Assembly (NCBI RefSeq): GCF_003704095.1
Contig: NW_020847569.1
Span: 806,001-870,000 of the forward strand
Source of the DNA: Pocillopora damicornis
Taxonomy: Eukaryota
Length of the DNA: 64,000 nucleotides
Reading direction: 5' to 3'
Part shown: positions 1 through 64,000 of the stretch, in pieces
How the letters are laid out: each line of letters starts with the position of its first letter
How positions within the stretch are numbered: the first letter of the stretch is position 1
The notes under the pieces: generated by a model
Seen by the model: the letters and a program-made list of their open reading frames with translations, nothing else
Database searches by the model: none
What the model was told of the DNA's origin: nothing
Made by a program: the position numbers and the translations under genes

Positions 1-731
1 CTCTATCAGACGAAGTGATCTACCACGTCTATGTTTTTAAGTTTGGTAAACGTGTAGAAAATCACAGTCGCAGGCAGGAGGGGAATTTGAACAAACTAAT
101 GTCCAAAAGTTTAATGTGCTGAATGTTGTTGGGATGTTGGAACTTAAAATTGATCGACGCGTATAAGTTGAAGTCTATATCGAGGAAAGTGTGATTTAAT
201 TCATCAAGCAATCGCTATTCAATTAAGTTCGTATTTCTGCGCATGGACCAGCTGACTGATGATATCGTTGGTTACGTGACATAATTTCTGGCGGCGAAGC
301 TTCGACAGCGAGCAACAAGCGTACCCCGACTTCACTCTCCTTGCGCGGTTAGTACGTTCGAAGGCCAATTGTGCGACAGCGCACAAGCCTCTTTTGTAAC
401 TGCGCAGGGGGCAGATAAAAAAAGGAAAAAAAAGGTAAAAGCGAAAAATAAAACTCTTCAAGCTTAGAGTAACGGTCGGTGTTTTCCCGCTTGATGAAAT
501 ACAATGTTATAGCGCAGTACACTTATTGTAAGCCTTCAATTAAGCACGTGACCACAAGCTACGGTGCGTCATTAGATTTACACATGAGTGCTTTATTCTG
601 CTCTAAATTTACAAATATGTAAATATATTACTTAACAAATTGTATCGATGACACAACATCTGTTTCATTTCTCTCCGTTAATACATAAATATTTTTAAAG
701 CAATTACAAGAAGAGAGTTGCCGCTAATTAT

Positions 732-3418
732 TTAGGCTCTTCCGAGCTTACTCGAGTAATCTATCAATTGTTGAAGAAAGCCGTCGTTAGGTGAAATTTC
801 TCGCTTGCTCCGCACGATTCTCACCGCCTCCTTAAGTTCCATTTCTTGATCTCTCACTAAGTAGGCCAAGACAAGGCTTGCGGATCGGCTAACGCCCTCC
901 TTACAGTGGACATAAATCTTCCCGTTAAGCTTTTCAGAGTTCTTGGTTCCGACCGCTTTGGCGATGAAATCGCACGCTTCGTCAAAATAGCGGTCAAGTT
1001 TGAAAGTGAACATATCCATGGCAGGTATGCCATGGTAGATGATGCCAGATCCCCTATAATAATCAGGGCCTGTTTGGACGTGGTAATACTTGTTTCCATG
1101 CGCGGCATTCAGTATATGGGTGATGCCAAGGTCTTGTAGCTCCCCTTCATTCATGGCCGTTGATCTGGAAAGAAACAGGGTAGAGATACGTAATATTACC
1201 GACCATAAAGACCGGATTCAGCCCAGCTCGAGCGAGCGAGAAGTCACGCGCGAGGTTCAGATGACGACGCTCTTCTCCCGCAATTGTGATCTCACTCAGG
1301 CGCGTGATTCGCATTCTTGCTGACTTATGCACGCACACTTTTCGCGCACAAGACCACACAACAAAATTTTTCAGTTACAGCACGAATTACGACCAGTGCG
1401 AAGCCTTTAATTTTTTCTCTCACTCGAAAATCGATGATATATTTCACAAAAAAAGAGGAGAATAGCTTTCTTTTGTTACCTCTAGATTTCTGGGAATGGT
1501 TTAAATGCAATATTTTTTTGGCAAAAAAGTATTTTTGAAGGAAAAGCAGACTCTCCACTGAGAGTGGCTTCGATACCACGAAATCTGCCTCATGAATGGA
1601 AAAAAGAAATAGAATGAAAGATATATAGCGAAAGATGAAACATACCGACATGTTACGTGTAAATGTCCTAAAACTTAGTATTCGCGACAAACAACACAGA
1701 AGCCTTCTGGAGAAAAGAGTTTTTATTTCAGGTTACCCCTGTCCTAATCCTCCAATGCAGTTTGTTTATATCTCGATTTTTAATCAAAAGAGAGTATGTG
1801 GGACCTCTAGATATATATTTAGCAAATAGATTCCAAGTTGCCGAGCGTCTGTTCAGTAATAGATTACAGATGACGTCAAAACTACGGTAAGAACAAAAAA
1901 GTGACAAACGAGGCGCAGCCGTGTGTGTCACTGATGACGTCATCTATACGTCTGTCCTCCAATAGATCATAAGTGAGAACCAATCAGAATGCATGCACAA
2001 CTGAGCTTATTATATAAAAATGGATGATATTTCCCTGAAAACAGCTGCCCATCACTTGGTAGACTTTTCTGAAAACCAGCACTTTTCGCCCAAGTTGGGG
2101 CCTGAAACAACGTTACCATGGAAAAAAAAAGACACCCATCAAGACTGTAGCGACAGTCGGTGTCAGAGGATGTGATGTTGCAATGAATACTGCTAAAGCT
2201 AAAAATGGTTAAATTTTCTGGGATGACCACCTTCAACTCGGAAATTTGATGAGTGACCGAAATGGCCCACTTGGCAAGGCACAATAATTCCCTCTCATGA
2301 GTATGCAGGTGAGAGAATTATTGTGCCTTGCAACCTCGTCTAACAAATTTTTTAGTGAAAACAAAAACGACAACGACAAACATAACAAAGGAAAATAAAG
2401 TGCGGAAACACAATATGGAAATTAAGCATGTTTTGCGTCTACTCGCTCAAAGATAGCTTTAACGCAGATGTTACACGCCCACTCAATAATCCCCCAAAAT
2501 TTGTTTTTGAGGATTACCTGAGAAGCGACAATTAAGTTTGTGAGGAAAATGCAAGTACTCTGAAAGATTAAATCTCTTTTTTGAAGTCAACAAGTGTGAT
2601 AACTTTCCGTGAAAAAAGTCCATTTTAAAATCGTTATCCAAATTTCTGTGCGTTACGGGCAGAAGGCGTTACTTGCGTGACAAAATGTGCCACACTACCG
2701 GACGTGGATGCCACGTTCGGTACATCTGCGGCGCTGCACATTTGTTCTTATTTTTTTTAAGAGCGAAAGAAGACTTTTTAATTTAAAAACGTCAATGCCA
2801 GGCAATCGACTTCCTTTGCTGCATGGCACCAAATGTAAAGGGCAGGAACTCGGGATAGAGCGATTAGAATATTTTATCTTAAAATCTGAATTAAATTGCT
2901 ATGATCTCCGAGGACAATTTCAATCCCTTCGTGAAATACAAAAAGGAATGAGAAACCACCTCTTCGCCTGAGAAAAATTAACCTGATGAGCAACGTGATG
3001 CTGTACTCGTTTAGGATTCACATGGAGCGCTCGCTGTCAAAACAACATGTGAAAGAATTCGCAGAAGAGCTCAGAGGAAAAGTACCTAAAATATCTAAAT
3101 CCCAAGCTTTGACGAACAAAGCTATCTAAACCATGATTGATCTTCAATCTCACTTAAAATGGCTCAGAGAATCAACTCTTCGAAGAACAGCTGAAAACAA
3201 CTAACAATGTTCATAGCTCACTATATAAAACAGCTGGAAAAATTAAACTGCACTTACGCTTCGCCAATGAAGATTCCGTTGAAAACTTCGTTGTAAGCAT
3301 CATTAGGCATCATATAGAAACCACCAGCAGGCTCAGTTATAATAAATTGTAAGTCCTTGACGGTGGTTTTCGGAGAAAGTGAGGACGCAGCTCTAGACAC
3401 CTCCTGCTCTTCAGCCAT
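732..3418 (-). CDS. Atypical dual-specificity protein phosphatase, DUSP3/VHR-like (2 exons, ~197 aa)
   Basis: Exons 3418-3258 and 1164-732 join in frame (GC|GTAAGT ... TTCCAG|A). Catalytic motif VHCKEGVSRS (HCxxGxSR); ITHILNAAHG; R-x-I-x-PNDGFLQQL C-terminal motif. The exact paralog (DUSP3/13/26/27 group) is not resolvable. Confidence 0.9.
1821..2010. mobile_element. Palindromic MITE (AAATAGATTCCAAGTTGCC family), partial copy
   Basis: Shares AAATAGATTCCAAGTTGC-TCTGTTCAGTAATAGAT-ACAGA-GTCAAAA with the more complete copy at 31350-31651. Confidence 0.65.
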
Positions 3419-3477
3419 TTTGTTTGTTTGGCAACGACTGGTTCCGGTTTGCAATATTGAATTGCATTATGGGCCGA

Positions 3478-3492
3478 CTTAAGATGGCGGTC
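3478..3492 (+). promoter_or_regulatory. YY1-type initiator motif in the divergent promoter between the DUSP gene and the small TM ORF
   Basis: AAGATGGCGG at 3481-3490 matches the YY1 consensus AANATGGCGG. CCGGAA (ETS core) lies on the minus strand at ~3442-3447. The region is CpG-rich. Confidence 0.5.
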
Positions 3493-3693
3493 GTGGGACA
3501 TGTCTTTTCCGCTTCAACAGGTGAAAGGGTTTAATTAAGTCAAACTCGTTGACATGGACACGAAAGTACGGTCGTAACGGATTATGCTACAGTCTCAACG
3601 AGAATACCATCGTATACGGTGGTCCTATAGATTTATTTTTGGTTATACAAAGAGGAATCTGGTGTTGGAAACTGAACACAAACAGAAAGAAAG

Positions 3694-3882
3694 ATGGTTG
3701 AAGTCGACATCGTAGAATTAACAGTCACATGTGTAGCAGCGGCGATAATTATAGCAGCCCTTGGTGTTTTGTTATTCTACTTCTGCACAACTCGAACGCA
3801 AAGACAGAGATGCCGCAAAAGATGCACAAACTCACGTCAAAGTGTCGAACACGTGCAGAGCCAAAGAGCACCAAATAGCTAA
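3694..3882 (+). CDS. Putative 62-aa single-pass membrane microprotein
   Basis: Good Kozak context (AAGATGG). Hydrophobic stretch LTVTCVAAAIIIAALGVLLFYFC followed by a basic cluster RTQRQRCRKR (positive-inside rule). Candidate 5'UTR intron 3521-3630 (CAG|GTGAAA ... TATAG|). No recognisable homolog. Confidence 0.45.
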   Translation: MVEVDIVELTVTCVAAAIIIAALGVLLFYFCTTRTQRQRCRKRCTNSRQSVEHVQSQRAPNS

Positions 3883-4449
3883 GAGCAGTGAAAAAGAGAA
3901 AAACTGTAATCCCCGTCCCAACCAGCGATATGGAGGAGACCTCGTTGAGAAATTGAAATATTGTGTCACGATACATCGACAAAATTCTGTCCTACAAAAG
4001 ATTAAAGGAGAGACAAATGATAGAGTTTTACGGGATGGAAAATGATACTGAAACTGCAACAGTATTAACAACAGAAAGAGTAAAATAGCATTGGGGAACA
4101 ACAAAGAGACTTTGAGTGAAGTAAACTATAAGATTGTCTGCAAGACTCTCGCACATATTTCAGAAATAATCTATTACAAGCTGAAAAATGTGTTTAATCC
4201 TTCAAGGAAAACTTATTTAAAATGATTCTTGAAATATTACTAACCACAAACATGGTACACCTTATTAAAAACAAATCTTACATCATAAAGAAAAAGCTAC
4301 AATTCTGTTAAGAAATTGACAACAATCGACAAATTATATCTGATGAGGTTTTACCCTTTAAGCCCTGTTTACAAATTGAATTTTTGTGTTAAAAGATTTG
4401 AGAGGACCATCCACTTTAGGCTTTGATAATATGGTATACATTTTGAAGC

Positions 4450-4915
4450 TTATTTCAATTGAGTGTCTGACAACGAAAACCAGATTATTCACAGTGGCTG
4501 ATCAGAAGAAAGGAAAATATCACAAGGAGGCAATAATAACTTAACCCAGTAACTCTCAATGTCTGATTGTCAATTCTCTCCTCCAGCTGCTATATATTTC
4601 CTAGTAAATTAGCTACAAGAATTCACTGTTAGATCAAGACAACAACTTCTACCTGATAAGTTTGAGTATTCTCGTCAGCCGTTTGCTGGAGAGAGTATGG
4701 ATATTAAAGGGAGAAGTTAGATGTTAATCACCTCTGGGAGTTAAAGGGTTAAAGTAAAAACAAGCTAATGCATGAGGCACAGTCAGGAAAATGTGGGGGA
4801 TCAAGCAGTGATAAGCTTTAGTTCTGCATCTCAATGGAAGCAAGTTTTTAAGACTGAACATAGAGTGCCATGAAGTAAAACCAAACCAATTCTGCTTTAC
4901 CTTGGACACTCAATA
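4450..4915. mobile_element. CCAAT-rich palindromic MITE interrupted by a piggyBac-type MITE
   Basis: Ends TTTCAATTGAGTGTC ... GGACACTCAAT. The family sequence resumes (AGTAAAAACAAGC) right after the nested insert at 4541-4752. Confidence 0.7.
4541..4752. mobile_element. piggyBac-type MITE (~210 bp)
   Basis: TTAA-CCC...AAAGGG-TTAA termini; internal sequence shared with many copies in the window. Confidence 0.8.
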
Positions 4916-5061
4916 GGAATTAAGGAGTTGAACATCACAACTGCTGATGCTTTAGCCAATTTGAGCCATAAATCAAGTGAGAATGTAGTAAGAGTCAGTT
5001 GTCCATCTGTAATCACAGGACAGAAATAGTTTCCTCTATATTCTGTGATCAACATGCTTGG

Positions 5062-8000
5062 TCACTCCCAAATCATTTTCTTTTGCTCTAGTTCTTCTCT
5101 CTGCTTGTCTTGTATCTGCTCTAATTCTTCTTCAGTTGTTGCCTCAGTTAAATCCACGTCCAGCTCTTCTGTTCTCTCTAGGGCTTCCTTCATGAGCGCT
5201 TTTGGACTTGGTAGTTTCATAAATGCATCAAATACAGTTGGCACGCTGAGTATCTGTTGATCACCTAGGTAAAGGAATGAGCACAGCTGTCATTAAAATC
5301 TTGTCAACTTTTCATCTTGGATCTTTTATGACATTTTCATCGAAAAGTTAATTATTGACCTCTTGAAGGAACTGTTACTTCACATGGTCTATTTGAGAGT
5401 TTGTGCAGGACTTAGAAAGTAATGGACATTTCAGTCTGGGCTGGAGAAGTAGTCTGAAATGGCCAGAGATTGATTTTAAAGTACAAATTTGACATGGAAG
5501 CACAAAAAAGGACAAGAAAAGATGGAAATATAAATGATCACACAATTACATATATGAACTCTGTTGCAAACCATAATTCAAAATCCTGATGCAGGCCATG
5601 AATCAATGAAGTAATCATAGTCATGTACCTCTCTGTTTTGTGACAAGAAGTCCTAAGTTCTCCAGTTGTTTTAAAGGCTCTAATGGATCATATTTCAGTG
5701 TCACTTGAAACTTGAGATTCATCCAATCCTCTACATGCTGCTTCAGCTCACCAACTGTCATTCCTTCAGAGTGCAACCCAGTTCTGTGACCACCACCTAG
5801 ACAAAGTTATTTACAGAGAGGTATAAAGATAAACCAGTTCACCAGTTTCAGTCAGTGATCAATTCTGTTACTCTCATGACCTTAGTAAATGATTAGGCAG
5901 TATTGATGTCAGGAGAATTAAATACTGGTCACTCTTAAGGCTTTAAAGGGTTAAGGAAAGACTGAGAGCAGGCAAGGAAAGTATACCAAAGCTTTCCCAT
6001 GCCAAATGTTGAAATTAATGAAAGAGGGGCTGTCAGGAGGCAAAAGAAAGGGAACTGACTGAGCTAGCTGATTCAAACATAAATCCAAAAGAAAAAAACT
6101 CAGTCCATAACTTGCAGTAAGGAGCTCAGATTAAGACAGTAAGAGGTATTCATTATGCACAATTTGTGAATCAAATTTCAAGAACTGATATAATTAAGTT
6201 CAGAACAACCTAGCCAAGAACAATAACCATAAAACAGACATTTGAATAAAAATTAAATATTTCCTAAAGTACCTGATAAGTTTAAAGGAGCTTGAAGGAA
6301 GCTGTATGCCAAAAGGGTTCCCTTAAACACCTCATCTTCAGCTCTGTCAGCCAGCAAAGTAAATAAGGCACGATTGTTTGCAATGGCCTTAAAGTAGAGG
6401 GTCTGTGACAAGCGCACAAGATAAGAATTCCTTTTGTTTTTGTAAATCGTCCATGCTCTTGCAGCCACAACTCCTGCCACAGATATGGCAATATAAATCC
6501 ATGATATCTTGTAATCAGCCAGGAAAGAAACAAGCTTTATCACTACACTTGCTGCACCAATAGTCAAAGTTGCTGCCAATACTCGTTGATCAAACTTCGT
6601 CATCCTTATTTTTCCTTCTGGAAGTAACTGCTCCAGATTGGCACATCGAATGTCCTTGAAGGACTTAAGCATTAGTTTACTCTGCTTTTTAGCACGAATG
6701 GCGATAACCACCCTCTTGTATCTCTCAGCCTTTATCGGTGGTTTAAACCTTTTAACAACTCTACTGGCAACTCTGGAGTACCATTGACCTGTGTTGTCAG
6801 GTTCAAACTCTTTTCCAACAACCCACACCCGCAGAACATCATATTTCTTCGGGTCAACACTGACAAGTACACCGTCTCCGGCATCATGTTCTTTTAAGGC
6901 ACTGCGCACATCTTCAACAGGTAACTCATAAAAGTGAGCCTTTTCTAACAGTTGAGATAACTTTTCCAGTAGCCAGAATTCATTGTCAAGTCTTTCCTTC
7001 TTGGAAGTTTTATGGAGCGTTAAGGTCTCTTTGTCAGGGTTCAAAGGATCATACAAAGCCTTAAGAAGAAAAAAATTGTTTTTGGTTTGTTTTTCTTTTA
7101 ACTTTCATTTGCAATGGTATATAAAAAAAAAACTCATGTGAAAGCATTGTGGCTTCCTCACCAACTTTAGTCTTTACACTTGTACCTTGACAATTAATTA
7201 AATTAATAGCAAAATTTTAATAGAAAAAAATAGGGCTGGTGTAATAAAGTGACAAGTGCAAATAGAGGTAAAAACGGCATTAGATAACCTCCTTTTTGCT
7301 CCTATTCTTGATTCATTGTCCTGCTTCCTTGATAAGGAGCTTGCTCCACTAGTTTACCACTCTCTATTAAAAGAGGGTCAAACCAAATGTGAATGTGATG
7401 TATCCTACGGGGTAATCCCACAGAGACTTTTTCCACTATGCAGGGTTAGGTCATCATTTAATTTGGACAGGAAAAGGTTTTGGAAATCAAGGTATAGAGG
7501 TATTCTGAAGGGGTAGTTTGTGGGGTGCTGGTTGCTCACTGCAGGTCTCCTGCAGAAGGGGCTCGTCTCTGCCGATTACTCGACGTTGCTACCTTATGTG
7601 GTCTTGACGAATTGAAATTTGTCATGTTTCTTCTTCTAACTTCCTAAGTTCAACGAATCATTTATTAAAACGTATCTTTGCTTCTGATTTTCTTGCGGAT
7701 GGTGACAACAGCGGTGACTTACCTTCAACTCCCCAAGAACTCCGTGAAACGTCCCAGCTATGGCATTGTCCAAGTTCACTGCAAGATTTTGAAAGTAACT
7801 TCTGTCATTCGAGTTTATCAGGTTCTCGTCTTCTACTATTCGCCTTATAAGAGCTTTTCTTGTCATAGGAACAAATTTTTGAGGGACGTAGTATTCAGAT
7901 GTACCAGGCGTTCCTTGTTTAAGTGCAGTCGTTTGTTCCAGTTGATCATCCTTTCTTAAGCCAAACGGGTTGGGCCATTTGAGGAAAGACGACACAGAAG

Positions 8001-8148
8001 CTCGTTGAAATTTTTTATATTTTCCAGTCCAATTAGGAATAGAAAAAATGTATTTTCTGCCATATGGAAGCATTCTCGCCCTCTTGGTCGCGCAAGAAAC
8101 GGGATGAAAGGTCTCGATGATGAACTTTGGCCTCAAAAGATTGGGCAT
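5062..8148 (-). CDS. TMEM143: Transmembrane protein 143 (DUF3754 family), 4 exons
   Basis: Exons 8148-7723, 7059-6273, 5796-5629, 5264-5062, all GT-AG and phase-compatible. Motifs FVPMTRKALI, LYDPLNPDKETL, LMLKSFKDI..NLEQLLPE, two TM helices, LYFKAIANN..L..LADRAEDE..K..LLAY. The start codon could instead be the downstream Met (MLPYG). Confidence 0.88.
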
Positions 8149-8708
8149 GAGTCTACATCAGGCTCTTTCGGCTGGCACGCTCATCTGGATCACAAAATAA
8201 TTACCTGCGACGAATTCAACTCTGAATTTCCTTACAATTAGCGCAAACCTTCTTCAAACGTGCGCACCCCACTTCATTCGAGATTAAAAATAAGCAACTT
8301 AAGCTCAAAGAGTTAGATTATAGATAGATCACCTGCGTTATCCCGCACTTTTGGCAGTTTACTTTTTTCTGTCGTGATTTCTCAGTCACGGGCTTCTTGT
8401 GATAATTCCCTTACTTTTAATTGGTCTCTGTGAAGAATTTGGTTTTGATTTTACGTCAACGGATTGAAAATTTTGAAATGAGCCCTTAACTGTAACATGG
8501 AAGCCCTAAGGTAAGGAGATTTGCTCGTGAAACGGGAGACGAACAACAACAATGTAAGAGCCTTAAGACATCCGGCTTTTGTAATTAAGAGCAAACTCTT
8601 TTCTCCTTTGTGATTGAATCAATTTAGGATCTCCTAATGTCTCAGGTTAATTGAAAGAAGTATCCGGCGCATACGCTCATCCATCAAACTGATTTTACCA
8701 ACCACTCT

Positions 8709-8923
8709 CAACCCTTTAATAAACGCGCAAGATCTCATCAGTAATTCTCCTTACTGTCTGCCGTACAATTCTTGTGATACTAGTTCTGAGAATTTGGTAC
8801 TGGATCAATTAGAAAATCCTCAAACTTACATTTTTCTATATCCTCATCACCTGTCTGAGTGATATTGTGCTGATTTTGTACGGAGAAATTCTGTTTAGGT
8901 CACTCATGGGAATTAAAGGGTTA
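8709..8923. mobile_element. piggyBac-type MITE
   Basis: AACCCTTTAA ... TTAAAGGGTT termini; family internal motifs (AATTCTCCTTACTGTCTGCC, GAGAATTTGG). Confidence 0.75.
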
Positions 8924-10279
8924 GCTGAGTTTTTTTTCGGTAGGCATAGTAGAAGGTTGCCTTTGTGGGATGCAAACAGTCTAAAACAATGGGAAAAGGT
9001 TAAAAAATGTGAGACTTTAGCAAACTGGTCTGTAAATTAGGTTAAAAAAAGGTGAAAATAAGTCTATGTAACAAGAGAAGTTAATTAAGAAGAACGCGCG
9101 TCACAGTTGGTGAAGCAAGAATGCCAAATAGAATAATGTAACATGGAACTTCTCACTGTCTGCAATTAATCGATTGTACGCTAAGGCCGGAAGATACTTA
9201 CGATGGTTGCGAGCAAGATGATTTTTTATCTAATTTTCTCTAGTGTTAAGTTAGTGATTATAGGAAAATGACCATGAAAGCAGAGCTCATTTATACCGTT
9301 TGTTGTCGCCATAAGCCTCATTTTTCAAACTTACCGCAGTCTCACGGCACGCAAGCGAGAAAAAGGGAAGATGAGAGAGTCTGGATTAATCAAATGAGAA
9401 ATTTGACTTGTCCTCTTTTATACTTGGAAAATCAGGTTCCATGCAGTGACAACGGGATTTAATTTTGTTGCTAGTCGGTCGCTACGGTGGAATTTGAATG
9501 GTACAGTGATACGTGGGTAAGGGCGGGGACGTCTACCTACTCCCACATCCCTGATGAACGATCCCTGGTAACTGAAGTAAATATTTTTACCGATCATTTG
9601 CTTAGCATGGCATCGTGACCTCATGAGACTTATACTATGGCTATAGCTTTTCCAAGTTTTATTGGAATCCTGCTCCGGGAGATTGTTGTTTTTTTTAAGT
9701 TAGGTATTAATCTTATATGGATGCGATCAGTAACTTCTTAGTGTATTCGCCCGGTTGGAACTGGAAACCATGCAAATACTGTCGAACACCCAGGGTGCGG
9801 TATGGAGTTTTATCGATGAAATCCTCTGTTATGAAGTTTCTGAACAACAATAGGAGCCACACCTGACAACTAAATCTTTGAATGATTTATACAGTTTGTG
9901 GTAAGGCGGTATTCTACTCCTAAGGAAGACGCGGTTGTTTCCCTTTATGCCTGTTTTGTTCCTAACAGACTTCTCAAGTCTTATCTATGACGAGAATACT
10001 CCACAAAATTGTCTGGAATTGTGTTTGGTTACGAAAAAAAATGCTTTGTTCTCGGCCTCGAAGCCCTGAATAAATTTGATTTTTTGCCAGATGTGGAAAC
10101 ACCTGCACCTAGCCGCCTCGGAAGGGACGCGCAACAAGTGGGTGATATTTCTAGAAAAAAATTAAAATGTCTGCCTTTACCTAACAGAAGTTAAACGAGA
10201 AAACTCGACAAAAATTTGCCAATATAGAAGGGATTGTTGACCATAGAATTAATCGTTGTACGTGACATTCGGAAGGAAA

Positions 10280-10400
10280 TCCCCGGCGCAACTTTGAGCT
10301 CACTTCACTTCCGGTTCTCAACAAAGCCTGTAAGCATGCGCAAAGACGCGCGCGCGATAAATACTGAAGACGAACAGAAGAAGGCGTGTTGTGTTTTGTG
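10280..10400 (+). promoter_or_regulatory. CpG-rich SEPT7 promoter region
   Basis: CACTTCCGG (ETS/GABP-type) at ~10306-10314, GCATGCGCA (NRF1-type) at ~10334-10342 and a GCGCGCGCG run, about 400 bp upstream of the ATG. Confidence 0.5.
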
Positions 10401-10730
10401 TGGAGTCTGAGAGTTTATAGAGCGGAAAATTTGCCTTCCAGCGATGGGTTAGTAATATTTAGTCGTTTAAGAGGCGAATACTTGCAATATTTTTTGCATT
10501 GTGGGCGTTCCTTTGAGTTTGGACGGGCAAACGATCGATGTTGCGGCGTATCGGTCGCAGAAGAGAGCTGGGGCTTATATTTTGCTTTGACCGCTGCTGT
10601 GGCTTGAAGCGCAGTCCTCAATAACTGGTTTACAATTTTATCATTTATTTATAACGTTCAGCTTCTTGTCATACTCATTCGTATCCGTCTTCTAACTTTT
10701 TCCCTCGGTGAACGGACTTTCCGCCAACAC

Positions 10731-13700
10731 ATGATGGCTTCGATCAAAAAATATTCATTCACGACGAAAGCGGTGAGTACAGCTTGTCAATTCCGATTTG
10801 TTTTCCGATAAATATCTTTCAGTTTGGCTCTTGCCTAAACAACAGATTTGTATGTTTTCTACTGCACAGAGCGCTAAAGGTATGGAGGGCTACGTTGGTT
10901 TTGCTAATCTTCCAAACCAAGTTTTTCGCAAGAGTGTCAAGAAAGGATTCGAATTCACCGTCATGGTGGTCGGTAGGTAACATGCTTGGTGCTGAAATTA
11001 CGGAAGAGAAATGTGTTGGAATAAATTAATTTGTGTTTGAACACATTTTACTGCTTCCTTCTGCTTTACTTTAGTAGGGATTAAGTCACACCAGAAGTGT
11101 AACTCTGTAAAATTTTGGGGAATCTCGCTTAGAGTATGAACCCGGCATGTTTGCGGCATGGCGTGAGAAGACACAAGACATTTATATTTCACTTGACGGA
11201 GAAAGTTCCAGTTTTTGAGCCATTGTTTCGGTACTGTTCGATGAAGACTCGTATATTACGCTCTCAAAAGAAACTAATCACCCTTTGTCACCATCTGATT
11301 TGCTGTTAATCGTGAATCAGGAAATTTCGTGTCATTATGTTTAATATAACCCGCATGTGACTCGATCGTGGTTTCGTTGCGCCAGCTTTACTATTACCTG
11401 TCAATTTTTAAGTGAATATTATATCCAAATTCGGCGGCCGATCTCGATAGCGTTTGTATAGATACATCATAATATTTACATGCAGGTTATCTAGGAACAA
11501 AACCGAAAAAAAAACAAATAGAAATATTGCACGAACACATGCTAACCAAGTAGGTAGAAATTCATGTAAATTTCATTTTCATGTGTTTCAACCCTAACAC
11601 TTTATGTGCGTGATTCCTGAAGAAACATTCTCCATGCTCTTGAGGTTAAATTTGAGTAATTGATATGAATCAAGAGGCGCCAATGACTCTTATCTTTGAT
11701 TTCTACATAGCGATGAAACATTCCCGATGCAATATGGAAGTTTCATTACTTTCGTGTCAGATGAATATGTTCGCTTTGATAAGACGGTACTTGAAGTTTT
11801 AAATTTAAGACTTGTGTTAGATCGAACAGTTGTTGAGCAATTAATCATTACTTTTTTTTTTTCTTGATGACCATGTCTAGTATTTTCTTGTCTTCGGCGT
11901 CTGTGCCCTTGTGTTATTTTCAATTCAAGAATTTTGGCCGAATTTTTATTTCGTGAAATGTCACGTAATTCTAGATGCATTTTTAATCCTCTTTGCGGGA
12001 CGTAGCTGTAGTCGAGCTGTCAAAACTTTTCCTTTCTGTCACCTATTCCCAATACATTTTGCATATTTTGCCAATTTAATTTCCTTTGAGGACGATTGTC
12101 CGGTGAAATTTTATTTGAATTTAACATCTGCCTGTAAATTGATTACTTTCTTCGAGTCCACATGGAATCAGGTGCGAAATCTCCACGTGTGATTCAAACT
12201 GAGACAGATGTATGAAACTCTACAGAAATGAGTGATTATTTTGTTTTTCTTTCGACCACCATGGCTATAAACGTACTTTGCTAGGATATTTGTGACAGCA
12301 AGAGATTACCACCAGTTGTCCAAATATTTTTCTTTTTGAAACATGTCATTTCTCCAAAGTACTAATTTAAATTCTTGTCAAGAAATGTTTATTGTGTAAG
12401 TAAGCAAGGTTTTTTAAGGGGGCCTTTTATTTATTTCCATATTTTCCACAAACTTTTATTAAACTTAGATCCTTTTTTTTTTTTATGAGAAGGACTTGTA
12501 ACCATGTGAATTTGTTTTTATCTTTCTGTAAATTGCATCTCTGTGGGAATCCTTGGAGCTTGGATTCACCAGGAGGATTTCTCTCTATTGTTTTACCTTG
12601 AGATTACTTTGAAGTATTTCCTATGGTACATCCACCCATCTTTTGTGGTCAGCCACTTTATTGTGACTTTGTTAATGCAGTCCGTTTACCACTGCCATTA
12701 ATTGTAACTTTGCCAAAATTGTGAAATTGGTGTTTACTTGCTGTACTTCAAACATCCTCTTAACGAAGTTCAAAATGTTTCTCAAAGTTTAGTTGTGTTA
12801 ATTTTTTCCACAGGTGACTGTTACTAAACTTGTATTTATGATTGCAGAGACATTTCATGTCCAATTATGTTTAGAGATTTGAATGTTATAATTCAAACAC
12901 CACCAAAATCTTCAGATTTGGAAAATTGTATTTCCTTGTAAATTCTTTTAAACAGGGAATGTCAGTTTTACAGCAACAGATTATATACTTCTGAAAGGGT
13001 TTTGTTTTTTTATTCATTAACCGTACATGAAGGTGATGCTAATCAACAGCTGTTTTCTCTTCTTAACTTTTATATGAAAACTTCTCTAAGAAATTGTTCC
13101 CAATGGTGCTATTTACACAGTTTTTGTCTGACTTTTTTTTCACTGGTTTTTTTTTAATGGAGATACAGACTAAATTTTGTAAATTTAAAATGTCCCCATG
13201 TTGTAAAATTCTGAGTTTTTTTTAATTTGTAGTGTGTTACTTCCTTTGGGTTTGAGAGATAAACAAGATTGCAAAAAAAAAATTAGCTCAGTGATGTTAT
13301 CAGTACATGTATTAATGAAGAGGCTTGGTGAAATGTGATATACATTGCATTGTATTTGAGAACCAACTTTGTTAATCTATCCTGAGCTTTTTTATTTCAA
13401 TCACTGTTCTTGATCCAAAGTAAACTGAGGTTGAATTTCAATTGGTTACTTAGAATTTCTCATTCTCTCTGTAGATCCATAGGAACCTATAATTATTTGT
13501 TATTATACTACACTGTATATTACTTTAGTGGCAAGATTCATCTTTACCTGTCTGGTTGATAGCTTGCTAATGGTGTTAGCCTAAATATCAGTTGTAATTT
13601 TAATAGTAACCAACCAGATTTTTATCTTCCTTGTTCTTGGTATGAGTCAGGACATACTTGTTTGTATTTAAATGCAGTTGAAGAAACTTGTCCTGCTTTT

Positions 13701-16700
13701 CTTATGTGTAACTTACTGTCTGAATATTTACTGTCTGCATTTTAACCCAGCACAGTGGCAAGAATTCTTTATCTCTTAATTTCTGGACCAAAAGTTCTGT
13801 ACTCCTTTTCAGGTGCAACATTTTAAGTGATACTTTATAACTACACTATTAAGTTATTTTTCACTTTTTTTTAGCTTTTGAAAGATGAGTTCTGGTCAAT
13901 ACTGAATGCATAGATTCATTTTTTTTTTTTTTAACGTAGTTGAAGATGCAGTTTGCCTAGTTGGTTCACAAACCAATCATTTTTTTTTTCTTGTAATTGG
14001 GTGAATTAAGGATATTGAGAATTCTTTTGGGGCTTTTTCCTCAGGTTACTGAATTGTTTAATCATAGAAGGGCTTTAAGCTGCTTATTAAATATTAATGC
14101 AAAGCTAGAAGCTATCATTTCCGTTCCCCAGTTAAAAGCTTTTACCATAATCTGGCTTAAGGAACAGATGTGTTTTAACTTCTTCATCCTAATGACAATG
14201 ATGTCAAGATGTTTTTATACTTAGACATTTACAAGGGTCAAATTTCTTTCTCTCTCTATTTTTTTTTTAAAGTTTAAGTTGCCTGGTGTAATAGAATGCA
14301 CGTCTTATGGTCTACATTTTTGTTGTAATGACAAATTGCCATATCAATATAATCTGCAATTTTTTAGCTTTTACCAGCCAATTTAGAGTAAGCACAGTTA
14401 AAGCTCTTACCTTGAAAGCACCTCATAAGTGTTTACGATATCTTCCTCCCTGATCCTGTGACTGAATTGGAATGTTAAGTGTTGGCATTATTGTGGTTTT
14501 TAGGGAAGAACAATGTGGTTATTTTTATTTTGAACCAGATGATTGCCTTAGGGCACTTTCTGTGTTTGTTTTCTTGCTTGCTTATACTATTGTTTTGAAG
14601 TCATCCTTTTTATAGAGCCATCTTTTTTTTTTCTCCAGGTGAAAGTGGACTGGGCAAATCAACACTTCTGAACTCACTGTTTTTAACTGATATCTACACA
14701 CCTGCTGCATATCCAAGTGTAGAGGAACGACTCAACAAAACTGTTTCAGTAAGTCTTTTACTTGATGTGCTGTATAAATTTGAAGCCAGAGAAAAATAGC
14801 AAAATATTGAGCACAAAATACTCTCTACTTAGAAGATAAAATATTGGTAATTGGATACTGCAAAGTGGTGTTAAAAATTTTTATTTAATGGCAATTTTAG
14901 TGGGTTCTTTTATATTTGCTCAGATTTTATTTATCTCTGCTTGTGAGCCACATGAGCAAATTGATTGGGAAACATGATTTTGATTTGTTTTCCTCTTGTT
15001 TCTCTCATTTTTTTGATGAATGTACAGTTTAAGCCAAAAAAGAAGGCAAAAATGTCTCGCTCTTTTAGACCCTTTTTGAAGCAGAAACAAAGAATCAGTT
15101 TTCTGCAGTTAAGAAATGAAAGATCAAAGAAACGGGAAGTTTTCCTTGAGTCTCTATTCAGAGAGAAATTTTTTGTTTGTTACTCTTAACCCTTCAACTC
15201 CCAAGAGGGACCAAGACATAATTTTCTCCTTACAATACCAATACTATATCAAGCCGACAAGTGATGAGAAAAGAGGAAATTCTCAATATGGGGATTAGTC
15301 GTGAATCCAATACCAAATTCTCCAAACCATCTTCATAAGAATTGTGTGGCAGACTGTGAGTATAATTTGAATGAGATCTTGAGAGTGCAAGGGTTAAGGA
15401 AAGAATTACTTGAATCAAGTTAAACAGCCTGAAACACAATTAAAGTTAGAGAAAGATGTTTTTCATCTTGTCACAAGTGAGGGACAAGGTAAAAAAAAAA
15501 TTCTGAGTCTCCATGAGGAATTGAACCTCAGACCTTTGGATTTTGTGTTCCGATGCTCTACCACTGAGCCACAGAGACTTTATGATGAGCGAGGTCTATT
15601 ATGAAGTTCATATGACACATGTCAGTAAGCTGGTTTAGTTTTTCAATTAGTAACAGTAACTGTAGAAGGTGGGTCATGGATTTTTTTGTTTCATGTAGAT
15701 AAAACCTTCAACAATTGAGATGAAAGAGGGAGGTGTGCGACTGAGACTAACAGTTGTTGATACTCCAGGATTCGGAGATGCTGTTGACAACACTGACTGG
15801 TAAATTACAATTATAGATATTTCTACACACTTTTTAGCTTCATGGACAGCATATTTTTTATCATTATTATTGAAGGAAAAAAGGAAAAGAAAGGATTCTG
15901 AAGTTTCTAACAAGCTCATAATCTTTCTTTTTTTCTTTTTTTTTTAAGCTGGAAGCCCATTATTGAATACATAGACAACAAATTTGAAGAATATTTAAAT
16001 GCAGAATCAAGAGTGGTCAGATCACCTTTCCCGGATGACAGAGTTCATTGTTGCTTGTACTTTATTGCACCTACAGGGCACTGGTTAGTTCATTTTACAA
16101 ATAGTATGCTTGTTGAACTTTGTTTTGACATTTCTTGATGTGATAGTGACTCAGTGGTGATGAGAATTTGTGGTAAGATTTATTGCTACATGTATTTTCA
16201 TTTTGCAGTCTAAAACCTTTGGATATAGAATTTATGAAAAGACTTCATAACAAGGTGGGCTTGTAACCTTTTGTTGTGCTGATATGCTTCTGCTTTATAC
16301 TTTAATTCATGTAACCTTTAAACTATTACGATTGTTAATTCTCTCCTTTAGCTGCTACACCTTTCCTTGTAATTAGACCTAATTACAATATATTCACCCC
16401 TGATGAAGGCACCAGATAGGAATGTCGAAACGTTGGGTCTATGAATTGTAACTTCTTTGGTTACATTCATTAAATCTGTAAACCAAAGTAGCATCAAACC
16501 ATGTCTAGACCTAATTAGTTCCAAAAATTTGGTATTAGATCAAGATGACAGCTTCTACCTGATAAGTTTGAGTATTCTCATTACCTGTTTGCTTAATCAT
16601 GTATGGGTATTATATGGAGAAGTTACAAGATAATCATTTAACTTTCTACTTATTTTAGGTTAATATTGTACCGGTGATTGCAAAAGCTGACACTTTGACC

Positions 16701-19700
16701 CATGATGAGTGCACCAAGTTCAAAAAACAGGTTTGAAACTTACTTTTTTGCCTCTTTTGTATTACCTTGTATAGAAATTGCATTTTTTTTTAAAGAACTG
16801 CTTCTTTTCACTATCAGATACTTAAGGAAATAGAGGAAAATGACATTGGGATTTACAGATTTCCAGACCTTGGAGGAGATGATGATGATGATGTAGCAGC
16901 TGTTAGTATGAAGGTATCAATAAACTTGTAGAAAATAAAACCTTACATGATGCTGTTCATGTCTATAAAAGTGGAAATACAATACTATGTGATCTGGGAG
17001 ACATATACAGTACTTGCACCTGGATATGCAAGTAACTTGTTTAAGTCCTAACATAGATAACTTTGATTTTGAGCCGGTTATTTACGCGAGTTCTGTCCCA
17101 AACCACCGTTTTATGCAAACAATGGGCCTAAGGCTTTCCCCATAGGAGGGTTGATATAATTAGGTAAAAGTCCTTCCACTGTTGGCTTTCGGCTTTCTTG
17201 ACACTGTGACATAAATAAATGCTCAGATTAAAGGTTCAGCTCAGTTGAGGAGTTTTTTGGACACAGTTTGGTTAAACAACTACTAAACTTTGTTTAAATA
17301 ATCAGACCTTTGTGTTTGTACTCCCTTGTTGAGGAACAATATTATTTTGTTTCTAGGACAGAATACCTTTTGCAGTGGTTGGTAGCAACACAGTCTTAGA
17401 AGTTAATGGCAAGAGAGTAAGAGCCCGAGTGTACCCTTGGGGTGTGGCCGAAGGTATTGCCTGTGATGACATGTTTTTGAAACTTTCTTTGCAAAGTCTC
17501 CAGTTGAACTTTACCGCTCTGACGAAGGGCTAACGCTCGAAACGTCAGCTTTCAAACTCTTTATGGTGGCCAATTTATGATCTCAATTCAGTTGATAATG
17601 CTAAATTACCCTAAATTACCGTCGCAGCACCATAGTTCCTTTAGAAACTTACCCCTTTATTCATTTGAACTTTACAACCCTTTGGTTTCCACTCTGTTGC
17701 CTTTGTAAAGCTATTTTTAACATCTGCTGTCAAAAAGTTAAGCGTTGTACCAGTAAAGTTTGAGACTCTGCCTGCAGTGTGAATGTACTGATGATAGTTT
17801 TAATTACATAATCGTATGTTGAAAGTTCCAACCTGTCTTTGTTGAAACAACTGCATGTTGGAACGTTATCGATAGTCGATGTCGCTGATATGTATATCTT
17901 GCGGGATTATTAATGATTACTTCCTCTTTCTCTCTTTTTTTTTTAAGTTGAAAATGTAGACCACTGCGATTTTGTTGCTTTAAGAAACATGCTGATCAGG
18001 TAAGTATCATGGAACGTAACAAATAAATCCTGATGCCGTAGCAGTGAACGATATCTTAAGCCTGAGTTGTGCAAAACTTAGCAAGCTCAGTTTATTTTAG
18101 CTCACGGTATAAATGTTCGATATAGTGTTATAGCATTGCAGGTAGACCTTCTGATTATCTTTCGTTCTCTTCAGTGTATTTTAATCTGAGATGAAACTCT
18201 GCAATACGTTTATCCCAACAAACGCTTTCAAACAAAAGAAACCAAAGTCGAGATGATTATACTACCTAGATTAGCGCCGATCACCCTTCAAATGAACAGA
18301 TCACAGGGGTTGTATTACAGTTCGAATACTGAAAAATTAGCTTAGAAGCGAACACCAGTAGTTGGCGATTTTCGTGTTTACTTTATTTCGTTGTGCCTTC
18401 ACCTGATGGGGACATTGCAAACTTCTGTAGGCATCACGATCTTATTTACCGGAAAAATTTCAGTGGTTTTGTAAATGAGTTTTATTGCGTGAGTGCGCAT
18501 TAGATAACAACCGATCGCTATGATGATCTCATAACTAACAAGCGTAAATAGAGTGATTGTCTTATCAACAACGTCCGCAAGATGTAAATAAATCTCTTAA
18601 ACTTATTATTTTCTTTTTGAACGAGCCAACTAATTGATTATCTAAGATTTACTTCCGTTTTATTTCCTAAAGCTAAGCCAATCAAATCTACTGAATTGGA
18701 TTATTCAATGATCCAGTTTGTTAATTAATCTTGGATAATTCCATATCCAGGCGTAGATCCATTCTGAGACCATAACCATACGCAGTGACGAAGGGCTCAT
18801 AACGCTCGAAACATCCTTAAAAACTCTTTACGGCGGCCAATTTACGTTATCAACTCATATATAAAACCATGTTATCTTGTAGTACCCACCACCGACTCAG
18901 CGCCTCAGTTTCTTTAGAAACTTTTGCCCTTTATTCACGACCAAATATACTTTCTTTTTCCTTCAGAACGCATATGCAGGATCTCAAGGATGTGACGAAC
19001 GACACTCACTACGAAAATTATCGCTGCGAAAAGCTGGCGGCCATGACCGTTGGCTCACCTACTAATCAGCCAAGTTCTAAGTAAGTAACTCTGTATCACA
19101 TCAGTTAAACAAGAGAAGGATGCATCTCTGCCAGAGAAAGTCAGTGTCATGAATAATTCGGGATTGCTTTTGTTATTCCACCCGGTGATTGGTCTAGAAA
19201 TCTCGCGCGTCATCCTCTGATGCAAAACTGCAACCAATGGGAAATCAGATACAAGCGATCCTCGCAGCTATGAACACCACCAAATGAGTAGTTGAAATAA
19301 GACATGAAGAAAATTCAGGCCCATATGGGATTTGAACCCATGACCTCTGCGATACCGGGGAATGGGGAATCAGTCATTCCCGCGCTAGAGGCTTGCTTCT
19401 GCCTCGTGTTCTCAATGTGGTTGGTTGCTTTGTTCTAAGTGGCCACTGTGATAACTTTCGTTTTGTTTTACCGTGATACTAAATCAAGTAGTACTTTTTG
19501 ACTGGCTTGGGGTTTTGTTCCCATGTCCTAGTGCTGTACAAACAACAAGTTTTCTGGCTAAAAATTAACAGTCTCTGGCTCATGCACTATGAGCTCTAAC
19601 ACTCGAATCGTCAGCTTAAGAAATTCTTAACGGTGGCCAATTTACATTATCAACTCAGTCGACATTAATCAGTATTACCCCCTAATGAGGCAGCACCACA

Positions 19701-22700
19701 TTTTCTTGGAAACTTACCACCTTCATTTATGGGGGAGAAAATATTTTTGCAAAGCTTACGCCGGCTTACGCCGAGATGATGGTCGATCGAAGAGGAATCT
19801 GAATCGTTTTAACGCAGGCTGTTGATACAACAATTAAACGTGAGGTGTCCGTCATGTATGTACGAAGTGTATGAAAAGTCAAAATGATCTTTACACCTGC
19901 GGTTACGACATGAAAGCGTAACAAGATTTTCAATGAGTTGTTTGTAAAGCTACCAGATTGTCCTATAAACAAATCCAGAACAACAAAACAAAGAAACACC
20001 CTAACTAAACAAAAACAACGAAACAGTTTTACTTTGAACGAAAACTGTTTAACAAACCGACTCATTGCTCACTGTTTGGTCGTCTTGAAGCATTTTATTT
20101 CTTTTTTAGTAACATTCATCATTCAACATTTTTTCTTAGCGTGTCTCTCAGTAGAAGTCCTCTGGAGCAACTGGAAGCTGAGAAAGAGGAACGAGAAATG
20201 AAACTGAAGAAAATGGAACAGGAAATGGAGCAAGTGTTCGAAATGAAAGTCAAGGAAAAGAAAAAGAAGCTCAAAGATTCTGAGGCGGAGGTGAGTTGGA
20301 CAGTGAGTGAGCATTGAGGTGAACATGAACAGCTAAGGCTGACATTGATTCTTTAAATCCCAGGGGTGACTTGGACAGAATTTTTACGCATAATGTCAAT
20401 TAAATATGTAGAAGACAAGCGATAATGAACAAAATATCAACTGGGGATTATTATTTGATTCAACACCAATTTCTCAGAGTTATCTTCATGACAAGTGAAC
20501 CATGGTTAGAGTTATCATTAGAGCAATTTTCAGCGGAGTGTTGAAAGCAATCAGGGATAGCTTTGGACTAGCGTCGCCATGAGCTGTGAATGGTATAGAA
20601 ACTTGTGCTTTCCCCTCTATCATTATCGATCAAAGAGCGCTCTCTATTGGTTATCGTAAAACCCGGCTAAACCAAAATAATCACAACAGGCATTCAGTAG
20701 AAAGGAAAATACCTTGAAGAGCCAATGGCAACTCGAAGTTAAAATAACAAACTGGCTAAAGCGCGGGAATACGCGGGCGACCAAGTCGTGATTAGTTTTA
20801 GTTTCGGTTCTGATTGTTTGAGAAAGTTGCCCGAATTTTCTTGACCAATCACAAAGCGAAGCACAGTACCACCCCTGCTATGTTGGATTACTTTGGACAC
20901 TGTTTTAAACTTGTTCTAAGACCAATGGCAACTTGAACACCAGAGATTTCCAGTTCTTCGGGCAGTTTACATTTTTTTACTCTGAACTCTTTTTGGTCTC
21001 ATGCGACACTTAGCTTCGTTGTAATCGCTCTTTTGTACTTAGAAAACAATTCAGTGCGAACATTTTTTTAACAGCTTGGCAAGAAAAACGAACAGATGTG
21101 GAAACAGCTCGACCAGCAGAACAAGGAGCTAGAGGAAAAACGAAAACAGTTCGAGAGAGAGAAGGGACACTACGAGGAAGAACTGAAAAGTAATGGCCTG
21201 AAGGGTCTGGAACGGTCTGACTCCTCCAGCAAATCACTCAAGTAGGTGTATTCCTTTACAAACACACGCGGCCTTGGTTTGTAATAGAACAAGAGGTGTC
21301 CTAAATACCCAGTTTACAACGGACATTGTTAAGAAAATTGCTGTCGGAAGTAGTTTGTTTGTTTGTTTTTTCGGAATTTTTTGGGAGTGATTTGTAGTAA
21401 AGTGACCCTTCTTCTAAAAGGCGGACTGAAAGTGAAATTTTTTCGGTATTAAACAACTGCACACAGGAAGTGTAGACCAGTTTCTAGAAAAACATTCTTG
21501 CAAGTTTCATTGCCTTCGTGATTTTTCAGGCAGAAAATTTCCTTCTATTCTGGACCTTCAGTCCAACAATCGTCCATAAATATCGATATAATTGGAGTTT
21601 CAAACCAGTTGCATTGATTTGAAATATTTCCTCGTGCTATTTGAACCATGCGAGAGGGTGGATGGGAATTGTAGATAAAATATTTAGGTCAATTTGTCAA
21701 CAATTCTTTCGCCAAATAACCTTTATGCGTGATTACGTTTTACCCTAAGCCTTTTTTGCTCCACATCCCTCTTTTGCCTGTCATCTTGTTCTTGGTTATA
21801 CGTGGGTATTCTTTGGATATCATTGCTTTTGCAATACGTTCCGCACCAAGAAAGCGAGGCTTAGGTACACGTTACGTAACTTTGCATGAGGCTATGTGGG
21901 TCTTTCGCTCGTCTGTCTGTAAGGTTAGATGAGATTTTGTAGGATCTGATTAATAGTGCTGAAAGAAACTGTGGTTTGCTCATGTTTTTTGTTTGGAGTA
22001 TGTGTCGCTTGTTTTTTGTCTGTATATGCTTATTTAGCAGCTGCAAGTAATGAAGTTGGCATTAACGTTTGCGTTGGCTCACCCAATCCTCTCCTAACTT
22101 ATCAATTGGTTCTTGTAAAAGCGATTTCGCTCCCGCTTAGTTATGCTGTGTTGGCCATTGTTAAAGTAAAAAGCCTTTCTTGAAGTCAGTTTTCATTTTT
22201 GTGTGTTCTCAGACATCTTATGTTAGCCTGGTGGAACTCTTGGAGCGCTTTTCGATGAAGTGCAAACTCGTAATCACATTTGCTTTGAATCCTAATTGGT
22301 CAAAGACGTTCGAGTTACCTTCTCAATTGACCAGATTGTATTGGTTCTTCTTTGAGATCGGTTTAGAAAACTCGTGCTAGTCTCTGAACCAATCACATGC
22401 AAAACTAGAACCAATCACAACTCGGAATTAGTTTCACGCGCTAGAAGTAGTTTTTGACTTTTAAGCCTGAGTTCCCATTGGCCCCTTTTGAAATTTCACT
22501 TTGTTGTCTTTGGCTCCGCTGCTATCGCCTAACAACACTTCGAAATGCGCTTTAAATCGGTACACCCTAAGGAATTTCCTATTCCTTTTTTGTCTACAAT
22601 GTTTGCTGTAAAGCAGTCTCAGATAATTTTTAGCGCTTTAGTCTGTGCAGTTCCACCTTTTTGCCGGTAAGTGCTGTCGTGCTAACGCTTTGTAGTGTCT

Positions 22701-33451: not shown

Positions 33452-36400
33452 ATGGCGGCCATATCATCATCTCCAGTTGTCCAAGCAATCGATCAGAAAT
33501 CTATTCACCAGATTTGCTCTGGTCAGGTTGTTTTAAGTATTGCAACTGCAATGAAAGAGCTTGTTGAAAATAGCTTGGATGCTGGAGCCACCAACATCGA
33601 AATCAAACTACGAAATCATGGCGCTGACGTTTTAGAGGTTATCGATAATGGCTGTGGGGTAGAACCCCACAATTTCGAAGCGTTGACTTTAAAGCACCAT
33701 ACCTCGAAGCTAAAAGATTTCTCCGATCTCGCAAGCGTGGAAACGTTTGGTTTCAGAGGGGAGGCACTAAGCTCCCTTTGTGCGCTGAGGTATTTGTGAA
33801 GGGGACACTGTTTGGTGTTGGCGGGAAACTAAATTGGTTATTTAACGTCCCTTACGACTGAATGTTGTTGATAGCTTGCAATATATCTGTAAATTCGTCA
33901 CTAGANNNNNNNNNNNNNNNNNNNNNNNNNNNNNNNNNNNNNNNNNNNNNNNNNNNNNNNNNNNNNNNNNNNGGATCTTTTGATCTCATAGTTTTATTAT
34001 GACTAGTGCCTCAACCAACTTGGTATGGGGCTTCTTGTATTGTAGTGCTCAATTAAAAGAACAGCAAAAAGGTCACAGAAACAAGTCATTTTACATGCCA
34101 TTGGGGTTCAAGAACTGGGTAATGAGAAAATGATACCACATTTTTAGGAACCACAAGCCATTCAATTCGCCTGATGTATTCTTCTCTCTCTCCACAGCAA
34201 ACTTATAATAGTGACACATCACTCGTCCCAGACTGTGGCAACAAGACTAGAATATGATCACAATGGAAAACTGCTTTCCAAGAACCCTTGTGCTAGGGCT
34301 GTTGGCACCACTGTGTCATTAGAAAACCTTTTTTCAACTTTACCTGTACGCCATAGAGAGTTTCTCAGGAACATCAAAAGGGAGTTCTCAAAACTAGCAC
34401 ATGTCCTTCAAGGATACTGTCTTGTAAGTACAGGTGTGAGGATAATGTGCAGTAATCAAGTGGAAAAGGGAAAGAAGACAACAATTGTGTCAACAAATGG
34501 AAGTGATCAGGTGAAGGATAACATAACCTGTGTCTTTGGACCAAAGCAGGTATGTGAAGTGTGTATTTCCCTGACTGGTATAGTACAAGGTTGTTAAAAA
34601 GGCTAGTAGGTACCTTGTGGTATCTCCTCAAATAAAACTCCTAACTCAGAGTTTGACACTGAGATACTGTGGTGCCATCACAAAATTTTTTTTCTGCCTT
34701 TGGGTACTGTACCCCTGACTTGACTTTGAACATCAATGCAGTAATTGGACTTCACATTCACTTTTCTCACATGCGATTGCAAACCAGGGTGAATTTCACT
34801 CTGGGGGCCCATTATTTTAATTTTCTTATGACCATGATGCACCCTCCTGAAATACATCATGACAGTGTACTGCAGGAGGCCTTTGCCAACCTCTGACTGA
34901 CTATTTACCAACTTGCTATTACAGTGACATCATGAATGATAAACAGTTATTAGTGAGCCTATACACTAGCTGTTTCAGCATGAAATATCTGGTTGAGTAC
35001 AGTTCAGTTTTACCCAGTTTAACTCTATGTGGTGTTTATTTGTGACACTCTTCTCTCTACGATAACATAAAATGACGTTTGAAAGATAACTCTGTGTTGA
35101 CAGACAATTGACTGTCTTGCTATCTGATACATTGACTAAGGCTTCCTTGAGTACTCTTGATGCCTCAAGAGGAGTTCCCTAAATGTACAGCCAGGTGCTC
35201 TTACATACTCTTAAGTGGCTAACTGTCCTGCCTTGATACCTTCACACCCAGGGGTGGTTTTATTTCACCTTGGTGCCACAAGATTTTGATTCATTAAAAC
35301 CAGCAAGTTCCTGTAGGCTCCACTCTCAGAAGCCCTTAAACTACTTATTCAGGTGCTCTCACGCTCCCTCCAGTTGCCAACCCTTTTGCTCAGATACCTT
35401 CACACCCAGTCATGATTTTATTTTTCCTTGAAACCATGACATTTTGGTTTATTCAAACTAGCGAGTTCTTGTAGATCTGTAATTCTATAAGTTCTCACAC
35501 CTACTCAGGCAGTTATCATGTAATTATATCTTATTTCTTTTTTGTGGATTGATAACCCTCTGCAATCCCATGTTGTTGCCTTCTCAAAGTGCTTTTTGAT
35601 TTAATTTTGTTAAACCGAAATCCCAAATACGAAATCACGGCAGCTGATCAGAACAGAGGAACACCTCGGGACTTAGTGCTAAATCAAATGACACAAAGAA
35701 AACCAGCCTCGCATTCCAGAAAAATTGAGTGTTCAAGTTCTGGTTGATTCCAGTTTTGCTTCCGATTGGTTGAGGAGAAAGTGCGAGGTTTTGTTTTGGG
35801 CACCAATCAAAAATTTTAGGGAAGCAAAAACACCACAGTCCTGTATTGCCGTCCTTCGCGTTAACTTGAAGATGTAATTTTATTTCTTTAGGTACAAACT
35901 ATAATGGCTTTTGAACAATCGGCGCCAAACGAAGAGGATTGCAATGAAATCGGCCTTGATGCAGCGAAAACTGACCTACAGAACAATCCCTTCCATATCA
36001 CGGGCTATATTTCAAAACCAGATCACGGCATGGGACGTAGTACTGCTGATCGTCAGTTTTTGTACATTAACAAAAGACCTTGTGAACTATCCAAAGTGCT
36101 CAGAGTCATAAATGAGGTTTATCACACTTACAACAGACATCAATATCCTTTTGTGATGCTAGATATTACCTTAGCAAGAGGTGAGTTCTGATTACAAAGA
36201 TTATTGTTATGTACCAAGCACATACAATACAGTGAAACTTATTTTTTATCTAACACCCCAAGAGACCCTCGCTTCGCATCCGTTCAATACAGAACCTGTG
36301 CAGTGTTGAGGTCGTAAAAAATCCATGGTGGCAGTGCCCAACTAGAATATGGGAGGCACTGGTTCGAATCCCGTCGACACCTGATTTTTTTAGGCCTCTT

Positions 36401-38694
36401 TTCTGTAATTGCTGAAATGGCAGTTCGCCTGCGGGGATCATTTCATCCGCAGGTCAAATTAAAGCTATTTCTTTTCGAATTGTTACGTAATAAAATCTTA
36501 AAACTGACCTTTTTGTTTGTTTGTTTTGTTAGTCAATTAACCCTTTAACTTCCGTGGGTGACAAAGACAGAATTTTTCCTCACTATATTTCTACCATATC
36601 ATGTAGACAAGAGATGAGAATTAAGAAAAATATCAATTATGGGATTACTAATTGATCCGATACCAAATTCTCCAAACTAACATAATGAGATCGTTTGGCA
36701 GACAGTAAGGAGAATCACTGATGAGATCTTGGGAGCTAAAGGGTTGATCACATAATAACGTTCATTGAAATTATATTAACTGTGAGCAGGCTCACTTTGT
36801 TGCCACGGCACGAGCAGCGAAGCTCGCGTGTCATATTTCTCGTGCCGGGCTCTACACAGACCTCTCGCGCGCTTGTTTCGTTCGTTGGCTCGAAATTCGT
36901 GGGCTTTGCCGCGCATGGCGCTGCGTTAATATATAATGAAAGCCTGCTCGCAAGCTGAAATATATGTTTTTATGGATTCTTCTGACAGATGGAGTGGACG
37001 TGAATGTGACTCCGGACAAACGACAGGTTTTTGTTCAGGAGGAGAAGGTGCTCCTGGCCACAATGAAATCATCCTTGAAGAGAATGTTTGACCCTTGTAC
37101 AGCTTCATTTGATGTCAATCAAAAACCTCTGATGCAAATAACACTGGCCGAATCTTTCTCAGCAAAAGAGGCTAACAATGTGACTTTCCCCGAGAACGAG
37201 CAACTTCGTAATCAGAAAGGTACGGGCTCTACAGTCAATAAAGATGCTAAAGTATCACAGTCTGTCGAGCCTATGTTGATATCCAGACCTGGTGTGTCTG
37301 AAGAGAGAATGAGGTTCCCTTCCCTCAGTAGTTTTAAGAGGAAATTCTCAGCTGTTGATGGATATGTTAAGAACAAACCAAAAGAACCCTGCAGTAAGCA
37401 AGCAAGGCTTACTTCTATGTTTTCTCGGGTTGGTGGTTTGTCAAATCGAAGCCACAACGTGGGACTACGATCTGACAGGAAACATACAACCGTAATTAAC
37501 GGCCACGGAGATGATGAAGAACTCAGGGAAGATGGCAGAAGTAACGAACATGTTATTGAAGTTCAGGACGAATTAGACACGAAGAACTTTGTGAAAGAGA
37601 AGTATATCCTTGATCATAATAACGAGGACTGTACAGTACAGCGTGAAAGCGACAGTGTAGTAAGAGTGAGTGAGGTAAGGGACACACCTTGCGGAGCGAC
37701 TGTTTCAGATGATAATTCTGTTGAGGAGAGTAGTTCAAGATGTCCTGCTTCTTCCCAAAGTTTTAGTTTTATAAACGAATCCGGAGAAAACAGCCAAAAT
37801 GATCCAGAGCCTGTGAATGAAAATCAATGCTCTTATAAAAATGTGGATGGCAGGGATGACGCCATGAAGTCGTTACTTGTAACTCCTAAACGTCCGAATG
37901 CTTCAAGTACAAAACAAGTTGCTTCCGGTTCATTTAGAGACCGGAAGGAAAGCACAGTTAACTTTTGTATGGATAATCTGATAACTAACGTCAAGAAACC
38001 GCAGCGAGAAAAAACAAGGGCTGTTGAAGCTCGCTTGTTCAAAGCCAAGATTGCTCCAGAGAGCAATTCTAGTGCAGAGTCAGAGCTGAGAAAGAATATT
38101 AGCAAAGACATGTTTAAACGGATGGAAATTCTAGGTCAGTTCAATTTGGGTTTCATCATCGCTAAACTGGACAATGATTTGTTTATAATCGATCAGCATG
38201 CATCGGATGAGAAGTATAACTTTGAAGATCAGCAGCGCAATACCACAATCAGGTCACAGCGGCTCATTGTTCCACAGAAACTTGAACTAACTGCTGCTAA
38301 CGAAGCCATCCTCATGGACAATGTGGATATATTTCGAAAGAATGGGTTCGAATTTGAAATTGACGCAAATGCTGAAGCGATGAGGAAGGTCAAACTATCT
38401 TCGCTTCCAATGAGCAAGAACTGGACCTTCGGCGTGGAGGATATCGAAGAACTGATTTTCATGTTGAGTGATTCTCCCGGCATTATGTGCAGACCTTCCA
38501 GAGTTAGGAAGATGTTTGCGAGCCGTGCATGCCGTATGTCTATCATGGTTGGAACAGCATTGGATCAAGCCCAGATGAAGAAGATTGTCTGTCATATGGG
38601 TGAGATTCAACATCCGTGGAATTGCCCTCATGGCCGGCCCACCATGAGACATTTGGTGAACCTTGGCATGCTGCCATCATCAGATTGCCATTGA
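33452..38694 (+). CDS. PMS2: Mismatch repair endonuclease PMS2 (MutL homolog), 4 exons
   Basis: Exons 33452-33789, 34198-34549, 35892-36180, 36989-38694. GHKL ATPase motifs [29 protein letters not shown]. Endonuclease motifs [18 protein letters not shown] and CPHGRP. Confidence 0.97.
33906..33972. other. Assembly gap (N run) in PMS2 intron 1
   Basis: Run of n. The flanking exons join in phase (AG|C), so no coding sequence appears to be lost. Confidence 0.95.
36335..36450 (+). mobile_element. tRNA-derived SINE remnant
   Basis: GGTTCGAATCCCG (B box), then CCTGATTTTTTTAGG and a CTGCGGGGATCATTTCA tail like the 19250-19360 family. Confidence 0.55.
36537..36747. mobile_element. piggyBac-type MITE
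   Basis: TTAACCCTTTA ... TAAAGGGTTGA termini. Confidence 0.78.
36778..36956. mobile_element. GC-rich MITE with short TIRs
   Basis: GAGCAGGCT ... AGCCTGCTC inverted termini around a CpG-rich interior. A similar element lies at ~39905-40107. Confidence 0.55.
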
Positions 38695-38962
38695 AAATCG
38701 ACGAATTAAGGTCAAATTTTTCCTCATTTTAAAGGAAACGGAGGAAATTATTGTCCGCATTAGTGAGATAGAGAATCCACGCTTGTTCCCGATCAAGCTG
38801 TCCATAGTAGGAACTGCCCTTGTGGTAGCTTCTGTACGAGACGCTTTGTACTTTAGAAAGGTGCATCATCATTAGAATCTGTTAGAATATGTTATGTTAA
38901 ATCACAGTTTGAATTCATGATTATTCTTCACGGAAGAAGGAGTATGATTTATGTTGGTGACA

Positions 38963-39172
38963 TTAACCCTTTAACCCCTACGAGTGACTCACAGCTTCTT
39001 TCTTTCTATAATGTCACCTTTGAGTTACACATTAAGGTCACGAGAGTAAAGGAAATGATCACCAACCAAAGAAGCTGTTGATTTTAAACAAATTCTCCTT
39101 GTCAGCAACTTAGGAAACGTCTGAGATTAGTATGGAGAATATGCTTATTGATGTTAGGGTATAAAGGGTTAA
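38963..39172. mobile_element. piggyBac-type MITE
   Basis: TTAACCCTTTA ... TAAAGGGTTAA perfect termini. Confidence 0.82.
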
Positions 39173-39742
39173 GCATCCCTGCAAAGTTGCACATAGTCAG
39201 GGCACCGTGAAACTAGTGAAACCATGCGGTGCTACCGTTATCATATTCAGATAGAAAATTTAGTTAAATTCATTGTAGAGTTATTTCACGAGCTAGATTG
39301 TTAACTATGAGACGTTAAGTAACCTCACAATGCTGCCATCATATATGTTAGGCTGGAAATGGTCTCCATAATTCGTTTATTTCCTCATCTCTAATGTGTT
39401 GAGTTTGCTCGACTTCCATCAAAGTAAGGTTTGTTTAGTTATTATCATAGAAAATGTAAAATAAAGTACACTAAATCATGCATCGATTTGTCGTATTCGT
39501 CTCGAAATACGTAGACTCTGTTAGGGAAATAAAAGCCGTTTACCTCTCGCTAAAATGTGCGTGGTTCTAAGTTTCTGTAATAAGATGAGAGTGACGGAAA
39601 AGATAAGATATCAGAGTGAAATCAACCTCCAATCAAAACAAGTTAAAAACCAAATTTATTTATCGCATCTCAAACAAGATTACACAAAGTTTAATTTCTA
39701 TTTTACAAGGTTCAATAACAGTATTATCAGTGAGCAAACGGT

Positions 39743-43765
<4,023 letters not shown>

Positions 43766-44861
43766 GGCGGTGGAAAACAGAAAACTTTAATTGGTCAGCG
43801 GTAATTACCCAAAACCAAATATTTTTAGGGGAGGTCTGGGAAAAAGTGACGACCAGCCCTTCAAGTTTAGCGGACTTATCCTGCGAAGAAATTTGTATTA
43901 GGACTCGTATTGTCATCATATTTCATGGATTATTTTCGATCTACTGAATAAGGTTGTGAAGAAGAAGAAAAAAAAATAAGCATAAGAACAACAACGACGA
44001 AATAGGCGCCGTCACAATGTGTAAAAAGTGCAGTCTTATTACCAAGTAAACTCTTTATTTTCTTTTCTTTTCCGCGATGGTCTGCTCTGGTTACTGCTGA
44101 CCGTCTCCAAAAATGCTCGACGTATTGATTATACTGCATACCATTTCTTACATGTAATATCCAGTCTTGATTGAAATTTACAACGTTGTTTGATTGTAAC
44201 CAGGACTGTTGTATTCCATTTCAACTGACGACACGAATTCACTGATGTAAAACCTGAGTTTTTGTGTGAGAAATGTCTTTGGAGAATCAAAAGCTGGGAT
44301 GTTAGCTGAGAAACGGACTAGCCGCGGAGAATTAGTCAGACACAAGAGAATACAAACTGTTTATAGCCTATTGTCAGTCATCCGTCGTAATTACGGTGTT
44401 ATTTTGTTACTGTAACGATTGCTCCATCTGAGGCACTCAAAAAAGACGAGGCGTCAAGGAAACGGAAATAATTATAATAAAAAAAAAGGAAAACAAAAAA
44501 CTCACGCCAATGACAGGGAAAATTGATTCTATTTTTATTTCAATTGATTTTACCTTTCACACTCAACGTCCTTCTCTGACAAGGAAAATCATCAAGTACC
44601 ACATGTGCAGAGGAAAAATAAAATTTAATTTTTGACGGCATGAGTGTTCAAACGGTATGAGTTGTATTCAGTAGATTGGAGAAGGGTAAATTAAAAGGGA
44701 GAACTTTGGAATGTGCATCAGAATCTCTACGTGGTCAAAATTCAAAACCGTAAGTCTAAGTTCAAATTTCAGTCAAAACATTTCTTCCCTATTCAAGTCT
44801 TATTCAAGTCTTCCCTATTCAATCAGCCATTTTGTTCGGCCCGACGACACCATAATCATCT

Positions 44862-47800
44862 TCAATAGCCAAACCCAGAGTCCTTTGCCGGCAGTTCTGG
44901 TGCGATACTCTGAAGGAGTTTCGACGAGGACGCTTTTCCAAATAAGGTGACCAAGAGAGCCACTCCGTAACCTGTTGCCCTTTCACCCTGCAATAGCAAA
45001 GACGCACGTCAATTCTGCAGAGACCTTGAGAGTCTGGGACGAGCTGCTCTACAAGCTCGAGATTTGAATTCAAGTTTTACGCGAAATATTAGAGTAGTTT
45101 AGCATGGCTAGAGGCAAAATTTGACTAGTTGTTGTTACACGCTCATGAGTTTGCTCACCATATGAGCTGGAGCAGCCATATCAATATGTAACCAGCTTCC
45201 AGGGAAATCAAATCCTAAGTGGGAACCTATAAATAGAAATAATTCAAGTTCAAGTGTAAGGTCAAGTTATCTTCTGCAAAAAGTTCGCTTAATAAAGGAA
45301 AAAAAAGGAAAAAAAGCATCCCATATCACCAAGGTGAGGCTTTCTTTATAAGTCAAACTATACAGGCTGCAAAAGTGCAATATGAAAAAAATCTTCTTAC
45401 AAATAGAGTGACATAAACAATTCTTTTTACGTTATACGTGATTGAATCTGCTGAGCGATGTTTCGTCTATTGTCGTCGGTTAATGCACAAAGTTTCTACA
45501 GTAATCCCAAAAATCCTTCATAAATTACATACCAATGAAAAGGCCAGCACAGGACACTTGAGCATTATCACGATTCTGCGTAAAACAAAAGGTTTAATGA
45601 TGTATCCCTTAAACTGACATGTATTTACGTCAAATGGAAGTGAGTTTCGTAGCTATTAGTCCCTCATAGCTAAGTTTGTATTCTCTTGCTTTCCACTCAA
45701 ACGCTAGACGTTTGAAAGTAAAATATAATAAGGAGCGAACTAAAACAAGAAGCTACGGTAGCTCACTTCAAGCGAGGGCAAACTTGGGTGACGTAATCAC
45801 GACTGGCTTTAATTTTTGCCTCTGATTGGTTGAGAACGTTGCGTAAGTTTTCTCGACCAATCGCAAGGCGTAGTTATGCAAACTTGAGCAGTCACGGATT
45901 ACTTTCGACTCTCAGTAAGCAACGTGCCTAAAAATAAAAGGAATCATTTTCCATGCTTTGCTCTGCTTATTCCTATGGTAAATTGTGATTACTAAATGCT
46001 GTGGCAAGACAAATTATACATCAAATAACTTACTTGTACTGAATTTTTCATATCTGCTAATGCACTTGAAAATTCTGAGAAATGAAGTTCTGGGCAATAT
46101 GGAATGGGAAACTGAAATAATAAAAAAAAGTGCAACGAACAATTAAGAGAGTGGAAATAGGTTTAAAACTGAGCAGATTTTTAAGTCGATATCGTAGACG
46201 AGAAACAGATGAACAATGTGGAACAATGTTAAACAATATCATAAGAATAAAATGAGAAATTTCACGCCAAAGATGAGCCTGAAAGGAGAGAGAAAAAATG
46301 TGCGACCTCCACAAAGATTGGAACTTTGGACTTGCCAATATCATGATCGATTGTAAACGGTTCTAAACATCGGTTACTTCACCTATTGCGCGACAGAAAT
46401 GTGCTAGGCGAGCTTTTTTACGAAATTATATGGTTAGCGATCTGGTTACTGCCAAGATAGCGCTGTCGAAAGCGTAGTGTGTGAAAACAGACTAAAAAAG
46501 AAGTTAATTTCAAAATCTTTAGCGCGGTCGTCGATTGAAAAAGTCCTTTTAGCCTTCATCACAAGCGGAGACTTTTTGTTTTACAGTGTTCTCTATAATG
46601 AAGTCAAGGATGTCAAAACTGATTCACTGAAAGGTTGACATCATATGACAATTAACTACTCACAACCAGGTCCCCACTTGCTCTTCCCGCCGCAGCACAA
46701 GCTGGTTCCCACACCTCTTTGTTGGTCAAAAGTGACGCGTGGTAGCGTCCCGTTGCAATACCCTGGGCACCAGTCAAGGTGGCCATGTCAAGGACAACGT
46801 CGGCATGGAGATCCTTCTTGGCATACGCCACCTGGGAACAAAAGAGAAAGGTAAACTCCATCATACAAGTGGCAGTTTGGTTACTGAAAAGTAAACAGAT
46901 CCACGGCATACCACAATGACCCTGCAATCATGGAACGCTATTAAGAATATACATGATTGGCTGAAAACGGAAACATTTCTCCTGTAACACGGGTGCAGAG
47001 TTGTAACGAGTGCAAATTAAAAATAGCGCGCGCGCTGCCAAAATTTCGTCCGTCTTGACTTTCTGTGATGCGTTTTTGATGTAAGTTATTCAGAAGTAAC
47101 ATCATGATTTCTCATGCACGGTCCTCCATCGTCTCTGAATGGCGGTTGGTTACAGAGCTATGGTCAACTACTAGAATAAAAATGTTCTGCATGTAAACTG
47201 GTCTTACCCCATCTCCAAGAACTAAGCGGCCTTCAGCATCGGTATTGTTAACCTCGACAGTTCTACACCAGATTGAATAAAAAGACAAATTTAACATTGT
47301 AAGGTGACCCGAAAGTTTTCCTTTCTTTCTGACTCCTTTTTGTGTTTAACAATGTTGTTTTGGGTTTCAAAGGACAGAGAAAAACCTCAAAGAACAGCGT
47401 CACGATTGTCATGCTTTAACTTAATTATCTATTTGTGACGGCAAGCACATGTATGTGATACACAGATGGTGATGTTACAGTCTCCCTTTTTTCGAGCCCA
47501 GACGTACACGTACACGTTGATTTACAGCCAGTAATCAAATCCGGAAAGGTCGATTGTGAAATCAATTATTATGTGAAATCTATAAATCCAATTCAAAAAA
47601 GAACAAACTGGTGACTGCATCTAGTAAACGGCTTTTTATTCCCATTCGCCTCGGCCGTCTGTAATTAGTACTTTTGACTGAAAAAACTGTATAAAGAAGT
47701 CTAAATGCTCGTTAAACAGGTGTAGTTTTTATCATTCTCAGTGAAAAGCTTCCAAACTACGTTGGGGTCTGATGCAAGGTTCTTTACGCTTAAAGCGCAT

Positions 47801-49823
47801 TTCGATTGCGTATTGTAAAACTAAACCGACATAGTAAAAACAGCCAATCACAGGAAAAATATCACAGTGAGCCGATGAGAAGTAAAAAAAGATACAAGAA
47901 AAATGCTTGGAGCACGGAAAAAAGCGAGTGGCCTGGTCAGAAATGAGTTAAGTTTGGCATCTTGACATCTTATTGGTTAAGAGGATGGTGAGAAATTTCT
48001 CGACCAATCACGGAGTGAAGAAAGGTGAGACCCACATTACTTTCGACCTTACAGTGGAATTGCTCTACAGTCGACACGACGTGACTCTATACACAACTTA
48101 CTACCTCACTGCAATGTAATCAGTTTACGATATTCAGATGAAACTTACTTTCCTGAGTATAACGTCAAAATGTCATCAGGTCTAGTAGCGTCAGGACCAA
48201 CAGCATTTTCTGCCATGCAGAACACAGCATGAAGATTCTCAGTAAAGCCCTGTGTAAGGATCATAAACTGAATCATTATTTTCATGAATTTTCAAACTTT
48301 ATACATAGCCGTTGGTAAATTGTGGCATTTGGGCATTTGATATAGCACAGGAGCATCGAGAAGGAAGTTGACCGATGGCTAGAGCCACAGAGCGGGACAA
48401 CGGAGGAGGGAGGGGGGTGGTGGATCAAGGTGTGCACCTCCTGTACCTCTTCCCTAGATCCGCCCATGCGAAGGGGATGTTAGAGAAGCCATGGTGGTAC
48501 GACTCTCCGTTAAAGGCAGTGAGGGGTGATTCGTAAACCTGAGCGGCAACCATCAAGAGAGTCATTACTATGAAGGGCAAATGTGAAGGGAAGAAGTTTG
48601 AAGTATATAAGTTTTGGACGAAAGTTGTGGGAGACAGGAAAGTTTTTAATTACAGCAACTTACTGACCTGTTTTACTGCTGCTCTAAAAGCTCCTAGAAT
48701 ACCAGCTGCCCCTCCACAGTCTCTTTTCATCCCAAGCATAGAGGTCTGCAAAATGAATTAGTTTTAACTCTTTACCTCCACATATTTGATTGAATAATTC
48801 TCTTTGTGGCTACTATAAGAGGGCGATTGCACAATAGTGGTTTCCCCGCATCACTAAATGCACTCTGTGTTGGTGAAAAAGTGAAATGAACAGTCAGGTC
48901 ACAAAATTAACCTTCGTAGGTTTTTTTTTTGGCGCAGAACGCGAGAAACGTGCGAANNNNNNNNNNNNNNNNNNNNNNNNNNNNNNNNNNNNNNNNNNNN
49001 NNNNNNNNNNNNNNNNNNNNNNNNNNNNNNNNNNNNNNNNNNNNNNNNNNNNNNNNGTGAAGGATTATCCCTTTACAAATATTGCAGCTCATCTTACCTC
49101 CAAAACCTTTTTGATCAAGTTCTTCTCCTTTGATCACAACAGGAACAATACCTAATTCTTCACCAACTTTAGTAATTTCCTGGACAAAAAAGGACATGAA
49201 GAGACAAAAGAAGGCAGAAAAACACATTTAGAACAAGACCTCTACAGGGTGCAGAGATGCTGGGCCATGTAACCTGATCAAATTATATTATCCTGTTCAG
49301 TTCAAAAATTCAAGAAAAACTACAATTATTTCTAAAATAAATGGTAGAAACTTTCCTGGGCTTTTCTTTTCTGAAAATAACCTTTTTTTCCTCCTACATT
49401 AAACACCCTAGTTGTGATAAAGAATGATAACAAGACTCTATATCTGTAACTTTGTGAGGTACTTGCACTAAAACCAGTACAGAGCATTCTAGTCCAATGG
49501 ATCATTGGTTTTAGATGTGGTGAAGATACACATATTAAGTATCAGCTCACACCTGAACAAATGCAGTGGTGTGCAAATCTCCACATGGCATATCTACCAG
49601 GCGAGCACTCAGACGGATGCTGTCTGCAACTACATTCATACAAGCAGCATCTTCACTTGAGATTGGAGAATCATTGTTTCCAACAAGAATGAACTCTACA
49701 GTTACAGTTCTTGATAACAATTTTGCAGCTTTAGAGGTCTTTCTTGAATAAGTTGGGAAAGCCCTTGAAATAGCACAAGCTGAAGCAAAAGCATCATGTC
49801 TTTCACAGACAACCTGGGAAGCA

Positions 49824-49855
<32 letters not shown>

Positions 49856-52319
49856 CAGAGGGAATATAATTAATAAAGTCTTTTACTTGTTATGCTAGTC
49901 ATCAGAATAGTCTGAAATTTACATGATAAATTATTGAGAAGTCTTCCTTAAAATGACTGTTAGTTTGGAATTTCATGACTGATCACTAGATCAGCTGCAT
50001 TGTGTTTCATTTTAGGGCCCAGGTTATGAACTCTGTCAAATCTCTAAAGCCCTGAAAGGTGAGAAAAGCTATATCATGATGAAAAGAAAGTAAGTAGCAA
50101 AGTTAGGTTTACAATTACAAGAAGTACTAAAATATTGTAAAATGCAATCACTATGGCTCAATTTTATCCTTGGTTCAAATTTTATTTTCCTTTGTTTCAA
50201 ACCCATTATTATACATTACAATACCCAAGAGTAAAAGAAAATAAAATTTGAACTAAGGATAAAATTAAATGACAATATAACCATCTGCATACCACAATAC
50301 AAGCATCCCCTCCAGGAAGATGGCTGCAGACAAGCTTGTTAAGGAAGTGAGGACTGGCTGAGGAGTTATGACGACTTGCTGTATTAGGAAGAGCACCAAT
50401 AACCACTTGATTTAACCAAACTGGACAAGCATCTGAACCAGCCATGGTGTGAAGCACAAGGTTAAATGTCTAAAAGATAATCCAAAAACCATGTCTTTAA
50501 CCTTTAAACTACCATTACCTGATTAGCAAGTCTCTCTTAAAGCTCATTACAGTCTTCCTTATATCAATTAAGTGAGCAGGAAGTTAAAAAATGAAAAAAG
50601 AGTTTCATTGACCAAGAAATGAAAGAGCAAGAAAATTTTGCAAAGTTACGGAAGATTAACCTGAAAGAGTGATCATAAAAAATTGCTCAGTTCCACATTG
50701 TTTTGAGTTAAGCCAGTGTTAGCAAACAATTTCTGACCTAGCTTTGTTGCTCTATAAAAAGTTTCAATAAATAAAAATATTTTTTCCTGCAGTTTTATCT
50801 TATGCTAAGGTAACCCCCCACAAAAAATCTAAGCCCTAATGTACACTTTATTTCAAGAGAAATAAAGGAAAAGCTCATTTTTAATCTGAGATTATCATTA
50901 AACATACAAATTTTGCCTAGCTGGTAAATTCTGTACACTCAAATGACTCGTGAACTCTGCCAAAACACCCTTTGGGCTGATAGGTTTTTGACTTCTCGTT
51001 ACTTGCTGCATGATAATTTACATATGAAGGGATATTTGAGGGGAAGGAGCAGAGTATTCTCTTTAAACAGAGAGAATGACATTTGCAAGGACACAATTAC
51101 TACAATCATCTTGGATAGATGTAATGGTTGAGAAAGTCCATGAAATCAAAGGGATGTATGTGAGATGGATGATTTAACAGTTACAAATCTGTTCAGCACA
51201 AGTGAAGGTTCCAAGTCATCTCTTTAGACATTTGATAGCATCTTTTCTCTGCTCGGTGTTTTTTGATAGAATTGGTCAGTAATGCTACCGTATCAGATTT
51301 TCAGATTTGATTCATGTCTCAATTCAAAACCAAAAAGTTTGAACCTCTGAAACTGAAAATATTAGCTGTGTGAACCTCTTAGTCAAATGTTCATGGTCCA
51401 AGGAATTATTAATAATGAAAAAAAATATATATATACAAATACCATAGCAAAATTGCAACATACAATAACTAAATGAAGTCCTCATAAGTCACCTTGAACC
51501 TCTATAAATTTAACCAGTTGGAGATTAACAGACGACCTAAAGAGTTAACTGAAAATGAAATTTTGAATACTTGGAATACAAGTTAATCGAGTACTGCAAT
51601 CGGTTTGGTATGAAACTAAAAGATTCTTCTAAAAGAGCATGTGAATCACCAAATTTTAGTATTATATGTATATTATCAATAAATCCAACTGAAGGATAAA
51701 TCAAAATAATATGAAAACTGTCTCAGCATGTTTTTTTTTAACCATTTGGTGCTCTTCATCATTTTCCTTCGCTCTTTTTTTTAATGGTTTTAGGTTCTAA
51801 GAACAAAAGTCGTGTGATAGCGCTGCCTCAAAATTTCGCTTCCTAAATGTGGCGTTGACGACAGTTAATAAAATAATTGTATTGGATAAATGTAACCATA
51901 GAATAAACGGAGGATATTGCTCCAAGGGCATTTATTTTCCGCAATCCAGTCCAGTCGAATATTACACGAGTTATCATATTTTGTTCCGTGAAACGTTTAT
52001 TTTTCGATCATCAGGAATGACCATTTGCTACATCACGATGTAACACTGATATAAACCATACGACACAATTTGAGATAAGCTGTTTGAATAAAAGCTATTC
52101 AAATTGAAAATAGAATCAATTATTGTAAACATAAATTTTAATTGAATAAAATAAAAAAAAGTGCCGTACCGCAGCGTCAACTCGTGGCGAAAGTTTTTCC
52201 GCTAAATTGTCAAATGTAACAGTCTGAAGGTTTCGCGGTTTCCCGATGATCAAACATCCTTGCACTTGAGGATCAAATGAAGTTTTAGCAGCGGAGAAGA
52301 TAAGTGTTGTTTCCACCAT
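44862..52319 (-). CDS. NPEPL1: Probable aminopeptidase NPEPL1 (M17 leucyl aminopeptidase family); exon(s) missing in assembly gap
   Basis: Exons 52319-52170, 50469-50293, 49813-49553, 49179-49098, [gap], 48745-48668, 48249-48149, 47262-47208, 46831-46664, 46111-46034, 45575-45533, 45226-45159, 44987-44862. Motifs SRHNS, MKRDCGGAA, NNTDAEGRLVLGDG, DMATLTGAQG, CPELHFSEF.SA.ADMKNSV, GERATGYGVALL. Confidence 0.93.
48956..49055. other. Assembly gap (100 N) inside NPEPL1
   Basis: Run of n, with a phase mismatch between the flanking exons. Confidence 0.95.
49825..49856. repeat. (AAAAC)n microsatellite forming the polypyrimidine tract of NPEPL1 exon 3
   Basis: About 6 tandem AAAAC units directly upstream (minus strand) of the acceptor at 49814. 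Confidence 0.85.
50155..50270. mobile_element. AT-rich palindromic MITE
   Basis: AATTTTATCCTTGGTTCAAATTTTATTTTC / GAAAATAAAATTTGAACTAAGGATAAAATT arms (~30 bp, 1 mismatch). Confidence 0.7.
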
Positions 52320-52729
52320 CTTTACGGTAAAATGACAAAATATTTGTAGGCCACACGAAAGGGACGCAAATCATACCCAGCTCACACTCGGTCATTTCGC
52401 TCGGAAATTCTGGGTATATCTTAGTTGCGAGGGCGTTTTGGAATTCTAAGTAGAATGCTTTAATACATGTACGCAATTCAAAAGCAGAAGGGAAAAGCAG
52501 TGAACAAAATTTCCTCAAAATATCAGAATTTCATTTCGATGCAGAAAGCTGCTTTTGGAAAAAGACACTCGATCTATGAATCTTTTCTTTGTAATGCTTA
52601 CCTTTGATCGTCATGCATGTTTGGCCGTTGCGTTATTTACCGGTCAGCGGTTTGTGTAAAGCCCGCGAACTCTTGGATCGATACATCCTCTTCGCTACGC
52701 AAGATTCTGGAATGATTACCGATGTAAAC
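52320..52729. promoter_or_regulatory. Bidirectional promoter between NPEPL1 and MTBP
   Basis: 410 bp between divergent ATGs; CpG-containing, with an E2F-like site (TTCGCGGG on the minus strand at ~52662-52669). Confidence 0.5.
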
Positions 52730-55700
52730 ATGGATAGATTTTTGGTATTTCTTATAGTGCATGATGATTCCTCAGCAGATCATGAGGGTGAGATATATTT
52801 AGATTTCATTCACTGGAAACGAGCTAATATGCCAAATTTTATGCCCCAATATATCGGAAATCGTGCTCATGTAATAATATGCGATCTTCTGAGCTTTTGC
52901 CAGAGCTAATTATCTACCCATCTACATATAAGCTTTTGTTGTTCACAGCTGTGCATTTATCTCTAGTTATAACAGACTAGTAACATCGAAGGTAAGGTCA
53001 GATTCCTTTAAGAAGAATGAAAAACCCACTGAAACTGGCCTCACTCCTAAAATGTGGTATCATATGGTTCCGTCAGTAGAGGTGTCTAATTAGTGTCTGG
53101 GAAACATACCTTTAATCTTAGAGGCCACAATGTTTTTAGCCTTCCTTTCTGGAATGAAATCAACCACAATTAACTTATGAAGATGAATTGATCGCTTGTA
53201 ATTGTTCTTCATCAACCTGTCTGTCATCAGTTGTTAGTGGACTAGATGATGTGATAATCTGCAGCTATCTTTCATGAGATATCAGTAAAATACGTAATCA
53301 TATCTTTCACAATACATGGGCTGACTATTGGTTACCTTCTGGTTGACTGTCACCAGATCTGTCTGCCATCTTCCAGCTACTAATTGTTTTATAAGTTATT
53401 TGATGGGCAAAACATCAGTCCATAAATTGACCAGGGTAATTTAGTAATATCAACTGAGTTGTTAACGTAAATTTCTCTACTGTAGAGAGTTTTAAAGGTG
53501 AAATTTCAAGTGTTAGCCCTTCATCAGAGAAAACTCTTTATAGTGGCCAATTTACATCATCAACTCAGTTGATAGTACTAAGTTACCTTGTTATACACTT
53601 CTAAAGATGCAGCACCACAGTTTCTTTGGAAACTTACCCCTTTCATTCATTGACAAGTCATGCCTGAAGGCTACCTATGATGTACGTAATACCCTCATTG
53701 TCTTATTTCTGCATGAATGCAAAAGAACTCCATAAAAGGTTTCCCAAGGTTTCCCCAGTTCATACACAACCTTGAAGAAATAATGATGTTGTACCTCTCA
53801 TTCTTTTGTATTAGCATGTGCCCGTTGTAATGAGGATGTGGCCCCTGCTGTTCAGGGTGTGGTCGAAGATCTTATTGTGGTTTGTGATAAGAATAAAAAA
53901 TCTCTGAAAGATATTGAAAGTAACCAGTGGACATTGATTGGTGAGTGTTATTAATGATATGGAAAAAGATTATATGATAATATGATGATTGTGTGTTGTA
54001 AAACTAAAACAAAAACAATCACAGCAACTAATGAGAGGAGAGAAAAATGTTGTAGGGTGCTGATGAGAATGTGAAATAAAAAAAAGCAAACCACCTGAAG
54101 CCTGAAAAAGGCTGAAGGCTGAGTCAGGATTGGTTAAGAGTTTTACTTTTGATTGTTTGAGAGACTAGCAAGAATTTTATATGTGGATCATATGCATAGA
54201 ATATACTGAAGCAAAACTAATGCAATTCTTCATTTTTTTTTCTTATTCTAATTTAAAAATTTCTCAAGGCATGACAATTACCTGTGAGTTAATTTTAGGA
54301 ATTTTAATGAATGAGGCCATGATGACAGCTGGAGTCTCTCTCTTTACTTTAGATCCTCTTTTAGCTCTCAAGAACTTCAACCCCACAGTTCATTTCAGCA
54401 TCATTGAGGACAGGCCATTCATAGACCAAATGGAGGTTAAGTTGATGAAAAAGTAGCATACAGACTGAAATTGCAATTGTGATCTTAAGGGTTTCGGGAA
54501 ACCTTTGACATAAGGCCCAGCATTCATTTTTAAAGTGACCAGCATGGTTGGTTTGTTCTGATTAAAGGCAAGCACCCTTAGTTTAATCCAGTAACTCTTT
54601 ACATCCATCCTATCCTACATGCTGTTCTCTATACATTTCTTAAATTACTGACAGGTAGAATTTTTTTAACACTGAAGAGTTTCTTTGGTTGGTTTGTATG
54701 AAATTGTAAGATGATATGCTTAATCAGATATATTTCTAATCTGATGTATGTGATCTTATTGTATGGTTTTCAATGGTAGATCTGATTTATGGCTGATCTG
54801 ATATGGCTTACCTTATTGTCTATTTATTTTAGACTTATTCAAAGTGGCATGGAGAGGAAAATCTTAAGGAAGTTTTGCTGTGGCTTGGAAAGTCTGATAT
54901 GCTCAAAATTTCAGCCATAATTAGGTATCTGCTGGAGATTTTAACTTTAATTGTGCTGTATTTTCTTTGACCTTGTGACCTTGTGACCTTTATATATGGT
55001 CTAGTCTAAGAAAGGACTTACCCTATGTCTGTGGTTTGTATATTTTGTAAAACCTAACTTTCTCTGCCCTCATTCATTATCATTGTTGGATATAGCTTTG
55101 TTACAATTGTAGTTACTGATGCTTTTTTTTTTTAAAGGAGTTCTCTAGATAAGGATGTTGAAATTTCAGAACGACTTCACAGTCTTGCTGATGGCTTACC
55201 ACAAGGTACATTGACTGTTTTGGCTAGGAATAGATATGAGTTACACAAAGGCAACAAAGGAATGATAGAGTCAGTCATTCAGACAGAGAGACAGACAGAG
55301 AGGCAGACAGACAGACAGACAGACTGATATACAGGCACTGATAGACAGGTAGATAGACAGAGAGATAGACAGTGAGCAAAATTAAAGAATGAATGGGACA
55401 AGAGAACAAGAAGAACATTGGTTGTGTTGTGAATAAAAAGCTAAATTATGTGGAAAAGTGGTGCTAATTTTTTAGTTAACATGATTGATGTGTACTCAGT
55501 AGACACAAAAGGACTCGTGGGGTTTTACACTGTACAACAGTGTTGTTTTTTAAATGGTTTCTTTTGTGGTTTTTTTTAGCAGGGGTCCCTGTTGATGTCT
55601 TCTGGTTTATTTGTGGGAGAGATGCCCTCCCTGTCAGGTAATGTATATTGTCTACTATAACTACATTTGTGTACTACTGCAACTCTTATTAATGATGTGA

Positions 55701-58700
55701 ATTGCATCATTCCCAGTGCTAGCTAAAAAGTTGTGAAGCAGCTTTGTTATTGTAGTGGGTCACTGACTTTGCAGCAAGCCAAATAATTCTTAGCCACCTA
55801 AGAGATCATAAGGTAAATGGTTACTTTACAGATAGATAGCAACATTTACTTCTCACAACTCTCCTTAGTAATTATTTAATGATAAAATTAACTTGTGATC
55901 AGATATTGTTTTTTTATAGTAAAACTGAGTGCTGTATGCTGAATATGTTCTTTTCATCAAAGTCTTTGAAATGTATGTTATTATTTTATGCTTCAGATCC
56001 CATATGCATCTGTTTGGAGCTTTAAAGCGACTTCAACTGTGGCACAATGCCAACATCACTGTTCTTCATAGCAACAAGTTTGACATGTAAGTTTCTCTTT
56101 CTGTTTTGCTCATATTTGTGGATATGATTCAGTTTCATTTTGACATCTGATTAATTAAGAGGGTGACACTAGCTTTATAGATCAATGAATGGAAAAAAGC
56201 AATTTAAGGAAAACCAGTGTATTCTGGAATTACACTTGCCATTCAATTGAAAACTGTTTGCAGGAACTGAGACTGTGCAGGGTTCTCTTTATATAGAAAC
56301 TCAACAAAGGTTGTTGCTTCATACTCTGTGTGTAATAATGAAATTAATGTAAAATGATGAATTTGTTTATTTTTGAAGGAGTTCATTTTTGATGTCGTGG
56401 CAAAAGGGTCTGAAGTTGTCCGTCACACCTCTCAACAAAAGTGATGTATTGTCCAAAATATTTAGTGGTGCTGTTGTTTGGCAAGGTTCTTTGGTCTTCA
56501 ATGAGGTACATTGTTCTGTAATTAGTTTTCTGTGTGGACTGGTTTTTTTTTACATGCCATACTCTCTTCATCTCAGTTTTTATTTAACAGTTTTCTTTTC
56601 TATATTCATGTTTTTAGTTCTTATCTTTCATGATTACGCTAGAATCAATCAAGAACCATCATACCAGGATTCAATTTGAGTTGTTATAGGAGCGAGACCG
56701 AAATTAACTTTGGTTCTTCCCGAATTCAGCCAAAAAGGTTTGAGTACTCTCCATTTATTGCTTGATTAAATTTCAAGCCCAGTTGTTTGGATTTCTTTGT
56801 GCTGGTCTTTTTTTGACTCATAAATTTGCCTTTCAGCCAGTACTCCGTGATTAGTAGTATTTTTCGGTTTGTGCGTCCATGTTCTTATGCGTTCGTGCGT
56901 TCTTGCGGTCGTACGTGCTTTCGTTTGTTAGTACGTGTGTTCGTTCGCTCATACGTTTGTGCGGACGTTATTGCGTTTGTGCGTTCGTGCGTTCGTGCGT
57001 TCGTTTTTCGTGCGCTCGTTTTTCGTACGTTCGCTCGCTCGTTCGCTCGCTCGTTCGTTTAATTATTATTTTTTGTATTTTGTTACCTTGTTCATAGGAA
57101 GAAGAAAAATCCCATGGATATTGGGAAACGTCTCTGCATTGCACCAGATATAACTATTCTCTGTAGAGTTCAGAAGCATACAGTTCCATTTCACATGTTT
57201 CTGCCAGTAAGACTGGGATTGTATCCTTTATTTCATCAAATTGCAGTCAAATGTAGTGCAAATTTTAACTTTGCCATTTTTCTCCCTTCACATCCAAGCC
57301 TTAGATAGGGAGTAACTTTTGATTTGTCACTGCTTAAATAACCTGTATTTGATCTCCATCTCCAAAGGCCGTGGAAATACTAAAACTAAAAACTGACTTA
57401 AAATTCCCTTATTGTTCGGTGATCATGATCTCATTCGGAAAATGGAATGAGTTCTGATGAAAATTTGACAAAAATGTTGACTTCACCTCATGTTATGTGA
57501 TTTTGAGAACTTCCAGGTTTTTCCTTTACTGGTTTGTTGTGTTGGTTGCGCATGCAGAAGCGTCAACCAATCTTCTACTAAGCTATCAGTAAGACTTGTG
57601 GAATGGCTATCATTTAAAGAAAATAAGGTTTGTATCATTGTTTGGCAATAATCGTACCGATATAACGTCGTCACGATGCGCTCACTGTGCGCTATCTACT
57701 GATGAAAAGAGCAAAGAGTTGTCTTTGACTTCTTTTCTGCAATCACAGGCCATCTTGTCAATCTAATTAGCTCTCAGCAGTGCGATTTATTGACGCATCG
57801 CACTATTTTTGCTCTTACGACCAAAACTCTGCATTAAAACGATAAATTGTGCGATTTCAAATTGGATATAATTAAGTGGCAATTTATCTTTGCGTCGTAC
57901 AATTTTGGTCCAAAGTTGTAGCTGTAATTTCAAATCGGACTCGCGCTTACTTGCATTCTTTTTAGAAACACGACTCCAAGCAATACATACAGATAAAAAC
58001 TTTCCTTTTTTTTCAGAATATTGCCTTAGTTGGATCATTACAGCTTGTTACGTCGTACAAACACTGCACACAAAGAAAGAATAGAGAAGCTTGGTTTAAC
58101 TATGTTAAATCTCAGAACCCTACAGGTATGTCTTTAAGCATAGAAAACGTTCGATTGAATTCGTACCACCAAAAGTAGACGTACCGGTTGATTTTCACCC
58201 AGAAATTTATCACAGCCAGCCAATGGGAGTTCAGTATGTATCAATTTAATATACCTTAAGCGTGGGAAAACGCGTTTGACCGAGCAAAACACATGCAGCA
58301 TTTTAAGGCAACATCTTGCAGCAATGTTAGATCGTGTTGTCAAGAGCTGGCCACACGTGCGCAACATCTTGCAACTCCCAAAACTATTGCAACAAAAAAT
58401 TGACCATTTTCAAACTAGATTCCACACCATCTGATATCTGGTAACATGTGTGTCATTTACATATACGCCAAACGCGTATAAAACGTTGTGCGCAATATGT
58501 AAGATGTTGGGTTGAAATAATGCGTGTGTTTGACCAGGCCTTCCGTCTTCTATTTGACTGGTCTCAAGGTTGACCAATGTTTTATCGACCTGTAACTGAG
58601 CGCAGTGAAGCAAACTAATGTAATCCTCGATTACTTTCGACTCTTTATCTCAAATACCCTTAAAGGAACTGTGCGCCACTCAGAAAGACACCAACCACCA

Positions 58701-61700
58701 GTCTGAAACCACTGCTTTTTCTGTATTAGCTTCAGTTACCAACAGACTGGATGGTAATACTGGAGATGAAGATCTGACAGAGTCTTGCAGGCGGTTGTGT
58801 CTCGTATGCGGTTCTGCTGAAAAAGAATTGAGCTTATATGTTCTGAGAAGACCAGAAGATCTAAATGGCTGGATCCATAAGGAGCTGTCCTCAATCCAAT
58901 CTTCATTCCTCATCTCTAATGATCAAAAGGGTAAGATATGTGGAAACATGTCCTTCACGTACCTAGAATAATTTGAAGTAACATTTGTTCTTTGTTTCTT
59001 GGTTTTTGTGGCTTAACTGTTGTTGGAAACATCGCAAAACAGAATCAACGTGTTTTGCCTCTCTTTCATTTTGAGTAGCTTAGGAACCATATTGTGTTCT
59101 TTTTTTTGTGCCGTGCAGAACCAAATTCAGAATATTATTTTTGAAACAGAGGAAATAAACCGAGAAGGATCTAGGATGGTTCACCTGAGTGTTGATGGAC
59201 CCTGAGTGTTGGTCTGGTCTAAGGATTGAACTCTCGGCTTTCCGCACGGTAGTCCTGTGCTCTTAGAACGAGCCAACGTACTAACTTGCTCCACTCGCGT
59301 TTTCTTTTACTTCCAATTAATTAGAATCAGAGTGAATACTAATTTAAGTGGCTTTTGTTGTATCAATTTCATCTTTTTTGTAGTTGGCGGGCCCTTAAAA
59401 TTTCCAGAACTGTCAGAGAGTTTCATTGAAACGGAACAAAACTTGACTGAAGTTCTCTTGCAAGAGCTGCAAAAGGAGTTGCGTAAGTGTCTGAAGGGTC
59501 AGGCCTCGCAAAGCAGAATAGAGCGAAGAATGTGCTGCCTCAAATCTTCTCTATGAGAGCGCCTAAAAGTTAGAGCTTACTCTCACTTTAGCCTTTATAA
59601 AAAGGGTCACGTAGGACTGTGATAAATTGAAGTCCTTTATCTCCGACGGTCTTTTTAGGAAGCTATCATCAAGTAATCCGCTGATAAGATCATCCCTCGA
59701 CCAGTGAGTGGAAGTTTGTGTTTCAGGTTTAAAGTGATCGCAAACTTCCTTGATTTGTAATTTTCGTTATGTCGGTATATATACGTATAATAACATTTAT
59801 TCTTTTTTTTTTGGCAGAAAATTCAGATGATCTGTTTTCGACTCACTCAGGATGTAACATCGTTGATAAAACAACTTCGACTAAGCAGCAGTTCTTAAAG
59901 GAGAAAAGGTAACCGATGTATTAGTGTAGATAACATTATGTTTAAAAGGTGACTGTACGATGCGATACTCTCACCTGCGCAGCTGAGATATTCGAGTCTC
60001 GTCTTGTCTTCCTACACTGGCTACACATGCAGCTGTAATTTTGAAGCTGTCATGCCACATTCCTTCATAAAGGGCTTCGTGTAGTCCTTTTCCAAACAAG
60101 TTGCCTTAAAACTCTAGTTCTGTCTTATCTCTGTTTGACAGTTTTCCTTAACTGGATTCCAATTCGAAATGCTAATTTGAGCCTAAAGTCTATCTAAAGT
60201 ATTTGGATTTGCATCCTTTGCTCCTCAATTTATGTGATACATGATCACTGCAAAGCAAGAAGAAGTAAGCCAGAATTTATTTCGACCAGTTATCTAGTTA
60301 GGTCAACAAGGTTATTATGTTGTGGTATTGCAGACTGGGTTGGAAAGAACATGAACTGGAACCTGTCGATAGAAATGTTTTGCCTCCAGACGTCTCAGGT
60401 GAAAAGTGACTTCATTTGTTTCCGTCGCTCAAAATGTGGTGTTTAGTTCTGACAAGAGAGGATGAAGCTATGAGACTGAACTCCTCGCGTAAGCGTTATT
60501 CGCATGGTTACCCTCACAAGTTATTTTAGACCAATGTTTTTTTTGCGAGTTTCGTGAAGGTTTCTGTCTGTGGAGAATGAACGCAAAGACGCCACATGTG
60601 ATATCCGCGTAAGCGGGATTTATAACAAGGGATTGGGGACTAAAAGGACTAAATTCTTATTGGGTCTCCTAAAAAAGAGGTAATCTGCACTGAATTAAAC
60701 AATATTCCTTGAGGAGTAAGGTCTTTTATGGAGGATTTAGTCTTAGCTTGATCGTTTCTCGGTTATTGCTTGAGCGTGCACTTTCCAAGGGCATAGCTAG
60801 CATTTTTCAAACGACGGGAGGGACCACACTATGTAACACTCAGACTACTCATACCTTACTGTCATGTCAACATCCACCCTGTGTTTCACTAAACCAGCTT
60901 AAAGCTTTGTTTGCTGATTTGTATGAATCTGAATGTTTTGTTTTATTCTTGTCGTGAGAAATTGGCTTGCTCTCAATAGTTGTCATCATATTTTTGTGTC
61001 ACTTTCGTAGAATTATCGTTGTCTCCAAGCAAATGGCCTGAGAGAGCTTGGCTTGTCAAAAATGATCCGAATGCAAGGTAACTTTAATGAAAATTATATC
61101 ATACAATGTGCATCTCACTGGCAACTCATCCTTGCCGTTCTTACCGCTCTTACCGATTATGGACTTTTTTTTTTAATTTAAAGATGTATATGGTGTCTGG
61201 AGCGTATTTCTCTTTCAACAGCTTTTCGCAATAATTTTGATGTACCCTCGTCAAAAGACTTTATCCTATGTTTGTGTCATTGTATAGGGTAAACGATTCC
61301 GTCGCGGACGAGTCAACTAAAAATTATCCGTTGTTAGCATCAGGTAGGTCATTATTGTGGCCTTGTCTCTCTTACCTTTAACTAAAATTGTGTGAGCGCG
61401 ATCACCGTAGAGTCTCTGTGGCTCAGTGGTAGAGAATCGGAGTGCGGAATCCGAAGGTCTGAGGTTCGATTCCTCATGGAGATTGTTTTCTTTGTCCCAC
61501 GCTCGTGAAAAGACGAAAAACATCTTTCTCTATCTATAAGAGCTTTTAAGAATATCAGGGAACAATAATAACTTTAATTTGAACGTAATGCTAAGAAAAG
61601 TTGCAAGATTAATCAAAAATCATTTCAATCGTTAGACTGTTTAAAGCTGCTTTCACCCGATTGCATGAAGAAGTGCGTGCAAACGATATATTTCACTTTT

Positions 61701-64000
61701 TTGTATTTTTAACTTATTTTTACCAATTGAATTTTCCTAACACGCTCGTCCACCTTGACACTTCTTTTACACATTTTTCTATTACATTTCTCATGTGGTT
61801 TTTAGTGTCATCGCTGAGCATTTCAGACATTTTGGAGAAGTTTCGTAGGGATGGAACCCCCGCGAGAAGTGATCTTGTTCGTCTTGAGCCCAGGGTAAGA
61901 TGATAAGATAACATAGGGAGTGTTAAAAATGCCTCGACGCGACAAGCAAATAGAAATATATGTGCTCTCTGCCCCTTAGCCGTTTGCGCAGTGAAATGGA
62001 AAAATGAGCATTTTTTGTAAATTAGAGATATTTGTGACTTTTTTTTCGTGTGTGGGATGTTAAAGAATCAAAACAAAAACAATGGCAACCTAATCCCCCT
62101 AGCGCTTCATCCTTCAACTGCGGAGGGAAAAGCCCTGAAATCAAGGTTAACGTGCTAAGTTAATGAAATGGCATCTCAACGTAAATTGGAAAGGCAACGT
62201 TCAGGTATGCGGCATGACTTACCGCCATGGAGGGGCTGTGTTGCCCCATTGTTATCAATTCTCTCTTCTGCAGTTAACTAATCTAATTAATGTAAATTTC
62301 AATAACAATTGTTACAACTCTGTGTATTAGGAGCAGAGCTCAAGTGGTAGGCACGTCCAAATAGAAAGAGGAAGTAAGTCTTTGCAACGTGTTTAGTTCG
62401 TTTGTTATTTTGTTTTTTCGTGTAATCGTTTTGCCTTATTGGGCTGTCTTTGACTAAGAAGTGTCTATTCAATGCATATTTCGATTGAGTGACGTTAAAA
62501 CTAAAACAATAGTGATCACAACAGCCAATCAGAACGAAGGAAATTATCACAAGTAGCCAATGAAACTCAAAGTTTGAACATGCAAATTTTCTAAAGCACG
62601 GGACTGAGACGCGATTAGTGTTAGTTTTGAATCTGATTGGTGGAAAATGTGGCGGGAGTTTTGATGACCAATCACAAAGCAAAGTAAAGCCAAAGCAAAA
62701 CCAAAACAATCCCGGATTACGTTCGACGCTTAATCGAAACCACCGCTCCACAGTTGAAGTAGTAATTCTGCTTTATGGATTATCAAGTCCATCGCTCATG
62801 ATCGTCAGTTCTTTGAAGGGATAAACGCCTTAATGATGTTGTGCGCGAACAGAACAGGATACAGTCGTATTGTGTCACCCGCAGTTCCCGCATATGTGAT
62901 GGGAAACTGATTACATGTGAACAGCGGTAGAGTTTCTTTCCCTTTGTAAGAAAGCGTCAAATGAAAAGGGTCCGCCTGAAGAGGGAAAGATGGATTTCTA
63001 CACAATGAACGAGAAGGTAGCATGGTGGTAATTGATTAAATTTTCACATGTGTTCCACAGGTATTGAAGAAGTAAGGGGAAAATGTTACCCAGAAGCCCT
63101 TGAGGCATCATACCACGGCATTGAGTAGGTTTCCTTAACCTTATTTACCTCTAAGAGTGACTAGCATCTAATTTCTCCATCACCACTGAATCAAACATTA
63201 AGGTCATGAGAATAAAGAGAATGATCACCAGCTAGAGGAGTTCTTGATCGTTGGACGAATTCTCCTTATCAGCACCATGAGAAATGTATGGAGAACAGTG
63301 TATGGAGAAAATGTAAACTGATGGTTAAACAAATTCTCCTGGTCAGTGACTTAGGAAATGTATGGAGAACAGTATGGAGAATATGTAAACTGATGGTTAA
63401 ACAAATTCTCCTTGTCAGTGACTTAGGAAATGTATGAAGAACAGTATGGAGAATAAGCATATTGATGTTAGGGTGTAAAAAGGTTAGACACAGCATTGAA
63501 GGAAAAATTCAATTGAACGGAAAAGGCCATTGCAACGACCAGGTTGCAGTTTTTGTAAATGTCTTGAGCATTTGTCCGTTTCAACATATTTTGAAGCTTG
63601 GAGATAAGATAACTTTCTTTGTTATTGTAATTGTTGTTAACGTTTGATTTCCGGATGCAGTATTTCGATCGATCTTTTTAGATATGTCTCGTAGGTATCC
63701 CTGTTTTTTTTATATAAAATTATTCCAGTGAAGAGAATCCAGCTGATCTTGCTTTTATTTTTGTATCATGTTCATGCCAGATATTGCCTGGATGTCCGTG
63801 AAGCCATATCCAAAGACCTGCAGCTTTCACGTCTTCAGTCCTCGCTCGTGAAAAACGAGACATTCTCATCGTGTGTGCTAACAGAACACAAGCCACGGGA
63901 AACCCGCTGCACTCGGGCTGTTACCAATGCAGCGAAAAAGGGCAGCAAAGCTAGTTTGGCGAAGCTCACTGTACCTCTGAGTCGAACAGCGACTATAAGA
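52730..64000 (+). CDS. MTBP: Mdm2-binding protein (Sld7 ortholog, Treslin partner); 3' end beyond the window
   Basis: Exons include 52730-52787, 53815-53940, 54353-54435, 54833-54924, 55138-55205, ~55580-55637, 55997-56086, 56379-56505, 56643-56737, 57098-57220, 57558-57627, 58017-58125, 58730-58930, 59384-59482, 59818-59908, 60334-60398, 61011-61077, 61288-61343, 61806-61894, 62331-62373, 63061-63124, 63781->64000. Blocks MDRFLVFLI, ERLHSLADGLP, GALKRLQLWHNANIT, KWPERAWL, LEKFRRDGTP and YHGIEYCLDVREAISKDLQLSRLQSSLVKNET parallel recalled vertebrate MTBP (MDRYLLLVI, ENLHQLSDKLP, GALKHLREWYSAKIT, EWPERHVL, YHGIEYCLDDRKAL). N-terminal exon choice is less certain. Confidence 0.88.
53434..53650. 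mobile_element. Inverted pair of the hammerhead-bearing retroposon
   Basis: A minus copy at 53434-53530 (reads TCTCTGATGAAGGGCTAACACTTGAAA...) abuts a plus copy at 53531-53650 lacking the hammerhead. Confidence 0.7.
55275..55352. repeat. (GACA/GATA)n microsatellite
   Basis: Imperfect tandem AGAC/AGAT units. Confidence 0.85.
56866..57060. repeat. Degenerate (TTCG/TGCG)n tetranucleotide repeat
   Basis: Tandem CGTT/CGTG/CGCT units. These explain three spurious overlapping ORFs. Confidence 0.85.
57221..57557 (+). other. U12-type (minor spliceosome) GT-AG intron in MTBP
   Basis: 5' site GTATCCTTT. Branch-like TTTTCCTTTAC at ~57519-57529. No polypyrimidine tract before CAG 57555-57557. The flanking exons join in frame (GGA TT|A AGC). 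Confidence 0.8.
58257..58542. mobile_element. GCAACAT/ATGTTG-rich non-autonomous DNA element
   Basis: Repeated GCAACAT and ATGTT motifs in inverted arrangement, ending GTTTGACCAGGCCTT. Confidence 0.5.
61405..61533 (+). mobile_element. tRNA-derived SINE
   Basis: GTGGCTCAGTGGTAGAG (A box) ... GGTTCGATTCC (B box), followed by the non-tRNA tail TTTGTCCCACGCTCGTG..AAACATCTTTCTCTA. Confidence 0.75.
63135..63487. mobile_element. piggyBac-type MITE with internal ~72-bp triplication
   Basis: TTAACCTT ... AAAGGTTAG termini; three tandem units beginning AATTCTCCT at ~63259, ~63332 and ~63404. Confidence 0.75.

What the first reader, a model, noticed from the sequence alone, without database searches (positions are those of the whole stretch)
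16374..16517. Hammerhead ribozyme monomer (~132-nt unit) inserted in a MITE in SEPT7 intron 6, in sense orientation
Seen: a complete type I hammerhead layout. It has CUGAUGA, a 4-bp stem II with an 11-nt loop, GAAAC-GUU, and stem I ACCC/GGGU extended through bulges by UUC/GAA and UUACAA/UUGUAA. The unit is bounded by a 12-bp direct repeat TAGACCTAATTA (16374-16385 and 16506-16517) that only partly matches the host MITE sequence (AATTAG). Known: minimal type I hammerheads with a palindromic, nearly absent stem III (here AACGUU) occur in Penelope-like elements and non-LTR retrozymes of cnidarians and other animals, and are proposed to cleave as dimers. Inference: this is a retro-copy of slightly more than one turn of a small circular or tandem ribozyme RNA, from a different family than the 17515 element. 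It is transcribed within septin pre-mRNA and could cleave it.
Basis: partly seen in the sequence, partly recalled or inferred. Interest (0 to 1): 0.8.

Follow-up and report, generated by a model that had tools for sequence, protein, structure and literature searches.

The report
Truncated Penelope retrotransposon end with hammerhead
The hammerhead ribozyme motif is real, but it belongs to a dead 120-base stub of a common Penelope-like retrotransposon that landed in a septin intron, an ordinary case of something described since 2014.

Summary
The core is ACCC-CUGAUGA-A-GGCA(11 nt)UGUC-GAAA-CG-UU|GGGU at 16396-16438. It lies between two 12-bp direct repeats, inside a MITE, in a spliced septin intron, on the sense strand.

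It is not a copy of a ~132-nt circular or tandem ribozyme RNA. Window 16394-16506 is the last 113 nt of a high-copy Penelope-like element (PLE). Longer copies of the same repeat continue upstream into an ORF with reverse transcriptase followed by GIY-YIG endonuclease, with two cysteines between GIY and YIG. The family also shows:
- variable 5' truncation;
- an optional 36-nt tail;
- head-to-head inverted pairs;
- 11-15 bp target-site duplications.

The motif fits the minimal hammerhead of metazoan PLEs (Cervera & de la Peña 2014). [quoted passage not shown] At least four families in this genome keep that core while both stems covary. No Rfam hammerhead model detects it.

The window copy is decayed: two of the family's six helix II pairs are lost, and it has no partner copy in tandem. 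Cleavage of septin pre-mRNA is unsupported.

This scan reached the same conclusion earlier on other pieces of this genome.

The parts
16374..16385 (.). Left copy of the 12-bp target-site duplication TAGACCTAATTA
   Evidence: Exact repeat of 16506-16517. Other members of the family have 11-15 bp duplications.
16386..16393 (+). 8 nt of filler (CAATATAT) at the 5' junction; it belongs neither to the target nor to the family sequence at this position
   Evidence: other copies read ...GCGTTTAGA before TCACCCC. Its last 7 nt equal the end of the family's tail in several copies, which may be chance.
16394..16506 (+). 5'-truncated 3' end (113 nt) of a Penelope-like element, of the tail-less class that ends ...CATGTCT. 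The final T is shared with the duplication.
   Evidence: 660 first-look candidates; the 42 scored hits elsewhere were mostly 91-96% identical and nearly all confined to query 21-133; longer copies run upstream into the ORF; 5 differences from the family majority sequence.
16396..16438 (+). Minimal type I hammerhead motif: helix I 16396-99/16435-38, CUGAUGA 16400-06, extra A 16407, helix II 16408-11/16423-26, loop 16412-22, GAAA 16427-30, ACGU palindrome 16430-33, predicted cut after U 16434
   Evidence: Features match PMC4209133. No Rfam hammerhead hit.
16413..16422 (+). Private substitutions that weaken helix II: 16413 U>C and 16422 G>A break pairs 10.6-11.6 and 10.5-11.5; 16417 C>U lies in the loop
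   Evidence: majority sequence of 32 copies; hammerhead fold -6.5 kcal/mol here against -11.8 in a consensus-like copy.
16441..16470 (+). Family-conserved hairpin just 3' of the ribozyme (ATGAATTGTAAC ... GTTACATTCAT)
   Evidence: Read; present in nearly all copies.
16506..16517 (.). Right copy of the 12-bp target-site duplication
16310..16663 (.). Host piggyBac-type MITE (TTAA ends, 18-bp terminal inverted repeats), interrupted by the insertion
   Evidence: paralogous copies run straight from the left flank into the right flank without the insert.
16255..16658 (+). Septin intron (GT..AG) that contains the MITE and the insertion
   Evidence: joint 16252>16657 (cut +2) in RNA contigs of runs X1 and X2; flanking exons hit Pfam Septin.

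Best explanation
A Penelope-like retrotransposon (PLE) of a high-copy family in this coral genome inserted by target-primed reverse transcription into a MITE inside a septin intron.

Inferred steps: reverse transcription began at the family's internal, tail-less start site (...CATGTCT). It stopped after about 113 nt, 8 nt of filler were added, and a 12-bp target-site duplication was left.

The copied stretch is the 3' UTR / pseudo-LTR region, which in this family carries the minimal hammerhead typical of metazoan PLEs. In the parent element that motif is thought to act, if at all, as a dimer between tandem copies, with the ACGU palindromes pairing to form helix III. Its proposed role there is to process the element's own transcript.

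The window copy is a dead by-product. It has no ORF and no partner copy, and five transitions have accumulated, two of which break helix II. It is transcribed as part of the intron and removed by splicing. It most likely does nothing.
For: Shown:
- The repeat is shared only over 16394-16506.
- Longer copies continue upstream into an ORF whose stop lies about 45 nt before the motif.
- Pieces of that ORF hit RVT_1 (E 7.5e-6) and, downstream of it, GIY-YIG (E 2e-3). The sequence IYSIPCNDCHNEYIGQT places two Cys between GIY and YIG. The ESM Atlas puts the RT piece among RVT_1 clusters.
- Of 14 loci fetched through the endonuclease protein search and its follow-up, 12 carry the intact family motif, at a fixed spacing 3' of the protein match where checked; the other 2 still match the 113-nt core.
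- Many copies carry a 36-nt tail after CATGTCT and others end at CATGTCT. This matches the two RT start sites reported in PMC11167929 and the 30-40 bp tail in PMC8557442.
- There are 11-15 bp duplications in eight other loci of the 29 examined.
- Head-to-head pairs are common.
- The motif has every feature listed for PLE minimal hammerheads in PMC4209133.
- Four families keep the core while helix I changes (ACCC/GGGU, GCU/AGC, UGACU/AGUCA, CUCC/GGAG), helix II changes, and the 15.2-16.2 pair switches from CG to GC.
- MITE copies without the insert exist.
- The intron is spliced out in RNA contigs.

Inferred: the order of events in reverse transcription, and the lack of function.
Against: - The Pfam hits for RT and GIY-YIG are below the curated cut-offs, because every copy examined is broken by stops.
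- No full-length copy with two direct pseudo-LTRs was recovered. One candidate pair on C37 turned out to be two separate truncated inserts.
- No Rfam hammerhead model matches the window copy or a consensus-like copy.
- Free-energy folding does not recover the hammerhead as the best fold.
- Self-cleavage was not and could not be tested here.
- The pre-insertion site differs from the MITE consensus by about 10 extra bases (ACCTAATTAG). The 12-bp duplication therefore requires a private change in this MITE copy before insertion.
Confidence: 0.9

Rival explanations
1. One reading: a retro-copy of slightly more than one turn of a small (~132-nt) circular or tandem ribozyme RNA, that is, a non-LTR retrozyme monomer.
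For: The insert is short and flanked by a duplication. The 8-nt filler at the 5' junction ends in AATATAT, like the end of the family's tail, which could be read as a trace of template switching. Animal retrozymes are proposed to derive from PLE pseudo-LTRs (bioRxiv 10.64898/2026.07.22.740005).
Against: Copies elsewhere extend upstream into the PLE ORF, and the window's start is just one truncation point among many. No head-to-tail pairs exist at 95-155 nt spacing among 263 anchors. The motif is the minimal type, not the canonical type I with helix III and loop-loop contacts that defines coral retrozymes of 220-240 bp (PMC7229834).
Confidence: 0.04
2. The intronic motif is active and cuts septin pre-mRNA. 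It would act alone through the accidental helix I extension, or by pairing its ACGU palindrome with that of the second sense-strand motif at 17519-17546.
For: Both motifs have intact catalytic boxes, lie on the sense strand in neighbouring introns of the same gene, and share the ACGU helix III palindrome.
Against: A single minimal motif showed no cleavage, and dimers showed only weak cleavage in vitro (PMC4209133). For an anole PLE, no RNA-seq reads began or ended at the cut site (PMC11167929). The window copy has lost 2 of 6 helix II pairs, and the hammerhead fold lies 4.7 kcal/mol above the best fold. Correctly spliced septin mRNA contigs are present in two RNA studies.
Confidence: 0.03
3. 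A chance resemblance to a hammerhead in AT-rich intron sequence.
For: No Rfam hammerhead hit. Helices I and II are short.
Against: 0 of 100 shuffles match. The genome has 1,894 matches against 24 in the control. The motif is conserved across a repeat family tied to a PLE ORF and covaries between families.
Confidence: 0.01

Closest known systems
Minimal hammerheads (min-HHR) in the pseudo-LTRs of metazoan Penelope-like elements (Cervera & de la Peña 2014, PMC4209133)
   Same: [quoted passage not shown]
   Different: Nothing of substance. The window copy is a decayed member with a 4-bp helix II. The presence of the motif in both flanking repeats of a full-length element was not seen in the copies sampled.
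Canonical C-terminal EN+ PLEs (Penelope/Poseidon, Neptune, Nematis; PMC8557442) and the anole Poseidon element studied in vitro (PMC11167929)
   Same: RT followed by GIY-YIG with two Cys inside the GIY-YIG core; heavy 5' truncation; an optional 30-40 bp tail (36 nt here); inverted head-to-head copies; target-site duplications of variable length.
   Different: The clade within PLEs was not determined. No CX2-5CxxC linker is visible upstream of the endonuclease, which would point to Penelope/Poseidon. This is an inference from one translation.
Non-LTR retrozymes of corals and other animals (PMC7229834)
   Same: Type I hammerhead, low GC content, retro-mobilised, probably evolutionarily related to PLE pseudo-LTRs (bioRxiv 10.64898/2026.07.22.740005).
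   Different: Retrozymes are tandem 220-240 bp repeats (in Acropora) with canonical, efficiently cleaving hammerheads, and they give circular RNAs. Here there is a single 113-nt fragment, the minimal motif, no tandem arrays, and physical continuity with a coding PLE.
Rfam Hammerhead_1 (RF00163) and the other Rfam hammerhead models
   Same: Catalytic core sequence.
   Different: No match even at E<=10 for the window copy or for a consensus-like copy. The models expect a helix III hairpin.

Membership tests
Penelope-like element (canonical, C-terminal EN+) | Single ORF with a reverse transcriptase domain | tested here: met
   L047:3205-4164 hits RVT_1 at E 7.5e-6, 26.2 bits, below the 29.6 cut-off. 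The ESM Atlas's nearest clusters are RVT_1 / HTH_animal, score 0.97. All copies seen are interrupted by stops.
Penelope-like element (canonical, C-terminal EN+) | GIY-YIG endonuclease C-terminal to the RT | tested here: met
   PF01541 at E 2e-3, below the cut-off, in L031:364-987 and L047:4402-4626, downstream of the RT piece on the same strand.
Penelope-like element (canonical, C-terminal EN+) | CCHH motif with two cysteines directly between GIY and YIG (PMC8557442) | tested here: met
   Translation reads AIYSIPCNDCHNEYIGQT...KEH...SEH.
Penelope-like element (canonical, C-terminal EN+) | Frequent 5' truncation, optional 30-40 bp tail, inverted adjacent copies, variable target-site duplications | tested here: met
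   (truncation points; 36-nt tail in about half of the copies). (head-to-head pairs). (11-15 bp duplications).
Penelope-like element (canonical, C-terminal EN+) | Partial tandem that gives direct pseudo-LTRs on both sides of the ORF | tested here: inconclusive
   No full-length copy was found among the roughly 20 ORF-bearing loci fetched. The direct pair on C37 is two separate truncated inserts.
PLE minimal hammerhead (min-HHR, PMC4209133) | Conserved boxes CUGAUGA and GAAA, with H17 before helix I | tested here: met
PLE minimal hammerhead (min-HHR, PMC4209133) | [quoted passage not shown] | tested here: met
   A at 16407; G 16408 pairs with C 16426. The same holds in all families seen; the pattern imposed G and C but not the rest of the helix.
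PLE minimal hammerhead (min-HHR, PMC4209133) | No helix III loop; palindromic 15.2-16.2 | tested here: met
   ACGU at 16430-16433. One family has AGCU instead, which keeps the palindrome.
PLE minimal hammerhead (min-HHR, PMC4209133) | Helices I and II kept by compensatory changes between families | tested here: met
   Four families have different but complementary helix I (3-5 bp) and helix II (4-6 bp). Helix I was not part of the search pattern.
PLE minimal hammerhead (min-HHR, PMC4209133) | Self-cleavage, as a dimer | not testable with these tools
   Only assembled contigs were available for the RNA runs, and these cannot show RNA ends.
Rfam Hammerhead_1 / canonical type I hammerhead | Score at or above the family's gathering threshold, with a helix III hairpin | tested here: not met
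   No hammerhead family listed at the gathering threshold or at E<=10.
Non-LTR retrozyme | Head-to-tail tandem repeats of the ribozyme-bearing unit | tested here: not met
   0 matches for two family anchors 95-155 nt apart, against 263 single anchors.
Non-LTR retrozyme | Canonical type I hammerhead with helix III and loop 1-loop 2 contacts | tested here: not met
   Minimal motif without helix III. No Rfam hit.
Non-LTR retrozyme | Small circular RNA of unit length | not testable with these tools
   The contig-only runs cannot show circular junctions for a multi-copy repeat.

The most novel reading that the evidence does not exclude
Two sense-strand minimal hammerheads from different Penelope families (16400-16434 and 17519-17546) sit in neighbouring introns of one septin pre-mRNA and share the ACGU helix III palindrome. 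They could pair with each other into a mixed dimeric ribozyme that cuts a fraction of the pre-mRNA, giving the host a ribozyme-based brake on septin expression.
Probability: 0.03. Interest if true: 0.6.

Novelty: already known. Interest (0 to 1): 0.12.

Why it matters
It matters little beyond annotation. This hammerhead-looking motif in a gene is transposon debris, not a dedicated host ribozyme, and the apparent ~132-nt unit is an artefact of 5' truncation plus a target-site duplication.

The family does give a clean in-genome illustration of published PLE hallmarks. Two classes of 3' end lie 36 nt apart, matching the two reverse-transcription start sites found in vitro. Head-to-head copies are common, and the ribozyme stems covary between families.

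Minimal hammerheads of this kind were already reported in thousands in a coral genome (PMC7229834) and in PLEs generally (PMC4209133).

Tried and rejected
- Rfam scans of the whole window at gathering threshold, of 16200-16700 at E<=10, and of a consensus-like copy gave no hammerhead family. I treat this as a limit of the models, not as evidence against the motif.
- Free-energy folding of monomer and dimer did not return the hammerhead as the best fold. This is uninformative for a motif with a non-canonical core.
- PDB sequence searches with the RT and endonuclease pieces gave nothing useful.
- Four public runs were laid on 15900-17700. All were stored as contigs, so they give no RNA ends, no strand and no test of cleavage. 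No contig skipped exactly 16386-16505, so no empty allele was seen. The joints near 16372>16526-16554 come from other MITE copies.
- I looked for a full-length element with two direct repeats. The copies fetched (L031-L034, L047, L048) are all broken or truncated, and the C37 direct pair is two independent inserts.
- I considered a 7-bp duplication (TAATTAG) instead of the 12-bp one, because the MITE consensus reads GTAAATTAGTT at the site. I rejected it as less parsimonious: it would require the insert itself to carry ACCTAATTA at one end and AGACC at the other, and 12 bp fits the family's 11-15 bp range.
- The large protein searches were not used. The domain order and motifs were enough.
- The septin exons were searched one by one by reference.

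Full report
**What is in the sequence.**
- Helix I is ACCC (16396-16399) paired with GGGT (16435-16438).
- CTGATGA is at 16400-16406, followed by an unpaired A at 16407.
- Helix II is GGCA (16408-16411) paired with TGTC (16423-16426), around an 11-nt loop.
- GAAA is at 16427-16430, then CG, U and U 16434. The predicted cut therefore lies between 16434 and 16435.
- The 12-mer TAGACCTAATTA occurs at 16374-16385 and again at 16506-16517.

A descriptor with only the core and the first helix II pair matches once in the window and in none of 100 shuffles. A relaxed form matches 1,894 times in the 234-Mb genome, against 24 for the same pattern read backwards. The motif is not a chance resemblance.

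**What it belongs to.** A search of the window's own genome with 16374-16517 gave 660 first-look candidates. The 42 scored hits elsewhere were mostly 91-96% identical, and nearly all matched only query positions 21-133, that is window 16394-16506. Printed with their flanks, the other copies do not stop where the window copy starts. They continue upstream through ...GCAGCGTTTAGA into several hundred to more than 1,600 nt of shared sequence.

That upstream sequence is coding.
- One piece reads ...AIYSIPCNDCHNEYIGQTKRQFGTRLKEH... and hits Pfam GIY-YIG.
- Further upstream on the same strand, a 319-aa piece hits RVT_1. It falls among reverse-transcriptase clusters in the ESM Atlas.
- Both Pfam scores are under the curated cut-offs, because every copy I could fetch is broken by stops.
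- The order RT then GIY-YIG, with two cysteines between GIY and YIG, is the signature of canonical Penelope-like elements (PMC8557442).
- Of 14 loci fetched through the endonuclease protein search and its follow-up, 12 carry the intact family hammerhead, and where I checked it sits at a fixed spacing 3' of the protein match on the same strand. The other 2 still match the 113-nt core.

**Structural hallmarks of the family.**
- About half of the copies carry 36 extra nt after ...CATGTCT (GATTGTCC...TTTAATATA). The rest, including the window copy, end at CATGTCT. This is the optional 30-40 bp tail of PLEs (PMC8557442). It matches the two reverse-transcription start sites found in vitro for an anole PLE (PMC11167929).
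- The 5' ends are scattered.
- Head-to-head inverted pairs are common. There are four among the first 30 loci and at least ten minus/plus pairs among the first 100 exact anchors.
- Target-site duplications of 11-15 bp flank eight other loci of the 29 examined, so the window's 12 bp is typical.

**The ribozyme motif as a class.** Cervera & de la Peña (PMC4209133) define the minimal hammerhead of metazoan PLEs by these features:
- the conserved boxes;
- a G10.1-C11.1 pair;
- no helix III loop, with a palindromic 15.2-16.2 pair;
- a short helix I and a longer helix II;
- many covarying families per genome.

All of these hold here. The family majority sequence has a 6-bp helix II, GGCACU/AGUGUC. 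At least four families in this genome keep the core while the stems change:

| Family example | Helix I | Helix II | 15.2-16.2 |
|---|---|---|---|
| this family (window 16396-16438) | ACCC/GGGU | GGCACU/AGUGUC | CG |
| window 17519-17546 | GCU/AGC | GGGC/GCUC | CG |
| L051 | UGACU/AGUCA | GAC..GUC | CG |
| L058, L071 | CUCC/GGAG | GCCG/CGGC | GC |

Helix I was not part of the search pattern. No Rfam hammerhead model detects the window copy or a consensus-like copy even at E<=10. I therefore do not file it under the canonical Rfam type I family. It is a member of the minimal PLE class, which needed its own descriptor in 2014.

**The window copy itself.**
- The insert is 16386-16505/6: 8 nt of filler plus the last 113 nt of the element.
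- It differs from the family majority at five positions, all transitions.
- The hammerhead fold evaluates to -6.5 kcal/mol here against -11.8 in a consensus-like copy. In both cases it lies above the unconstrained best fold.
- No second copy lies in tandem. No head-to-tail pairs at 95-155 nt spacing exist anywhere among 263 exact anchors. This removes the circular or tandem-unit reading.

**Context.**
- The flanks belong to a piggyBac-type MITE. Its terminal inverted repeats are TTAACCCTTTAACTCCCA and TGGGAGTTAAAGGGTTAA, and the right flank alone has at least 3,165 first-look candidates.
- Paralogous copies run uninterrupted across the insertion point. The local copy carries about 10 extra bases (ACCTAATTAG) relative to the MITE consensus at that point. 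I take this as a private change that predates the insertion.
- The neighbouring exons hit Pfam Septin when searched one at a time.
- RNA contigs from two independent studies join 16254 to 16659 with GT..AG ends. The insert therefore lies in a normally spliced intron on the sense strand.
- I did not test whether the gene is SEPT7 or which intron this is.
- All runs on offer were stored as contigs, so cleavage could not be tested.
- Published data weigh against activity. Single minimal motifs do not cleave and dimers cleave poorly in vitro (PMC4209133). For the anole PLE no reads end at the cut site (PMC11167929).

**Comparison and novelty.**
- The closest known thing is the PLE minimal hammerhead.
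- Coral genomes are already reported to hold thousands of minimal motifs alongside true retrozymes (PMC7229834).
- Retrozyme membership fails on tandem arrangement and on motif type.
- Earlier follow-ups in this scan reached the same reading for other pieces of this genome. I had formed this reading before opening those notes and tested it independently.

**Verdict.** This is a real motif and a correct observation. It is an ordinary, already known kind of object, and the circular-RNA and pre-mRNA-cleavage inferences are not supported.

Noticed in passing
window 16300-16316 and 16640-16663: The host MITE's 3' end (...AG|G plus TTAA) coincides exactly with the septin intron's 3' splice site: AG is at 16657-58 and the exon starts GTTAAT at 16659. 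Just left of the MITE, the sequence reads pyrimidine-rich ...ctttaattcATGTAAcc, which looks like a decayed ...AG|GTTAA. The MITE may have landed in a TTAA at the start of the exon, and its own terminal AG may have taken over as the acceptor. That would have enlarged the intron from about 56 nt to 404 nt without changing the mRNA.
   Followed up: partly
window 17519-17546 (+): A second intact minimal hammerhead (CUGACGA-A-GGGC UAAC GCUC-GAAA-CG-UC, helix I GCU/AGC) lies in the next-but-one septin intron, also on the sense strand. Its family is the most frequent one among the first 100 places listed by the genome-wide pattern search. Only these two intact motifs were found in the window, although another note speaks of four inserts.
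   Followed up: partly
window 16386-16393: The 8-nt filler CAATATAT at the 5' junction ends in AATATAT. That is identical to the end of the family's 36-nt tail plus one T in several copies (L005, L006, L009, L015, L022, L027). It could be a trace of template switching to a second RNA's 3' end, or it could be chance in AT-rich sequence.
   Followed up: no
window 15506-15578 (-) and 61412-61484 (+): Two tRNA matches at 46.5 and 45.7 bits (Rfam RF00005), about 90% alike. They are either tRNA genes or the heads of a tRNA-derived SINE. One lies just upstream of the septin exons examined.
   Followed up: no
L013, L018, L022 (5' junctions at the same base as the window copy): Several other copies are truncated, or folded back into an inverted copy, exactly at or within a few bases of TCACCCC, the 5' edge of the hammerhead. 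This suggests a preferred stop or switch point for the reverse transcriptase at the ribozyme structure. The sample is too small to test.
   Followed up: no
L012:1-656: About 650 nt upstream of one family copy is an internally repetitive stretch. It aligns to itself at multiple offsets (about 100 and 230 nt) at 75-83% identity, like a minisatellite. It is unrelated to the element.
   Followed up: no

Follow-up and report, generated by a model that had tools for sequence, protein, structure and literature searches.

A solo hammerhead-bearing insert in a septin intron, identified by sequence as the terminal repeat of a Penelope-like element

A short insert lies between direct repeats in an intron of a septin gene and opens with the core of a hammerhead ribozyme. 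It was found in a window of 64,000 nucleotides, which is the whole stretch of DNA analysed here. The question raised by this locus is whether such a unit is a mobile family of its own, or a piece of a larger element whose ends record how it was copied. By itself the insert is ordinary. The ends of its sister copies, however, are regular enough to make a poorly understood copying step testable, and the family can be regarded as a record, left in nature, of a cycle of transposition described in the literature as undefined.

The insert, its host gene and its hammerhead

The sequence TTGAACTTTAC is present on the forward strand at 17504-17514 and again at 17665-17675. It forms an exact 11-bp target-site duplication (TSD) around the 150 nt at 17515-17664, as the initial annotation had stated. 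When one mismatch is allowed, the repeat grows to 14 nt (17501-17514 and 17662-17675), and the mode for the family is 13-15 nt. The 150 nt between the TSDs coincide with the boundaries of the family: of the 40 best matches in the genome, most cover the query from position 12 to about 161. The insert is a solo arm of the terminal repeat (pLTR) and reads on the forward strand from the predicted transcription start to the long, or tail, end. It lacks the first 2-3 nt after the predicted start and belongs to an older subfamily, its best relatives being 83-86% identical. At the short-end site (site B, 17601-17620), a 10-bp tandem duplication stands in place of about 18 nt of family sequence, a change private to this copy. 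The tail between the two family end sites then runs up to site A (17621-17667), and the final TTG is common to the element end and the TSD (microhomology). One unrelated insertion on the reverse strand (L339, 1480-1580) has the same 10-bp duplication at site B without the deletion, and also jumps from the hammerhead to site B; this suggests that site B is a spot of slippage or re-priming.

The host is a multi-exon septin gene on the forward strand at about 15700-20200, three exons of which match PF00735. The intron concerned (17454-17947) is bounded by GT..AG as read off the sequence, and its donor precedes the insert, which is in sense orientation, by 50 nt. Introns of this gene hold three copies of the hammerhead pLTR family, all sense; the other two are decayed older solo copies on the forward strand with damaged cores, one in the next septin intron (18786-18937) and one at 19596-19730. 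An older head-to-head pair of the same family occupies 53433-53651, with an inverted short arm (53433-53529) and a forward long arm (53531-53651). The intron with the insert also contains an imperfect 22-bp inverted repeat (17822-17867), which is unrelated to it. No tRNA-like match was found at the insert locus. Elsewhere in the window, a related pair of tRNA-like sequences, each with an anticodon loop of 8 nt and one of them intronic, was observed at 15505-15578 (reverse strand) and 61411-61485 (forward strand); these are probably the heads of a tRNA-derived SINE.

The minimal type I hammerhead spans 17516-17549 on the forward strand and was located with a descriptor taken from PMC4209133. 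It consists of stem I (17516-17518 with 17547-17549, 3 bp), the first core box (17519-17525), a bulged A (17526), stem II (17527-17538, 4 bp) and GAAA (17539-17542); stem III is loopless, with a palindromic ACGU. The core reads CUGACGA-A-GGGC-UAAC-GCUC-GAAA-C-GUC, and C17 is 17546, after which cleavage is predicted, in agreement with the initial annotation. The core boxes, the G10.1-C11.1 pair, the palindromic 15.2/16.2 pair and the closure of stem I were all present. The hammerhead core noticed at first was thus confirmed: its 31-nt sequence has 538 exact occurrences in the host genome (234 Mb) and the reversed control has none. The strict minimal-hammerhead descriptor gave two matches in the window and none in 60 Markov-resampled windows, and Rfam gave no hammerhead match at the insert, either at the gathering threshold or even at E 10.

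Minimal hammerheads of metazoan Penelope-like elements (PLEs) mostly occur singly and dispersed and are considered to derive from truncated PLEs, and the loopless palindromic stem III is their minimal form, expected to need a dimer (PMC4209133). The present motif resembles those described there in the missing loop III, the palindromic 15.2/16.2, the extra nucleotide before G10.1 and G10.1-C11.1, whereas its stems II and I are shorter than those of the Schistosoma motifs (PMC4209133). Since stem III has no loop, the hammerhead would need a dimer for cleavage and, as modelled, would act only in that form. The monomer reaches its energy minimum as a hairpin other than the hammerhead (-12.3 kcal/mol, against -7.0 kcal/mol for the hammerhead), and an explicit double-hammerhead fold reached -12.3 kcal/mol vs -26.7 kcal/mol for two separate hairpins. 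No intact dimer partner of the same family was found in the host pre-mRNA within the 64-kb window. A second minimal hammerhead, of another family, with stem I ACCC/GGGU and a GUU site, lies in sense orientation in a different intron of this septin gene (16396-16442, forward strand), and has a relative among the fetched loci. A heterodimer of the two was rejected by inspection, the stem I strands being unpaired. In other hammerhead families of the fetched loci the pattern is retained while the stems differ; one of these families has A-U at 15.2/16.2. Column variability in the present family was 0.055 for the hammerhead, 0.093 for the mid-pLTR and 0.06 for the tail; the hammerhead is therefore only modestly less variable than the mid-pLTR and is near the tail, which argues weakly for selection.

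The parent element

With the insert as query, 2293 first-look candidates were obtained in the host genome, and in one copy the C-terminus of a GIY-YIG domain was found 95 nt upstream of the repeat. This GIY-YIG fragment, used as a query in turn, gave 150 scored matches out of 842 candidates; a Pfam search with the 85-aa fragment returned no families. On walking upstream, at locus L036, RVT_1 passed the cut-off (30.6 vs 29.6) and GIY-YIG stayed just under it (21.4 vs 22.6). A 72%-identical relative of 806 aa (P0012) carries both domains in one protein, with GIY-YIG above the cut-off, and relatives of 800-900 aa are present in public assemblies. Translations of L036 and L041 contain the linker CX4CX2C upstream of GIY-YIG, as CARSRCKTC. 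A CX2-5CxxC linker in this place is characteristic of Neptune/Nematis and absent in Penelope/Poseidon, according to the classification in PMC8557442; its presence therefore assigns the parent to the Neptune/Nematis type rather than to Penelope/Poseidon. On sequence grounds, the insert is thus identified as the terminal repeat of an RT/GIY-YIG PLE of the Neptune/Nematis type from the same genome. Two further proposals of the initial annotation, a hammerhead of the PLE pLTR type and target-primed insertion by a Penelope-type reverse transcriptase, were supported; the sequence is the parent's own pLTR. The search that it had suggested for a full-length RT/GIY-YIG element succeeded in part: a parent with this pLTR was found, but neither an intact ORF nor an intact full-length unit was present in the host genome, whose assembly is fragmented.

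The pLTR follows the stop codon in dozens of copies, and it precedes the ATG as judged from two overlapping loci (L331 and L329, see below). The family has the composition of an EN+ PLE: RT followed by a C-terminal GIY-YIG, a hammerhead-bearing pLTR on both sides, an inverted 5' copy and TSDs of variable length. For EN+ PLEs of the Neptune/Nematis type, RT, a C-terminal GIY-YIG with internal cysteines, the CX4CX2C linker and a hammerhead pLTR have been described, and EN+ PLEs are said to be often 5'-truncated and to carry an inverted 5' copy and a tail, the latter frequently at only one end (PMC8557442). All of these features were also seen here. The present family differs from the elements as described there in its longer tail (about 55 nt vs 30-40 nt) and in consisting mostly of pLTR-only stubs with one fixed start (PMC8557442). 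The pLTR hammerhead, the inverted 5' copy, the tail and the solo motifs are already published, and for annotation the family should be entered as PLE pLTRs and not as SINEs, MITEs or retrozymes.

Element sequence is present in contigs from RNA runs, which carry no strand, start, splicing or level. The ORF region was at first suspected to have a sharp 5' end, but this was rejected, as the loose ends in all four RNA-run sets extend upstream. In four loci (L329, L331, L038 and L053), internal jumps over most of the ORF or over the hammerhead were observed, and these are consistent with template switching.

Ends of copies, head-to-head pairs and the copying step

The ends were surveyed in the first 100 of the 538 listed core matches, which collapse to 88 insertions, and arm positions were numbered with the C at 17515 as 0. 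The 5' starts of these 100 core arms are sharply placed: 84 lie at -7..+5 (59 of them at -3..-1), 11 beyond -40 and 5 elsewhere. In a larger arm set, 80 of 190 start at -3..-1, with a minor peak at +5 (14/190), and the same start point was seen in 90 of 107 uncut arms from 121 metagenome loci. In copies that extend further upstream, a TATAAA begins at -34, which places its first T 31 nt ahead of the A at -3, and an initiator-like YYANW follows; the spacing is fixed, metagenome loci included. A distance of about 31 nt from TATA to start is canonical, and YYANW is the initiator motif. The boundary could also reflect a stall of the reverse transcriptase at the hammerhead hairpin instead of an RNA 5' end, as a stable hairpin is predicted to begin at +4, next to the minor peak. 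This is unlikely, however: the main peak lies outside the hairpin and at the conserved distance from the TATA box, 47 ORF-bearing arms run through the boundary, and the starts at +5 fit junction microhomology. Nor do the ends coincide with ribozyme cleavage. The cleavage site lies about 35 nt downstream of the family's 5' ends, and no peak of arm starts was found there; the 3 of 190 arms starting at +28 are explainable by hairpin microhomology. It was therefore concluded that cleavage does not define the element.

The 3' ends are bimodal, with clusters at +93..105 (short, site B) and +144..156 (long, site A), the two sites being 55 nt apart; ORF-bearing arms use both (24 long, 23 short). TSDs of at least 10 nt, with up to one mismatch, flank 53 of the 88 insertions vs 1.2% of 400 shuffled flank pairs. 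They were present in 40 of 49 pairs and in only 13 of 39 solo arms, and solo arms may therefore form by more than one route. Exact TSDs were found in 49 of the 60 pairs and measure 9-16 nt with a median of 14, in line with the variable length that was expected, and TSD composition is 71.5% AT. A MITE or another DNA transposon was rejected, as the TSD length is not fixed and the arms are unequal and variable. The statement of the initial annotation that terminal inverted repeats are lacking holds for the window copy, in which none was found, but not for the family, since 49 of the 88 insertions carry an inverted second arm.

The composition of these pairs is regular. The 49 census pairs, an unbiased set, comprise 42 long+short, 6 long+other and 1 short+other, with no long+long and no short+short. 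In a set of 323 distinct arms of the same genome, collected with mixed queries, all 60 pairs in which both arms reach +85 are long+short. Among 31 metagenome pairs, which are diverged and were scored in looser bins, 23 are long+short, 1 is long+long, 1 is short+short and 6 are unclassified. At a biallelic site (97 C : 95 T), the arms agree in 29 of 30 young pairs, defined as having both arms at least 94% identical to the reference, and arms of young pairs also share private variants; such agreement could also stem from a single active source locus, from gene conversion between arms or from assembly collapse. Microhomology with the target averages 2.05 nt at the short ends (19 of 49 scorable) vs 0.64 in the null, and 1.76 nt at the long ends (37 of 49 scorable) vs 0.72. 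Many pair junctions hold short fillers, which look like templated end-joining inserts, and the junctions vary from copy to copy. The junctions of L124/L125, L158 and L153 contain several tandem stutters of the first 19-24 nt or so of the element, as if the enzyme had re-primed repeatedly at the RNA 5' end.

Head-to-head palindromes with identical arms would also be accounted for by fold-back copying through self-priming, perhaps from an antisense template as proposed in PMC3846280, the endonuclease cutting the tail; 44 of the 60 pairs are indeed nested or symmetric. A fold-back copy must, however, lie inside its template. In 16 of the 60 pairs the 5' end of the short-ended arm lies beyond that of the tailed arm by more than 8 nt (in four by more than 400 nt), and in 11 of the 60 the tailed arm reaches further 5'; in the former 16 pairs neither arm lies within the other, so two primings are needed, and the self-priming model described for Adineta (PMC3846280) misfits these arms. 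In addition, either arm may be the longer (24 vs 31), and target microhomology is found at both outer ends. Fold-back copying is therefore about as improbable as the stall discussed above, and the long+short pairing, the shared variants and the non-nested arms together favour double priming on one sense RNA over self-priming.

The probable origin of the insert is as follows: it is, with good though not full confidence, a solo PLE pLTR and likely a dead-end product, made when cDNA primed at the tail site about 155 nt into the element's own RNA ran to the RNA 5' end at the predicted TATA-driven start. Transcription would start 31 nt past the TATA box in the 3' part of the upstream unit. A protein dimer would nick both target strands about 14 nt apart, and both nicks would act as primers on the same RNA with 1-3 nt of microhomology, site A (+150 to +160) being used by one nick and site B (+93 to +105) by the other. 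Priming at the first pLTR of the transcript would give cDNAs of 100 or 155 nt that end at the RNA 5' end; two of these, joined head to head by end joining, would form the long+short palindrome, and the loss of one would leave a solo arm such as 17515-17664. ORF-bearing copies would arise only when priming takes place at the second, read-through pLTR, and the hammerhead would not be used for making the template.

The initial annotation had instead proposed an independent SINE-like family, in which the 150-160 bp unit, defined by its ribozyme, is non-autonomous and propagates itself by mobilisation in trans. Mini copies do outnumber ORF-bearing ones (84 vs 11 of the 100 core arms), their ends are sharp and TSDs are present; they also predominate in one young subgroup (39 mini vs 5 ORF-linked), and truncated copies that retain the TATA box could serve as sources in trans. 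Against this, mini and ORF-linked copies occur together in every subfamily defined by diagnostic columns, in a sample enriched for ORF-linked arms by the queries; the older subfamily of the window copy comprises 19 mini, 6 ORF-linked and 1 TATA-only arm. The minis lack the TATA box, which is found only in parent or upstream-extended copies, no sibling copy was found for the duplication-deletion at site B of the window copy, pair junctions differ between copies, and the ends do not match the cleavage site. The SINE-like family is thus slightly more doubtful still than fold-back copying, and this part of the initial annotation was not upheld. If the two direct pLTRs of a full-length insertion recombined, a single pLTR flanked by intact TSDs would remain, as at 17515-17664, and PMC3846280 attributes solo pLTRs to recombination or deletion. 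Such recombination is nevertheless a very improbable source of the solo copies, as the required pLTR-to-5'UTR junction was found once in the genome vs 538 exact cores, many minis are very young, and in a pair it would have to have taken place in both arms.

The predicted intron and related systems

The sequence that follows the tail comes from few copies. In L331, the long end continues into a branch-point-like CACTAAC, a pyrimidine tract and a predicted CAG acceptor. L329 overlaps L331 by 36 nt and runs a further 17 nt to an ATG, and the peptide that begins there lines up with residue 1 in a relative of 904 aa; a metagenome contig (L236) repeats part of this continuation. The link from pLTR to 5'UTR is thus seen in one genomic copy and one partial metagenome copy, and a further match (L333) was rejected as due to chance. 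From the overlap of L331 and L329, the order of the unit was deduced as start, hammerhead, site B, site A, predicted acceptor, ATG, RT, GIY-YIG, TATA and next start. As the pLTR runs into the predicted acceptor before the ATG, the priming sites may lie in a 5'-UTR intron. The donor of this intron may, as a guess from the sequence, be the GT within the hammerhead's GUC. When the genome was searched for a spliced copy with the guessed junction, no exact match and 4 with one mismatch (control 2) were obtained, none in an element context.

A more tentative proposal, which we hold to be possible and rather less likely than not to be right in full, is that one protein dimer uses one unspliced RNA and primes exactly once at each of two sites, both in the 5'-UTR intron, and that the donor may overlap the GUC. 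If true, splicing would switch the RNA between message (spliced, translatable, its front not copyable) and template (unspliced), which would explain both why Penelope-like elements keep introns and why genomes are full of start-site stubs. A predicted intron around the priming sites would be a simple and testable reason for intron retention. In the literature searched, no report was found of priming sites located in an intron or of counts of long/short pairing.

The nearest biochemical parallel is PAc, a Poseidon element of Anolis, which in vitro uses two internal start sites bounding the tail and extends both strands, the hammerhead being dispensable (PMC11167929). The present family is similar in its two adjacent internal sites bounding the tail, in the use of both target strands and in the AT-rich target, and the pair counts tie that two-site result in vitro to genomic palindromes. 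The start sites of PAc lie 111-118 nt into the ORF (PMC11167929), whereas those proposed here lie upstream of the ATG and before the predicted splice acceptor. Unlike PAc as reported there, each insertion here uses each site once, with 1-3 nt of microhomology, and this microhomology sits uneasily with the non-homologous initiation observed for PAc in vitro (PMC11167929).

Adineta Pen2a and the Penelope of D. virilis likewise have an inverted pLTR and a TSD of 9-10 bp around the whole unit (PMC3846280, PMC2377424). TATA/Inr-like motifs in the pLTR were reported for Adineta, as here (PMC3846280), and the intron in the 5' UTR of D. virilis Penelope near its start site resembles the intron predicted here, while its promoter is described as internal and TATA-less, unlike that of the present family (PMC2377424). 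Non-LTR retrozymes are also non-coding, carry a type I hammerhead and are derived from PLEs (bioRxiv 10.64898/2026.07.22.740005). They are described there as head-to-tail tandems, whereas the family here is solo or head-to-head: among the 88 sampled insertions, no head-to-tail tandem units were found, apart from one deleted tandem (L331) and short stutters at junctions. Unlike retrozymes as described in that preprint, the ends here are at the predicted start and at two internal sites and not at the cleavage site (bioRxiv 10.64898/2026.07.22.740005).

It was also observed that the 11-mer AGAAACTTACC is present twice, once in the tail before site A and once a few codons into the ORF (in L329 and in the loose ends of RNA-run contigs), and that its reverse complement resembles a splice donor.
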